This document shows positions 1-64,000 of a DNA stretch of 64,000 nucleotides, one piece after another; positions within the stretch are counted from its first letter, which is position 1; every line of letters begins with the position of its first letter. The notes beneath the pieces were generated by a model. The model worked only from the letters and a program-made list of their open reading frames with translations. It was not told where the DNA came from and did not search any database. Position numbers and translations under genes: made by a program. Origin of the DNA: Gammaproteobacteria bacterium (GTDB lineage Bacteria; Pseudomonadota; Gammaproteobacteria; Burkholderiales; SHXO01); NCBI GenBank assembly GCA_041488255.1, contig JBGPOV010000003.1:13247-77246 (forward strand). The letters are read 5' to 3'.

Positions 1-438
1 CTCCACCAGGTAGCAGGAGCGCAGATTGAGCTCGGCGGTGATGCGGTCGACGAGCTTGAGCTGGGAAGTCGGCACGAACAGTCCCACCCCGATATCCTGC
101 CACACGTAGTATACGTGGCCCGGCTCGGCGTTGATGACCAGCCCGGACCAGTCCCGTGTTTCGGAAATGACGATGTGCTCGCCGGAGTTGACTTCCCAAC
201 GGAAGTAGTCCTGCCCGCCAGTCACGCCCATATCCTTGCCGTCCAGCTTGACGTGGATCGTCCACCCGTTGCTGGGGGGAGAATTGCGGAACAGATAGAT
301 CACCGCCTTGCCCTCGACCGGCAGCATCAGCTTGGCCAGCGTGTCGGCTTTGGGCGGGGCGAGCGGCGCGCTGCCGCAGCCGGCGAGAAAGACGGTCATG
401 CAGAGCAGTGCGCTGGCCAACACGGATTTCAGGTTCAT
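1..438 (-). CDS. DUF2846-like lipoprotein, N-terminal 146 codons (gene runs off the left edge)
   Basis: Absent from the ORF track because it is open-ended. ATG at 438 (minus strand), frame open to position 1. N-terminus MNLKSVLASALLCMTVFLAGC is a signal peptide plus lipobox. The body (..AVIYLFRN..VKLDGKDMGVTGGQDYFRWEV..GHVYYVWQD..) resembles DUF2846. Confidence 0.55.
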   Translation of the reverse strand, partial: MNLKSVLASALLCMTVFLAGCGSAPLAPPKADTLAKLMLPVEGKAVIYLFRNSPPSNGWTIHVKLDGKDMGVTGGQDYFRWEVNSGEHIVISETRDWSGLVINAEPGHVYYVWQDIGVGLFVPTSQLKLVDRITAELNLRSCYLVE

Positions 439-510
439 GTGCATCTCCTACGATGGAATCCAACGGATTGGGTACCGGACGCTCGTGGCCCGGCAGTCGA
501 GGCGCCGCCC

Positions 511-1671
511 TTAGACATAGGCTGGCCCCTCGATGACGGGGTGGGCTTGGAGGAACTTCTCGTCCAGCTCAACGCCGATGCCGGCAGACTCGAGCGGGCG
601 AACGCAGCCGTCGCGGCTCACCTCGTAGGGCCGGCTGACCAGCTCGTCGCGGAACAGATTGTTCTTGGACACGTCGCCCTCGAAATAGCCGCCGTTGTCG
701 ATCGCGGCCAGGAAGTGGATGGTGGCGGCCATGTTCAGCCCGGTCATGGAGGTATGCGGGTTTATTGGCAACTTCCATGCCGACGCGAGGTGAGCTACCC
801 GCAGCGCCTCGGTGACCCCACCGGTCTTGGACAGGTCCGGCTGCAGGATCGTCACGGAGCCGTCCTCGATCAAGCGGTTGAACTCGAAACGCGTGTAGTG
901 GTTTTCGCCCGCAGCCAGCGGCACGCTGCCGAAGGAGGTCGCCAGATTGTAGCTTTCGTAGTCGTGCGCTGGGAAGGGCTCCTCCAGCCAGCCTACGCCG
1001 TGCTCGTCGTAACCGGGCATCACTTTGCGGGCGTCGGCCACCGTGTAGCCGGTGTTGGCGTCCACCAGAATCTCGATGTCATCGCCCACGGCCTTGCGCA
1101 CCGCTTCCACGCGCGCCAGATCGCGCGCGGGCGTATCGCCCACCCGCAGTTTGATCGCCTTGTATCCCGCCTCGATCAGCGGCTGCGCCTCGGACACCAG
1201 CGCCTTGGGCTCCTGATAGCCCAGCGATACGCCGCCGGCGTAGGCCGGGATCGGCTTCGACGCGCCGCCTAGCAACCGGTACAGTGGCGCGCGCATCGCC
1301 TTGCCGCGGATGTCCCACAGCGCCATGTCGATGCCGCTCATGGCCAGACAAGCGCCCGCGCCCATGCCGTGGCTGCCGAGCTGGCGCACGTAGATCTTAT
1401 TCCAAACGCCTACTACGTCGTGTGCGTCCATGCCCAGCACGAGTTGCTTGAGCGTGGTGTTGACCAGATGCGCCACGGCACCGGGGCAGCGCCCGTGGTG
1501 CGATTCGCCCCAGCCCACTATGCCCGCGTCGGTGGTGACCTTCACGATCACCGCGTCGCGCTTTACGGCGCGTCCGATGCCCAGCGTCACGCTGTTCTTC
1601 GCGTCGACCGGGAACGATGACGCATAGGCCTTGATGTCGATGATGCGCAGGCCCGCTGTTGCGCTCGTCAT
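511..1671 (-). CDS. Mandelate racemase/muconate lactonizing enzyme family protein (enolase superfamily dehydratase/racemase)
   Basis: Track ORF 511..1734. Family motifs present: KLRVG, VDANTGYT, LEEP, GENH. Start moved to the ATG at 1671, preceded by AAGGAAACC. Confidence 0.85.
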   Translation of the reverse strand: MTSATAGLRIIDIKAYASSFPVDAKNSVTLGIGRAVKRDAVIVKVTTDAGIVGWGESHHGRCPGAVAHLVNTTLKQLVLGMDAHDVVGVWNKIYVRQLGSHGMGAGACLAMSGIDMALWDIRGKAMRAPLYRLLGGASKPIPAYAGGVSLGYQEPKALVSEAQPLIEAGYKAIKLRVGDTPARDLARVEAVRKAVGDDIEILVDANTGYTVADARKVMPGYDEHGVGWLEEPFPAHDYESYNLATSFGSVPLAAGENHYTRFEFNRLIEDGSVTILQPDLSKTGGVTEALRVAHLASAWKLPINPHTSMTGLNMAATIHFLAAIDNGGYFEGDVSKNNLFRDELVSRPYEVSRDGCVRPLESAGIGVELDEKFLQAHPVIEGPAYV

Positions 1672-1881
1672 GGTTTCCTTACTCTGCGTTGTGGTTCGAG
1701 CCCAACGATACACCTTCCACCGGCGAAGCAGCAACGCCGCGCCAGCAGCCCGCCTTCATCTCTGCGCTTCAACCGCATCAGCGCCACGCGACGTTTCGCC
1801 CAGGCTGACGAGTCCCTCAGGCCTGGCGTTTGGTTCATCTTTGCTTCCACTGCGCGCGTCGCGGCCGCAACGCACACCGCG

Positions 1882-2409
1882 CTAGATTCGGTGGAGAGCA
1901 GGCAGCAGATCGAGTCCCACTACGCGATAGGCCGGACGGTAGGCGTCGCGGTACGCATCCGAGTGGTGAACGACCGGGTAACCCCGGGCGGCAATGGCCT
2001 TGAAATATCGCTCTACCTCGTCCCGGGGAAACGCGATGCCCCCGGCTGCGGCGAGATCTCCCAGACACCCGCAGAACCTCTCGAGCCTGTCGGGCGCGGC
2101 CGGATAGGCGCGTGCGGTCTGGACGAACGCGTCGAGGAGCACATCCACGCTATGGCCCGCCGCGACATAGGGGCGGAGATGGATGCGCGCCAGCTTGCCG
2201 TCGGGCGAGATCGGATCGGCGAGCGGATCATCCGGCCCCTCCTCGAGCCTCTCTACCTCCGCTTCGAGCTTGGCCCGAGCCTCCCCCGGTTCGTCGATTG
2301 CATGCCCCGAACCCATGGCGGCTTGGTGCAGCAGCTTGTAGATGTCCGCCAGCTCCATGCGCGGATAGCGCTGGAAGTGGTGGGCGAGCAGCTGGCCGAT
2401 GAACTTCAT
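1882..2409 (-). CDS. Hypothetical protein (175 aa)
   Basis: Clean ORF with a plausible globular composition. The opposite-strand ORFs look like shadows. No family recognised. Confidence 0.55.
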   Translation of the reverse strand: MKFIGQLLAHHFQRYPRMELADIYKLLHQAAMGSGHAIDEPGEARAKLEAEVERLEEGPDDPLADPISPDGKLARIHLRPYVAAGHSVDVLLDAFVQTARAYPAAPDRLERFCGCLGDLAAAGGIAFPRDEVERYFKAIAARGYPVVHHSDAYRDAYRPAYRVVGLDLLPALHRI

Positions 2410-2428
2410 TTTTTTCCGCCAACATCGC

Positions 2429-2872
2429 CTATCTGGTGACTAAGACCGGGACCTTGGAGTGCGTCAAGACCTTGGTAGTCTGGCTGCCCAGCACCAGCCC
2501 AGCCAGCCCGCTGCGCCCGTGTGAGCCCATGAAGATCAGATCGCATCTCTTCTTCTTCGCCGCCGCGATGATCGCTTCCCATGGCGCAGTGCGGGCCAGG
2601 TAGAAGCCTTCGTAGGGGACGCCTTCGGCCTTGGCTGTCTTCTCGACGAAGGCCAAGTGCTTCTGAGCCGTCTTCTCAGCCTGGGCCTGAAACTCGGCCT
2701 CTGACATGAGGCTGGGCGGTACGTACTCGCTGTACATCAGCGCCCGGTAGTCCTCGGGCGAGAAGAAGCCCACGACTTTCGCGCCCACCGACTTGGCGAA
2801 GGCCACCCCTTGGCGTACCGCCTTGCGGGAGACGGGTGAGCCGTCGGTCGGCAACAGGATCTTCTTGAACAT
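2429..2872 (-). CDS. Universal stress protein (UspA family)
   Basis: MFKKILLPTDGSPVS... and ..GSHGRSGLAGLVLGSQT are typical Usp motifs. The internal ATG at 2872 is preceded by AGGAGG. Confidence 0.85.
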   Translation of the reverse strand: MFKKILLPTDGSPVSRKAVRQGVAFAKSVGAKVVGFFSPEDYRALMYSEYVPPSLMSEAEFQAQAEKTAQKHLAFVEKTAKAEGVPYEGFYLARTAPWEAIIAAAKKKRCDLIFMGSHGRSGLAGLVLGSQTTKVLTHSKVPVLVTR

Positions 2873-3077
2873 GCCTCCTCCTAGCAGAATCCGTTGCCGG
2901 CCAACGCCGCGGCCGGCGGGGCACTGCGCCGGAACACAGTCTGTCAGGTCGGCGCGGCGGGCGCTTGACACAGATCAACCGCCTTCGCAAGTATAGCCAA
3001 GGGCCGTGCTGTACGCGTTGCGCTCCTTTAAACAAACCCGGGGTGATACATTTAGCCACTGCCGCCGCGAAACCCGT

Positions 3078-4097
3078 ATGCCCGAGGCACCCTCTCCACT
3101 GACCTTCCGTGCACTGCGCCTGCTCAGCGCAGGGGAGTTTCGCTCGGGCGAAGAGCTGGCGCGCTCGCTCGGGGTATCGCGCACGAGCATCTGGAAGGCG
3201 CTCCAGGGCCTGGAGAAGGTGGGGGTCACGTTGCTCCGGCGGCACGGCCGCGGCTACCGGCTCGCTACACCCATCGACTGGCTCGATCCTGCGCAGGTCC
3301 GCCGTCACCTCGGCGTGCACGCCGAGGCCTACGAACTGCGGATGGTGGACATGGTCGAGTCCACCAACACGACGCTGCTAGAGCAGGCCGTGGGCGGCGC
3401 TGTGGGCGGGCTGATGCTCGCTGCCGAGCTGCAGACCCGTGGCCGCGGCCGCCGCGGGCGCGCCTGGTACGCGGGGCTGGGCGGCGCGCTCACCTTTTCC
3501 GTGCTGTGGCGCTTCGATCAGGGCGCCGGGTTCCTGGCCGGGCTCGGGCTGGCGGTGGGGGTGGCGCTGGTGCGCGCTTTGCGCTCGCTCGGCCTGGAGG
3601 ACCCGATGCTGAAATGGCCCAATGACCTGCTGATCCGGCACCACAAGCTCGCTGGAACGCTGGTGGAGATCCAAGGCGATGTGCTCGGTCCCAGCCTGGC
3701 AGTGGTGGGCGTGGGGCTCAACTTCCGACTCGATCCGTCCACGCGCGAGCGCGTCGACCAAGCGGTTACAGATCTCGCGACCGAGGGCGCCCCGCAAGAT
3801 CGCAACCGTGTGCTGGGCCAGGTTCTCGCGCACCTGGCGCAGGTATTGGACGCGTTCCGGGCTCACGGCTTCGGGCCGCTGCGCAACGAATGGGAAAGCT
3901 ATCATGTTCATGCGGGGCGCCCGGTTACTGTGCGCCTCCCGGACGGAGCGCACGAAGAGGGGACCGCCGCCGGCGTGGGCGAGGACGGCGCTCTCTTGCT
4001 GCAGACCCGCGCGGGGTTGCGTCGTTTTCACTCCGGCGAGGTCAGCCTCAGGGCCGTCGGAGACGACCAGCGCCGTCACCGCGCATCTCCCTTGTAA
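3078..4097 (+). CDS. birA: Bifunctional biotin-[acetyl-CoA-carboxylase] ligase / biotin operon repressor BirA
   Basis: N-terminal HTH (ELARSLGVSRTSIWKALQGLEKVGV) and the biotin ligase signature GRGRRGRAW. Start taken at MPEAPSPL. Confidence 0.85.
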   Translation: MPEAPSPLTFRALRLLSAGEFRSGEELARSLGVSRTSIWKALQGLEKVGVTLLRRHGRGYRLATPIDWLDPAQVRRHLGVHAEAYELRMVDMVESTNTTLLEQAVGGAVGGLMLAAELQTRGRGRRGRAWYAGLGGALTFSVLWRFDQGAGFLAGLGLAVGVALVRALRSLGLEDPMLKWPNDLLIRHHKLAGTLVEIQGDVLGPSLAVVGVGLNFRLDPSTRERVDQAVTDLATEGAPQDRNRVLGQVLAHLAQVLDAFRAHGFGPLRNEWESYHVHAGRPVTVRLPDGAHEEGTAAGVGEDGALLLQTRAGLRRFHSGEVSLRAVGDDQRRHRASPL

Positions 4098-4105
4098 TCG
4101 GGTCT

Positions 4106-4837
4106 ATGCACATCCTTGCGGTTGACGCGGGCAACAGCCGCATCAAGTGGGGGCTGTGGGACGGGCGCTGGTCGCGCCAAGACTCGGTGGCGACGGCTGA
4201 GGTGACTGGGCTCGGTGTCGCGTGGCAGGCGCTGCCCGCTCCCCGGCTCTTGGTTGCCTGCAGCGTTGCTGATGCGCCGGTGGCGGAGTGGCTCGGTGCG
4301 TGGGCGCGGACCCACGGCGTTGCCGTGCGCTGGGTAACAAGCCAACGCGAACAGTGCGGTGTGCGCAACGGCTACTGCGACCCCGCGCAGCTCGGCGCCG
4401 ACCGATGGGCCGCTTTGATTGCGACACGTCACATGGCCGAGGGAGCTGCGCTGGCGGTCAATGCGGGCACCGCCGTGACCATCGATGCACTGACGCACGA
4501 AGGACAGTTCTTAGGCGGGTTAATCATTCCGGGACTGGATCTGATGGCCGAGTCGCTAGCCCGCGGGACCGCGGGGCTGCTGCGCGCCCCCGGGGCTGTC
4601 GCGCAGTTCCCCCGGAACACGGCGGATGCGATCGCGAGCGGCGCTCTCCAGTCCGTGTGCGGCGCGGTGGAACGCATGGAGAGCGCGCTCGCGGAGCGCG
4701 GCGCCGAGCCACAGATCCTGTTGAGCGGTGGCGCGGCCCAATTGATTCACACCTACCTGGGACGGCCCGCGCGCTTGGTTTCTAACCTGGTGCTGGAGGG
4801 GTTGCGCGTTATCGCGGCCGATGAGGGCAGCGGATGA
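4106..4837 (+). CDS. coaX: Type III pantothenate kinase
   Basis: MHILAVDAGNSRIKWGLW N-terminus. Conserved birA-coaX adjacency. Confidence 0.85.
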   Translation: MHILAVDAGNSRIKWGLWDGRWSRQDSVATAEVTGLGVAWQALPAPRLLVACSVADAPVAEWLGAWARTHGVAVRWVTSQREQCGVRNGYCDPAQLGADRWAALIATRHMAEGAALAVNAGTAVTIDALTHEGQFLGGLIIPGLDLMAESLARGTAGLLRAPGAVAQFPRNTADAIASGALQSVCGAVERMESALAERGAEPQILLSGGAAQLIHTYLGRPARLVSNLVLEGLRVIAADEGSG

Positions 4838-5466
4838 GGGGGCTGTTCGTTCTCCTCCTGCTTGCCAACTTCGCGCTAGCGGGGTATGCGTGGTACGCGT
4901 CGCACCAGGCCAACCCCGACGCTTCCCTGTTGAATCAGCAGGTGAATGCCGACAAGATCCGCATCATCGCGCCCAAGCCATTGGTGGTGCCGCCGCGCCC
5001 GAAGATCACTTGCCTGGAGTGGGGCACCTTCGGCGCCGGTGAGCTGAAGCCGGCCCAGTCGGCGCTAGCAGCGCTCGAGCTGGGCGAGCGGCTGACCATC
5101 CACGATGTGCAGGTGGTGGCAGGCTACTGGGTGTACATCCCGCCGCTCAAGAGCAGGGCCGAGGTGGAGCGCAAGATCGCTGAGCTCGAGAGGCTGGGCA
5201 TCAAGGACTATTACGCGGTGGAAGCCCAGGGGCCGGTGAGGAACGCTGTTTCGCTCGGTATCTTCAAGACCGAGGAGGCGGCGAGCGGCTATCTCGAGCG
5301 CTTGCAGCAAAAGGGTGTGCGCTCGGCCCGCGTGGGCAGCCGCGAGCATCGTGTGACGCAGACCGCGTTCGTCGTGCGCGAGCCCGACGTGGCCCTGACC
5401 GCCAAGCTCGCCGAACTGCGCCTGCAGTTCCCGGGCAGCGAACTGAAAGCCGTGGACTGCCCTTAA
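4834..5466 (+). CDS. SPOR domain-containing membrane protein
   Basis: N-terminal TM segment, then a C-terminal SPOR-like repeat (GYWVYIPP..AEVERKIAELERLGIKDYY..SLGIFKTEEAASGYL). ATGA overlap with the coaX stop. Confidence 0.7.
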   Translation: MRGLFVLLLLANFALAGYAWYASHQANPDASLLNQQVNADKIRIIAPKPLVVPPRPKITCLEWGTFGAGELKPAQSALAALELGERLTIHDVQVVAGYWVYIPPLKSRAEVERKIAELERLGIKDYYAVEAQGPVRNAVSLGIFKTEEAASGYLERLQQKGVRSARVGSREHRVTQTAFVVREPDVALTAKLAELRLQFPGSELKAVDCP

Positions 5467-5487
5467 ATCTCCGGAAGGGGGTCCAAT

Positions 5488-6210
5488 ATGGCCGGGAAGA
5501 GGCAATCCGAATGGCTGGCACCCTCGCGCGTCGTGTTCGTGGCCCTGCTGGGGATCGCCCTGCTGCAGGCGCTGATCTATTACCCGCAACTTCCCGATCG
5601 ACTCGCTTCCCACTTCGACGCTGCTGGGCACCCCAATGGTTGGTCGTCCAAGTCCGCCTACTTCGCGCTGCAGGGCTTCATCCTTCTGGTGGCGACAGGC
5701 TGCTTCGCGGCCTTGCCGGTGTGGCTTGAGCGCGCGCCCATCAAGCTCGTGAACCTGCCCAACAGAGACTACTGGCTTTCGCCAGAGCGGCGCGTGGCGA
5801 CTATGGCGCGCGTGGCTTCCGCTCTGACCTGGTTCGGCTGCGCGGCTCTGGTTCTCATGGTCACGGTCACCTCGCTGGTCATCCGCTTCAACCTGGGCCG
5901 CGAGCCGGTCCTGCCGGCCGCCTCGATGTGGGCGCTGGTGGGGGCTTTCCCCTGTGCGCCGCGCTGCTGGTCCTGCGCCTGTTGTACCTGGGGCGCCGCC
6001 CGTCACGCTGACGTGACGAGGCTGTCAAGCGGGCTGAGCTGCGAGCTTTTGCAGCTTGTGAGTGCCGCCGGGTGCGGGCTCCAGCGCCACCCGTTGTGGG
6101 TGGTAGCACGCCAACTCATCGCGGTGGCCTATGCTCACGATGGTGGAGTCTTTCAGCCGATGCGTGAGCAGGTCGTAGAGCCGGGTCTGGCTGGCGTCGT
6201 CCAGGTTTGA
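5488..6210 (+). CDS. DUF1648-like integral membrane protein. The 3' end is probably frameshifted; the alternative stop is at 6009-6011.
   Basis: YYPQLPDRLASHFDAAGHPNGW is the DUF1648 N-terminal pattern, followed by 3-4 TM segments. After the G5 run at 5940-5944 the annotated frame turns Cys/Arg-rich and overlaps the convergent ABC gene by 186 nt. Confidence 0.55.
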   Translation: MAGKRQSEWLAPSRVVFVALLGIALLQALIYYPQLPDRLASHFDAAGHPNGWSSKSAYFALQGFILLVATGCFAALPVWLERAPIKLVNLPNRDYWLSPERRVATMARVASALTWFGCAALVLMVTVTSLVIRFNLGREPVLPAASMWALVGAFPCAPRCWSCACCTWGAARHADVTRLSSGLSCELLQLVSAAGCGLQRHPLWVVARQLIAVAYAHDGGVFQPMREQVVEPGLAGVVQV

Positions 6211-7770
6211 GCTTGCCTCGTCCAGGAACAGCCAGGCTGGCTTCTGCAGCAGCGCACGCGCGAAGGCCACCCGCTGCTGCTCGCCGCCGGACAATTGCAG
6301 GGGCCAGTTCGCCGACTCGTCCAGGCGCGCGATGAGATGGGGCAGACCCACGGCGGTTAGGGCATCCATCACCTCCTCGTCGCTGCGGGATAGCGAGCCC
6401 ATCGGATAGAGCACGACCTCGCGCAGCGTGCCCAGCGGGAAGTAGGGGCGCTGCGGGAGGAACAACGCCTGGAAGTCCTGTGGCTGGTAGATGTGTCCGC
6501 GTCCGAAGGGCCAGATGCCGGCGATGGCGCGGAACAACGTGCTTTTGCCCGAGCCGGACGGACCCTGCACCAGCACCCGCGCGCCCTGCGCGATGGTGAG
6601 ATTTGCGTTCGAAAGCAGCGGCTGTCCGTTGGGTAGGTCCAGCTCGACGTGATCCAGCGCCAGCGTCGCACCGCCGTCTGTCAGTGTGGCGATACCCGGG
6701 TTTGTCCGAGTCTGTTCCTGGCAGGAGACGACGGCGTTGTGAAAGCCGGTCAACCGGTCTACGGTGGCCTTCCACGCTGCGATGCTGGAATACACATTGA
6801 CGAACCAGCTGAGCGCTTCCTGGACCTTGCCGAACGCGTGCGAGATCTGGATCAGCCCGCCCATCTGGATCGCGCCGGAAAAGAAACGCGGGGCGGCGAC
6901 CAGGAAGGGAAATATGACGGCGATCTGGTTGTAGGTGATGGTGAAGAAGTTCAGGTTCTTCTGCCGCCGCATGATCGACCACCAGTTGGAAAACACCTGC
7001 GTGAAGCGATTGCGCAACCCGCGCATCTCGTCTTCCTCGCCGTGGTACAGCGCCACTCCTTCCATGTTCTCGCGGAACCGGACCAGGTTGAAACGGAAAT
7101 CGGCCTCGAATCGCTGCTGGTTGAAGTTGAGCGTGATCAGCGGCTTCCCTATCTTGTGGGCTAGCCGGGTGCCGACCACGGCGTAGCCGAGCGCCACCCA
7201 CACCATATAGCCATAGAACACGTAGGTCTGCCCGCCGATTGCGAACTCGAGCGTTCCTGAAAGCGTCCACAGGATCCCCAGGAAGGCGACCAGTGTGACC
7301 ACGGCATTCAGCAGCCCGAGGGAGAGCGACAAGGTGGAGTCTACGAACAGTTTCAGGTCCTCCGCGATCCGCTGGTCGGGGTTGTCGGTCTGACTGGCGG
7401 TCAGCTGCATCCGGTAGTAGGTGCGGTCGGCCAACCACTCCTTCAGGTATCTCTCGGTGAGCCAGCGACGCCACCGGATCTGGAGCATCTGGTTGAGATA
7501 GGTCGCGTATACGTAGATCACGATGTAGATGCCCGCGAGGACACAGAACCGTAGCATCTGGTGGAAGAACTCGGATTTGTTCTTGTCCTGCATCGTGTTG
7601 TAGAACAGGTTGTACCATGTGTTGAACTGGACATCCATATACACGCTGGCCAAGGTGAGCGCGACGATGGCGAACAGCAGCAGCCGCGCAGTCACTCTCT
7701 CCTCGGAAAACCAGTAGGGCTTGAACAGCGCCCAGAAGTCGTGCCAGAAACCCGATCTGACCATGCTCAT
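6025..7770 (-). CDS. ABC transporter, fused permease/ATPase, SbmA/BacA-like (YddA/ABCD-type) family
   Basis: N-terminal 6-TM SbmA/BacA-like domain. Walker A GPSGSGKST, signature LSGGEQQR, Walker B WLFLDEA. Confidence 0.85.
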   Translation of the reverse strand: MSMVRSGFWHDFWALFKPYWFSEERVTARLLLFAIVALTLASVYMDVQFNTWYNLFYNTMQDKNKSEFFHQMLRFCVLAGIYIVIYVYATYLNQMLQIRWRRWLTERYLKEWLADRTYYRMQLTASQTDNPDQRIAEDLKLFVDSTLSLSLGLLNAVVTLVAFLGILWTLSGTLEFAIGGQTYVFYGYMVWVALGYAVVGTRLAHKIGKPLITLNFNQQRFEADFRFNLVRFRENMEGVALYHGEEDEMRGLRNRFTQVFSNWWSIMRRQKNLNFFTITYNQIAVIFPFLVAAPRFFSGAIQMGGLIQISHAFGKVQEALSWFVNVYSSIAAWKATVDRLTGFHNAVVSCQEQTRTNPGIATLTDGGATLALDHVELDLPNGQPLLSNANLTIAQGARVLVQGPSGSGKSTLFRAIAGIWPFGRGHIYQPQDFQALFLPQRPYFPLGTLREVVLYPMGSLSRSDEEVMDALTAVGLPHLIARLDESANWPLQLSGGEQQRVAFARALLQKPAWLFLDEASSNLDDASQTRLYDLLTHRLKDSTIVSIGHRDELACYHPQRVALEPAPGGTHKLQKLAAQPA

Positions 7771-8408
7771 GCCATTGCTCCCGTTGGTATTGTCGTGGGT
7801 GGCAGGCGCGCGCGTCTGGCCTTGGCGCCGCTTACCACCGAATGGGTGAGTACGTCCACAGTGTAACCCAGCCTCACCAGGGAGAGCCGCGTGTAGCTCG
7901 GGGCCTAGTGCTGCGTCGGAGAGCCGTAGCGCGCGGGCACGAGCTTGCCAACTGCGCAGAGAATCCGGACCTGACCTAGCAAGTCAGCGCGATCGTCCCC
8001 GCATCCGAACCGTGGAGTTGCAGAACAGGCTTGCACGGCCTCGAATCCGCGCCGATGGGAAGATTCTGTGACAAAGCTGACGCCAGCCTTAACCGATCGT
8101 CGCAGGCCAGATGCCCCGGAGAGCAGTGGGCCCGGCCGCTGCAAGCAAAGTCCGACAGGCGCCAGGCGACTGCGACGTATCACCTGATTTGGGTGAGGTC
8201 GCGCGGCAATCTATCTACCGCCTCGCCCCATCGGGCTCAAAAGTGACGTGCAGCGACAGCTTGCGCCGCTGTAGCGCAAAAAAGCTTGAACATAATCCGC
8301 TATTTAACACAGCTCTAAAGTTTTCCCGCCGGCTGTCGTAGGAGGGCAGTAGGTTAAGAGTCTCGTAAGAGAAGCAACCGTTGCAGCCCGCGATAGTTCG
8401 TGCGGGCA

Positions 8409-8497
8409 TGTTCGACAAGGGCAAACCCGAGCGAAAGCCGGGGGCGCAAAGTTACCGGTCTAAGGGCGAGAGCCTAGGACAGCGGGACCGCCGGACA
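8409..8497 (+). promoter_or_regulatory. c-di-GMP-I (GEMM-I) riboswitch aptamer
   Basis: ACAAGGGCAAACC / CCCG(A)GC-GAAA-GCCGGG hairpin / GGGGCGCAAAG / CCGGTCTAAG-GGC-GAGA-GCC-TAGGACAGCGGGA match the conserved GEMM-I blocks (Vc2-like) in order. Closing helix is TGTTCG 8409-8414 with CGGACA 8492-8497. Lies about 150 nt upstream of the pilin operon. Confidence 0.75.
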
Positions 8498-8647
8498 ACG
8501 GGCGCACGCCGTCGTGCTGCGCCCTCTGGTAGTCCTTTCTCCTCGCCCATTCCCGGTGTGACTGGTTAGCTTCCCGCCCCGAGTCTGCTTGACGCTCTGG
8601 GCGCCACCCTTGATGTGTCAGGGTCGGTCGGTTCGAGGAGGGTTGAT

Positions 8648-9151
8648 TTGGTGTTTAGGCAGAGGGCCAAGACAGCCAGGCGCACGTCCGGCTCAGCGGC
8701 CACGCGGACCGGTTCCCAGTGGCGCTCCAGGGCCAACTGGCGCAGATTCGGGTTCACGCTGGTCGAAGCGGTCATCACGCTGGTCGTCATGAGCATCCTC
8801 TGCGCCTCCGCCGTCAACAGCTACAGTTCCTACGCGAAACGCGCACGCGCCGTCGACGCGGTGGAGCAGCTCGACCAGTTCCGCACCCATATGGAAAAGG
8901 CATTCCAGGACAACGGCAACTACGGTGCCGCCGCATGCGCTGTGAACCCGCCGACCGGAGTGGACAAGTTCGCGTTCTCCTGCCAGCTTGGGCAGAACGG
9001 GCAGGCCTTCGCCGCCAATGCGACTGGGTTCGCGAGCATGGCTGGGTACGTGTTCAGCATCAATGAGCAGGGATTCAGACGCACCGAAGCGTTCCCCGGC
9101 GCCGCCGTGCCGGCCGATTGCTGGATGGTGGAGAAGGACAAGTGCCGATGA
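8648..9151 (+). CDS. pilE: Type IV pilin, PilE-like, with an atypically long basic prepeptide
   Basis: Prepilin cleavage/methylation motif RRFG|FTLVEAV, hydrophobic alpha1-N helix, C-terminal Cys pair (..ADCWMVEKDKC). The nearest in-frame starts are TTG 8648 and GTG 8651, downstream of GGAGG at 8637-8641. The track ORF starts at GTG 8615. Confidence 0.8.
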   Translation: MVFRQRAKTARRTSGSAATRTGSQWRSRANWRRFGFTLVEAVITLVVMSILCASAVNSYSSYAKRARAVDAVEQLDQFRTHMEKAFQDNGNYGAAACAVNPPTGVDKFAFSCQLGQNGQAFAANATGFASMAGYVFSINEQGFRRTEAFPGAAVPADCWMVEKDKCR

Positions 9152-9657
9152 AGCCCACTGCAGGATTCTCCCTGATCGAGCTGCTCCTGGTGCTGGTGGT
9201 TGTGGGTATCCTGACCGCCATCGCGTTGCCGACGATGCGCATACACCTGGCGAACGCGGACGTCCGCGGCGTGGCCGAGGAGATGCGAAGCGGCCTTGAG
9301 CTGGCGCGCACCGAGGCGATCCGGCGCAACACCAGCGTTCAATTCCAACGCAACGGCACCGGCTGGACCGTGGTAGTGCCGGGCGCCAACCTCGGCCAGG
9401 ACTTGCTGGTGGCCACGCGCGCGACGCGACAGACGCAGGTCAGCGTGACCACCGACACCGACAACGTTGCCTTCAATGGCTCCGGCTGGACCACACCGTT
9501 CGGCCAGACCATGAACATTGCGCTGCAGGCGAGCGGCGTGAGCGCGTGCCGTCCGACAGGCGGGATCTACTGCCTGAACGTTGTGGTCGCGGCCGGCGGG
9601 CTGGTCCGAAGCTGCGATCCGTCGGCTCAAATCGGCAGCCCGACTGCCTGCAACTGA
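9148..9657 (+). CDS. fimT: GspH/FimT family minor pilin
   Basis: MKPTAG|FSLIELLLVLVVVGIL prepilin motif and a GspH-like body. ATGA overlap with the upstream stop. Confidence 0.85.
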   Translation: MKPTAGFSLIELLLVLVVVGILTAIALPTMRIHLANADVRGVAEEMRSGLELARTEAIRRNTSVQFQRNGTGWTVVVPGANLGQDLLVATRATRQTQVSVTTDTDNVAFNGSGWTTPFGQTMNIALQASGVSACRPTGGIYCLNVVVAAGGLVRSCDPSAQIGSPTACN

Positions 9658-9669
9658 ACCAGGAGGTAC

Positions 9670-10104
9670 ATGAAGCACTATCAATCGGGCGGTGGTCTCG
9701 TCGAGGGCCTCATGTCGCTGGTTGTGCTCTCGGTTGGCATCCTCGGTCTGATCGGCATGCAGGCCACGCTGATCCAGGACAGCAGTGAGAGCCGCGTGCG
9801 CATGCAAGCGGGGTTCTTCGCTACCAGCGTCCTGGGCATGGCTGCTGCCAACCCGCAGAACGTGGGCTGCTTCATCGTGAACAGCGCACAGTCCGCGGCG
9901 TGCACCAGCCCGGATGCACAAACGCAGGCATCAGGCTGGCTCGATCAGGTCATTAACGCCCTGCCGGGCGCGGCGGGTGTGCCGCCGCAGGTGGCCTACG
10001 ACAATGCTAACGGGCACCTTACTGTAACGCTGCGCTGGCAGATGAGGGGCGACACCGTGGTCCACAACTACGTTGCCGCAACGCAGGTGAGCACCGGGCT
10101 GTGA
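9670..10104 (+). CDS. pilV: Type IV pilus modification protein / minor pilin PilV
   Basis: LVEGLMSLVVLSVGILGLIGMQ is the PilV N-terminal pattern. Position in the fimT-pilVWXY1 order supports the call. Confidence 0.8.
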   Translation: MKHYQSGGGLVEGLMSLVVLSVGILGLIGMQATLIQDSSESRVRMQAGFFATSVLGMAAANPQNVGCFIVNSAQSAACTSPDAQTQASGWLDQVINALPGAAGVPPQVAYDNANGHLTVTLRWQMRGDTVVHNYVAATQVSTGL

Positions 10105-11177
10105 AAGTGATGTACAGACACCAGTCGGGCATGAGCCTGGTCGAGCTCATGGTCGGCATCCTGGTGGGGCTGCTGGTAGTGATGGCGGCGTCCGGGTCGC
10201 TGGCCTTCTTCGACAGACAACGCAGGACCTCACTGTCGGGTAATGCAGCCATGAACAGCGGTGTCATGGCTGGCTACATGATGCAGCGTGACCTGCGCAA
10301 CGCTGGGGTGGGCCTGATGAATGCCACGCAGCTCGGTTGCACCGGCCTGAACCTTTACTACAACAACGCCACACGCGCCGACGGCGCTGCGGTAGCACCG
10401 GCGCAGATCACGGACGGCGGCGCCGGTCCGGATGCCGTGACCGTGTTCTTCACCGACTCGGTCCTGGGCAGCGCGCCGGTACAGCTGACGCACGGGCTGA
10501 CAGCGCCGGGCGATAACCTGCGAGTCAACTCGACCTCGGGTCTGCAGATTGGCGACGTGGTATTAATCGCCAGCTCTGTCCCGACCGACCCGTGCACCGT
10601 GGCCCAGATTTCAAGCATCACACCAGTGGCCACGGAGGTCGAGTTGGCGCACGCCGCCGGCCCGAGCCGCCCCTGGAACGCACCCAACCCCGGCGCTGCC
10701 TTCGCCAACGCTCCGCTGTATCCCGCTGGCGGGGGGGTGGTCAAGGCCGGCAATACGCTCACCTGGCGCCGCTACAGTGTGGCCAACGGTGCGCTTAACG
10801 CCACCGACCTGGTCACGGGCAATGCCATCCAGGTGGCCGCAAACGTGGTAAGCCTGCAGGCACAGTACGGTGTCACCGACGGCATCAGCAATGAGGTCCG
10901 GCGCTGGGTGGATGCGACCGCCGAATGGGCGAATCCCACGGCGGACCTGATCATGCGCATCCGCGCGGTGCGCTTCTCGGTGGTGGTGCGCAGTGACCGC
11001 AAGGAGCTCGTCAACGATGGCGCGGGCAATTGCGTCGTCACTGCGGTGGCCCCCTCGCCCTGGCCGGATGTGGCGGCGCTAGACCTGTCGGCGGACCCGG
11101 ACTGGCACTGCTACCGCTACCAGGTGTACGCCTCGATCGCACCGCTCAAGAACGTCGTCTGGAGCGTGTCCCAATGA
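10101..11177 (+). CDS. pilW: Type IV pilus assembly protein / minor pilin PilW
   Basis: QSGMSLVELMVGILVGLLVV N-terminus, size about 355 aa. The start is either GTG 10101 (GTGA overlap) or ATG 10110. Confidence 0.85.
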   Translation: MKVMYRHQSGMSLVELMVGILVGLLVVMAASGSLAFFDRQRRTSLSGNAAMNSGVMAGYMMQRDLRNAGVGLMNATQLGCTGLNLYYNNATRADGAAVAPAQITDGGAGPDAVTVFFTDSVLGSAPVQLTHGLTAPGDNLRVNSTSGLQIGDVVLIASSVPTDPCTVAQISSITPVATEVELAHAAGPSRPWNAPNPGAAFANAPLYPAGGGVVKAGNTLTWRRYSVANGALNATDLVTGNAIQVAANVVSLQAQYGVTDGISNEVRRWVDATAEWANPTADLIMRIRAVRFSVVVRSDRKELVNDGAGNCVVTAVAPSPWPDVAALDLSADPDWHCYRYQVYASIAPLKNVVWSVSQ

Positions 11178-11707
11178 GGCGCCGGCAACGCCAGAGGGGC
11201 ATGTCCCTCATCATTGTGCTCGTGGTGCTGGCGATGGTGCTGGTCGGAGGGCTCGCCATGCTGCGCTCGAGCGAAGTGTCGTCTCTGGTGGCAGGCAACG
11301 TGTCTTTCAAGGAGGCGGCTACTCAGGCCACCGACATCGGCATCAGCGATGCAGCCAAGGCGCTCGACGCCATGGCCAACATGGACAGCAACATCGCCAA
11401 CGTCTATTTCGCCACGCGCCAAGCGGAGGACAACTACGGCCTTCCGACCACGGTCGATTGGTCGGCGGTGCCCGCCTCGGCGGTGGGCAACTACAGCGTG
11501 CAGCACGTGGTAGAGCGCCTGTGCCAAACCACGCCGGTGACCGACCCGCTTGCCGATTGCATGGTACGTGATGCGGAGGCGCCGGGCAGCAACAAGGTCG
11601 GGTCGCAGGCATACAAGAATCCGGCCACCGTCTACTACCGGATCACCGTCCGCGTCACTGGCCCCAAGAGCGCCAGCGCTTTCGTGCAGGCACTGGTCCT
11701 GAAATAG
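11174..11707 (+). CDS. pilX: Minor pilin PilX (PilX N-terminal domain)
   Basis: MRRRQRQRGMSLIIVLVVLAMVLVGGLAMLRSS. ATGA overlap with the pilW stop. Confidence 0.8.
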   Translation: MRRRQRQRGMSLIIVLVVLAMVLVGGLAMLRSSEVSSLVAGNVSFKEAATQATDIGISDAAKALDAMANMDSNIANVYFATRQAEDNYGLPTTVDWSAVPASAVGNYSVQHVVERLCQTTPVTDPLADCMVRDAEAPGSNKVGSQAYKNPATVYYRITVRVTGPKSASAFVQALVLK

Positions 11708-11772
11708 ATTTCGATTGCCCGCCGCCCAACGCGGCGCGAATCGCCCGCCACAAGACACAAGAGGTGTCCGAA

Positions 11773-14700
11773 ATGATGCGCACAACCTCGCATACAGCCG
11801 TCGCCTGGCTGTGGATCGCTCTGCTGGAGATGTCCCCGGCGGCGCAGGGAGCCAGCGTGGCCAACATGGACATCTCGACAGTGCCGCTTGACGTGCGCAG
11901 CGCCGCCAAGCCGAACATCATCTTCGGACTGGACGACTCGGGTTCGATGGATTTCGAAGTGCTGCTCAACACCAACGACGGGGCGGCCTGGTGGCTGAAG
12001 CCCTCGTCCGGCACTCCGTCTTTCACCGACGGCAGCGGCAAGCTGTGGTTCAACGCCAACGGCAACCCTGGAAACGACAGCAGCGGCACTTGGTACAAGT
12101 ACGCGTATCTGTTCCCCGACGGTACCGCTTCCGACGCGCGCGTCCTATCCGACAATACCTACGACCACTATGCTATCGCGCCGATCCCGGCGTTCGCCTT
12201 CTTCCGCAGTCACCAGTACAACCCGCTCTACTACGATCCCCAGGCCATTTACGCGCCCTGGGCCCCCGCCTACCTGAGCGGCGCCACGCGCACGTTCTCC
12301 GCCGCCAGCAGCAGCGCCGCGCGCAGCCACCCGTGGCTGCCTACTGCCGGGTCGCCAACCACCGTCAATCTTACGACCAACCTGTCCTCCGCGGCGGCGA
12401 ACTGGACCTTCCGCATGCTGCCGGGGATGACCATACCGGGCGCGAGCATCTCCGGAATCGTGGGCCGCCGCAACGCCGGCACCTGGAATAACGTTACGAC
12501 CAATCTGGCGATCGCACCGGGCGACACCTGGGATGTGGAGATTCCTTACTATCTGGCGACCTACTACGTGGTCGACAGCACGTGCTCGGCCGCCGAGCTG
12601 ACTAGCGGCGCGTGCGCCACTGCTCCTGACGGCCAGAAGCTGCGCCGCTACGAGATCAAGAGCGGCAACGCGTTCCCGTCGGGTCGCACTTACGCGGCCG
12701 AGATGCAGAACTTCGCCAACTGGTTCACCTATTACCGCAAGCGGAAGCTGATGCTCGCTGCGGCAATGGGCCAGGTGCTGTCCCAAGTGCGCGACGTGCG
12801 CGGCGGGATCGTCAAGTTCAACTCGCGCTCGGCGGTGACGATGTACGACTTCAACGCGACGACCGACAGCCAGAACTATCGGCAGCTGCTGGGAACCGTG
12901 GACACCAACCCGTCCAACGGGGGCACGCCCACGCGCGACGCGCTTGATTACATCGGACAGCAGTACATGCGTACCGACGGCAGCGCGCCGATCCAGTACG
13001 CTTGCCAGCGCAATGCGGCGTTCATCCTGACCGACGGCTTCGCCAACGCGAGCGGGCCGACCGTGGCCGCTTATAACAAGACCACCTGGGGCAATGCTGC
13101 GCCGTTCACCCAGATCTTCAACAATACCCTGGCCGACATCGCGCTGTATTACTTCACCACCAACCTGCAGCCGACCATGCAGGCCGGGCTGGTTCCGTTC
13201 GACCCCACCAACACGCGCCCGGACGCGGACCGCAACCCCAACCTACACCTCAACACCTACGGCCTGACGCTGGGATCGAAGGGTACTATCTTTGGTGTGA
13301 ATCAGCAGCAGACCGACAATCCGTTCAGTTACCCACCGAGCTGGCCCAACCCGAGCCAGAACCGCAACCCCACCTCGGTAGACGACCTCTGGCACGCCGC
13401 CATCAATGGGCGCGGGCAGATGTATACGACGAGCGATGTGACGGGCACGGTGTCCAAGATCCAAGCCATGGTCGCCGACCTTCTCAACAAATCCGGCTCG
13501 GCGGCCGCCGTGGCGGTATCCAACGTAAACATCCGCGCCGGCGACAACACGGCCTACGCCTCGGCCTATTCCACCGGCGGCTGGTACGGCGACCTGCTCG
13601 CGTTCTCGGTCGACGTCACGACGGGGAACGTGGCCACCAACACGCCGCTGTGGTCGGCGCGTGACGTGCTGGAGACGCGCAACCCGACCACGCGCCTCAT
13701 CGCCACCTACAATCCCACGTCGCACACGGGCGCCCCTTTCGAGTGGGCGAGCCTTGACTCGACCCAGCAGTCGCAACTGTCCACCATCGCCTCCGCGCCC
13801 ACCCTGACCAACGGTCAGGAGACGCTCAATTTCCTGCGCGGCGACCGCACGCACGAGGCCGACGGGTACCGCATCCGCGCATACATCCTGGGTGACATAG
13901 TCGATGCGGAGCCGGTGTCGGTGCGCGGCGCGGTGGGTGAGTACGCCGACACCGGGTATACGGTGTTCCGCAACACCCAGGATACGCGCAGGGCCATGGT
14001 CTACCAGGCCGCCAATGACGGCATGCTGCACGCCTTCGACGCCGCGACCGGTGCGGAGTCTTGGGCATATATACCCGACCTGGTGTTCCCCGGCCTGTCG
14101 GAGCTGGCCTCGCCCAGCTACACGCACCACTTCTATACCGACGGCACGCCCACTGTGGGCGATGTCGACTTCACCAACACCTTCGGCGCTAGCGGCAGCG
14201 CCGACTGGCGTACCATCCTCGTGGGCGGGCTACGCTCGGGCGGCAAGGGCTATTACGCGCTGAACGTCACCTCCCCCGACGCTATCGACGAGAACGCGGT
14301 CGCGAGCAAAGTGCTGTGGGAGTTTCCCAACGCCAGCACGTCGCAGACGGTGGTCGACAATCTGGGCTACAGCTTCGGCAAACCGCTGATCGTCAAGACC
14401 CACGCGTATGGCTGGGTGGTCGTGGTCAGCTCCGGCTACAACGCCACCGCAGGTGACGCGAAGGGCCATCTCTTGTTCCTCAACCCGCGCAATGGCAACG
14501 TGCTCAAGGAGCTGGTCACCACCGACGGCACCTCGGGCAACCAGGCCAACCTGGGCCAGATCTCGGGCTTCGTGCTGAACGGCCAGGCCGACCTGACGGT
14601 GGAGCAGTTCTACGGCGGGGACAACCTGGGCAACATCTGGCGCTTCGACGTCTCCGCGCCCAACTCCGCGTCCTGGAGTGTGGCCAGGCTGGCCGCGCTG

Positions 14701-15342
14701 ACCGACGCGACGGGCAACCCGCAGCCGGTGACCTCGGCGCCGGAACTGGTCACGGTCAAGGGCAAGCGCGTAGTGCTGGTGGGAACGGGCAGGCTGCTTG
14801 GCGATACCGACGTCAGCAGCACTGCTGTGCAGTCGGTTTACGCCATCGTGGATGACGGCACGGCCGCCCCGCAGGTCAGCCCACTGCGCTCGAAGCTCAC
14901 GCACAAGATTCTGACCGTTGCCCCCGGTGGGATACGCAATGTCAACTCCGATGCGGTTGACTGGACGAACAGCTCCGGCTGGTATTTCGATCTGCCGGCG
15001 GGCGAGCGCGTGTCCGGCGATCCGACCGCCGTATATGGCACGCTGATTTTCACCACCAACCAACCTTCCCCGGTGGCCTGTTCGTCCGGCAGCTTTCTGT
15101 ATGCTGTCGACATCAACACCGGTGGCCAGGTCGCGCAATCGAACTTCGCGACGGGCGAGGTGGGCTGGACCGGGAAGTCTCTGGCTCAGAGCCTGTCGAC
15201 CAGGCCGGTCGTGGTCGTACTGCCCAGCGGGCAGGTCAATTCCCTGGTGCGCAGCGCCGATGGCGGCATCATGTCCAACCGCCTGCCGCTGTCCTGGAAC
15301 CGCCAGGTGAAGAAGGTCTCCTGGAAGGAGATCATCCGCTAG
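11773..15342 (+). CDS. pilY1: Type IV pilus tip adhesin / biogenesis factor PilY1 (vWA domain plus PilC/PilY1 beta-propeller)
   Basis: Signal peptide. vWA MIDAS IIFGLDDSGSMD (11932-11952). PilY1 family motifs GGLRSGGKGYYALNVT and FYGGDNLGNIWRFDV. Confidence 0.9.
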   Translation: MMRTTSHTAVAWLWIALLEMSPAAQGASVANMDISTVPLDVRSAAKPNIIFGLDDSGSMDFEVLLNTNDGAAWWLKPSSGTPSFTDGSGKLWFNANGNPGNDSSGTWYKYAYLFPDGTASDARVLSDNTYDHYAIAPIPAFAFFRSHQYNPLYYDPQAIYAPWAPAYLSGATRTFSAASSSAARSHPWLPTAGSPTTVNLTTNLSSAAANWTFRMLPGMTIPGASISGIVGRRNAGTWNNVTTNLAIAPGDTWDVEIPYYLATYYVVDSTCSAAELTSGACATAPDGQKLRRYEIKSGNAFPSGRTYAAEMQNFANWFTYYRKRKLMLAAAMGQVLSQVRDVRGGIVKFNSRSAVTMYDFNATTDSQNYRQLLGTVDTNPSNGGTPTRDALDYIGQQYMRTDGSAPIQYACQRNAAFILTDGFANASGPTVAAYNKTTWGNAAPFTQIFNNTLADIALYYFTTNLQPTMQAGLVPFDPTNTRPDADRNPNLHLNTYGLTLGSKGTIFGVNQQQTDNPFSYPPSWPNPSQNRNPTSVDDLWHAAINGRGQMYTTSDVTGTVSKIQAMVADLLNKSGSAAAVAVSNVNIRAGDNTAYASAYSTGGWYGDLLAFSVDVTTGNVATNTPLWSARDVLETRNPTTRLIATYNPTSHTGAPFEWASLDSTQQSQLSTIASAPTLTNGQETLNFLRGDRTHEADGYRIRAYILGDIVDAEPVSVRGAVGEYADTGYTVFRNTQDTRRAMVYQAANDGMLHAFDAATGAESWAYIPDLVFPGLSELASPSYTHHFYTDGTPTVGDVDFTNTFGASGSADWRTILVGGLRSGGKGYYALNVTSPDAIDENAVASKVLWEFPNASTSQTVVDNLGYSFGKPLIVKTHAYGWVVVVSSGYNATAGDAKGHLLFLNPRNGNVLKELVTTDGTSGNQANLGQISGFVLNGQADLTVEQFYGGDNLGNIWRFDVSAPNSASWSVARLAALTDATGNPQPVTSAPELVTVKGKRVVLVGTGRLLGDTDVSSTAVQSVYAIVDDGTAAPQVSPLRSKLTHKILTVAPGGIRNVNSDAVDWTNSSGWYFDLPAGERVSGDPTAVYGTLIFTTNQPSPVACSSGSFLYAVDINTGGQVAQSNFATGEVGWTGKSLAQSLSTRPVVVVLPSGQVNSLVRSADGGIMSNRLPLSWNRQVKKVSWKEIIR

Positions 15343-15644
15343 CTAGGGTCGAGCTTCGCGCCGCGCACGATGCCGTCATCCTTGTAGCAGCGCTCGGGCG
15401 TCGATTCCTCGCGGCGTTCCCCCTCGGCTCAAACCCGGCAAGCGGAGGAAGTGCCCAGCAGAGCGATAACGCTGAGCGCGACCTGGTTGAGCGGCCGCAT
15501 CAGCGCTACACCCCAATCAGTGCGACCGCTTCCCGCGGCGTCCCGAATACGACGCAGGCCGGCCCGTCCTCAGCGAGGGTGTCGGGGCGGGTTGCCTCGT
15601 CTCCAGAATGCCTGCTGCGCCGGTTGGCGGCCGCGCGAGTGGCG

Positions 15645-16478
15645 TCAGCCGCCGCGGCGTGCATCGGGCTTGGCCAACTCGTAGACGGTCTTGCCGCGTA
15701 GGCGGAAAATGTCGGAGACGTGGAACAGGCTCTCGGAGTGGCCCACGAACAGGAGGCCGTCGATGTGCAGCAACGGGGCAAAGCGACGCAAGATCGTGCC
15801 CTGGGTTGGCCTGTCGAAGTAGATCATCACGTTGCGGCAGAAGACAGCGTCGAAGGGGCCACGCACAGGCCAAGTGTGGTCGAGCAGATTGATGCGCCGG
15901 AAGCTGACGAGTTTGCGCAGCTCGGGCCGTACGCGGCCGTATCCCGCCTGATCCCCGATGCCGCGCAAGAAGAAGCGCTTGACGCGCGCGGCGCCCATCT
16001 TCTCCAGCCGATCCAGCGGGTAGATCCCTTCCTCCGCCTTTCTTAGGACCTGCGTGTCCACATCGGTGGCCAGGATTGAGACTGGCGGTGTGAAGGTGCC
16101 GAAGGTTTCCACCAGGGTGATTGCCATGGAATAGGGTTCCTCACCGGTGGACGACGCGCAGCACCAGAGCTGACTCGGCCGGCCCTTCGGCGCCCGGGCC
16201 ACGTGTTCCGCGAGGATGGCAAAGTGGTGCTCCTCGCGGAAGAAGTTGGTGAGGTTGGTGGTGAGCGCGTTGGTGAACGCTTCCCACTCTACTTCGTCTC
16301 CGGCCTCCAGCACGGCCAGATAGTCGGAAAAGCGCCGCAGGCCGCGTGCGCGCAGCCGGCGCGCCAAACGGCTATACACCATGTCTTGTTTCGCTTCTGA
16401 CAGCCAGATGCCGGCCCGCTCGTGGATGAGCTGGCGAATGCGCTGGAACTCCTTGCGGGCGAAGTGGTACTCGCGCAT
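15645..16478 (-). CDS. cheR: Chemotaxis protein methyltransferase CheR (orphan; possibly PilK-like)
   Basis: CheR N-terminal helical domain (REYHFARKEFQRIRQLIHERAGI) and SAM domain (TNFFREEHHF, WCCASSTGEEPYS). ATG at 16478. The track ORF extends upstream into the cheW-like remnant. Confidence 0.85.
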   Translation of the reverse strand: MREYHFARKEFQRIRQLIHERAGIWLSEAKQDMVYSRLARRLRARGLRRFSDYLAVLEAGDEVEWEAFTNALTTNLTNFFREEHHFAILAEHVARAPKGRPSQLWCCASSTGEEPYSMAITLVETFGTFTPPVSILATDVDTQVLRKAEEGIYPLDRLEKMGAARVKRFFLRGIGDQAGYGRVRPELRKLVSFRRINLLDHTWPVRGPFDAVFCRNVMIYFDRPTQGTILRRFAPLLHIDGLLFVGHSESLFHVSDIFRLRGKTVYELAKPDARRGG

Positions 16479-16550
16479 CTCGGCGGAGGGGGCGGGCGGC
16501 GGGGGCGCAGTGGGCTTGTTCTTCACGTCGCGTCTAAGCGGGCTCGAGAC

Positions 16551-16861
16551 CGGCACCGGCTTGATCTGGCCGCGGGCCAGGGCGATCACCTCGAAGACAT
16601 TGGCCACCGCCACTCCCGTGATGCGGTCAGCGACGCTCCGGATGATGACCACGGTAAATGGTTTGTAATCGGCCGCTCCCAGCGCGACTTTAGGCGCGTG
16701 CCCAGCACAGGGATCACCAGCATACGCAACTCGATTGCGCCATTGATGGACGCTGACCGGTTTGCGATGTGAGCCGCTACGCCGGCCTCAGCCGCACCGT
16801 GCGCTCGTCGGGGGGTCAGCGTGAGAAGGCGTTTGGCTCGGACGCGCGGACTCTTTGCATA
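16551..16861 (-). pseudogene. cheW: cheW remnant: frameshifted, no start codon, C-terminal third missing
   Basis: Frame B reads ..HIANRSASINGAIELRMLVIPVLGTRLK, compare E. coli CheW [29 protein letters not shown]. After a 1-nt shift near 16686-16692 the cheR frame reads VALGAADYKPFTVVIIRSVADRITGVAVANVFEVIALARGQIKPVP, compare [43 protein letters not shown]. Confidence 0.6.
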
Positions 16862-16909
16862 TCATCACACGTGCGCGAGCATCGGACGGCGAGGTCCAGA
16901 CATACCGCT

Positions 16910-17422
16910 TCAGTGACCTCGGATGCGATCCAGGAGTCGTGTGGTGGAGCGGTCATACAGGACGGGAAGGGAGTGGACCGTGCCGCCCCAGGAGCGGACC
17001 TCGGGAGCGCCTACGATTTGATCCAAGGACCAGTCTCCGCCCTTGACCAACACCTCGGGACGCATGATTAGGATCAGGTCGAGCGGCGTGTCCTCGTCGA
17101 ACCAAGTGACGAGGTCCACCGATGCGAGCGCCGCCAGGACCGCGACGCGATCCTCGAGCGGGTTGACCGGGCGCTGCCTGCCCTTGCCTTGCCGGCGCAT
17201 CGAGGCGTCTGTGTTGACCGCAACCAGCAGGCTCGCGCCCAACGCACGGGCTTGTGACAGGTAGGTCACGTGTCCACGATGCAGGATGTCGAAACAGCCA
17301 TTGGTAAGAACCAGCGGCCGCGCTAGCGCGTCGAGCCGGGAAAGCAAGGTGTCTGGAGCACAAATCTTGCGCTCGAACTCGAGGCCCGCGGAGGATGAAC
17401 TGGTCTGGGTACCCGGTGCCAT
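16910..17422 (-). CDS. hldC: D-glycero-beta-D-manno-heptose 1-phosphate adenylyltransferase (RfaE domain II / HldC)
   Basis: Cytidylyltransferase motif LTNGCFDILHRGHV and a C-terminal ..VKGGDW.. pattern. Confidence 0.8.
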   Translation of the reverse strand: MAPGTQTSSSSAGLEFERKICAPDTLLSRLDALARPLVLTNGCFDILHRGHVTYLSQARALGASLLVAVNTDASMRRQGKGRQRPVNPLEDRVAVLAALASVDLVTWFDEDTPLDLILIMRPEVLVKGGDWSLDQIVGAPEVRSWGGTVHSLPVLYDRSTTRLLDRIRGH

Positions 17423-17610
17423 GCAGCAGCCATGATACAGTCACACCCGGGCCGTGTCAGGCCGAGGTCCGCGGTTGAGTTTTCTCCATTGATGCCGCGT
17501 ATCTCTCGAGCATCCCATGCCGCGCTTGTGCCTAAGCAGAGCAGTTTGACAGTGATGCGTTGAATGGCTACTCTAAACCTCAGATCATGCAGTTGACGAG
17601 GACAAACACG

Positions 17611-17931
17611 ATGGTGAAGATCACGCGAATGTTGCTGGGCGGCGCCCTTCTGCTGGTGACAGCGCTCGCCGCCGCCGGCCCGCTGATACAAGGTAAGGCT
17701 CCGACTGCGACGGATTATCCACAGTGCCAGGATGTCGTGCACCGTGCGCCGAAAGCGATGGAAGAGGCGGGGCGGCGTAACCGGTTTGTCCAGAACATCG
17801 CACAAGAGGGCGGCAGCAGCGCGCCGAACGCCGCCATGGACGAGTACCTCTCCTTTCATGCCCAGGTTACCGAGGACAACGGCAAGTTCTCGCTCATGCC
17901 TTGGTCGGGGCTGCGCACCCACGCCAACTAG
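17611..17931 (+). CDS. Hypothetical secreted protein (106 aa)
   Basis: MVKITRMLLGGALLLVTALAAAG signal peptide. ATG 17611 follows GAGGA. A possible TTGACA-N17-TACTCT promoter lies at 17546-17574. Confidence 0.5.
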   Translation: MVKITRMLLGGALLLVTALAAAGPLIQGKAPTATDYPQCQDVVHRAPKAMEEAGRRNRFVQNIAQEGGSSAPNAAMDEYLSFHAQVTEDNGKFSLMPWSGLRTHAN

Positions 17932-18083
17932 CACGCGGCGGATCGCAATGTCTCGCCCGCGCTTAGCCTGTTGACGCGCATAGGCTCCAGCCCAGCGGCT
18001 CAGTTCCCCGGAAGCTATGGATTGCATCGGGGAGGCAGAGGAGCCTTGCGCGTGCGGTCTGGCGCGCGGGGCGAAACCTTGGT

Positions 18084-18656
18084 TCAGTCCAGATACTCGA
18101 ACACCTTCACCACCTTCTTCACTCCGCCGGTGGTGCTGGCGATCTCCGCCGCGTCTTCGGCTTCCTTGTGCTTCACCAGACCCATCAGGTAGACCACGCC
18201 GTCCTCGGTCACGACCTTGATGTGAACGGGATCGAACTTGCCCGCGGTCGTAAAGTTCGTCGTTACCTTGCTCGTGAGGTAGGCGTCGTTGGCGCGCGTA
18301 CCGCTCGAAGTAACCGGCCCGATGGTGATCTCGTTCTGGACGTTGCGCACGTTCTCCACCCCCAGTGCGATGGCGCCGATGTCGTCTTTGATCTTCTGGT
18401 TCGGCGCTTCGCCGACCAATACCACGAAACGGTTGAAGGGGATGACGTCTACGTGAACCTCGTCGCTGTATTTCTCATTGACCTGGCGGCTTACCTTGCT
18501 CCCGATGGTCTTGTCCTCGACGTAGGTGCCGGTGCTGCGACGGTCGTCCACCATCACGACGGCGGCGCCGCCGGCCGCGACTACTGCAGGGAAGCACCCA
18601 TGCAGCGCGGGCACGAGCAGCACCAGGCCGACCAAGAGCAGTTCTCGCTTCTCCAT
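18084..18656 (-). CDS. dolP: Division/outer-membrane stress-associated lipoprotein DolP (YraP), two BON domains
   Basis: Lipobox LVPALHGC. Two BON repeats (..VDVIPFNRFVVLVGEAP.., ..IKVVTEDGVVYLMGLV..). yraP position in the yraLMNOP synteny. Confidence 0.8.
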   Translation of the reverse strand: MEKRELLLVGLVLLVPALHGCFPAVVAAGGAAVVMVDDRRSTGTYVEDKTIGSKVSRQVNEKYSDEVHVDVIPFNRFVVLVGEAPNQKIKDDIGAIALGVENVRNVQNEITIGPVTSSGTRANDAYLTSKVTTNFTTAGKFDPVHIKVVTEDGVVYLMGLVKHKEAEDAAEIASTTGGVKKVVKVFEYLD

Positions 18657-18659
18657 GTC

Positions 18660-19271
<612 letters not shown>

Positions 19272-19334
19272 TCATATGCGAGAAAGCTATCACACGCGTG
19301 TCGAGTCTGACGAGTCGTTTGCTAGCGACAACGT

Positions 19335-19703
19335 TTACTCTCCAAAGGCATCTTTGATCCATTTCGGCGCGCCATCGCTCTCGATAAGGACGGCATCGAA
19401 GCGGCACAGCGGCATGGCGCGCTTCCGGGCCAGATAATGGCGCGCTACAGCGAGCAGGCGCGCGCGCTTGCGCAACGTGATGCTTTCGGCGGCCCCGCCG
19501 AAGGAGCCGCTGCTGCGCATGCGCACTTCCACGAACACCAGCGTCCTGCCATCGCGCAAGATCAAGTCGATCTCGCCCAGGCGGCAGGTGTAGTTGCGCT
19601 CCTGGAGCTGAAGTCCCTGGCTCAGGAGGAACTGCAGGGCCTGCTCTTCGGCCTGCACGCCGCGGCGATTCATGGCCGCATCGGGGGCTGCATGACTCAA
19701 CAC
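19335..19703 (-). CDS. yraN: YraN family (UPF0102) endonuclease-like protein
   Basis: GEIDLILRDGRTLVFVEVRMR.. is the YraN core. The start is GTG 19703 or ATG 19673. Confidence 0.8.
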   Translation of the reverse strand: MLSHAAPDAAMNRRGVQAEEQALQFLLSQGLQLQERNYTCRLGEIDLILRDGRTLVFVEVRMRSSGSFGGAAESITLRKRARLLAVARHYLARKRAMPLCRFDAVLIESDGAPKWIKDAFGE

Positions 19704-20807
19704 TCACGGCCGGGACGAGGACACCGGCTGGCTCAGGACGTGCGTTTCCCCCTGGCTGAACTGCGCCGGGATCACCTCCCGGACGTAGCGGTGATCCCTC
19801 TCCAGCGTGATATAACCGGTAACGCCATCTAGCGGCGCCTGGTTCGAGCCGGGCCTGAGCAGGTCCTGCGCGATACGGTAGGCATCGATACCCAGGGCAT
19901 AGAAGCGCTGGAATTCGAGTCCGGGCTGGTCGTGACGGGCGTAGGACAGCACCGCTGGATGGTCGGGCGAGAGCAACCAGGGCATATCGACAAAGTAGAT
20001 CCCGTTCAATTCGAAGTTGGCGAGCGGCTCCGCGCTGGTGTGCACCATTGAGGTGGCGAAAATCGGCAAGGCGCTGCCCAGGTAGGAGCGGATGACCTTG
20101 GCGCGGGGGGCATCCAGGGCCAAGAAGATTACGTCGCTTACACCATTGGAGATCGTGTCGCGCAGCTTCATCAGGCTCGAGGGGGCGCTGGTGTACTGAA
20201 ACTGCTCCTGAATGGTGCCACCGCGGCGAACGAACTCGTCCTCGAAGGCCTGCGCGAGGCGGCGCGAGAGGGGCGCTTCACTGACCACCACGATGGCGTT
20301 GCGGCGCCCGCGATCGCGCGCAAGCTGGGCCACCTGCTTCGCTTCGTTCTCGACTTGCAACCCGAACACGTAAAGTTTCGGAGGTAGAAGGGACTCGTCC
20401 TCAGGAGCATTCAGCGCGAGGGTCGGGACCGTGACCAGCGTGGTGCCCGCGAGCGCGGTGACTGCGCTACGCGTGAGCGGACCGATGACCAGCTGGGCTC
20501 CGCCCCGCACAGCGTCCTCATAATCCTGCACGACATCGAAGGGCTCGTCGCCGGTGGCGTGGATTATCAGTGGGAGGGTCGTTCCACGATGCACCTTGGC
20601 CGCTTCCAGTATGCCCAGCCGCAAGGCGTCCGCCTGCTTGCCGACGGATGGAGACTTGAGCGGCAGCAGAACTGCGATGTGCGGTCGGGGTTGATCCGGG
20701 GTCCTGGTGTCCTGCTGCTGGGCGTGCACCGGGCGGTTGGCCAGCCCGCAGGCGCCCAAGTATAGTAGCGCCAGGAGCAGCAGCAAGGAGGCCGGTACAC
20801 GTTGCAT
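19704..20807 (-). CDS. lpoA: Penicillin-binding protein activator LpoA-like lipoprotein
   Basis: Signal peptide plus lipobox LLYLGAC. Periplasmic-binding-fold-like body. yraM position, divergent from rsmI. Confidence 0.7.
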   Translation of the reverse strand: MQRVPASLLLLLALLYLGACGLANRPVHAQQQDTRTPDQPRPHIAVLLPLKSPSVGKQADALRLGILEAAKVHRGTTLPLIIHATGDEPFDVVQDYEDAVRGGAQLVIGPLTRSAVTALAGTTLVTVPTLALNAPEDESLLPPKLYVFGLQVENEAKQVAQLARDRGRRNAIVVVSEAPLSRRLAQAFEDEFVRRGGTIQEQFQYTSAPSSLMKLRDTISNGVSDVIFLALDAPRAKVIRSYLGSALPIFATSMVHTSAEPLANFELNGIYFVDMPWLLSPDHPAVLSYARHDQPGLEFQRFYALGIDAYRIAQDLLRPGSNQAPLDGVTGYITLERDHRYVREVIPAQFSQGETHVLSQPVSSSRP

Positions 20808-21665
20808 AGCGAGGCCAGTGCGCGGGTTGAGGCGGCATTATATGTCGTGGCGACACCGCTAGGAAACCTGCGCGACATCACGTTGCGCGCGCTGGATGTG
20901 CTCGGGTCGGTCGAGGCGGTGGCCGCTGAGGACACGCGCCACACGCGGCAGCTATTGTCGCACTACGAAATCCGTGTCCGCTTGATTCCGCTGCATCAGC
21001 ACAACGAACAGCACGCTGCGCAGGACATCATCCGGCTGCTGACCGAGGGCAAGCCAGTAGCCTACGTGACCGACGCGGGCACGCCAGGAATCAGCGACCC
21101 GGGCGCGCTGCTGGTGTCGCGGGTGCGCGCAGCAGGCTTGCCCGTGATCCCGCTTCCGGGGCCGAGCGCCGTGACCGCCGCATTATCGGCTGCGGGTATG
21201 AGCGCACAGCATTTCCTGTTTTACGGGTTCTTGTCGAGCAAGGCGGGCGCTCGGCGCGAGGAGTTGGAGGGCTTGTCACCGCTGTCGCACACGCTGGTGT
21301 TCTATGAAGCACCGCAGCGCTTGCTGCGGACGGTTGACGACATGGCACAAGCCTTCGGGTCGGAGCGGGTGATTGTCATCGCGCGCGAGATCACCAAGGT
21401 GTTCGAGAGCTTCCACCGCTGCGCTCTGGGTGAGGCCCGGAGCTGGCTGGAGGCCGACCCCAACCGCAGGCGCGGCGAGTTCGTACTGATCGTCGAGGGG
21501 GCGGCTGCCACTCCAGTGCACTCGGCGCTGCAAACGCAGCGCGTGCTCGAGATTCTGCTGCGCGAGTTGCCGCTCAAACAAGCGGTACATCTAGCGACCG
21601 AGATCACGGGCGCACAGAAGAACGCGCTCTACGAGCGTGCGCTGGAACTGAAAAAAGCAATTTGA
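20802..21665 (+). CDS. rsmI: 16S rRNA (cytidine1402-2'-O)-methyltransferase RsmI
   Basis: LYVVATPLGNLRDITLRALDVL..AAEDTR N-terminus. The only in-frame start upstream of it is TTG 20802. Confidence 0.85.
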   Translation: MHSEASARVEAALYVVATPLGNLRDITLRALDVLGSVEAVAAEDTRHTRQLLSHYEIRVRLIPLHQHNEQHAAQDIIRLLTEGKPVAYVTDAGTPGISDPGALLVSRVRAAGLPVIPLPGPSAVTAALSAAGMSAQHFLFYGFLSSKAGARREELEGLSPLSHTLVFYEAPQRLLRTVDDMAQAFGSERVIVIAREITKVFESFHRCALGEARSWLEADPNRRRGEFVLIVEGAAATPVHSALQTQRVLEILLRELPLKQAVHLATEITGAQKNALYERALELKKAI

Positions 21666-21806
21666 CCACGGAGACACGGGGAGCAAACCCAAAGGCAGGA
21701 TCAACCACCAGCGTGCGACTCACGCCAAGGAAGCCTGACCGGGCAGGATGCTCTGTGTGGTTTGGCTACCTTGCCTCTTCTGCGTGGTTCAAGGGTTGTG
21801 ACGTAC

Positions 21807-22838
21807 ATGGATCAACTGACGATCACGAAACCGGACGATTGGCACCTGCACCTACGCGACGGCGACGCGCTGCGGGCGTTGCTGCCGGATACGACGAAGC
21901 GCTTTGCGCGCGCCATCATCATGCCCAACCTCGAGCCGCCGATACTTGATACGGGATTGGCACTGGCGTACCGCGAGCGCATCGTCGCCGCGTTGCCTCG
22001 CGGTGTTCAGTTCGAGCCGCTAATGACTCTCTACTTGACCGACGACACAGCACCGAAGCAGGTGCTGCGTGCGAGCGGCAGCGGCGCAGTGCACGCGATC
22101 AAGTACTACCCAGCCGGAGCGACCACCAACTCGGAGTCTGGTGTGAGCGATCTGCGTAAGTGCTTTGCGTCGCTGGAAGCCATGGTCGAGACCGGCTTAC
22201 CGCTGCTGGTGCACGGCGAGGTCACCGATGCGCAGGTCGACGTGTTCGATCGCGAGAAGGTGTTCATCGAGCGCACGCTCATCCCCCTGATCCAGCGCTT
22301 CCCCGGCCTCAAACTTGTGATGGAGCACATCACTACGGCGGACGCGGTCAACTTCGTTCTGGCGGCGCCGGACAACGTAGCGGCCACGATCACGGCACAC
22401 CACCTGCTTCTCAACCGCAATGCGTTGTTCCAGGGCGGGATACGGCCACACCACTACTGTCTACCTGTACTCAAGCGCGAGCAGCATCGCCAAGCGCTGC
22501 TGAAGGCCGCCACCTCGGGCCACCCCAAGTTCTTTCTCGGCACAGATAGCGCGCCGCACGCCCGCCACACTAAGGAGACCGAGCGCGGATGTGCCGGCAT
22601 ATACACCTCGCACGCCGCCATCGAACTGTACGCGGAAGCCTTCGAAACGGCGGGCGCGTTGGGAAGGTTGGAGGCATTTGCCAGCTTCCACGGCGCCGAC
22701 TTCTACGGACTGCCGAGGAACCGTGACCGGCTCACCTTGGTGCGGCGCGAGTGGTCAGTGCCGCACGAGCTGCCCTACGGTGCACACACGCTCGTGCCCC
22801 TGCGCGCGGGTGGCGTCGTGCGCTGGGCCCTCCCCTGA
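21807..22838 (+). CDS. pyrC: Dihydroorotase (homodimeric type)
   Basis: [19 protein letters not shown].., IMPNL, and ..[10 protein letters not shown] motifs. Confidence 0.85.
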
Positions 22839-23159
22839 ACGCACAGGCCGCGCCGCAGAAAAGGTACGGTCCCGCATTGCGCACTGCGTTTGCGCGTCTG
22901 CAGCCGTGCGCGGAAGCGCCGTGGCTACGACGCGTGAACCGCGGCGGGCGGCTGCCGCGCGGACAGAGAAATGCGGCGCGCCTGGATCTGGACCAGCAGC
23001 AACTCGTCCATCACTTGCCCCGCGCGCTAGACAGTTCGGACAGCACTTAAGTAGGCCTCCGTTGTCACCTGGCGTTCCGTGTTGCCAGCCACCGCCCGCT
23101 GTAATGGCCTCCTCGCAGACGGGGTTCCCGTCGCTTTTGCTCTGTTATCATGGCCGTGT

Positions 23160-23527
23160 GAAGCTGGCCAGGCAATCGCTGCGTCGCGTCTTGCGGCGCA
23201 GAGGAAAGTCCGGGCTCCGCAGAGCAGGATGCCGGCTAACAGCCGGGCGCCGCGAGGCGACGGAAAGTGGAACAGAGAGAAGCCTGCCTACGTCCCGGTA
23301 ACGGGACCGGCGATGGTGAAACGGTGGGGTAAGAGCCCACCGCGGACCTGGCAACAGGGACGGCACGCCAAACCCCATCCGGAGCAAGGCCAAATAGGGG
23401 AGCCACAGCGCGGCTCGCGCTGCTCCCGGGTAGGTCGCTTGAGCCGCCGGGTAACCGTTCGGCCCAGAGGAATGATTGCCCAAGGGGTTCCCCCCTGGAC
23501 AGAACCCGGCTTATAGGCCAGCTTCAC
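23160..23527 (+). ncRNA. rnpB: RNase P RNA, bacterial type A
   Basis: GAAGCTGGCCAGGCAATCGCTG.. 5' end, GAGGAAAGTCCGGGCTCC, GGTAAGAGCCCACC, CCGGAGCAAGGCCAAATAGGGG, and ACAGAACCCGGCTTATAGGCCAGCTTCAC at the 3' end. Collinear with E. coli M1 RNA. Confidence 0.9.
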
Positions 23528-23710
23528 GTCTGCCTTCCGATTCACTAGTGTCGTCCCCTCCCGACGTTGTGTGCCCGGCCAATTCTCGAAATTACATTCA
23601 CTATCCATCTTATCTATTTATTTCTATTGCATGTCCAATATAAATTCCGTCTGTTTCTCAGCTCCTCGATATAAGTCATTGTCCCGAATGCAAAATCTAG
23701 AGATTTCCGC

Positions 23711-23739
23711 TTGACCCTGTCGTGCCTTTTATCTATAGT
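23711..23739 (+). promoter_or_regulatory. Candidate sigma70 promoter of the dcw cluster (Pmra-like)
   Basis: TTGACC (23711-16), 17-nt spacer, TATAGT (23734-39). Sits at the end of an AT-rich island about 60 nt upstream of mraZ. Confidence 0.5.
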
Positions 23740-23747
23740 GCCCTGAA

Positions 23748-23772
23748 GTGGGAAAAAGTGGGGGATTGTGGG
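23748..23772 (+). promoter_or_regulatory. Candidate MraZ operator: three GTGGG direct repeats at 10-bp phasing
   Basis: GTGGGaaaaaGTGGGggattGTGGG at 23748-52, 23758-62 and 23768-72, immediately downstream of the -10. Matches the E. coli MraZ TGGGN-N5 repeat architecture. Confidence 0.55.
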
Positions 23773-23797
23773 AGATCCCCGATAATCAGGGGGCTAT

Positions 23798-24244
23798 GTG
23801 TTTCGCGGCGTCACCTCGCTGACACTAGACAGTAAGGGCCGACTCGCCGTACCCGCGAAGTTCCGCGAGGTGCTGCAGCTCCGTGCCGGCGGCAAGTTGG
23901 TGGTCACTGCCGATTCTGCATCCTGCCTTCTCCTCTATCCGTCCCCGGACTGGGAGCCGATCCAACAAAGGCTGATGAGTCTCTCGAGCTTTACCCCGCG
24001 CACCCGGGATCTGCAACGCCTGCTGGTTGGTAATGCCTCGGACGTCGAAGTCGATGGAGCGGGCCGGATCCTGATCCCGGGTCCGCTGCGCAAGTTCGCA
24101 GGGCTGGAGAAGGATGTGGCGTTGGTGGGGCAAGGCGCACGCTTCGAGTTGTGGGACGAAGCCAAGTGGGCGGCGCAGATGGAAAAGTCGAGCGCGCTGA
24201 GCCTGGACGGCACGCCCCCGGATCTCGAGGGTTTCTCGCTCTGA
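23798..24244 (+). CDS. mraZ: Transcriptional regulator MraZ
   Basis: Two SpoVT/AbrB-like repeats with DSKGRLAVP and DGAGRILIP. GTG start. Confidence 0.9.
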   Translation: MFRGVTSLTLDSKGRLAVPAKFREVLQLRAGGKLVVTADSASCLLLYPSPDWEPIQQRLMSLSSFTPRTRDLQRLLVGNASDVEVDGAGRILIPGPLRKFAGLEKDVALVGQGARFELWDEAKWAAQMEKSSALSLDGTPPDLEGFSL

Positions 24245-24391
24245 GCACCGGGCGGATATGGGAGTGGCCACGGCGTGAGCGCTGTAACCGGGCTCATACG
24301 CCGTCGCATTCTTGACCTTGCGACAGCGTTTATCTCAGCGATGCTCGAATAGAGGTTCGAAGGTACGAAGATCGACAAACCTCTCGCGCAC

Positions 24392-25330
24392 GTGCCCGTG
24401 CTGCTACGGGAAGCTGTGGATGCGCTGCAGGTCAAAGGAGATGGGGTGTACGTGGACTGCACCTTTGGAAGAGGCGGCCACAGCCGCGAGATCCTGCGCC
24501 GCCTAGGGGCCCGGGGCCGGCTGGTGGCGCTGGACCGCGACCCCGACGCGTTGGCATCGGCGCAGGACATCGGCGATGCGCGGTTCACGGCGCTGCACGC
24601 GACCTTCGGTCGCCTGCAAGAAGCACTTGCCGCCGAAGGAATCAGACGGGTGGGCGGCGTTCTCATGGATCTGGGCACGTCCTCGCCGCAGCTCGAGGAT
24701 GCGAGGCGCGGTTTCGGCTTCCGGTTGGATGGGCCGCTCGACATGCGGATGGATTCGAGTTCCGGGGTCACAGCTAGGCAATGGCTTGCGACTGCTTCAG
24801 AGGAGCACATCGGGGAGGTAATCAAAACCTATGGCGAAGAACGGTTTGCTCGGCAGATTGCAAGAGCGCTTGTTGCGGCTCGATCGAGGCGAGCTCTCGA
24901 CTCCACCCGACAGCTTGCCCAGATCGTGGAAGACGCCGTTCGGACGCGCGAGCCAGGCCAAGACCCGGCGACGCGGACATTCCAGGCTATACGGATTTTC
25001 ATCAATCAAGAGCTTGAGGAACTTTCGCTAGTCCTGCCGCAGTGCCTCGAACTGCTGACCGTGGGGGGCCGCCTGGTTGTGATCAGCTTTCATTCTCTCG
25101 AGGACCGCATTGTGAAGCGCTTCATGCGCGACAACTCGCAGCCTGCACCGGTACCGCGCGGGCTGGCGGTGCGGGAGGCCGACCGTGAGCCGCCCAAATT
25201 GCAACTTATTGGCAAGCTTGTGCGTCCGACCGGAGCAGAGCTCGCAGCCAACCCTCGCGCGCGCAGCGCTGTCCTGAGGGTTGCCGAGAAACGTCCCCAT
25301 CAATCATCGTCAGAACGGCCGCGCGGATGA
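24392..25330 (+). CDS. rsmH: 16S rRNA (cytosine1402-N4)-methyltransferase RsmH
   Basis: [23 protein letters not shown], ..DLGTSSPQL.., SFHSLEDR. Confidence 0.9.
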
Positions 25331-25698
25331 TCAAGCTGAACCTGGTGCTTTGCTCCATTCTCTTGGTTTGTGCTCTGGCGCTGGTGAGCTCCCAGCACAA
25401 GGCGCGCAAGCTGTTCTCCGAGCTGACCCAGGAGCAGGAGGTGGCCAAGCAGATCGATGTGGAGTGGGGGCAGCTGCAGCTCGAGCAGAGCACCTGGGCC
25501 ATGCATGCGCGCATCGAGAAGATCGCCAGCGGCCATCTGCAGATGCGCCTGCCACCGGCCGCGCGTGTGCAGTTGGCCTCCGGCGACGCTGGCGGTTACG
25601 AAGATGTGGATCAGACCACGCGGGGGAACTCGGCGGACGAGTCGAGACGTGTCCGCGCGCCGGGTACTGACGCAGCGCGCTCCAGAGGCAAACAATGA
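25327..25698 (+). CDS. ftsL: Cell division protein FtsL
   Basis: Single TM segment plus coiled coil (..[32 protein letters not shown]..). Position between rsmH and ftsI. Has a charged C-terminal tail of about 35 aa. Confidence 0.8.
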
Positions 25699-27425
25699 AG
25701 CCCCCGCTCAGCCCTGCACTCCAGTTGCGCCTGCCGTTGCGGCGCGCGCGCGTGCTCATGGCGCTGCTGCTGCTTTGCTTCGGCGTCCTGGCTGCGCGTG
25801 CCATGTATCTCCAAGTCTGGCAGAACGACTTCCTCCAGCAAGAAGGCGCCGCACGCTTCACTCGGATCATCGAGCTGCCCGCGCACCGCGGCATGATTAC
25901 CGACCGGTACGGCGAGCCGCTCGCCATCAGCACCCCGGTGGAGTCGGTGTGGGCTACCCCCGCCGACGTCCAGATCACACCATCGCAGCGGCGCCAGCTG
26001 GCCAACCTACTGGACGCGGACGAACTGGAGCTCAAGAAGAAGCTGGCAGAGCCAGATCGCGAGTTCGTCTACCTCAAGCGGCATCTGCCTCCGGAGCTGG
26101 CCGCCAAGGTCGTGCAGCTCGGGTTGCCAGGCGTTTCGTTGCGACGGGAATACCGGCGTTACTACCCGGCTGGCGAGTTGACCGCCCACCTGGTCGGAAT
26201 CACGGACGTGGACGACCACGGCCAAGAGGGCATCGAGCTCGAATACCAAGACTGGCTGGCGGGCAAGCCGGGCAGCCGGCGCGTGATCAAGGACAGACTC
26301 GGACGCGTGGTGGAAGACGCGGAGCATGTCCGCGCGCCAGTCGAGGGACGCAACCTGATGCTGTCCATCGACCGCAAGCTGCAGTACCTCGCCTATCGCG
26401 AGCTGAAGGCGGCGGTGGCGCAGCACCGCGCTAAGGCGGGCGGCATCATAGTGTTGGACCTCAAGACAGGCGAGGTGCTCGCGCTAGCGAATCTCCCCGC
26501 TTTCAACCCGAACAACCGCGCTACGCTGGACGCGCGCCACGCGCGCAACCGCGCCATCACCGATACGTTCGAACCCGGGTCGACGCTCAAGCCGTTCACG
26601 GTGGCCGCTGCACTCGAGGCCGGGGTGATCCGGCCAAATACGGTACTGCAGACCGCCCCCGGCTATCTGATTGTGGGCGATGCTACCATCCACGACGCAC
26701 ATCCCGAAGCCGTGCTCACCGTGGGGCAGGTGATTCAAAAGTCCTCGAACGTGGGCGCCGCCAAACTGGCTCTGGCGCTGCCGCGCGAGTCGCTGTGGAG
26801 CATTCTTTCGGGGGCCGGGTTCGGAACCGCGCCGCAGCTGGGCTTCCCGGGCCAAGCCTCCGGCCGCCTGCGCCCTTATCAGCATTGGCGGCCGATCGAG
26901 CAGGCTACCCTGTCCTACGGGCACGGCATCTCGGTGAGCCTGCTGCAGCTGGCGCGCGCCTACACGATCTTCGCCACCGACGGGGAGTTGCAGCCTCTCA
27001 CGCTGGTGCGCCACGACCAGATGCCCGAGGGCAAGCGCGTGATCTCGCAACGCACTGCGCTCGCCGTGCGCAGCATGCTCGAGTTGGTGGTCCAAGCCGG
27101 CGGTACGGCTCCGCGCGCTCGCATTCTGGGCTACCGGGTGGCAGGCAAAACCGGCACGGCGCACAAGCTCGACGGCCGTGGTTACGCGGCAGACCGTTAC
27201 GTGTCCTCCTTCGTCGGAATGGCGCCCGCCTCCGATCCTAGGCTCCTGGTGGCGGTGATGATCGACGAGCCGAGCGCCGGAGAATACTTCGGCGGCGCGG
27301 TGGCGGCGCCGGTGTTCAGTCGCGTGATGTCGGAGGCCTTGGGCATCCTGTCGATCCCGCCTGACGCACCGATGACTGAGGTCGCGCCCGTGGACGCGAT
27401 GCCGGAAGTGCGTGAGGAGGTATGA
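25695..27425 (+). CDS. ftsI: Peptidoglycan D,D-transpeptidase FtsI (PBP3)
   Basis: SXXK (GSTLKPF), SXN (KSSNVG) and KTGTA motifs. Confidence 0.9.
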   Translation: MKPPLSPALQLRLPLRRARVLMALLLLCFGVLAARAMYLQVWQNDFLQQEGAARFTRIIELPAHRGMITDRYGEPLAISTPVESVWATPADVQITPSQRRQLANLLDADELELKKKLAEPDREFVYLKRHLPPELAAKVVQLGLPGVSLRREYRRYYPAGELTAHLVGITDVDDHGQEGIELEYQDWLAGKPGSRRVIKDRLGRVVEDAEHVRAPVEGRNLMLSIDRKLQYLAYRELKAAVAQHRAKAGGIIVLDLKTGEVLALANLPAFNPNNRATLDARHARNRAITDTFEPGSTLKPFTVAAALEAGVIRPNTVLQTAPGYLIVGDATIHDAHPEAVLTVGQVIQKSSNVGAAKLALALPRESLWSILSGAGFGTAPQLGFPGQASGRLRPYQHWRPIEQATLSYGHGISVSLLQLARAYTIFATDGELQPLTLVRHDQMPEGKRVISQRTALAVRSMLELVVQAGGTAPRARILGYRVAGKTGTAHKLDGRGYAADRYVSSFVGMAPASDPRLLVAVMIDEPSAGEYFGGAVAAPVFSRVMSEALGILSIPPDAPMTEVAPVDAMPEVREEV

Positions 27426-28897
27426 GCGTGAACGCGGACAGCGATCGCCTCGAGACGGGCTTTGACCGGCCGGCGATCGATGGCCTCGGCGTGCCGGTCA
27501 CACGGCTGGTGATGGACAGCCGTCGGGTGCAGCCGGGCGACGTGTTTGTCGCCATGCCGGGCGGGCGGGTGGACGGACGCACGTTCATACCGCAGGCGGT
27601 TGCTGCCGGCGCGGCCGCCGTGATTTGGGACGCTCAGGGCTTCCGCTGGGATCCGGCCTGGCGCGTGGCCAATCTGGCTGTTCCCGACCTGCGCGAGCGC
27701 CTGGGGTTCATCGCCGCCAACGTGTACGGCGACCCATCGCGCCGCATGTGGGTCGCTGGCGTGACCGGAACCAACGGCAAGACTTCCTGCTGCCACTGGA
27801 TCGCGCAGAGCCTCACTCGCCTAGGCCGCCGCACCGCGGTCCTCGGCACACTGGGTAGCGGCTTTCCAGGACAACTCTCGCCCGCCACCCACACCACGCC
27901 TGATGCCGTATCGCTCCAGGCGCAGATGGCGCAGCTGCTGTCGCGAGGGGCCTCGGGTGTGGTCATGGAAGTATCCTCCCACGGCCTGGAGCAAGGCCGG
28001 GTGAACGGCGTGGCGTTCGCGGCCGCGCTGTTCACCAACCTTTCCCACGATCACCTCGACTACCACGGCAGCATGGAGCAGTACGGTGCCGCCAAAGCAC
28101 GGTTGTTTCATTGGACAGGCCTGCAGCACGCGGTCATCAACCTAGACGACGGATTCGGACTACAGCTCGCGGCCTCACTCGACCGCTCGCGCGTGAACGT
28201 GCTCGGCTATGGATGGGGCAGGGGCGAGATCTCCGGCCATAACCTAGACCTATCCAAACGCGGCCTCACGCTGGAGATTGAGACGCCGTGGGGCGCGGGC
28301 GTGATCCGTAGCCAGCTCCTGGGCGGCTATAACGCCGCCAACCTGCTCGGCGTGCTCGGCATGTTGCTGGCGGCCGGAGTGAGGCTGGAAGATGCCACTG
28401 GGGTGCTGGAGCAGATCGAGCCCGTGCCCGGCCGTCTGCAGATGCTACGCCGTCGCGGCAGGCCGTTGGTGGTGGTCGACTACGCGCACACCCCTGACGC
28501 CCTGCAGCAAGTGCTGGAGACGCTGCGCGGCGTGCTCGGGGGCGAGGGTCGGCTCATCTGCGTGTTCGGCTGCGGCGGCGAGCGCGATACGGGCAAGCGC
28601 CCGCTGATGGGTGAAGCGGCGACGCGGCTTGCAGACCGAGTCTTTGTCACCAGCGACAATCCGCGCGGTGAGGACCCGCGCGCCATCATCGACCAGATCA
28701 TCGCTCGGGCGCACCCCAACTACCGCGTCGAGGTGGATCGCGCCAGCGCCATCTACCTCGCCCTGCGCGAGGCGCGGACGGAGGATGTGGTGCTGATCGC
28801 GGGGAAGGGCCACGAGACTTATCAGGAGATTGCTGGACGACTTGTGCCATTCAGCGACGCCGAGGTGGCGGCCAGCGTCCTGGAGGAGCGGGCCTGA
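27422..28897 (+). CDS. murE: UDP-N-acetylmuramoyl-L-alanyl-D-glutamate--2,6-diaminopimelate ligase
   Basis: GVTGTNGKTS P-loop, DNPR motif, Mur ligase architecture. Confidence 0.9.
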   Translation: MSVNADSDRLETGFDRPAIDGLGVPVTRLVMDSRRVQPGDVFVAMPGGRVDGRTFIPQAVAAGAAAVIWDAQGFRWDPAWRVANLAVPDLRERLGFIAANVYGDPSRRMWVAGVTGTNGKTSCCHWIAQSLTRLGRRTAVLGTLGSGFPGQLSPATHTTPDAVSLQAQMAQLLSRGASGVVMEVSSHGLEQGRVNGVAFAAALFTNLSHDHLDYHGSMEQYGAAKARLFHWTGLQHAVINLDDGFGLQLAASLDRSRVNVLGYGWGRGEISGHNLDLSKRGLTLEIETPWGAGVIRSQLLGGYNAANLLGVLGMLLAAGVRLEDATGVLEQIEPVPGRLQMLRRRGRPLVVVDYAHTPDALQQVLETLRGVLGGEGRLICVFGCGGERDTGKRPLMGEAATRLADRVFVTSDNPRGEDPRAIIDQIIARAHPNYRVEVDRASAIYLALREARTEDVVLIAGKGHETYQEIAGRLVPFSDAEVAASVLEERA

Positions 28898-30276
28898 TGC
28901 TCGATCTCGATACCGCTGCCCAGGTCCTCGGTGGGATCCGCTCGGGGCCGAACGTGACGTTCACCGGGGTGACCACCGACAGCCGCCAGAGTCAGCCTGG
29001 CGAGCTGTTCGTTGCCCTGCACGGCGAGCGCTTCGACGGTCACGCCTTCACCGATGCAGCGCTGTCAGCAGGTACCGCGGCGGCACTGATTGACAAAGCC
29101 AGGCCGCTGGCGCACACCAACGCGCCGCTCATACTGGTCCGGGACACGCGCCAGGCCCTGGGCGCCTTGGCGGTCTTCTGGCGCAGCCGCTTCGTGATCC
29201 CGTTGGTCGCTGTGACCGGGAGCAACGGCAAGACCACTGTCAAGGACATGCTCGCGGCAGCGCTTCGCGCAGCGGCAGGCGAGGACGCGGTGCTCGCCAC
29301 AGCCGGCAATCTCAACAACGACGTCGGCGTGCCGCTCATGTTGCTGCGCCTGCGCGGACAGCATCGTTACGCCGTGATCGAGATGGGGATGAACCATCTG
29401 GGCGAGATCAGCTATCTCACGCGGCTCGCCCAGCCCACCGTCGCGCTGGTGACCAACGCCGGCGTGGCGCACATCGGCGAGGTAGGCTCGCGCGAGGACA
29501 TCGCCCACGCCAAGGGTGAGATCTTCGGCGGCCCGGGCGAGAACGGTGTTGCGGTGATCAACGCGGATGACGGCTACGCGCAATACTGGCGCGACCTGAA
29601 CCGCGGCCGCCGGGTCATCGACTTCGGCATCGACACGCCGGCAGCCGTGCGCGCGCAGTTCGAGTTGGGCCCGGCGGGCAGCATCGTTTCGGTGCGAACG
29701 CCGGACTCGGAGTACGTGGTCCGCCTGCAGGTACCGGGATTGCACAACGTGTGCAACGCACTGGCCGCGGTCGCCTGCGCCCATGTGCTGGGTATCGCGC
29801 CGGCTCACGTATCGGCCGGACTCGCGCGGTACGCCGGCACCAAGGGCAGGCTGCAGCGCATAGCGGCGCGCGGCGGCACCACGCTGATCGACGATACCTA
29901 CAACGCTAACCCCGACTCGGTGAAAGCCGCGATCGCCGTGCTGGCGGCAGCAGCCGGCAAACGCGTGCTGGTGCTGGGCGACATGGGTGAGTTGGGCGCG
30001 GAAGGTCCCGCGCTGCACAGCGAAGCAGGCGAGCAGGCACGGCGCGCCGGCATCGAACATCTGCTCACGCTGGGCGAGTTGTCCGAGGCGGCGGCGCGCG
30101 CGTTCGGCAAGCAGGCCAGACACTTTCGCGAGCTCGATGCTCTGTGTTCGGCACTCGACCGCCTCCTTGGCGCGAGCACCACCGTACTGGTGAAGGGCTC
30201 CCGCTTCATGCGCATGGAGCGGGTGGTGGAACGCTTCGTCAACGGCGAGCCACAGCGGGCCAACGGAGGGCGCTAG
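28897..30276 (+). CDS. murF: UDP-N-acetylmuramoyl-tripeptide--D-alanyl-D-alanine ligase
   Basis: VTGSNGKTT, ..EMGMNH.., DDTYNANP. Confidence 0.9.
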
Positions 30277-30277
30277 C

Positions 30278-31360
30278 ATGCTGCTGATGCTGACCCAATG
30301 GCTGGCGCAGGACGTCCGCACCTTCAACGTCTTCACCTATATCACGCTGCGCGCGGTGCTCGCCACCCTCACCGCGCTCGCCATTTCCTTCGTGGTTGGC
30401 CCGGCCACCATCCGCAAGCTCACCGCCTACAAGATTGGGCAGGCGGTACGCGACGACGGACCGCAGAGCCACTTGGCCAAGGCCGGCACGCCCACCATGG
30501 GCGGCGCGCTGATCCTCGTGTCTATTACCTTCACCACCATCCTGTGGAGCGATCTGACCAATCGCTTTGTCTGGGTCGTGATCGCGGTCACGCTCGGCTT
30601 CGGCGTGATCGGATGGGTCGACGACTATCGCAAGGTCGTCCACCACAACCCGAAAGGTCTGTCGGCCCGGGGCAAATTCTTCTGGCAGTCGGTTCTGGGT
30701 CTGGCGGCCGCCGGTTTTTTGGCATACACCGGCACCTCCGCGCAGACCGAGTTCATCGTGCCGTTCTTCAAGCAGGTCGCCTACCCGCTGGGCGTGATCG
30801 GTTTCGTGATCCTGACTTACTTCGTGATCGTTGGGACCAGCAACGCGGTGAACTTGACCGACGGGCTGGACGGTCTGGCGATCCTGCCCACGGTGATGGT
30901 GGGAAGCGCATTGGGCGTGTTCGCCTATGTGGCGGGCAACGCGGTGTTCTCCAAGTACTTGGGGTTCCCGCACATTCCCGGGGCTGGCGAGTTGACGGTG
31001 TACTGTGCTGCGCTCGCTGGCGCCGGGCTGGGATTTCTCTGGTTCAACGCGTATCCGGCCGAGGTGTTCATGGGCGACGTGGGTGCGCTGGGGCTGGGGG
31101 CTGCGCTCGGAACGGTGGCTGTGATCGTTCGGCAGGAGATCGTCCTGTTCATCATGGGCGGTGTGTTTGTGGTGGAAACGCTTTCCGTGGTGCTGCAGGT
31201 GGCTTCCTTCAAGCTCACCGGCAAGCGCATCTTCCGCATGGCGCCACTGCACCATCACTACGAGTTGAAAGGCTGGAAGGAAAACCAAGTCGTGGTGAGG
31301 TTTTGGATCATCACCATGATGCTGGTGCTGTTTGGCTTGTCCACATTGAAGCTCAGGTAA
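30278..31360 (+). CDS. mraY: Phospho-N-acetylmuramoyl-pentapeptide-transferase
   Basis: 10-TM protein with [13 protein letters not shown] and [10 protein letters not shown], ending [11 protein letters not shown]. Confidence 0.95.
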
Positions 31361-31373
31361 AGAGCCGCGACGC

Positions 31374-32759
31374 ATGGACCTAGCGGGGAGAAACGCACTC
31401 GTGCTCGGGCTAGGGGTCAGCGGCCTGTCGATGGCGCGCTGGCTCAGCTATCGCGGCGCGCATGTGCGCGTGGCCGATACGCGCGAGGCGCCGCCCTGCG
31501 GTGCTCAACTGCAGCGCGAGTTGCCGGACGTCCCAGTTGCAACCGGCACTTTGCGACCCGAAAGCTTCGACAACGTGGATCTGGTCGCCATCAGTCCGGG
31601 GGTGCCGGCGACGGAGCCTCTGGTGGAAATAGCCGCCAGCCGCGGCGTTCCGGTGGTGGGCGACATCGAGCTGTTTGCGCAGGCGTTACCAGCCATCTCC
31701 GCAGCCAAGGTGCTAGCCATCACCGGCTCCAACGGCAAGAGCACGGTGACCGAGATGGCCGGCGCGATGTGTCGACAGGCCGGGTTAAGCACGGTGGTCG
31801 CTGGCAACATCGGGCTGCCGGTCCTCGACGCCCTGTTGGGGATCGCGCGCGCCGCCGACCCGGATGAGCGCGAGCCGGAAGTGTTCGTGCTCGAGCTGTC
31901 CAGCTTCCAGCTCGAAACGACCTACTCGCTCGACGCGCACGTGGCCGCGTGCCTCAACTTGAGCGAGGACCATCTGGACCGATACCGCGGCATGCCGGCT
32001 TATGCCCAAGCCAAGGCGCGCATCTTCCGCGGCAGCGGCATCCAGGTGCTCAACCGCCAGGATGTCTGGTGCTGCAGCATGGCGCTTGCCGGCAGGACCG
32101 TGTTCACCTTCGGGCTGGACGCGCCGTTGGGCGAGCGCGAGTGGGGCCTAGCCGATAGGCGTGGCGAGACCTGGCTCGCTCAGGGAAACCGACAACTCAT
32201 GGCCGTTTCGGAACTGCGCATCTCCGGCCTGCACAACGCGACCAACGCGCTCGCAGCGCTGGCCCTCACGCGCGCCATCGATCTGCCGTATGAGCCCCTG
32301 CTCCACGCGCTGGCTCTGTTCGAGGGCCTACCCCACCGCGTGCAGAAGGTCGGTGAGATCGACGGCGTGGCGTTCTACGACGATTCCAAGGGCACCAACG
32401 TGGGCGCCACGCTGGCCGCGCTCAACGGCATGCGCCAGAAGGTCGTGCTGATCGCCGGCGGCGACGGCAAGGGGCAGGACTTCAGTCCTCTAAAGTCGGC
32501 CGTCGCTGCCCGCGCTCGGGCTGTCGTGTTGATGGGGCGCGACCGGGAAAAGATCGCCCAAAGCATTGAGAGCAGCGGCGTGCCGGTGCAGCGCGCGCGG
32601 GACATGGAGGAGGCTGTGCGCATGAGCCTGGCCGCGGCGCACGAGGGCGATGCGGTGCTGTTGTCACCGGCCTGCGCCAGCTTCGACATGTTCCGCGACT
32701 ACGAGCATCGCGCACAGGTATTCGTGCAGGCGGTGAAGCAGCTGGAGGCAGCGAGATGA
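31374..32759 (+). CDS. murD: UDP-N-acetylmuramoylalanine--D-glutamate ligase
   Basis: LGLGVSG N-terminus, [16 protein letters not shown]. Confidence 0.9.
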
Positions 32760-34048
32760 GCCCAGCGTCGAGCGCTCCCGCTCAGAGCACGCTGCGCGAA
32801 TACGACCATGCGCTGATGTGGACGGCCGTACTGCTGCTCGGCACCGGCTTGGTGATGGTGTACTCCGCCTCCATCGCCATCGCCGAGCAGGCGAAGTTCG
32901 CCTCCAACCAGCCGACCTATTTCCTGGTGCGACAGCTCGTCTTTCTCGGTGCGGCGACCGTCGCTGGCACGGTAGTCTTCCAGGTCCCCATGCGTTTGTG
33001 GCAGCAGGCGGCCCCCTACTTGTTCCTGTTCGGCGCGGCGCTGCTGGTGCTGGTCCTCATCCCCGGCATCGGCCGCGAGGTCAACGGCAGCCGGCGCTGG
33101 CTGCCGCTTCTGGTGGCGAATTTGCAGCCCTCGGAGCTGGTGAAGCTGTTCGTCGTCCTCTACGCCGCCGATTACGCGGTGCGCAAGGCGGCCTGGATGC
33201 ACAGCTTAAGGAAGGGGTTCCTGCCCATGTTCGCCGTGATGCTGTTCGTGGGGGCTCTGCTGCTGCGCGAGCCAGATTTCGGCGCTTTCGCCGTCATCGC
33301 GGCCATCGCCATGGGGATACTGTTCCTGGGCGGGATGAATTGGCGCCTATTCGCGGGGCTGGTCGTGCTGCTGGTGGTGGGCTTCGTGGTGATAATCCTG
33401 ACTTCGCCCTACCGCATGCAGCGCATCCTCGGCTTCATGGACCCGTGGGCGGATCCCTACGGCAAGGGCTACCAGCTGTCGCATGCGCTGATCGCGTTCG
33501 GCCGCGGCGAGGTGCTGGGCGTGGGGCTCGGCGCGAGCGTCGAGAAGCTGTTCTACCTGCCTGAGGCCCACACCGACTTCCTGCTCGCGGTGATCGGCGA
33601 AGAACTGGGCTTCTTCGGGGTAGCGCTTGTGATCGGGCTGTTCAGCTTCCTCATTATGCGCGCCTTCGCCATCGGATCGCAGGCCGCCAAGCTCGAACGC
33701 TACTTCTGCGCGCTGGTGGCGCAGGGTATCGGCATCTGGCTTGGAGTGCAGGCCATCATCAACATGGGCGTGAACCTGGGGCTGCTTCCGACCAAGGGGT
33801 TGACGTTGCCCTTCCTGAGCTTTGGCGGCAGTGGCCTGCTGGCCAACTGTGCCGCCCTTGCCCTGCTGCTGCGGATCGACTGGGAGAGCCGCCAGCTGAT
33901 GCGCGGGAGCACGGGCGCAATGCTGCTGGCCGGAGGCAAGGGCCTGGAGCGCGCCCGGTTCCGGCGTGCTGAGCGAGGGGTGAGGGGCGGGGTATGGTTA
34001 GTCGATGGGCTGCGCGCGAGGGGCCGGCCGCCAAGGGGGGTGAGATGA
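32756..34048 (+). CDS. ftsW: Peptidoglycan glycosyltransferase FtsW (SEDS family)
   Basis: SEDS motifs (..LQPSELVK.., [23 protein letters not shown]). Arg/Gly-rich C-terminal tail. Confidence 0.9.
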
Positions 34049-35163
34049 CGTACGAGCCTTCTGGGCGCGAACCCGCCCATGCTGTACCGCTCAATGCTCG
34101 CGCCCCGAGGACCATTCTGGTCATGGCGGGAGGCACGGGGGGCCACGTGATGCCCGCGCTGGCAGTCGCCGACTATATGCGGCGCGCGGGCTGGCGGGTG
34201 GTGTGGCTGGGTTCGAAGGACGGCATGGAAGCGACACTGGTCCCGAAGCACGAGTATGAAATGCAGTGGATCCGCTTTTCCGGCCTGCGTGGCAAGGGGC
34301 TTGTGCGCATGGCTCTGCTGCCGCTGAACCTTCTCGTCGCCTTCTGGCAGAGCGCCAGGGTGATCTTTCGCGTGCGCCCAGATGTGGTGTTGGGGATGGG
34401 CGGATACGTTTCCTTCCCCGGCGGGATGATGGCCTCGCTGCTGAACCGACCGCTGGTGGTGCACGAACAGAACTCCATCGCCGGATTGGCGAACCGAGTG
34501 CTGGCCAGCGTGGCCGACCGCGTCCTGTCCGGCTTTCCCGGCGTGCTGAAGAAATCGCAGTGGGTGGGCAACCCGGTGCGCGAATCGATCGCGCAGCTGC
34601 CGCCACCCGCAGTGCGCTTCGTGAGCCACTCTGACTCGCTCCAGGTGTTGGTGCTGGGCGGCAGCCTCGGGGCGCAGGCGCTGAACGAAGTGGTGCCGGA
34701 GGCGCTGCGGCTGGTGCCCGAGGGCCAACGCCCGCGGGTTACCCACCAGTCGGGCGCGAAGCATTTAGACAGCTTGCGGCACAGTTACGAGCGGGCCGGC
34801 GTCCGTGCCCAGGCCATGTCTTTTATCGACGATATCGCGGCGCACTACGCTCAAGCGGACCTCGTGATTTGCCGCGCGGGCGCGCTTACTGTTTCCGAGC
34901 TGGCCGCGGCCGGCGTGGCCAGCATCCTGGTGCCGTTTCCCCACGCGGTGGATGACCATCAGACCCACAACGCACGCTTTCTGGCCGACGCCGGCGCGGC
35001 CGTACTGATGCAGCAGCGGGAACTGTCCCCGCGCCGGCTCGCAGACCTGATACTCGGCTTCACGCGCGAGCGGTTGACGGAGATGGCCAAGCGCGCGCGT
35101 GCGCTGGCCAAGCCCGAAGCCACTGCATCGGTGGCGAGTGTTTGCACGGCGGCTGCCGGATGA
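34045..35163 (+). CDS. murG: UDP-N-acetylglucosamine--N-acetylmuramyl-(pentapeptide) pyrophosphoryl-undecaprenol GlcNAc transferase
   Basis: [16 protein letters not shown] motif. ATGA overlap with the ftsW stop. Confidence 0.9.
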
Positions 35164-35183
35164 GAGCCAAAAAGGAAGGAGAC

Positions 35184-35342
35184 ATGAGTCGACCCAAGGC
35201 CAATAAGCAGGCCAAGCGCCGCGCTGGACTGCTTCAGGTCCGGCTGCGCCTGCCCGCACGCCACGAGCGCGCTACGCGCAGCCAGGACCTGGGCGACCTT
35301 CGCCTCCAGTTCCTGCTCGACGCGACTAGCTTGCCCAGGTGA
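35184..35342 (+). CDS. Hypothetical small basic protein (52 aa) in the murG-murC spacer
   Basis: AAGGAAGGAGAC precedes ATG 35184. GC3 is about 81%, similar to the neighbours. [21 protein letters not shown]... No family recognised, so this could be non-coding. Confidence 0.3.
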
Positions 35343-35352
35343 ATATGGCGCG

Positions 35353-36792
35353 ATGAGGCACAAGGTCAAGCGGATCCACTTCGTCGGCATCGGTGGCTCT
35401 GGCATGAGCGGGATCGCGGAGGTGCTGCTCAACCTGGGCTTCCAGGTGAGCGGCTCAGACCTGTCAGAGAGCGCGGTGACCGAGCGGTTGCGCAGTCTTG
35501 GGGCGCGGGTAAGCCGAGGGCACGACGCTGCCCAGGTGCAAGGCGCGGATGTGGTGGTGGTGTCGACCGCGGTCAAGCCGGATAACCCCGAGGTGGGCGC
35601 GGCCCGCGCGCGGCGGATTCCCGTCGTGCCGCGCGCGCTGATGCTGGCCGAACTCATGCGGCTGCGGCAGGGCATCGCGATCGCGGGCACGCACGGCAAG
35701 ACCACCACCACCAGTTTGGTCGCCAGCGTGCTGGCGGAGGCGGGCATGGATCCCACCTTCGTGATCGGCGGACGTCTGGAGGCGGCGGGTTCGCATGCCA
35801 AGCTGGGCAAGGGCGAGTTCATCGTAGTCGAAGCTGACGAGTCGGATGCGTCGTTTCTGTACCTGCAGCCAGTCCTCGCCGTGGTCACCAACATCGACGC
35901 CGACCATATGGAAACGTACGGCCACGATTTCGGCCGGTTACGCCAGGCTTTCCTAGACTTCATCCAGCGCTTGCCTTTCTACGGCATGGCGGTGCTCTGT
36001 GTGGACGATCCGAATGTGCACGCGATCATGCCGCTCGTCAGCAAACCGATCACCACGTATGGACTGTCCGAGCAAGCGCAGATCCGGGCGGCCAACATCC
36101 GGCACGAGAACGGGCGCATGCGGTTCACCGTCCAGATGAAGACCAACGGTTCACCGGGCAAATCGTTCGAGTTCGTGCTCAACTTGCCCGGCGTGCACAA
36201 CGTGCAGAACGCGCTGGCGGCGGTCGCTGTAGGCCTCGAATTACAGGTGCCAGAGCGAGCCATCGCGCGCGCGCTGGCCGAGTTCAAGGGCGTGGGCCGC
36301 CGTTTCCAGCGCTACGGCGAGATCCCGCTTCCCGGCGGTGGGAGTTTCACGCTAGTCGACGACTACGGTCATCACCCGGCGGAGATGGATGCGACGCTGG
36401 CCGCGGTGCGCGGCGGGTTCCCCGGCCGTCGCGTGGTGCTGGCCTTCCAGCCACACCGCTACACGCGCACGCGCGATGTATTCGAGGACTTCGTGCGCGT
36501 GCTGTCGTCCGTGGACGTTCTTCTTCTCGCCGAGGTGTATCCCGCAGGCGAGACGCCCATCGTGGCGGCGGACGGTCGGGCGCTGGCGCGAGCAGTGCGC
36601 GTGGCGGGCAAGATCGAGCCGATCTTCGTCGAACAGGTCGTCGACCTGCCGCAAGCGATCCTGGACATAGTGCGGGCCGGCGACGTGGTGCTAACCATGG
36701 GTGCAGGCTCCATCGGCACGGTGCCGGGCCTCCTCGCACGCGGGGGGGGCGCCGGCAACCACATGCAGGTGGCGGCACATGGACATGGCTGA
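35353..36792 (+). CDS. murC: UDP-N-acetylmuramate--L-alanine ligase
   Basis: [18 protein letters not shown] and [10 protein letters not shown]. Confidence 0.9.
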
Positions 36793-37744
36793 ACTCAACC
36801 GCACCGCGCAGCACGGCCTGGGCGGCGAGTTCCGCTTGAACGAACCGATGCGCAAGCACACGACCTGGCGCACCGGCGGCGCGGCGAAGCGCGCCTACTT
36901 CCCGCGCAACCTCGACGACTTCGCCCGGTTCGTGTGCACGATCCCGAAAGACGAGCCGGTGTATGTGGTCGGACTGGGCAGCAACCTCTTGGTCCGCGAC
37001 GGCGGGTTGCACGGCACAGTGGTGTTCACCCACGGCGCGTTGAAGCAGATCCGGATCCAGCATAGCGACACCGGCGCGCGGCTGATTTATGCCGAAGCTG
37101 GGGTCGCCAGCCCAAAGGTGGCGCGCTTCGCCGCCACCCACAGCCTGTGCGGGGCCGAGTTCCTGGCAGGGATACCCGGGACGGTAGGCGGTGCGCTGGC
37201 AATGAACGCGGGCTGCTACGGCTCGGAGACTTGGGACATCGTCGATTCCGTGCTGTGCCTGCGCGACGACGGCGAGCTGCTGCGCCGCACGCACGACGAC
37301 TTCGAGATCGGTTACCGGCACGTCGCGCCGCGCCCACATGCAGCGACGAATCACGAGTCACCGATCGCGAGTTACGTCCAGCAGTGGTTCGCGGCAGTGT
37401 GGCTCAAGCTCCCGTCCGGCGACGGCCAGCAGGCGCGCCTGGTCATCACACATTTGCTCGAACGGCGCATCGCCACTCAGCCTCTGGACCAGCCCAACGC
37501 CGGCTCGGTGTTTCGCAATCCCCCCGGAGACTATGCCGCGCGCCTGGTCGAATCCTGTGGCTTGAAGGGCTTCACCAAGGGCGGCGCGATGGTGTCTCCC
37601 AAACATGCCAACTTCATCGTGAACACCGGCGATGCCACCGCGGCAGACATAGAGGAGTTGATCGAGAAGGTCCAGACCACTGTGTGGCAGCGCTGCGGCG
37701 TCCGGCTCGAGCTTGAGGTGCGCATCATCGGGGAAAGAGCTTGA
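36779..37744 (+). CDS. murB: UDP-N-acetylenolpyruvoylglucosamine reductase
   Basis: ..[24 protein letters not shown].. FAD-binding domain and AGSVFRNP. The start is ATG 36779 or 36785. Confidence 0.85.
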
Positions 37745-37769
37745 GAGAATGGCCCGGGCGCACAAGAAA

Positions 37770-38687
37770 ATGAGCGGTGGACAGTTCGGAAAAGTCGCCG
37801 TCCTGCTCGGGGGCAGATCCGCCGAGCGCGAAATCTCGCTCATGTCAGGCCAAAACGTGCTCCAGGGTTTACGCAAAGCTGGCGTCGACGCCCACCCCTT
37901 CGACCCGGCCCAGCGCGAACTGGCCGAGCTCAAGCAGGAGGGGTTCGAGCGGGTGTTCATCGCGCTGCACGGGCGCTACGGGGAAGACGGCACGGTGCAA
38001 GGCGCGCTCGAGTTGATGGGCATTCCCTATACCGGCAGCGGGGTTCTGGCCTCGGCGCTGTCCCTGGACAAGCTGCGAACGAAAATGATTTGGCTCGCGA
38101 GCGCTCTGCCGACACCGCGTTACGAAGTCATCGCCGCGGACAGCGACTGGGCTGCGGTCGCGGGCACGCTCGGCCTGCCGCTCATCATCAAGCCGGCCCA
38201 CGAGGGCTCGACGCTGGGCCTGACGAAAGTCATGCGCGTCAGCGAGTTGCCGACGGCTTATCAGCACGCGGCGTCCTATGACCGGCTCGTGCTGGCAGAA
38301 GAGTTTGTGCAGGGCGAGGAGTTGACTGCCGGTTTCGTCGGCGACCAAGCGCTCCCGCTGATCCGCATCGAAGCGCCGCAAGGCAACTACGACTACCAGA
38401 ACAAGTATTTCAGCGATGAGACGAAGTACGTCTGCCCCTGTGGGCTGCCCCAGGCCGAGGAGCGGCGTATCCAGGATCTGGTCATGCGCTCGGCCCGCGT
38501 ACTGGGCTGCAGCAGCTGGGGGCGAGGCGACCTGATCCGCCGCCCCGACGGCTCGGTGTGGCTGCTGGAGATGAACACTTCACCGGGCATGACCGGCCAC
38601 AGCCTGGTTCCCATGGCGGCTAAGGTGGCGGGGATCTCCTTCGAGCAACTGGTAGTGCGGATCCTGGAAACGGCCCATGTGGGATAA
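37770..38687 (+). CDS. ddl: D-alanine--D-alanine ligase
   Basis: FGKVAVLLGGRSAEREISLMSG, HGRYGEDGTVQG, and an ATP-grasp C-terminus ending ..LEMNTSPGMT. Confidence 0.9.
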   Translation: MSGGQFGKVAVLLGGRSAEREISLMSGQNVLQGLRKAGVDAHPFDPAQRELAELKQEGFERVFIALHGRYGEDGTVQGALELMGIPYTGSGVLASALSLDKLRTKMIWLASALPTPRYEVIAADSDWAAVAGTLGLPLIIKPAHEGSTLGLTKVMRVSELPTAYQHAASYDRLVLAEEFVQGEELTAGFVGDQALPLIRIEAPQGNYDYQNKYFSDETKYVCPCGLPQAEERRIQDLVMRSARVLGCSSWGRGDLIRRPDGSVWLLEMNTSPGMTGHSLVPMAAKVAGISFEQLVVRILETAHVG

Positions 38688-39396
38688 CGATCGGTTGCTG
38701 AACCGATTCGCCGATGGCCTCTATGGCTTGACGGCCGTGCTCATCTTCTACTGGGTGCTGACGGCGATCACCCAGCTGCCCATCTTCCCGCTGCGCGAAG
38801 TGGAAGTCACCGGTCGTATCCCCCACACCACCCGCGATCAGGTGCACGCCATCATGGCCGGGCAACTGAAAGGCAACTTCTTCACACTCGATCTGGATAC
38901 AGCGCGCGCCGCCTTCCAGAAGCTGCCCTGGGTGCGACGGGTGAGCGTGCGCCGGAAGTGGCCCGACCGGCTGGACGTGGACATCGAGGAGCACATCGCG
39001 CTCGCGCGCTGGCGCGAAAGCGCACTGGTGAATACTTACGGCGAGCTATTCGAGGCGGCGACTAGCGAAGTCCTTCCGGTGTTCATCGCGCCCGACGGAA
39101 CGGCCGTGGAGGTGGTGCAACGTTACCAGGCGTTCCGCAACTTGCTCGAGCCGCTCGGTAAGCGGCCCGTGCAAGTGCTCTTGTCCGACCGGCGCGCGTG
39201 GCAGCTCAAGCTGGACGACGGTGACGTGCTGGAGCTGGGCCGCAGCCAGATGGACGAAAGGCTGCAGCGTTTGGTGACGGCCTACGACCGCACGCTGGCG
39301 CGGTTGCCGGACCGACGCTACCGCATCGATCTGAGGTACCCCAACGGTTTCGCCGTGCGCACATCGCGCGTCGCGCTGCGCGCTCCCGGTGCGTGA
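38677..39396 (+). CDS. ftsQ: Cell division protein FtsQ
   Basis: TM segment plus POTRA (..PLREVEVTG..FFTLDLDTARAAFQKLPWVRRVSVRRKWPDRL). Confidence 0.85.
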   Translation: MWDNDRLLNRFADGLYGLTAVLIFYWVLTAITQLPIFPLREVEVTGRIPHTTRDQVHAIMAGQLKGNFFTLDLDTARAAFQKLPWVRRVSVRRKWPDRLDVDIEEHIALARWRESALVNTYGELFEAATSEVLPVFIAPDGTAVEVVQRYQAFRNLLEPLGKRPVQVLLSDRRAWQLKLDDGDVLELGRSQMDERLQRLVTAYDRTLARLPDRRYRIDLRYPNGFAVRTSRVALRAPGA

Positions 39397-39410
39397 CCAG
39401 CATAAAGGCC

Positions 39411-40649
39411 ATGAACAAGCCCAGAGACAGCAAGAACCTCATGGTCGGCCTCGACATCGGGACGTCCAAGATCGTAGCCATGGTGGCGGATATCAAGCCG
39501 GAGGGAGGCTTCGACGTCATCGGCTACGGCAGCCATCGTTCCCGCGGGCTGAAGAAGGGCGTCGTGGTCAACATCGAGTCCACCGTCAACGCGATCCAGC
39601 GCGCGCTCGAGGAGGCCGAGCTGATGGCCGACTGCAAGATCCGCGAAGTGTTCACCGGTATCGCCGGTAGCCACATCAAGAGCTTCAACTCGCACGGCAT
39701 GGTCGCAATCAAGGAACGCGAGGTGAACCAACTGGACGTGGACCGCGTGATCGATACCGCCAAGGCGGTGAACATCCCGACCGACCAGCAGATCCTCCAC
39801 ATCCTGAACCAGGAGTTCATCATCGATGGACAAGAGGACGTGCGCGAGCCGCTCGGCATGAACGGGGTGCGCCTGGAGGTCAAGGTGCACATCGTGACGG
39901 GCGCGGTATCCGCGGCCCAGAACATCATGAAGTGCGTGCGCCGCTGCGGCTTGGAGGTGGAGGACCTGATCCTGCAGCCGCTCGCCTCGGCCATGGCGGT
40001 GCTGTCCGAGGACGAAAAGGATCTCGGCGTCTGTCTAGTGGACATCGGCGGCGGCACCACCGACATCGCAGTGTTCACCCAGGGCGCCATCCGCCACACC
40101 GCCGTGATTCCCATCGCCGGCGACCAAATCACCAATGACATCGCCATGGCACTGCGCACGCCGACCAAGGACGCCGAGGAAATCAAGTGTCGCTTCGGTT
40201 GCGCCCTGCGCGAGCTGGCCGATCCCAACCAGATGGTCGAGGTGCCCGGCGTGGGAGAGCGCGCCCCGCGCCAGCTATCGCGCCAGACCCTGGCCGAAGT
40301 GATCGAGCCACGGGTCGAGGAGTTGTACTCGCTCATACAAGCGGAGCTTCGCCGCAGCGGCTTCGAGGAGCTGCTCTCCTCGGGCATCGTAATTACCGGC
40401 GGCAGCAGCGTGATGCAGGGGATGGTGGAGCTGGGCGAGGAGATCTTCCACATGCCGGTGCGTGTGGGGACACCCAACTACACCGGCACCCTGGCCGAGG
40501 TGGTGCGCAACCCGCGCTACTCCACGGCCGTCGGGCTACTGGTGGCGGGGCTGTCCGCGCACCAGCGTCAGCAAATCGTGCGCATGCACAGCGCTTCCTT
40601 CCGGCAGGTGTTCGGGCGCATGAAGACCTGGATCCAGGGGAATTTTTAG
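39411..40649 (+). CDS. ftsA: Cell division protein FtsA
   Basis: LMVGLDIGTSKIVAMVA and VDIGGGTTDIAVF (actin-like ATPase). An alternative GTG start is at 39393. Confidence 0.9.
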   Translation: MNKPRDSKNLMVGLDIGTSKIVAMVADIKPEGGFDVIGYGSHRSRGLKKGVVVNIESTVNAIQRALEEAELMADCKIREVFTGIAGSHIKSFNSHGMVAIKEREVNQLDVDRVIDTAKAVNIPTDQQILHILNQEFIIDGQEDVREPLGMNGVRLEVKVHIVTGAVSAAQNIMKCVRRCGLEVEDLILQPLASAMAVLSEDEKDLGVCLVDIGGGTTDIAVFTQGAIRHTAVIPIAGDQITNDIAMALRTPTKDAEEIKCRFGCALRELADPNQMVEVPGVGERAPRQLSRQTLAEVIEPRVEELYSLIQAELRRSGFEELLSSGIVITGGSSVMQGMVELGEEIFHMPVRVGTPNYTGTLAEVVRNPRYSTAVGLLVAGLSAHQRQQIVRMHSASFRQVFGRMKTWIQGNF

Positions 40650-40739
40650 GCGCGTATGCGTGCCGCGATGCAACCGGATTCGATGTTCAGGGCAAGAGAG
40701 GTTGTTGGTTCCATTCATATGATCGAAGAGGAGACGGGC

Positions 40740-41894
40740 ATGTTTGAACTCGTGGATACACTCCCCCAGGAAGCCGTCATCAAGGTCGTGGGCGTGGGCG
40801 GCTGCGGCGGCAACGCCGTTGACCACATGATCGGCATGGGTGTGGAGGGCGTGGAGTTCGTCTGCGCCAACACCGACGCTCAGGCGCTGTCGCGCAACCG
40901 GGCTAAGACCCTGCTGCAGCTCGGGTCCAGCGTGACCAAGGGCCTGGGCGCGGGCGCCAATCCGGAAGTCGGGCGGCAGGCCGCTGTGGAGGATCGCGAG
41001 CGCATCATCGAGCTGATCGAAGGCGCGGACATGCTGTTCCTGACCGCGGGCATGGGCGGGGGGACCGGCACCGGTGCAGCCCCAGTGGTGGCGGAGGTTG
41101 CGCGCGAGCTGGGGATCCTCACGGTGGCGGTGGTCACCAAGCCATTTGCCTTCGAGGGAAAGCGGCTGCGCGTGGCGCAGGAGGGGCTCGAAGCGCTGAG
41201 CAAGCACGTGGATTCGCTGATCGTGATCCCCAACGAGAAGCTGATGCAGGTGCTGGGCGAGGAGGTGAGCATGCTGGACGCCTTCAAGGCGGCCAACGGC
41301 GTGTTGCATGGTGCGGTCGCGGGCATCGCCGAGGTCATCAACTGCCCCGGCATGATCAATGTGGACTTTGCCGACGTGCGCACCGTGATGTCAGAGATGG
41401 GTATGGCCATGATGGGTTCAGCCATCGCCTCGGGTGCGCAGCGCGCGACGGCAGCGGCCCAGCAGGCCGTGGCAAGCCCGCTGCTCGAAGACGTAAACTT
41501 AGCCGGCGCGCGCGGGGTCCTTGTCAACATCACCGCAAGCGCTAGCCTAAAGATGAAGGAGGTGAATGACGTAATGACCACGGTGCGCGGCTTCACCGCA
41601 GAGGACGCCACCGTGATCGTCGGCACGGTGATCGACGAGGAGATGGCGGACAACCTACGCGTCACGGTAGTCGCTACCGGCCTGGGCGCTGCGGTAAACC
41701 GTACCCAACCGAAGCCGTTGACGGTGGTCAAGACTGGCACTGACGTGAGCTCTGTGCAGGTGGTGGACTACGGCCAGCTCGAAGCGCCGGCGGTCATGCG
41801 CCGCCGGAACCGGGAGTCCACGGTGGAGGCGATGCGCCAGTCCGGCGTCGAACTGCTCGACATCCCGGCGTTTCTGCGCAAGCAGGCCGATTAG
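40740..41894 (+). CDS. ftsZ: Cell division protein FtsZ
   Basis: IKVVGVGGCGGNAV and the tubulin signature GMGGGTGTGAAPVVA. GAGGAG precedes the ATG. C-terminal DIPAFLRKQAD. Confidence 0.95.
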   Translation: MFELVDTLPQEAVIKVVGVGGCGGNAVDHMIGMGVEGVEFVCANTDAQALSRNRAKTLLQLGSSVTKGLGAGANPEVGRQAAVEDRERIIELIEGADMLFLTAGMGGGTGTGAAPVVAEVARELGILTVAVVTKPFAFEGKRLRVAQEGLEALSKHVDSLIVIPNEKLMQVLGEEVSMLDAFKAANGVLHGAVAGIAEVINCPGMINVDFADVRTVMSEMGMAMMGSAIASGAQRATAAAQQAVASPLLEDVNLAGARGVLVNITASASLKMKEVNDVMTTVRGFTAEDATVIVGTVIDEEMADNLRVTVVATGLGAAVNRTQPKPLTVVKTGTDVSSVQVVDYGQLEAPAVMRRRNRESTVEAMRQSGVELLDIPAFLRKQAD

Positions 41895-42029
41895 ACGGTT
41901 ACTGCTGCAGGTGGCACGGCGTTGTGTGTAACCTCTTGTTGCGGCACAACAATGTGCCTCATAGCACTGTTGCGAAAATGTGTATACTTAGAAAATCAAC
42001 TCCTTAGCTTCGCCTTCTGAGCCACGCCC

Positions 42030-42941
42030 ATGATTCGTCAGCGCACACTGAAGAACGTCGTCCGCGCCACCGGCGTCGGATTACACACCGGCCAGAAAGT
42101 CTATCTGAGTCTGCGCCCAGCTGCGGCCGATACAGGCATCGTGTTCCGGCGTATCGACCTGGCGCAGCCGGTCGACATCCCGGCGAGGGCTCTGGGCGTC
42201 GGCGACACCCGGTTGTCCTGCTGCCTGGAGCGCGATGGTGTTCGGGTGGCGACGGTTGAGCATCTGATGTCGGCGTTCGCCGGCCTGGGGGTCGACAACG
42301 CCTATGTCGATCTCACCGCTGGCGAGGTCCCGATCATGGACGGCAGCGCGGGACCGTTCGTGTTTCTTATCCAGTCGGCCGGGATTCAGGAGCAGAACGC
42401 GCCGAAGCAGTTCATCCGCGTCCTGGAGACGGTCGAGGTCAAAGACGGCGACAAGTGGGCCCGCTTCGAGCCGCATCTGGGGTTTCGCATGGATTTCAGC
42501 ATCGCGTTCACCCATCCGGTATTCCGGCAAGCGAGCCAGCGTATCCAGGTCGATTTCGCGACCACTTCCTATGTCAAGGAGATCGCGCGCGCCCGCACCT
42601 TCGGTTTCATGCAGGACGTCGAGACCATGCGTGCCCAGGGGCTGGGTTTGGGCGGGAGCCTAGACAACGCGGTCGTGATGGACGAGTTCCGGGTGCTGAA
42701 CTCGGACGGACTGCGGTATGAGGACGAGTTCGTGAAGCACAAAGTGCTGGACGCGATGGGCGATCTGTATCTGCTCGGACACCCGGTGATCGGCGCGTTC
42801 AGCGCGCACAAATCCGGACACGCCCTCAACAACAAGCTGGCGCGGGCGCTGCTGGCGGACAAGCCGGCCTGGGAGTTGGTCAGCTTCGAGCGCCAGGAGG
42901 AGGCGCCCGCATTCCTTAGTCTGCAGTCGCAATACGCCTGA
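42030..42941 (+). CDS. lpxC: UDP-3-O-acyl-N-acetylglucosamine deacetylase
   Basis: [17 protein letters not shown], ..VEHLMSA.., ..[12 protein letters not shown]. Confidence 0.95.
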
Positions 42942-42995
42942 CGCGCGGCTTGGCCTCGCGCCGCCGCCCTCGGTCAACCTCCTCAGCGACGGGCC

Positions 42996-43187
42996 ATGAC
43001 TGCTGTCGCGCTACGGCTCGCCGGATTCCTAGCTCTGATCGTGATTGGGGCCTCGCTGGTCACCTATCTCGCGACCCAAGACCGGCGCTGGCTGCGTTTC
43101 GGGTGGCAAGCTCTGAAATACTCCTTGATCCTGCTGTTAATCGTTGTTGCTTTCCTCGCGCTGGAGCGGCTGGTCCTGGCGATCTGA
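42996..43187 (+). CDS. Hypothetical small membrane protein (63 aa, two TM helices)
   Basis: Two clear hydrophobic helices separated by QDRRWLRFGW. Overlaps the convergent DUF721 gene by 51 nt. Confidence 0.45.
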   Translation: MTAVALRLAGFLALIVIGASLVTYLATQDRRWLRFGWQALKYSLILLLIVVAFLALERLVLAI

Positions 43188-43613
43188 CCGAGCGCCACGC
43201 TGGAGCAGTCGGTCGAGCGCTTCGCGCAGCGGCGACACGGGGAGGGCATCGCGCAACTTGGACAAGCTGGTCAGTCCGCGCGGCCCAATCGCCGGGCGCG
43301 GCCGGGGGGGGACGTCGCTTCCCCGCGTCACTTGCACTTCGACTTGGATTGAAGTAACCTCCGGAGCGAATTTCACAATCTCGGCAACAATTCGGGGCGC
43401 GAGTTGCCTCAGCTTCGCTGCGACCGCGCTGGTGTCAGCCACCACCACCACGGTTCCCGATCGCTCGAAGGCCACCCTGCTCCTCCTGGCCAAGTCCCTG
43501 GGAACTGCCACGGCGTAGATCTGCTGCAGTGCGGTAAGCTGCTTCACGCGCACAAGAGTTGCTTGCAGCTCCCTCAAGGAACGTAGCAGCGAGCCGATAA
43601 CTGGGCTGTTCAC
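43137..43613 (-). CDS. DUF721 domain protein (DciA-family candidate)
   Basis: Pattern ..VPRDLARRSRVAFERSGTVVVVADTSAVAAKLRQLAPRIVAEI.. is typical of DUF721. Lies between lpxC and secA, as in many proteobacteria. Confidence 0.65.
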   Translation of the reverse strand: MNSPVIGSLLRSLRELQATLVRVKQLTALQQIYAVAVPRDLARRSRVAFERSGTVVVVADTSAVAAKLRQLAPRIVAEIVKFAPEVTSIQVEVQVTRGSDVPPRPRPAIGPRGLTSLSKLRDALPVSPLREALDRLLQRGARSDRQDQPLQREESNND

Positions 43614-43628
43614 AGCGACAGTCCAGGC

Positions 43629-44561
43629 GTGTCAGGGGGAAACGTGAACCTCATTCTAGTTTCCAACGGATTATCGAAGGCGCGATCATTCACGCTTGGT
43701 GCACCGCAATTGGCGATGCTGGCAATGGGCATGTTTCTGTCGGTCATCTCGCTGGCTGTCCTGCTACATTATTTCTCGCTGCGCTACGCTATCGTCAACG
43801 ACAGCCCCTACTTGCGCTCCTTGCTCGTGAGCCTTCAGGCCCAAGAGAACGAGCGGATGCAGTCCTATATGCGCGACAGCCTCAACACCATGGCTTCCAA
43901 GGTCGGCGAGCTTCAGGCGCGCTTGCTACGGGTGGATGCGCTCGGAGAGCGCCTCACCAAGGTGGCCAGGCTCAAGCCCCAGGACTTCATGTTCGACCGG
44001 GTGCCAGGCCGTGGCGGCGCCGAGTCCAGCTTACCCAGCACCGAATTCTCCATGAAGGATCTCGGCACGACGCTCGACAAGCTGTCGAGGGATCTGGAAG
44101 ACCGCACCGACAAGCTGCGGGTGCTCGAATCCATGCTCACCGAGGATAGCGCCAAGCGTCAGCTGATGCCGACCGGGATGCCCACCGAAGGCGGTTTCTA
44201 TTCCTCGAACTTCGGCTGGCGCATCGACCCGTTCACCGGGTTGAATGCCTTCCATGAGGGCATCGACTTCATGGCCGAGGAAGGTACGCCCATCCTGGCG
44301 GCCGCCGGCGGTGTAGTGGTGTACGCAGGCGTCCACCCGCAGTATGGTAGTATGCTTGAGATTGATCACGGCAACGACCTGGTGACGCGGTACGCCCACG
44401 CCTCGAAGCTGCTGGTCAAAGTGGGCGACGTAGTGCTCCGCGGGAGCAAGATCGCGGAGGTTGGCAATACGGGCCGGTCCACCGGCACCCACCTGCACTT
44501 CGAGGTGCGTCACAGGGGAGTAGCGCAGAACCCCGCGCGCTTCCTGCGGATGCCCGGCTAA
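43629..44561 (+). CDS. M23 family peptidoglycan DD-metalloendopeptidase
   Basis: N-terminal TM segment and coiled coil. C-terminal LytM domain (FHEGIDF..GTPILAAAGG..HGN.LVTRYAH..GNTGRSTGTHLHFEV). Confidence 0.85.
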   Translation: MSGGNVNLILVSNGLSKARSFTLGAPQLAMLAMGMFLSVISLAVLLHYFSLRYAIVNDSPYLRSLLVSLQAQENERMQSYMRDSLNTMASKVGELQARLLRVDALGERLTKVARLKPQDFMFDRVPGRGGAESSLPSTEFSMKDLGTTLDKLSRDLEDRTDKLRVLESMLTEDSAKRQLMPTGMPTEGGFYSSNFGWRIDPFTGLNAFHEGIDFMAEEGTPILAAAGGVVVYAGVHPQYGSMLEIDHGNDLVTRYAHASKLLVKVGDVVLRGSKIAEVGNTGRSTGTHLHFEVRHRGVAQNPARFLRMPG

Positions 44562-44583
44562 CGCCGCAAAGAATGCCGCGTGA

Positions 44584-44627
44584 GGGGTGAGAGGCCTGCG
44601 GAAGGCCTCTCGCCCCTCTTGCTTTTT
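44584..44627 (+). terminator. Rho-independent terminator downstream of the M23 peptidase gene
   Basis: 13-bp stem GGGGTGAGAGGCC / GGCCTCTCGCCCC (one G-U pair), 7-nt loop, then TCTTGCTTTTT. Confidence 0.7.
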
Positions 44628-44695
44628 GTGCGCGCCGGCCGCAACTGTAGTGGGCTCTCTATGCGCCGATACGGAGCCCGACTTACGGACATCCG

Positions 44696-47437
<2,742 letters not shown>

Positions 47438-47528
47438 TCCCTGGCTATGGCGAGCCAGGCCACCGAACGTCGCTTGCACGCAGCCCCCAGCCGGGACAAG
47501 ACAACCCGCCGTGCGTCGGTTAGCGCCC

Positions 47529-48758
47529 GTGGCAGTCAACCTTCCGCCTCCTAGTGTTGATCAGCTTCACCCGGTAGCGGGCGTCTCGCTCGGGGTTGCC
47601 GCCGCCGGGATCCGCAAGGCCGACCGTACCGATCTGCTGCTGATCGTGCTGGCGGAGGGTACGCAGATCGCAGGCCTGTTTACGCGAAACCGCTTCTGCG
47701 CCGCACCCGTGCTGGTTGCACGCCAGCATCTCCAGCATCACGCTCCTATCCGCGCCCTGGTGATCAACACCGGCAATGCAAATGCCGGGACCGGTGAGCG
47801 CGGACTGGCCGACGCGCGTCGGACCTGCATGGAGACGGCGCAGTTGCTTGGCATTGCCTCCACCCAGGTGTTGCCATTTTCCACCGGTCTGATCATGGAA
47901 TCGCTGCCGGTCGATCGCATCTGCGCCGCACTGCCTTCCTGCGTAGCCGGCTTGAGCGACGACAACTGGCTGCTTGCGGCGCAAGCAATCATGACCACGG
48001 ACACGGTTGCCAAGGTGGCCTCGCGCAGGATCGAGATCGGCGGCGAGCCGGTAACCATTACCGGCATCGCCAAGGGCGCGGGGATGATTCATCCCGACAT
48101 GGCGACCATGCTGGCATTCGTGGCAACCGATGCGACCCTTCCGCGAGCGCTATTGCATGAGGCCCTGCGTTACGCTGCCGAGCGCTCGTTCAACGCGATC
48201 ACCGTGGATGGCGACACCTCTACGAACGACGCCTTCATGCTGATGGCGACCGGTCGCAGCCGGGCAGCCGAGATCATCGATGCGTCCGGGCCGGCCTACC
48301 TTCAGTTTCAGCACGCACTGACAGCGGTGGCCTCCGCGCTCGCCCAGGCCATCATCCGCGACGGCGAGGGTGCGACCAAGTTCATCACCGTGCGGGTGGA
48401 GCGCGGTGCCACGCAGGCGGAATGCCGCTTGGTCGGCTATGCCATCGCTCATTCGCCGCTGGTGAAGACGGCGTTCTTCGCTTCGGATCCCAACCTGGGA
48501 CGAATACTGGCAGCCATCGGCTATGCCGGCATCGGCGACCTTGAGGTGAGACTCGTCGACCTGTACCTCGACGACGTACTCGTTGCGCAAGGCGGCGCCA
48601 GGCACACCGCTTACAGCGAGGCCGAGGGCAAACGCGTCATGCGACAGAACGAGATCACGGTGCGCGTGGTGCTCAACCGCGGGGTCGAGCAGGCCACGGT
48701 GTGGACCTGCGACCTGTCTCACGACTATGTCACCATCAACGCCGAGTACCGAACGTGA
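47529..48758 (+). CDS. argJ: Bifunctional glutamate N-acetyltransferase / amino-acid acetyltransferase ArgJ
   Basis: AVNLPPP..PVAGV.., autoprocessing site [14 protein letters not shown], ..[18 protein letters not shown]-terminus. The start is GTG 47529; the track ORF starts at 47511. Confidence 0.9.
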
Positions 48759-48760
48759 TG

Positions 48761-48820
48761 CGTGATTCGTGTTTCGTGATTCGTGTAGCCGGCCTCTCGA
48801 AGCGCGAAACACGAATCACG
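48761..48820. repeat. Large hairpin with a duplicated 5' arm, downstream of argJ
   Basis: CGTGATTCGTGTTTCG (48761-76) is perfectly complementary to CGAAACACGAATCACG (48805-20). A second copy, CGTGATTCGTGT (48775-86), could pair with the same 3' arm. No U-tract follows. Confidence 0.6.
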
Positions 48821-48836
48821 AGCCACGGGTTGTACA

Positions 48837-49715
48837 ATGGATGAGTTAAGCAAATTTCTCTTGCGCGTCGAGGCGCTGATCGAGCGAGTGGAACGCTGGC
48901 TGCCGCCCGATGTGCGAGCGCCCGACTTCACGGTGCAAAGGGCCTTCCGATGGCGACGGCGCAACGCTCGCGGCTACTTCCAGCCGGTGCTGCACCTGCA
49001 TCAGATTCGCTTGCAGGACCTGCAGGGTGTCGACCGGCAGAAGGCGCTGGTGGAACAGAACACGCGACAGTTTGTGCATGGCCTGCCAGCCAATAACGTT
49101 TTGCTCACCGGTGCGCGCGGGACCGGCAAGTCGTCGCTGGTCAAGGCTCTGCTGAACCAGTACGCAACGGCCGGACTGCGTCTGATCGAAGTGGAAAAGC
49201 ACGACCTGATGGACCTGCCCGACATCATCGAGCCGCTAGCTGGCCAGGCCTTCCGGTTCATCCTGTTCTCCGACGATCTGTCGTTCAGCGCCGACGAGCC
49301 GGGTTACACTTCGTTAAAGGCCGTACTAGATGGCTCGGTCTCGGCCACCCCGGACAACGTGCTGATCTATGCCACCTCCAACCGGCGCCATCTGATGCCG
49401 GAGTACATGCGCGAGAACCTGGAGGCAAAGTACGTGGGGGAGGAGATCCATCCGGGCGAGAGCGTGGAAGAGAAGATTTCGCTGTCCGAGCGCTTCGGGC
49501 TGTGGGTGTCGTTCTATCCCTTCGATCAGGACGAGTACCTGTCTATCGTGCGCTACTGGCTTGGTCAGTACGGCGGGGAACATCCTGGTGGGGAGGAAGC
49601 GCGCCGGGAAGCTCTGCAGTGGGCGTTGCAGCGGGGGTCGCGCAGCGGCCGCGTTGCCTCACAGTTCGCACGCGACTGGGCCGGCCGCCACGGCATCGGC
49701 CCGCGCCAGCGCTGA
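48837..49715 (+). CDS. DUF815 family AAA-type ATPase
   Basis: Walker A LLTGARGTGKSS and Walker B-like FILFSDDLSF. DUF815-like layout. Confidence 0.8.
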   Translation: MDELSKFLLRVEALIERVERWLPPDVRAPDFTVQRAFRWRRRNARGYFQPVLHLHQIRLQDLQGVDRQKALVEQNTRQFVHGLPANNVLLTGARGTGKSSLVKALLNQYATAGLRLIEVEKHDLMDLPDIIEPLAGQAFRFILFSDDLSFSADEPGYTSLKAVLDGSVSATPDNVLIYATSNRRHLMPEYMRENLEAKYVGEEIHPGESVEEKISLSERFGLWVSFYPFDQDEYLSIVRYWLGQYGGEHPGGEEARREALQWALQRGSRSGRVASQFARDWAGRHGIGPRQR

Positions 49716-49735
49716 GCATACTCGAATCGACCAAC

Positions 49736-50749
49736 ATGGCGAGCGCGGTGACCGTGCAGCCGGTGGAGGTCGCCGCGGCGGTGATCCTAAGGCGCTCCGG
49801 CGAGTTTCTGTTGGCGCAGCGCCTGGCCGGCAAACCTTACGCCGGCTACTGGGAGTTCCCGGGCGGGAAAGTGGAACCCGGTGAGCCGGCTCGCGCAGCG
49901 CTCACGCGCGAGTTGCGCGAGGAACTCGGGATTGAACTCACACGCGCGTGTCCCTGGGTCAGGCGCGAGTATGTCTACCCTCACGCACACGTACGGCTCA
50001 ACTTTTTCCGTGCACTGGGGTGGAACGGCGAGCCTCGCTCGCGCGAGGGGCAGGCTCTGAGCTGGCAACGGCTGGATGCGATCGGTGTGGGCCCTCTGCT
50101 GCCGGCCAATGGGCCGGTCTTGCGCGCGTTGGCGCTGCCGCCCGTGCTTGCCATCACCGATGCCTGGGAGCGCGGCGAGCGGGAACTGCTGGATCGACTC
50201 GACGCGGCGCTCGAGCGCGGCCTACGGATGGTGATGGTTCGCGAGAAACAGATGCCGCGCGGGCAGCTGCGCGCCTTCACCACCGAAGTGCTGCGTCGTT
50301 GTGCTCGCGCGGGTGCCCTCGCGTTGGTCAACAGCGACGCAGAACTGGCGCGTGTGTGCGGCGCAGATGGCCTTCATCTGACCTCGGCGCAACTGCTGCG
50401 AGGCGCACAGCGCCCCGATCTCAGCTGGTGCGGTGCGTCGTGTCACAATCGACGGGAGTTAGAGTGTGCGGCCGCTCTCGGTCTCGACTACGTCGTGCTC
50501 GGGCCCGTGCTGGAGACACCCAGCCACACCGACGCTGACCCTCTGGGATGGGAGCGCTTCGCGCAGCTCGTGCACGGCTACCCCTTGCCTGTCTATGCCC
50601 TGGGCGGCATGACACTGCAGCACCTCGGCGCCGCATGCGCAGTAGGCGCTCAGGGCGTGGCGATGGTGCGCGGGGCTTGGTCGGCCGCGCCGGGTCAGGC
50701 CTTCCCTTCGGGCTGGTCCGACTGCGCCTCGGTCGCGGCAATCCGATAA
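49736..50749 (+). CDS. mutT: Nudix (MutT-like) hydrolase fused to a ThiE/TenI-like domain
   Basis: Nudix box [30 protein letters not shown]. The C-terminal half (..[34 protein letters not shown]) resembles the thiamine-phosphate synthase fold. Confidence 0.8.
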
Positions 50750-50889
50750 GACTCGGTTGCCCATTGCCCCAGGTCGATCGTCTTGCAGCGCTCGCTGCAG
50801 AACGGTCGGTGGGCGTTGGCGGAGGTCCAGGGCGTGGGCTTCCCGCAATGCGGGCAACTGACCAACCGCGGTTTGGACGTCACAGTCAT
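50695..50889 (-). CDS. yacG: DNA gyrase inhibitor YacG (zinc-ribbon)
   Basis: CPHCGKPT...[17 protein letters not shown], 64 aa. TGATG junction with zapD. Confidence 0.85.
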
Positions 50890-51641
50890 CAGAGGTTGCA
50901 GAAGGTCAGGTCGAACGGTACGTCGCTCTGCACCACTCGCCTCTGGATGTCGCCGGCAAGCGTGAACCGAATGTTGAGAGCGTATTTGTTGGCGCTGACC
51001 TCCGGCACGCAGTCGTACCTGTCGTCTAGCCGCAGGCGAATGAGCTGCGCCACGCGCCCGCCCATCATCTGCTGATAAACCCCCAGTGTGCCCAGCTGCT
51101 GACTGGTACGGCCGCTCTCGCGCAGGATGCGTAGGATGATACCGACGCCGTCCTGCATGGCCAGAAATGGTGCGAGCCAGCCCTCGAGGTCGTGGCGCCG
51201 CGTCTCCGGCCTCTGGTGCAGCCAGTAGTGGTAGGAAGGTAAGTCGAACTCGCACACGCCACCGGGAATGGCTGTGCGCTGCTTGATACTCATCAACCAA
51301 TCGTTTTCGCGCAGCTCTTGCCCGGTCTTGCCCGATGTCTGAAACAGGTCGGATACCGCCCGGTCGATGTCCGCCAGAACGCTGCTCAGCGCCTGCTCAG
51401 AGATCGCCGGGTTGCTGCGCAGCGCCGACAGCGTCTGCTTCTGCCGCTCCAATTCCTGCATCATCTCGGACTTCAGATCAGCCCGGCCGGCTACATCGAG
51501 GATTTCGAACAGCGACAGCAAGGCGGCGTGATGCTCGAGCGGCTGCTCCTTGCCTGAGAAGAAGTGCACCCGCTCGTAGAGGGCCTCCATGCGCAGCAGG
51601 GTGCGGATTCGCTCGTTCAGCGGGAACTCGTAGCTGATCAC
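50889..51641 (-). CDS. zapD: Cell division protein ZapD
   Basis: [25 protein letters not shown].. matches the ZapD N-terminus. yacG-zapD-coaE synteny. Confidence 0.9.
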
Positions 51642-51729
51642 AGCGCAGGCGGGCTGGAACGACAGGATTTGCGTGAGTATTGCCTAAATCGGCACAAAAA
51701 TAAACCCATGGCGCCCTCATGAGCGGCGT

Positions 51730-52335
51730 TCATCTGGCGCTCGCCAAGGCGCGGTAACGGGCGTCCAACGCGTCGACCTGGCGCGCCAACTGCTCAGGGC
51801 TGCCATCGTTGTCGATGAGGTCGTCGGCGACCGCCAGGCGCTGGCTGCGAGTTGCCTGCGCCTGCATGATTGCGCGCACTTGGTCTTCGGTCAGCCCGCT
51901 GCGCTGCATCGCGCGCCGCACTTGGAGCCGTTCGTCGCAGTCGATGACCAGGACACGCTGCACCAGATCACGATAGCCCCCGCTCTCCACTAATAGAGGC
52001 ACCAGCACCAGCACATACGGGCCGGTGCTTGCACGCACTCGCGCCTCGACCTCGCGCCTGATCATCGGGTGAAGGATGGTCTCTAGGGCCCGCCGCGCGT
52101 CGGGGTTGGAGAACACGCGGGTGCGCAGCTTGTCTCGATCCAGGCCGCCGTCGGCAGCCAAATACTCTGCACCGAACCGCGCTGTGATCTGCTCAATTGC
52201 GGGCTGCCCGGGTCGGGTGAGCTCGCGCGCAATCGCGTCGGTGTCCACCAGGTCGGCGCCACGCTCCTGAAACCGCTGAGCCGCAGTGCTCTTGCCCGAA
52301 CCGATTCCGCCCGTTACGCCGACGATCAGACTCAT
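51730..52335 (-). CDS. coaE: Dephospho-CoA kinase
   Basis: IVGVTGGIGSGKST P-loop, about 200 aa. Confidence 0.9.
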   Translation of the reverse strand: MSLIVGVTGGIGSGKSTAAQRFQERGADLVDTDAIARELTRPGQPAIEQITARFGAEYLAADGGLDRDKLRTRVFSNPDARRALETILHPMIRREVEARVRASTGPYVLVLVPLLVESGGYRDLVQRVLVIDCDERLQVRRAMQRSGLTEDQVRAIMQAQATRSQRLAVADDLIDNDGSPEQLARQVDALDARYRALASAR

Positions 52336-53297
52336 CCGAACAGATAAGCAGCGAGCTGTCTTCCGCAGAACATATAGATCAGTCCGGCTGCGGCGAGATA
52401 CGGTCCAAATGGAATCGGCTTCTCACGGGCGTGCTTCCAGAACAGGATCAGGGTAATGCCGACCAGTGCGCCCAGTATGGACGAGATCAGGATGACCGGC
52501 AGCAAACTGATCCATCCAAACCAGGCCCCTATGGCCCCGAGTAGCTTGAAATCCCCAAACCCCATCCCCTCCTTGCCTGTAGCGAACTTGAATGCCCAGT
52601 ACACCGACCATAAGGAAAGATAACCTACGGCAGCGCCGATAACGGCGTGATCGAGTCGTCCGGGCAGCGGCAGGGGCGACTGCGTATAGGCTGGGAAAAA
52701 CAGACTAGGGACCGCGCCGGCCGCGAGATTGACGAGCAGACCGAGCCACAGCAGCGGCAGGGTGATGTCGTCCGGCAGATACATCGTGTCCAGATCGATG
52801 AATGTGGCGGCGATCACGGCCCAACAGAACACCAGCGCACCGACGGTCGCGAGCGTGAAGCCGAACCGCCAGGCAATGTAGCCGGAGAGCAGACCGGTGA
52901 GGCTCTCCACGACAGGGTAACGCGCGCTGATGGCGGTGCCGCAACCCGCGCAGCGGCCGCGAAGCCAGAGCCAGCTCACCACCGGGATGTTCTGGGCCGC
53001 GGTGATCTTGTGCCCGCACTTGGGGCACGCGGAGCGCGGGATCAGCAGATTGCAGCGCGGCGCTTCGCCCAGGGACTTGCGTGTGTCGGCCAGGCCATCG
53101 GCCGCCCTGCGCACCGCCTCCGGGACTCCGCGCTCCTGGGCCCACTCGCTCATGACATCCAGCGCCTGGGCGCGCCACTCCCGGTTCAGCATCTGCGGCA
53201 GCCGATGAACGACCACGTTCAAAAAGCTCCCCACGATCAGCCCCAGGAGCAGGCACAGCCAGGGCAGGAAGGATGGTTCGCTCAACGTCTCAAGCAT
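52332..53297 (-). CDS. pilD: Prepilin peptidase / N-methyltransferase PilD (A24 family)
   Basis: GLIVGSFLNVVVHRLP, Cys motifs CPKCGHKI...CAGCG, and the catalytic Asp region GFGDFKLLGA. Confidence 0.9.
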   Translation of the reverse strand: MLETLSEPSFLPWLCLLLGLIVGSFLNVVVHRLPQMLNREWRAQALDVMSEWAQERGVPEAVRRAADGLADTRKSLGEAPRCNLLIPRSACPKCGHKITAAQNIPVVSWLWLRGRCAGCGTAISARYPVVESLTGLLSGYIAWRFGFTLATVGALVFCWAVIAATFIDLDTMYLPDDITLPLLWLGLLVNLAAGAVPSLFFPAYTQSPLPLPGRLDHAVIGAAVGYLSLWSVYWAFKFATGKEGMGFGDFKLLGAIGAWFGWISLLPVILISSILGALVGITLILFWKHAREKPIPFGPYLAAAGLIYMFCGRQLAAYLFG

Positions 53298-53473
53298 CGT
53301 GAGGTTTCGGTGAAGCCGAAGCTGCCGTGCAGGCTACGCCGGAGCCAAAGCTGCCGCCCAGCAGGCCGAGCATGCTGTCCAGAAGGTCCACAGGCAATGA
53401 TCTGGACTGGAGCAGTCCGATCATCGGTGGGGTCCAGGGCCGAATAGCGAGTACCTGGAACGAACCGGTACCT

Positions 53474-53523
53474 ATAGAACTCGGGACTCGAATAGAACTC
53501 GGGACTCGGAACTCGGAACTCGG
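53474..53523. repeat. Tandem repeats (2 x 18 nt, then 2 x 7 nt; RACTCGR heptad core) in the pilC-pilD spacer
   Basis: ATAGAACTCGGGACTCGA / ATAGAACTCGGGACTCGG / AACTCGG / AACTCGG. Bracketed by the inverted repeat CGGTGGGGTCCAG (53425-37) and CTGGACCACCG (53536-46). Confidence 0.8.
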
Positions 53524-53557
53524 CCCGGCGGGGGACTGGACCACCGGGCGACTCAGC

Positions 53558-54790
53558 TCAGACCGCTTGGCCCATCTTGAAGATCGGCAGATACATGGCG
53601 ATGACCATGCCGCCGATGAGCGTGCCCAGTACCACCATGATCATCGGCTCCATGAGGCTGGACAGGGCCTCGACGGCATCGTCCACTTCCGCCTCGTAGA
53701 AGTCCGAAACCTTGCTGAGCATGGCATCGAGTGAGCCGGACTCCTCGCCGATGGCCACCATCTGACAAACCATACTGGGGAATACGTTGCTGTTTTGCAT
53801 AGCCGTGGTCAGGCTGGTGCCGGTGCTGACTTCTTGCTGGATCTTCTTGGTTGCCTGCACGTAGACATAGTTGCCCGACGCTCCGCCCACCGAGTCTAGC
53901 GCTTCCACCAGGGGCACGCCGGCAGCGAACATGGTGGCGAGCGTGCGCGTCCAACGCGCCATGGTCGCTTTGCGGATGACGTCTCCGAATACCGGCAGCT
54001 TCAAGAACATTCGGTCCATGGCGGCCTGCATCTTGGCCGAGCGCCTCCAGGTATAGAAGAAAAACCACAGACCGAACCCGAGGCCGCCGAAGATGAGGTA
54101 CCAGTACTTCACGAAGGCGTCGGAGAGTGCCATCACGAACAGCGTGGGTGCGGGCAGGTCGGCCCCGAAGTTCGAGAACAGGTCCTTGAAGGCGGGGATC
54201 ACGAAAATCATGATCACGGCGGTGATGATGAAGGCCACCACGAGGACCGAGATCGGGTAGAACAGCGCGGACTTGATCTTGCTCTTGATGGCGAGGATCT
54301 TCTCTTTGTAAGTCGCCAATCGATCCAACAGATTGTCCAAGATACCGGCCGCCTCGCCGGCCCCGACGAGGTTGCAGAACAGGGCGTCGAAGTACAGCGG
54401 GTGCTTGCGGAAGGCCGTGGCCAGTGCGCTCCCGGTCTCCACCTCGGTCTTGACGTCGAGCAACAGCCTACTTACGGCCGGGTTGGCGTGACCCTTGCCG
54501 ACGATGTCGAAGGCCTGCAGCAGCGGCACGCCTGCTTTCATCATCGTGGCGAGCTGGCGGGTGAACAGCGTGATGTCCTTCTCCGTGATCCTCCCGCCCA
54601 GCCCGGCGCGCTGTCGCTTGACTTTGAGGACGGTGATCCCCTGGCGGCGCAGGAGAGACTGGACCACCGCCTCGCCGCTGGTCCGCATGTCGCCCTTGAG
54701 GATCTTGCCGGCGCGGTCCCGCCCTTCCCATGAGTAGGTGTGTTCCTTAACTTCCCGCCGGACGGCGGTCGCTGCGGCTGCAGTTGCCAT
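53558..54790 (-). CDS. pilC: Type IV pilus inner-membrane platform protein PilC (GspF family)
   Basis: Two GspF repeats (..FTRQLATMMKAGVPLLQAF.. and ..WTRTLATMFAAGVPLVEAL..). C-terminus ..AMYLPIFKMGQAV. Confidence 0.9.
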   Translation of the reverse strand: MATAAAATAVRREVKEHTYSWEGRDRAGKILKGDMRTSGEAVVQSLLRRQGITVLKVKRQRAGLGGRITEKDITLFTRQLATMMKAGVPLLQAFDIVGKGHANPAVSRLLLDVKTEVETGSALATAFRKHPLYFDALFCNLVGAGEAAGILDNLLDRLATYKEKILAIKSKIKSALFYPISVLVVAFIITAVIMIFVIPAFKDLFSNFGADLPAPTLFVMALSDAFVKYWYLIFGGLGFGLWFFFYTWRRSAKMQAAMDRMFLKLPVFGDVIRKATMARWTRTLATMFAAGVPLVEALDSVGGASGNYVYVQATKKIQQEVSTGTSLTTAMQNSNVFPSMVCQMVAIGEESGSLDAMLSKVSDFYEAEVDDAVEALSSLMEPMIMVVLGTLIGGMVIAMYLPIFKMGQAV

Positions 54791-54806
54791 AGTGGTTTGC
54801 TCCAGA

Positions 54807-56522
54807 CTATTCGTTGGTCACCGCTTCCACCTCCTCGAGGGAGGTCACGCCCTGCTTGACCTTGAGCAGCCCGGATTGGCGCAGGTCCTTGACTCCTTCG
54901 CGCCGAGCCTGTTGGGCGATATCGATGGCATTGCCGTTCTGCATGATGATGCGGTTGATCTCGTCGCTTATGGGCATCACCTGGTAGATGCCCACCCGCC
55001 CCTTATATCCCGTGTTCTTGCAGGTCTCGCAGCCCACGTGCGTGTAATGCTGCCAGCTGCCGTCCAGTTCCCGCTCGCTGAATCCCGCGCGCAAAAGCGC
55101 CGGTTTGGGAATGTCCGCCGCCCGCTTACAGTTCGAGCACAGTCGCCGCGCCAGTCGCTGGGCCGTGATCAGCATGACCGAAGTAGCGATGTTGAAGGGG
55201 GCAATCCCCATATTCATCAGCCGAGTCAGCGTGGTGGGCGCATCGTTGGTGTGCAGCGTAGACAGGACCAGATGCCCCGTCTGCGCGGCTTTGATCGCGA
55301 TCTCACCCGTTTCCACATCCCGGATTTCCCCCACCATGATGATGTCGGGGTCCTGGCGCAGAAACGCCTTGAGGGCCACCGCAAAAGTCAGGCCAGCCTT
55401 CTCGTTTACGTTGACCTGATTGATGCCCGGCAGATTGATTTCGGCCGGGTCCTCGGCCGTGGAGATGTTGGTGCCAGGCTGATTGAGGATGTTCAGGCAG
55501 GTGTATAGCGATACCGTTTTGCCTGACCCAGTCGGTCCAGTTACCAGGATCATCCCATAGGGGCGGCTGACGGCGTGCATCAGCGCCTCCTTCTGCTCCG
55601 GCTCGTAGCCCAGCGCTTCGATCCCCTGCGTGGCGCTGGACGCGTCCAGGATGCGCAGCACCAGCTTTTCGCCAAACAGGGTGGGCAGTGTGCTTACCCG
55701 GAAGTCGATGGCGCGGTTCTTCGCCATCACCAGTTTCATGCGCCCGTCCTGAGGCACGCGCTTCTCCGAGATGTCGAGCCTGGAGATCACTTTGATGCGC
55801 GAGGCGACCTTCTCCTTGATGGCGAGCGGCGGAGTGGCGATCTCGTATAGCTCGCCGTCGATGCGGTAGCGGATGCGGTACACCTTCTCGTAGGGTTCGA
55901 AGTGAATGTCCGAGGCGCCGCTCTGGATCGCGTCGAGCAGGATCTTCTGGATGTAACGCACCACCGGGGCATCGTCGATCTCGACCGTCGGCGCCTCGCC
56001 TACCGGGTCGGTCTCGGCCTCGGTGAGGTTGGCGGCCATTTCTTCGTCGGCCAACTCCTTGAGATTGACGCCCGCCGCGGTCAGCAGCCTGCCGATGACG
56101 GCGCCCAGCTTGCTGTCCTCCACCACCACCGGCTCGATGTGCAGCCCGGTCTGGAACTTGATCTGGTCCATCGCCGCCCGGTTGGTGGGGTCGGAGATGG
56201 CGACGAACAGGCGGTTGCCGCGCTGGTAAAGCGGCAGCGCCCGGCGGCCCTGCAGGGCTTTGGCGTCGATGAACTTGACCGGGAGGTGGTCGGTTTCGAA
56301 CGCGGTCAGGTCAATCAGCGGGAACCCGAAGGTCTGCGCTGCGAACTCCGCCACCTCCGCTTCGCCGAACCGCTTCCCTGAGACCAGCTCTTCGACGAAG
56401 GTGACCCCGGCCTCGTTGGCTTTGGCCTGGAGCTGTTCGGCCTCACGCTCCGCAAGGAGGCCCTTCTGGACCATCGCCCGGCCCAGGCCAGAAAGCTGAC
56501 TTTGTGTTTCTGCAACAACCAT
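54807..56522 (-). CDS. pilB: Type IV-A pilus assembly ATPase PilB
   Basis: GspE N-terminal domain, Walker A VTGPTGSGKTV, Asp/His boxes, tetracysteine CSNCK..CETCKNTGYKGR. Confidence 0.9.
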   Translation of the reverse strand: MVVAETQSQLSGLGRAMVQKGLLAEREAEQLQAKANEAGVTFVEELVSGKRFGEAEVAEFAAQTFGFPLIDLTAFETDHLPVKFIDAKALQGRRALPLYQRGNRLFVAISDPTNRAAMDQIKFQTGLHIEPVVVEDSKLGAVIGRLLTAAGVNLKELADEEMAANLTEAETDPVGEAPTVEIDDAPVVRYIQKILLDAIQSGASDIHFEPYEKVYRIRYRIDGELYEIATPPLAIKEKVASRIKVISRLDISEKRVPQDGRMKLVMAKNRAIDFRVSTLPTLFGEKLVLRILDASSATQGIEALGYEPEQKEALMHAVSRPYGMILVTGPTGSGKTVSLYTCLNILNQPGTNISTAEDPAEINLPGINQVNVNEKAGLTFAVALKAFLRQDPDIIMVGEIRDVETGEIAIKAAQTGHLVLSTLHTNDAPTTLTRLMNMGIAPFNIATSVMLITAQRLARRLCSNCKRAADIPKPALLRAGFSERELDGSWQHYTHVGCETCKNTGYKGRVGIYQVMPISDEINRIIMQNGNAIDIAQQARREGVKDLRQSGLLKVKQGVTSLEEVEAVTNE

Positions 56523-56594
56523 TTAGTGCCTTAACCCCGAATCTACTTGAGGAATGATCCCGGGAGCCGTACATGCGTGCAGCGGAACCCCCGA

Positions 56595-57866
56595 CTAATT
56601 TGACCGCTGGGGCGGATGGATGCGCGCAGATCGAACCGCTCGATCCTGTGTCTGGACGATCTCGATCGGAACTCCCGAGATCTTGACCATCGTACCGGGC
56701 TCGGGAATGGCCTCCAGGTGCTCGAGAATGAGCCCGTTCAGAGTCTTCGGACCGTCCAGCAGGAAGTGCGTCCCCAGCTTGCGGTTGAGTTCCCGCAACG
56801 GCGTCACACCCTCGGCCAGGACGCTGCCGTCCTCCTGGCGTGTGATGCCGCCGGCCTGCAACGGTGAGTGGGTGGTGAACTCCCCGATGATCTCCTCGAG
56901 GATATCCTCCAGTGTAATCAGCCCCATCAGCTCGCCGTACTCGTCCACCACCAACCCAAGGCGCTCCTCCTCCTCCTGGAAGTTGTGGAGCTGGGCCAGC
57001 AGCGGTGTGCCCACAGGGATGTAATAGGGCGGTCGCATGACCTGCGCCAGCGTTTCCGAGCGGATGTCGTCGACGCCGAGGTTGAGGACCTTCCTTACGT
57101 GCAGAACCCCGATGATGTTGTCCAGGCTTCCGCGGTAGACCGGCATGCGCGTGTGGTTGCTGGTGTTGATCTGCCGCTTGAGCTCCTCGGGCGGGGCGTC
57201 GATGTCGACCACTTCGATCTGGCTACGGGGGGTCATCAAGTCATCCACGGTTATCGACTGCAGATCGAAAAGATTAAGCAGGATCTTCTGGTGCTTGGGC
57301 GGAAGGAAATGGCCGCCCTCCAGCACCAGCGTGCGCAGCTCTTCCAAGCTGAGCACGTTCGCTTGGCCGGCAGCCGGCGGTTTGAGCCGCAGCAGCGTCA
57401 ACAGTCCTTTGACAAACAGATTGACGAACCATACGAGCGGGTAGACCAGTCGCAGCAGCGGGGCGAGGACGTAAGCCGCGGGGAAGGCGATACGCTCGGG
57501 GTAGGAGGCGCCAATCACCTTGGGCGTGATCTCGCTGAACACCACGATGAAGAAGGCTGCTGCGCCGGTGGCGATGGCCAGCCCCAGCTCGCTCTCACCC
57601 AGCAGGCGGAACGCGATGACGGTCGCGAGCGACGCGGCCGCGGTGTTAATTAGGTTGTTGCCCAACAGGACCACGCCCAGCAGCTTGTCGGTCTGAGCCA
57701 GCAGTTGCGCGGCCAACCTAGCGCCGCGGCTGCCGGTCCTAGCGAGGTGCTTCAACCGATAGCGGTTGAGCGCCATCATGCTGGTTTCGGAAATGGAGAA
57801 GAACGCGGAGACGAACAGGAGTACGACGAAGGCGACCAGCAGCGATTGGAGCGAGATCTCGTCCAA
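56595..57866 (-). CDS. HlyC/CorC family transporter (DUF21/CNNM-CBS-CorC)
   Basis: N-terminal DUF21 TM domain, a CBS pair, and the CorC_HlyC C-terminal domain. Confidence 0.85.
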   Translation of the reverse strand: MDEISLQSLLVAFVVLLFVSAFFSISETSMMALNRYRLKHLARTGSRGARLAAQLLAQTDKLLGVVLLGNNLINTAAASLATVIAFRLLGESELGLAIATGAAAFFIVVFSEITPKVIGASYPERIAFPAAYVLAPLLRLVYPLVWFVNLFVKGLLTLLRLKPPAAGQANVLSLEELRTLVLEGGHFLPPKHQKILLNLFDLQSITVDDLMTPRSQIEVVDIDAPPEELKRQINTSNHTRMPVYRGSLDNIIGVLHVRKVLNLGVDDIRSETLAQVMRPPYYIPVGTPLLAQLHNFQEEEERLGLVVDEYGELMGLITLEDILEEIIGEFTTHSPLQAGGITRQEDGSVLAEGVTPLRELNRKLGTHFLLDGPKTLNGLILEHLEAIPEPGTMVKISGVPIEIVQTQDRAVRSARIHPPQRSN

Positions 57867-57942
57867 AGGGGCTTACCTCGCGCAGACGAACACCAACTCA
57901 GTATCGGCGTGCGAAAAGCGGGCTGTCAAGGCGACTCGGGCA

Positions 57943-58797
57943 TCATCGGTGCAGACTGACTTCGAGCACCAACTTGCTGCCGATATAAGCGAGCACAAGG
58001 GCGACGAACCCCGCCAGGGTCCAGCGCAGCGCCGCGCGCCCGCGCCATCCATAGATACGCCGCCCGGCGAGCAGCGCGGCATAGATGCACCAGGAGAGGA
58101 TGCCGAACACCACCTTCTGGTTGACCTTGAGCGGTTGCCCCACCAGCTCTTCCGAGAACAGCATGCCGCTGCCCAGCGTCAAACTGAGCAGGACGAAGCC
58201 CAATGCGATGATGCGAAACAGCAGCCGCTCGACGGTCAACAGTGGAGGCAGCGACTGCAGGTAAGCAGGCAGCCGTCCGCCATGCAGACGGTTTTCCAGC
58301 ACCGCCATCATCAGCGCCTGCAGAGAAGCGATGGTGAACAAGCTGTACGCGAGCAGCGCGATCAGCAGATGCAGGCGAAAGGCGGGCAGATCAGTGTGCG
58401 ACAGAGCATGCACCGGCGGCAGCACCAGCGGCACCAGCAGCAGGATCGCTGCCGCGCCGGCGATGAACACCTGCAGCCCTTCCAGACGCTGGAAGAAGCC
58501 GACGCTCCAATAGATGAGGACGGTGAGCCAGATGATGACCGATACCGCGTTGCCCACACCCAGGAACATCTGCCCGTCGGAGAATACCGATCGGTACAGC
58601 AGGGCGGTGTGCAGTGCTAAGGGCAGGGCCGTGGCCAGATGAAGCACGCGCGGCCCGAGCAGCCCGCTTGGCTGCGGCCGTGACATCGCGCGGGCGAGCA
58701 GGACGGCCACCACGGCATACAGGGCCGAGCACAGCAGATAGGGTAGAATTCGCGGCATGGGACTCGCGCGGGCAGCGAGCGCGCGCGTGTCGTGCAA
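57943..58797 (-). CDS. ypjD: Cytochrome c assembly family inner-membrane protein (YpjD/CcsA-like)
   Basis: 8-TM protein divergent from ffh, as in E. coli ypjD-ffh. Confidence 0.75.
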   Translation of the reverse strand: MHDTRALAARASPMPRILPYLLCSALYAVVAVLLARAMSRPQPSGLLGPRVLHLATALPLALHTALLYRSVFSDGQMFLGVGNAVSVIIWLTVLIYWSVGFFQRLEGLQVFIAGAAAILLLVPLVLPPVHALSHTDLPAFRLHLLIALLAYSLFTIASLQALMMAVLENRLHGGRLPAYLQSLPPLLTVERLLFRIIALGFVLLSLTLGSGMLFSEELVGQPLKVNQKVVFGILSWCIYAALLAGRRIYGWRGRAALRWTLAGFVALVLAYIGSKLVLEVSLHR

Positions 58798-58843
58798 GTC
58801 TACATCATCTCCCAGTGCGGTTTCTCCCTCACGGCACTAACCG

Positions 58844-60193
58844 ATGTTCGACAATCTGACCCATCGCCTGTCGGGCGTAATCAAGACGCTGCGCGGCCAA
58901 GCGCGGTTGACAGAGTCCAATATTCACGATGCGTTGCGCGAGGTGCGCGTCGCGCTGCTCGAAGCCGACGTGGCGCTGCCGGTGGTGAAAGACTTCGTCG
59001 CGCGCGTGAAAGAGCGAGCGCTGGGTCAGGAGGTCATCGGGAGCTTGACGCCGGGTCAAGCCGTCGTGGGCGTGGTGTTCGAGGAGCTGACCGCCCTGCT
59101 GGGCGAGGCCAACGTACCCCTCGATCTGGCCACAGTCCCGCCCGCCGTAATCCTGATGGCCGGTCTGCAGGGCTCGGGCAAGACCACGACGAGCGGTAAG
59201 CTCGCGCGCTTGCTGCGCGAGGACATGCGCAAGAAGGTCTTGCTGGTGAGCTGTGACGTGTACCGCCCAGCGGCCATCGACCAGCTCCGAACGCTGGCTG
59301 CGCAGGTTGGCGTCGAGTTCTATACCACGACGGCAGACCGCAAGCCGGTCGCCATCGCCGAGGCCGCGCTTGACTACGCTCGCAAGCACTACTACGACGT
59401 AGTCATACTCGACACCGCCGGGCGCCTCGCGGTAGACCAAGCGATGATGCAGGAGATCCGTGAATTGCACCTGGCCTTGAAGCCTATCGAGACGCTGTTC
59501 GTGGTCGACGCCATGCAGGGCCAGGACGCGGTCAACGTGGCGAAGGCCTTCGGAGATTCGCTGCCGCTGACCGGGGTGGTCCTGACCAAGCTCGACGGCG
59601 ACGCGCGCGGCGGCGCCGCGCTGTCGGTCCGGCACGTGACCGGTAAACCTATCAAGTTCGCGGGCGTGGGTGAGAAGCTGGCCAACCTCGAGCCCTTCCA
59701 CCCCGAGCGCATGGCCTCGCGCATCCTCGGTATGGGGGACGTGCTGAGTCTGGTAGAGGAGGCGCGCCGCAGCGTGGACCTGGAAGAGGCGGAGAAACTT
59801 GCCAAGAAGGTCAAGAGCGGCAGGGGCTTCGATCTGGAGGACTTCAAGGCCCAGATGCAGCAGATGAGGAAGATGGGAGGGCTCACCGCGCTGATGGACA
59901 AGTTGCCGGCCCAACTCGGGCAGCTGGCACAGGGCGCTAACGTAGACGAGAACGTGATCAACCGCACTATCGGCATCATCAACTCCATGACGCCCGCCGA
60001 ACGCGCTCGACCGGAGCTGATCAAAGCCTCGCGCAAGCGCCGCGTGGCCACCGGCGCCGGCGTGTCGGTGCAGGAGGTGAACCGGCTGCTCAACCAGTTC
60101 GAGCAGATGCACAAGATGATGAAGATGATGAGCAAGGGGGGCATGCAAAAGATGATGCGTTCCATGCGCGGCATGCTGCCTGGGATGAGATGA
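58844..60193 (+). CDS. ffh: Signal recognition particle protein Ffh
   Basis: MFDNLTHRLS.., GLQGSGKTTT, DTAGR, TKLDGDARGG, and a Met-rich M domain. Confidence 0.95.
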   Translation: MFDNLTHRLSGVIKTLRGQARLTESNIHDALREVRVALLEADVALPVVKDFVARVKERALGQEVIGSLTPGQAVVGVVFEELTALLGEANVPLDLATVPPAVILMAGLQGSGKTTTSGKLARLLREDMRKKVLLVSCDVYRPAAIDQLRTLAAQVGVEFYTTTADRKPVAIAEAALDYARKHYYDVVILDTAGRLAVDQAMMQEIRELHLALKPIETLFVVDAMQGQDAVNVAKAFGDSLPLTGVVLTKLDGDARGGAALSVRHVTGKPIKFAGVGEKLANLEPFHPERMASRILGMGDVLSLVEEARRSVDLEEAEKLAKKVKSGRGFDLEDFKAQMQQMRKMGGLTALMDKLPAQLGQLAQGANVDENVINRTIGIINSMTPAERARPELIKASRKRRVATGAGVSVQEVNRLLNQFEQMHKMMKMMSKGGMQKMMRSMRGMLPGMR

Positions 60194-60286
60194 GCCGCGG
60201 CACGTCTGGGCCCGAGCGGTTCGGGCCGCGCTAGCTGCGGCGGTACAATGCCCCCTCCACAACCCGTTGGTTCGCGAGCCGGAGCC

Positions 60287-61051
60287 ATGCGCCTGCTGGT
60301 CGCCATCGTAGTTTTCTGCCTGGCTGGGCTCGCCTCCGGTCAGGACTACGAGCGCGAGCAACGCTGGGCCGACCAGATCCTGCCCGCTCTGATGATCGGC
60401 GACGCCGTATGGCTCGAGCAAAAGAACGGGCACAAGTTCCTCGCCCTCTACACCGAGGCCAAGAACGCGCGCGGCGCCGCCATCGTCGCGCACGGACGCG
60501 GTTGGAGCCCCGATTACGAGCTGTACGGCACTCTGCGCACCAAATTGGCCGAGGGCGGCTACACCACTCTTTCGATTCAACTGCCTGTGCTCGGGGGCGG
60601 GGCCAAAATCGGCGACTACCTCCCGACCTTTCCCGAAGCGCGCGAGCGCTTCCAGCTGGCGGCCAATTACTTGAAGGCGAAGGGCTACAAGAACATCGCC
60701 ATCGTGTCACATAGTCTGGGGGCGACCATGGCCAACCAGTACTTGATCGACACCGACGACAAGACAGTCAAGGCCTGGGTGTTCATCGGCATCATCAACG
60801 GCCTCGAGGAGATGTTCCGCATCAAGATCCCGGTGCTGGACATATTCGGAAGCAAGGACTGGGAGGTCACCCAGGTCGGCGCCTACGAGCGGCGCAAGCA
60901 GATCATGAAGATCAAGGGCTCGGACCAGATCGTGGTCGCGGACGCGCTGCATTTCTTCGAGGGCAAGGAGGACGAGCTGACCAGGATCATCATCACGTTC
61001 CTGGACCAGGTCTTCCACAACGGCAACCCGACCACCGCCGCCAGCCGCTGA
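60287..61051 (+). CDS. Secreted alpha/beta hydrolase family protein
   Basis: Signal peptide MRLLVAIVVFCLAGLASG and nucleophile elbow VSHSLGA. An alternative ATG is at 60248. Confidence 0.7.
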   Translation: MRLLVAIVVFCLAGLASGQDYEREQRWADQILPALMIGDAVWLEQKNGHKFLALYTEAKNARGAAIVAHGRGWSPDYELYGTLRTKLAEGGYTTLSIQLPVLGGGAKIGDYLPTFPEARERFQLAANYLKAKGYKNIAIVSHSLGATMANQYLIDTDDKTVKAWVFIGIINGLEEMFRIKIPVLDIFGSKDWEVTQVGAYERRKQIMKIKGSDQIVVADALHFFEGKEDELTRIIITFLDQVFHNGNPTTAASR

Positions 61052-61101
61052 AACCCAGGTCCGGCTGCGCCTGGAGGCCGCTGTCGCCCTGCGCTGGTTG
61101 C

Positions 61102-61131
61102 TTGCAAAGAGCCGGAAAAGCAGCTTAAAAT
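61102..61131 (+). promoter_or_regulatory. Candidate sigma70 promoter of rpsP-rimM-trmD-rplS
   Basis: TTGCAA (61102-07), 18-nt spacer, TAAAAT (61126-31), about 30 nt upstream of rpsP. Confidence 0.35.
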
Positions 61132-61159
61132 CTCGGGCTTCGCTTACGGGGGTGGACAA

Positions 61160-61435
61160 ATGGTGGTGATCAGACTTGCACGCGGTGGAGCCAAGAAGCG
61201 TCCGTTCTTCAACGTGGTTGTGGCTGAGTCCCGTAGCGCGCGTGACGGCCGCTTCATCGAGCGGCTGGGCTTCTATGATCCGAAGGCGCCGGCAGGCCGA
61301 GAGTCGCTGCGTATCTCCGTTGAGCGCGTGACCCACTGGCAGAGCCGCGGTGCCAAGGTCAGCGACACGGTCGCCCGTCTGGTCAAGCAGCTGTCGGCCG
61401 GCAAGGCCGCGGCCGTGCAACCCGTCCAGAACTAG
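61160..61435 (+). CDS. rpsP: 30S ribosomal protein S16
   Basis: [34 protein letters not shown]. Confidence 0.95.
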
Positions 61436-61512
61436 ACCGGCCAGACCCGGCGCGACGATCGTGCTAGAGCGTGCCGCCGCGACGCGATGGTAGAGAGGCG
61501 CGTGGTAGCCTC

Positions 61513-62004
61513 ATGATGATCGTGATGGGGCGTGTCGCGGCGCCATTCGGAATCAGGGGCTGGATAAAGATCCAGCCCTTCACGCGGACAGTAGGCAGTC
61601 TGCTCGAACACCCGGCGTGGTGGCTCGGACGAGAGGGCAGATGGGGCAGCAGCAAGGTGGAAGAGGGCGCCGTCCACGGGCGCTCGCTCATCGCCAAACT
61701 GGAAGGATGCGATGACCGGGACGCGGCGGCGCGCTTGAAGGGGATGGACGTCGCGCTTCCTCGCACCGAGCTTCCCGCCAGCGCAGACGGGGAATACTAC
61801 TGGAATGATCTGATCGGCCTGGAGGTGGCCACCCGCGAGGGCGTGGCCTTAGGCCGGGTGGCTGGACTCATCGAAACCGGCGCCAACCAGGTTCTGGTCG
61901 TGCGGGGAGAGCGCGAGCGGCTGATTCCCTTCGCCGAGCCGGTGGTGATATCGGTGGAAGTGGCCGACGGTCGACTCACGGTGGACTGGGACGCGGACTC
62001 TTGA
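61513..62004 (+). CDS. rimM: Ribosome maturation factor RimM
   Basis: ..[21 protein letters not shown].. and a PRC barrel C-terminus. The start is uncertain: ATG 61513/61516, or GTG 61471 as in the track. Confidence 0.85.
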
Positions 62005-62777
62005 TCCACTTTGACGCGGTTACGCTATTTCCGGAAATGTTCGACGCCCTCACCCGCTCGGGTGTGACGCGCCGGGCGTTCGAATCCGGATTGTTCGAAC
62101 TGGTGCTGTGGAATCCGCGCGATTTCAGCACCAACGCATACCGGTCGGTGGACGACCGGCCCTACGGCGGCGGGCCGGGCATGGTGATGATGGCGGAGCC
62201 GCTGGACAAGGCGCTGAAGGCGGCGCGCCAGCGCCAGCGCAGCTGTGGCGTGCGCGAGCCGAAGGTGGTGTACTTCACGCCCCAGGGGCGAGTGCTGGAT
62301 CATGAGCTGGTGGTCGAGTTGGGCCGGCTCGAGGGCCTGATCTTGCTGGCTGGCCGCTACGAGGGCGTCGACGAGCGCCTGGTGAGGCGTCAGGCCGACT
62401 ATGAGGTGTCCATCGGCGACTACGTGCTGTCCGGAGGCGAACTGCCGGCAATGGTCCTGATGGACGCGCTGGTGCGGCAGATCCCCGGCGTGCTGGGCGA
62501 TACGGAGTCGGCGCTGCAGGAGTCGTTCGTGCACGGCCTGTTGGACTGCCCGCATTACACTCGGCCGGAGGTGTATGAAGGGATCCCGGTCCCAGCGGTG
62601 TTGATGTCCGGCAACCACGCGGAGATCGACCGCTGGCGCCTCAAGCAATCCCTGGGCCGTACTTGGACGCGGCGGCCGGAACTGCTCGCAAGGATGAAGC
62701 TCAACGCGGAGCAGCAGGCGCTGCTGGAAGAATACAAACGCGAGGTGCAGGAGCAGGAAACCGCGCGCGCAACCTGA
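62001..62777 (+). CDS. trmD: tRNA (guanine37-N1)-methyltransferase TrmD
   Basis: [36 protein letters not shown] start overlapping the rimM stop. Confidence 0.95.
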
Positions 62778-62795
62778 TTTTCGGGAGCAACGAAG

Positions 62796-63194
62796 ATGAA
62801 CTTGATCCAGACTATCGAGCAAGAAGAAATCGCCCGGCTGGGCAAGACCATCCCGGCCTTCGCGCCCGGCGACACCGTCGTGGTGAACCTAAACGTGGTC
62901 GAGGGCGACCGCAAGCGCGTGCAAGCTTACGAGGGCGTGGTGATCGCCAAGCGCAACCGCGGCCTGAACTCCTCGTTCATCGTGCGCAAGATTTCCTCGG
63001 GCGAGGGCGTAGAGCGCACCTTTCAGACGTACTCGCCGCTGATCGCCAGCATCGAGGTCAAGCGCCGTGGCGATGTGCGTCGTGCGAAGCTGTACTATCT
63101 GCGGCAGCGCTCGGGCAAATCTGCCCGCATCCGCGAGAAGCTACACAGCGCCGATAAGACCGGCCGCCAGGACTCGTCTGCCGGCGGCGATTAG
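62796..63194 (+). CDS. rplS: 50S ribosomal protein L19
   Basis: [46 protein letters not shown]. Confidence 0.95.
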
Positions 63195-63291
63195 TTTCCC
63201 GAGCACCAGCGGGGATCGGGGTCGACTCGTGTAACGTGTCGGGGCAGCCTCTCGCGGCTTCGGGGGAGCTGGTGACTGACGGGCGGGCGCG

Positions 63292-63765
63292 ATGCTGGAG
63301 GGCTACAGCGCAAGACTGAAGGGGCCGTTTGCGGTACTGGGCATCCGCACGCGCGGCGAACGCCTGACCGACATCGAATACCTGCCGTTGGAGGCCGCCA
63401 CACTCAGGCCGATCGACCGCTTCTCGCGCGAGGTCTGCCGTCAGCTCGCCGGCTACTTCAGGGACCCTGACTTCCGCTTGGATCTGCCCTTTGACTCGCA
63501 CGGCACGGCCTACCAGCAACGGGTATGGGAAGCGGTGCGGGCGATCCCGCGCGGCCGCTTTCTGAGCTACCTCGAAGTTGCGCGTCAGATCGGGTCCGCC
63601 CCTCGACCCGTAGGTGCGGCGTGCGGCGCCAACCGCATTCCGCTGCTGATCCCCTGCCATCGGGTGGTGGCAAGCAGCGGATTGGGCGGATTCATGCACA
63701 GCCGCGCCGGCCCGCCTCTGGAGATCAAGCGCTGGCTGCTGCGACACGAAGGTGCCATCGACTAG
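63292..63765 (+). CDS. ogt: Methylated-DNA--protein-cysteine S-methyltransferase
   Basis: ..TAYQQRVWEAV..IPRG.. and the active site IPCHRVV. Confidence 0.85.
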   Translation: MLEGYSARLKGPFAVLGIRTRGERLTDIEYLPLEAATLRPIDRFSREVCRQLAGYFRDPDFRLDLPFDSHGTAYQQRVWEAVRAIPRGRFLSYLEVARQIGSAPRPVGAACGANRIPLLIPCHRVVASSGLGGFMHSRAGPPLEIKRWLLRHEGAID

Positions 63766-64000
63766 CGCGCAGCGTACCGCGTTGGATCCCGCATCCGAAG
63801 CGCTGCTCGACGAGTTCAGCGATGCGGTGTGGCTGGAAGACGGGCTCGCCCGAAACACACTGGAGAGTTACCGGCGGGACCTGCGCCAGTTCGCGGGTTG
63901 GTTGCGTGAGGCGCGCTCGCGCGGTTTGCTCGAAGCGGGCCACGCCGACTTGCTCGGTTATCTTGCCGCCCGTTTTCGGGTCAAGGCGCGGGCCACCTCG
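63752..64000 (+). CDS. xerD: Site-specific tyrosine recombinase XerD, N-terminal 83 codons (runs off the right edge)
   Basis: ..LLDEFSDAVWLEDGLARNTLESYRRDLRQFAGWL.. matches the XerD N-terminal SAM-like domain. GTG 63752 overlaps the ogt end. Confidence 0.8.
   Translation, partial: MPSTSAQRTALDPASEALLDEFSDAVWLEDGLARNTLESYRRDLRQFAGWLREARSRGLLEAGHADLLGYLAARFRVKARATS

Follow-up and report, generated by a model that had tools for sequence, protein, structure and literature searches.

A conserved class I c-di-GMP riboswitch aptamer ahead of a minor-pilin/PilY1 operon of uncultured Burkholderiales

PilY1 and the minor pilins prime the assembly of type IV pili and play a central part in the sensing of surfaces. 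In model organisms the operon encoding them is under the control of protein regulators, which for the Pseudomonas fimU-pilVWXY1Y2E operon are AlgR and Vfr, and we know of no riboswitch acting on that operon. In Clostridioides difficile, Bordeleau and colleagues reportedly described in 2015 a class II c-di-GMP riboswitch, Cdi2_4, which lies upstream of pilA1 and works as an ON switch relieving a terminator. A class I (GEMM-I) RNA, Cd1, occurs in the leader of the flgB flagellar operon of the same species, where c-di-GMP turns the motility operon OFF. Many of the GEMM copies of Geobacter belong to the A20 subtype, specific for cGAMP. Already at the discovery of the motif in 2007, GEMM RNAs were reported beside pilus-assembly genes such as pilM, pilO, pilQ, pulF and cpaA, in a survey that highlighted Delta- and Gammaproteobacteria, Firmicutes and Planctomycetes (PMC1950547).

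The locus described here lies in a window of 64,000 nucleotides, which is the whole stretch of DNA that was analysed. Its positions 8410-8496 are almost certainly a genuine and conserved class I c-di-GMP riboswitch aptamer acting in cis on a type IV pilus operon, a new instance of a well-known RNA sensor and no new type of element. The features of its 5' leader, about 300 nt long, and of the genes behind it are the following:

8294-8311, + strand: conserved upstream block AATCCGCTATTTAACAC, near-invariant across all subclades amid diverging neighbours
8316-8342, + strand: sigma-28 (FliA)-like promoter block, conserved in all main-family leaders
8387-8406, + strand: accessory hairpin CCCGCG...UGCGGG, directly 5' of the aptamer and outside the Rfam model
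8410-8496, + strand: c-di-GMP-I (GEMM-I) aptamer, from RF01051 and covariation in 33 copies
8410-8414 with 8492-8496, + strand: P1 of the aptamer, from pairing
8426-8442, + strand: hairpin CCCG(A)GC-GAAA-GCCGGG, with the GAAA tetraloop at 8433-8436
8465-8474, + strand: hairpin GGC-GAGA-GCC, with receptor-like flanks UCUAAG/CUAGGA
8485-8535, + strand: alternative ("switch") helix, predicted in most leaders
8536-8585, + strand: U/C-rich, G-poor tract, beginning at the 3' end of the switch helix
8607-8653, + strand: ribosome-binding region, from the leader alignment, start-codon analysis and RNAalifold
8648-15342, + strand: the regulated operon as a whole, with the same layout in relatives
8648-9151, + strand: pilin with a basic pre-peptide of 33-34 aa, from Pfam/NCBIfam, the prepilin motif and the leader length
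9118-9657, + strand: GspH/FimT-like protein (Pfam/NCBIfam)
9670-10104, + strand: PilV (Pfam/NCBIfam)
10101-11177, + strand: PilW (Pfam/NCBIfam)
ending at 11707, + strand: ORF in the PilX position, by position and without family assignment
11764-15342, + strand: PilY1 (Pfam/NCBIfam)

With Vc2, the RNA upstream of tfoY (VC1722) in Vibrio cholerae (RF01051), this aptamer shares the match to the full-length model, two hairpins closed by P1, a GNRA tetraloop with a receptor-like motif, the G20/A47/C92-type nucleotides and the 5' cis-regulatory position, but it differs in its uncultured soil Burkholderiales host, in the extra covarying hairpin 5' of P1, in an expression platform of about 150 nt and in the genes regulated. 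The GEMM RNAs found before pilus genes in Geobacter and other bacteria by Weinberg et al. have the same aptamer class, pilus genes downstream and an overlapping terminator-like stem, although they control assembly-machinery and secretin genes instead of a minor-pilin/PilY1 priming and adhesin operon. Cdi2_4 likewise sits directly on type IV pilus genes and has the ON polarity that is favoured here, but with a class II fold (of which the RF01786 model gives no signal here), in a Gram-positive host and with the major pilin as its target. Cd1 offers a precedent for the rival OFF polarity: its class I aptamer, too, sits in a long leader ahead of motility genes that have a dedicated promoter, although these genes are flagellar and the platform is a terminator-based one of Firmicutes (for context see PMC5386303 and PMC6200980). 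As for the operon itself, the Pseudomonas aeruginosa fimU-pilVWXY1Y2E genes have the same GspH/FimU-like protein, PilV, PilW, ORF in the PilX position, PilY1 and PilE-like pilin, the latter coming first at our locus and carrying the 33-34 aa pre-peptide. The novelty that the preliminary description of this DNA had supposed is overstated: the association of GEMM with pilus genes has been known since 2007 (PMC1950547). Our literature search retrieved no paper on a c-di-GMP-I link to a minor-pilin/PilY1 operon in Betaproteobacteria. New at this locus are the covarying accessory hairpin, the conserved sigma-28-like block, and the alternative helix followed by a U/C-rich, G-poor tract.

The identity of the aptamer was established with the Rfam covariance model RF01051 (c-di-GMP-I), which matched the + strand at 8410-8495 with 69.4 bits (E 1.6e-11) against a curated gathering score of 35 bits, in a full-length alignment covering model positions 1-87 of 87. 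A low-threshold Rfam scan of 8250-8760 gave nothing meaningful besides this match, and c-di-GMP-II (RF01786) had zero matches at E<=10 in the same interval. The preliminary description had named the GEMM-I class from the letters of the sequence and proposed this very search with class II as a control, and both came out as it had anticipated. The core that it quoted also reads as given, but its 76 nt end at 8489 and not at 8490. The closing helix UGUUCG/CGGACA (8409-8414 with 8492-8497), the tetraloop hairpin and the receptor-like hairpin that it listed are all present in the sequence and paired across copies. The flanks UCUAAG/CUAGGA resemble what we take to be the CCUAAG/UAUGG tetraloop receptor; the joint presence of the GAAA loop and the receptor-like motif is an observation at the level of sequence, docking itself being three-dimensional.

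The same aptamer precedes the orthologous operon in seven related genome loci and in 25 of the 25 metagenome loci having enough upstream sequence, and it was missing from all 72 more distant PilY1 loci searched, including that of Pseudomonas gingeri (L011). A divergent copy (75.1 bits) occupies the same position at locus L016, where PilY1 identity is 51%. Within the seven orthologous leaders the aptamer is near-invariant and the flanking leader sequence has diverged. The covariation set comprised 33 copies, 27 of them distinct, and over the distinct ones 96.4% of the cells were paired (26-47% in slid registers), in an alignment whose fitting to the family model favours the structure. Compensatory changes were found in 9 of the 26 aptamer pairs, and none of 500 shuffles reached the observed values. 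Near-invariance amid diverged flanks, together with 33 copies showing compensatory changes, places the conservation of this RNA beyond chance.

Aligned to the family consensus, the nucleotides equivalent to those contacting the ligand are G at 8420 for G20, C at 8483 for C92 and A at 8448 for what we take to be A47. None of the three varies among the seven genome-derived leaders, and their letters recur in L016. The adenine at position 20 that marks the GEMM-Ib variants specific for 3'3'-cGAMP does not occur: this position is G in the window, in six close genome leaders and in L016, in contrast to the many A20 copies of Geobacter. Considering the roles of G20 and C92 and the rule by which position 20 sets the selectivity for c-di-GMP or cGAMP (PMC6140456), the invariant G at 8420 supports c-di-GMP, and not cGAMP, as the ligand that this RNA would bind, as had been proposed from the same letter. 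In a search of the genes of the window for GGDEF, EAL and PilZ motifs nothing convincing was found, so that the window is uninformative either way on c-di-GMP turnover in the organism. The idea of a riboswitch closing a loop from PilY1 to c-di-GMP is speculation.

Upstream of P1, the accessory hairpin has 91.8% of its cells paired versus 30-53% in slid registers, with compensatory changes in 5 of 7 pairs and a covariation score that was reached by 0 of 500 shuffles. Further upstream, the sigma-28-like block consists of TAAAGTTT (8316-8323), an 11-nt spacer and GTCGTAGG (8335-8342), this second element being GCCGTAAG in most relatives. The yardstick used was what we take to be the Escherichia coli sigma-28 consensus, TAAAGTTT-N11-GCCGATAA, which the -35-like part matches at 8 of 8 positions. 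The -10-like part matches it at 3 of 8 positions in the window, a figure that rises to 5 of 8 for most relatives. A scan for sigma-70-like promoters on the + strand of the leader and in L092 found none. The operon is probably transcribed from this putative promoter at 8316-8342, and the AATCCGCTATTTAACAC block could be a regulator site or an UP-like element upstream of it. Searching the window with the sigma-28 consensus also revealed a site with one mismatch before cheR (16666-16692); a second good site precedes an M23 peptidase, which makes the window-wide search uninformative.

On the shared coding strand, 152 nt separate the aptamer end from the start codon of the first operon gene, an arrangement alike in all 33 copies, and the distance from the aptamer end to the prepilin cleavage motif varies little (219-265 nt). 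Pfam and NCBIfam assignments of the genes agree with the earlier placement of the aptamer in the region leading into a pilE-like/fimT-like/pilVW(X)Y1 operon. The SD and start expected at its head are found as GAGGAGGG (8635-8642) and UUG at 8648 or GUG at 8651. Within the ribosome-binding region, a local CCCUUGA (8607-8613) can pair with UCGAGG, and GAGUCCGUUCGAGGAGGGUUGAUUG is near-invariant in relatives.

A helix competing with the aptamer is present and conserved. The two arms of this switch helix are the aptamer 3' strand GGAC-C-GCCGGA (8485-8495) and UCUGGU-A-GUCC (8525-8535). Between them lies the GC hairpin GGGCGCA/UGCGCCC (8500-8506 with 8518-8524), and the helix is mutually exclusive with P1 and the base of P2. 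The enclosed hairpin, which had been considered as a possible weak terminator, does exist, but it is not a terminator by itself: it forms the inner part of the longer conserved helix, and only the extended helix 8485-8535 adjoins the U/C tract. In an imperfect alignment, 77% of the switch helix is paired versus 43-54% in slid registers, and its C/A mismatch becomes U-A in six sequences and C-G in three. Single-sequence duplex energies were not better than those of shuffles (mean z -0.6), so that what speaks for the helix is its conserved position and its compensatory changes. With truncated transcripts, the unconstrained fold beats the aptamer-enforced fold by 4-10 kcal/mol, and for 8 of 15 leaders it gives at least 7 of the 12 nt in the aptamer 3' strand a downstream partner; the MFE fold of the window's own truncated transcript pairs just 3 of these 12. 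Whole-leader MFE z-scores were not significant, and equilibrium folding with the aptamer enforced or free gave no consistent change in the accessibility of the SD or start codon across eight leaders.

In all 24 leaders the 50 nt right behind the helix hold 42% C and 21% G, the overall figures for the window being 32% and 33%, and this composition is rut-like. The sequence UUUCUCCUCG (8536-8545), whose CUCCUCG (8539-8545) is complementary to the SD, could be a terminator U-tract, an anti-SD, or both, and the leader alignment shows another conserved block, GCUUCCCGCCCC, at 8569-8580. Us are enriched in the 8-nt tail (3.2 observed versus 1.9 expected), and about 60% of the leaders, with tails read by eye, have at least three directly after the helix, L092 having six; the tail of the window, UUUCUCCU, has 5 U in 8, in a U-tract that is short or interrupted. 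In at least five subclade representatives (L014, L016, L099, L106 and L108) the U-tract is absent though the switch helix is kept. The hairpin 8485-8535 is stable, GC-rich and conserved, but a pattern-based terminator scan of the + strand, whose stem definition cannot represent internal loops, found none in either the leader or L092. Neither a C-rich, G-poor stretch of 50 nt nor CUCC motifs complementary to the SD would be required for purely intrinsic termination.

Altogether, we favour a functional aptamer with a probable sigma-28-like promoter and a terminator-type ON switch, a statement to which, taken whole, we assign a probability of about 0.4. Binding of c-di-GMP would lock the aptamer 3' strand (8485-8496) into P1 and P2, whereas without ligand this strand would pair with 8525-8535 to form the long GC-rich hairpin 8485-8535, which ends right at the U/C tract (8536-8545) and may act as an intrinsic terminator. 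If the competing helix does terminate transcription, c-di-GMP would prevent termination and the polarity would be ON. Weinberg et al. found that a terminator whose 5' side overlaps the aptamer 3' side is common for GEMM RNAs, and that such a geometry implies activation by the ligand (PMC1950547). We lean towards this terminator-type ON switch over an OFF switch working through translation or Rho, which, both routes together, we still regard as a substantial possibility.

In the translational version of an OFF switch, rather unlikely when taken singly, the ligand would free the 3' arm (8525-8535) and the CU tract (8536-8545) to block the SD and start (8635-8653), and in its absence the aptamer 3' strand would hold the arm, leaving the ribosome-binding site more accessible. 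RNAalifold on 13 post-aptamer leaders does pair the arm and CUC with the ribosome-binding region, CUGGCAGUC with GAUUGUUGG around the start codon as well as CUC with the SD, and the main-clade consensus is complementary at 17 of 19 positions. A targeted duplex test gave a mean z of -1.0, 7 of 23 leaders reaching p<0.05, but the window's own leader fails (z +0.5; arm-to-start rank 0.97), an unconstrained search for duplexes between the post-aptamer leader and the ribosome-binding site had no signal (mean z +0.3), and a matrix of cognate versus non-cognate pairs was mixed, its diagonal being best in 4 of 11 rows. The best downstream site of the L016 arm is codons 2-3, but when the arm only was scanned for a specific helix with the start codon, the start region ranked among the top 5% of sites for just 3 of 24 leaders, and the window failed. 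Given this outcome, the apparent mimicry of the aptamer strand in the start region (GACCGCCGG versus GAUUGUUGG) is a weak lead only. Most subclades have CUCC-type anti-SD motifs behind the helix, including some without a U-tract, but the subclade of L109, L102, L103 and L100 has no CUCC tail, and the anti-SD tract would itself be free in the ligand-free state, which leaves the logic incomplete. In favour of this version, riboswitches of Proteobacteria more commonly act on translation, and a sigma-28-like promoter would fit a motility-phase gene shut by high c-di-GMP.

Control through Rho, quite improbable in our view, would take the C-rich, G-poor 50-nt tract as a rut site, with a ligand-dependent fold or translation deciding whether Rho loads and terminates in the leader or early in the operon. 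The enterobacterial mgtA and ribB leaders are established cases of riboswitch control through Rho, and the composition, found in 24 of 24 leaders, is more universal than the U-tract or the CUCC motifs. This composition is the sole evidence, though, and anti-SD motifs or a terminator tail rich in pyrimidines would produce it equally; the tract is, moreover, single-stranded in both predicted states, which leaves a ligand effect unexplained. It is very improbable that a real aptamer has no cis-regulatory role, for example as a stable leader RNA buffering c-di-GMP, as is said of an abundant GEMM-I RNA of Bdellovibrio described as a possible c-di-GMP sink, or as a functionless relic. Against such readings speak the 33 copies from two lineages, all strictly linked to this one operon, the conservation of a competing helix that uses the aptamer 3' strand and the nearly constant aptamer-to-coding distance, and near-invariance within diverged leaders speaks against a relic.

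A broader interpretation, which we consider improbable, is that of a lineage-specific composite unit made up of a sigma-28 promoter, the accessory 5' hairpin, the c-di-GMP-I aptamer and a bifunctional 3' arm and C-rich tract, which would pair either with the aptamer 3' strand or with a ribosome-binding region similar to that strand. If true, such an RNA-level gate would tie the minor pilins and PilY1 to both the flagellar regulon and the c-di-GMP level, acting where cells change between swimming and attachment to surfaces.

The practical value of the finding is modest, as the aptamer class is well understood, lies within reach of standard Rfam-based annotation and occurs here in uncultured hosts. 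Worth an experiment are the switch polarity and the sigma-28 dependence of the promoter. If this operon does have a direct RNA sensor of c-di-GMP, some Betaproteobacteria would wire pilus priming straight to the second messenger, and the leader would offer a compact, transplantable tool for learning how the c-di-GMP level sets pilus production.

By every feature testable, the RNA in front of the pilus operon is a member of the c-di-GMP-I (GEMM-I) riboswitch family, and neither a GEMM-Ib nor a class II element. As anticipated in the preliminary description, the Rfam model RF01051 matched window positions 8410-8495 (+) along its entire length, scoring 69.4 bits (gathering score 35). A permissive Rfam scan of 8250-8760 gave besides this only two chance-level matches, and none at E<=10 to the class II c-di-GMP riboswitch. 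The sequence and sub-features originally quoted were all found in the window, save that the string of 76 nt given there stops at 8489 and not at 8490, and the operon downstream of the leader has the composition that had been claimed.

Features of the leader (by sequence inspection) and genes of the operon, in window positions
8409-14/8492-97 (+), closing helix
8426-8442 (+), GAAA-capped hairpin
8465-8474 (+), second hairpin
8500-06/8518-24 (+), hairpin downstream of the aptamer
about 8635-8653 (+), Shine-Dalgarno (SD) and start
8648/8651-9151 (+), pilin-like gene with prepilin methylation motif, first after the leader
after the pilin-like gene (+), GspH/FimT-like gene
after the GspH/FimT-like gene (+), PilV, then PilW
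11030-11707 (+), ORF in the PilX position, between PilW and PilY1
after the PilX-position ORF (+), PilY1, 1192 aa, last gene listed

The ORF in the PilX position has no family match in Pfam or NCBIfam, and an overlap with the end of pilW makes its start codon ambiguous. Upstream, the leader is preceded on the opposite strand by a small ORF together with an SbmA/BacA-type ABC transporter; this puts the aptamer in a divergent intergenic region, from which it can serve no gene set but the pilus operon. The PilY1 protein is 81-84% identical to those of soil and groundwater MAGs, relatives which place the window in an uncultured member of the Burkholderiales.

In the Vibrio cholerae Vc2 aptamer, c-di-GMP has one guanine recognised by G20 and its second guanine paired to C92, whereas an A at position 20 marks the cGAMP-selective GEMM-Ib RNAs (PMC6140456). 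By alignment to the family consensus, the contact positions in the window are G8420, A8448 and C8483. The three letters, including the G already proposed as the G20 equivalent, are invariant across the seven genome-derived leaders and identical in L016, a divergent lineage carrying the aptamer, and the predicted ligand is c-di-GMP.

A covariance model made from the leader of the window plus six orthologous ones was run on 80 PilY1 loci (1.5 Mb), where its aptamer hits were confined to the close clade and L016 (PilY1 identity 51%), always ~3.3 kb upstream of PilY1. Rfam detected c-di-GMP-I in L016 at 75.1 bits and no aptamer in six other loci of intermediate distance. Searching metagenomes with the pilin encoded by the first gene retrieved 29 loci, with the aptamer directly upstream of the pilin in 25; in the other four the contig stops before the leader. 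In the seven-way alignment the aptamer is almost invariant, against a mean column identity of 67% in the remainder of the leader. In a set of 27 distinct copies, standard pairs fill 96.4% of pair cells and 9/26 pairs show compensatory changes, values reached by no shuffle, with slid registers far below. On such comparative grounds, the aptamer is real and under selection. One locus, L106, contains a second c-di-GMP-I aptamer at 1356-1451 (+) (84 bits, custom covariance model), ~670 nt upstream of that of the pilin operon, preceded by a sigma-28-like CTAAAGG-N14-GTCGATAA and followed by a gene at ~1498-1908 for a secreted DUF4189 protein, an arrangement suggestive of a small regulon under riboswitch control in the lineage. 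Other RNAs met were a full-length class A bacterial RNase P RNA in the window (23160-23529 (+), 306 bits, Rfam) and, unrelated to the riboswitch, a 6S RNA (54 bits) at 17894-18074 (+) of L009, a Silvimonas amylolytica locus.

Three nucleotides 5' of helix P1, and outside the Rfam model, an accessory hairpin at 8387-8406 (+) has strong covariation support: it is 91.8% paired, with compensatory changes in 5/7 pairs and a score matched by 0/500 shuffles. Further upstream, 65-115 nt from the aptamer, every subclade keeps the block AAATCCG-N2-ATTTAACA-N5-CTCTAAAGTT-N11/12-GYCGTAAGA, in which TAAAGTTT-N11 agrees exactly with the -35 element and spacing of sigma-28 (E. coli consensus), the -10-like element agreeing only in part. 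A putative FliA-type promoter is a reasonable reading of this block. A sigma-28 consensus match with one mismatch (TAAAGTCGCGCTGGGAGCGGCCGATTA) occurs 8 kb from the leader, at 16666-16692 (-), ending 14 nt upstream of the start codon (16652) of cheR, an opposite-strand gene situated just past the pilus operon. Relatives show three spaced GTAAG motifs (CGTAAGAG...GTAAGTCAGA...CGTAAGAC) in the interval from the promoter-like block to the 5' hairpin, a stretch (8335-8375) that in the window reads GTCGTAGG...AGTAGG...CGTAAGAG; the motifs could be a protein-binding repeat or a piece of the transcript 5' end. At the other end of the leader, the first pilin has an unusually long, arginine-rich, basic pre-peptide before G|FTLVE (window 8648-8749), of 33-34 aa in all riboswitch-bearing loci but L016, where it has 43 aa, and its length but not sequence is kept across related loci; in relatives lacking the riboswitch the operon layout is the same, but the pre-peptides can have 4-12 aa before the cleavage site.

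The best-supported candidate for an expression platform is an alternative helix between the aptamer 3' strand GGAC-C-GCCGGA (8485-8495) and UCUGGU-A-GUCC (the arm, 8525-8535), which encloses a variable GC hairpin (8500-8524) and is mutually exclusive with P1 and the P2 base. Folding predicts it in most leaders; in spite of an imperfect alignment its pairing reaches 77%, where slid registers give 43-54%, and six sequences have U-A, and three C-G, in place of its internal C/A mismatch. Energies calculated on single sequences lack significance, and support for the helix is therefore comparative. When a transcript stops at the arm, enforcing the aptamer costs 4-10 kcal/mol relative to the unconstrained fold, a gap of a size that tight ligand binding could offset.

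In our preferred model of the polarity (probability roughly 0.4), the helix, ending straight at a U/C tract, would be a terminator, and c-di-GMP would block termination and turn the operon ON, as implied by the common GEMM arrangement in which the 5' side of a terminator overlaps the aptamer 3' side (Weinberg et al. 2007, PMC1950547). Right after the helix, U is enriched, with 3-6 U in ~60% of leaders, but the tract is weak in the window and absent from several subclades that retain the helix. Also weakening this model, 24/24 leaders are rich in C and poor in G over the first 50 nt past the helix, with SD-complementary CUCC motifs, and in the RNAalifold prediction the SD and start region is base-paired to the CU tract and the arm once released. 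This same pairing argues for an OFF switch acting on translation, for which z averaged -1.0 in a targeted duplex test, with p<0.05 in 7/23 leaders; the window's own leader is however not among these seven, an arm-only scan was supportive in only 3/24, and neither whole-leader duplex search nor equilibrium folding gave any signal. Two further conserved pyrimidine blocks, GCUUCCCGCCCC (8569-8580) and CCCUUGA (8607-8613; CCCUCG in relatives), are each able to pair with the SD region, the latter as a local hairpin, its loop ~20 nt long, that would sequester the SD. A Rho-dependent mechanism through the C-rich tract is also possible. The polarity evidence being mixed, we regard an OFF switch, translational or Rho-mediated, as an alternative only slightly less probable than the terminator, the remaining probability being assigned to neither.

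The presence of GEMM elements upstream of the pilus genes pilM, pilO, pilQ, pulF and cpaA has been known since the discovery of the motif (PMC1950547), so that the novelty initially suggested is overstated. Full-text searches of an incomplete collection gave no account of a minor-pilin/PilY1 operon under a c-di-GMP riboswitch, nor of this leader family in Betaproteobacteria. The riboswitch controlling pilA1 in C. difficile, according to work cited in PMC7998248, is of class II, unlike the c-di-GMP-I aptamer of the window. Specific to the clade are the extras of the leader, namely the 5' hairpin, the putative sigma-28-like promoter and the long C-rich platform, which make it a reasonable experimental target, though one that would not surprise specialists.
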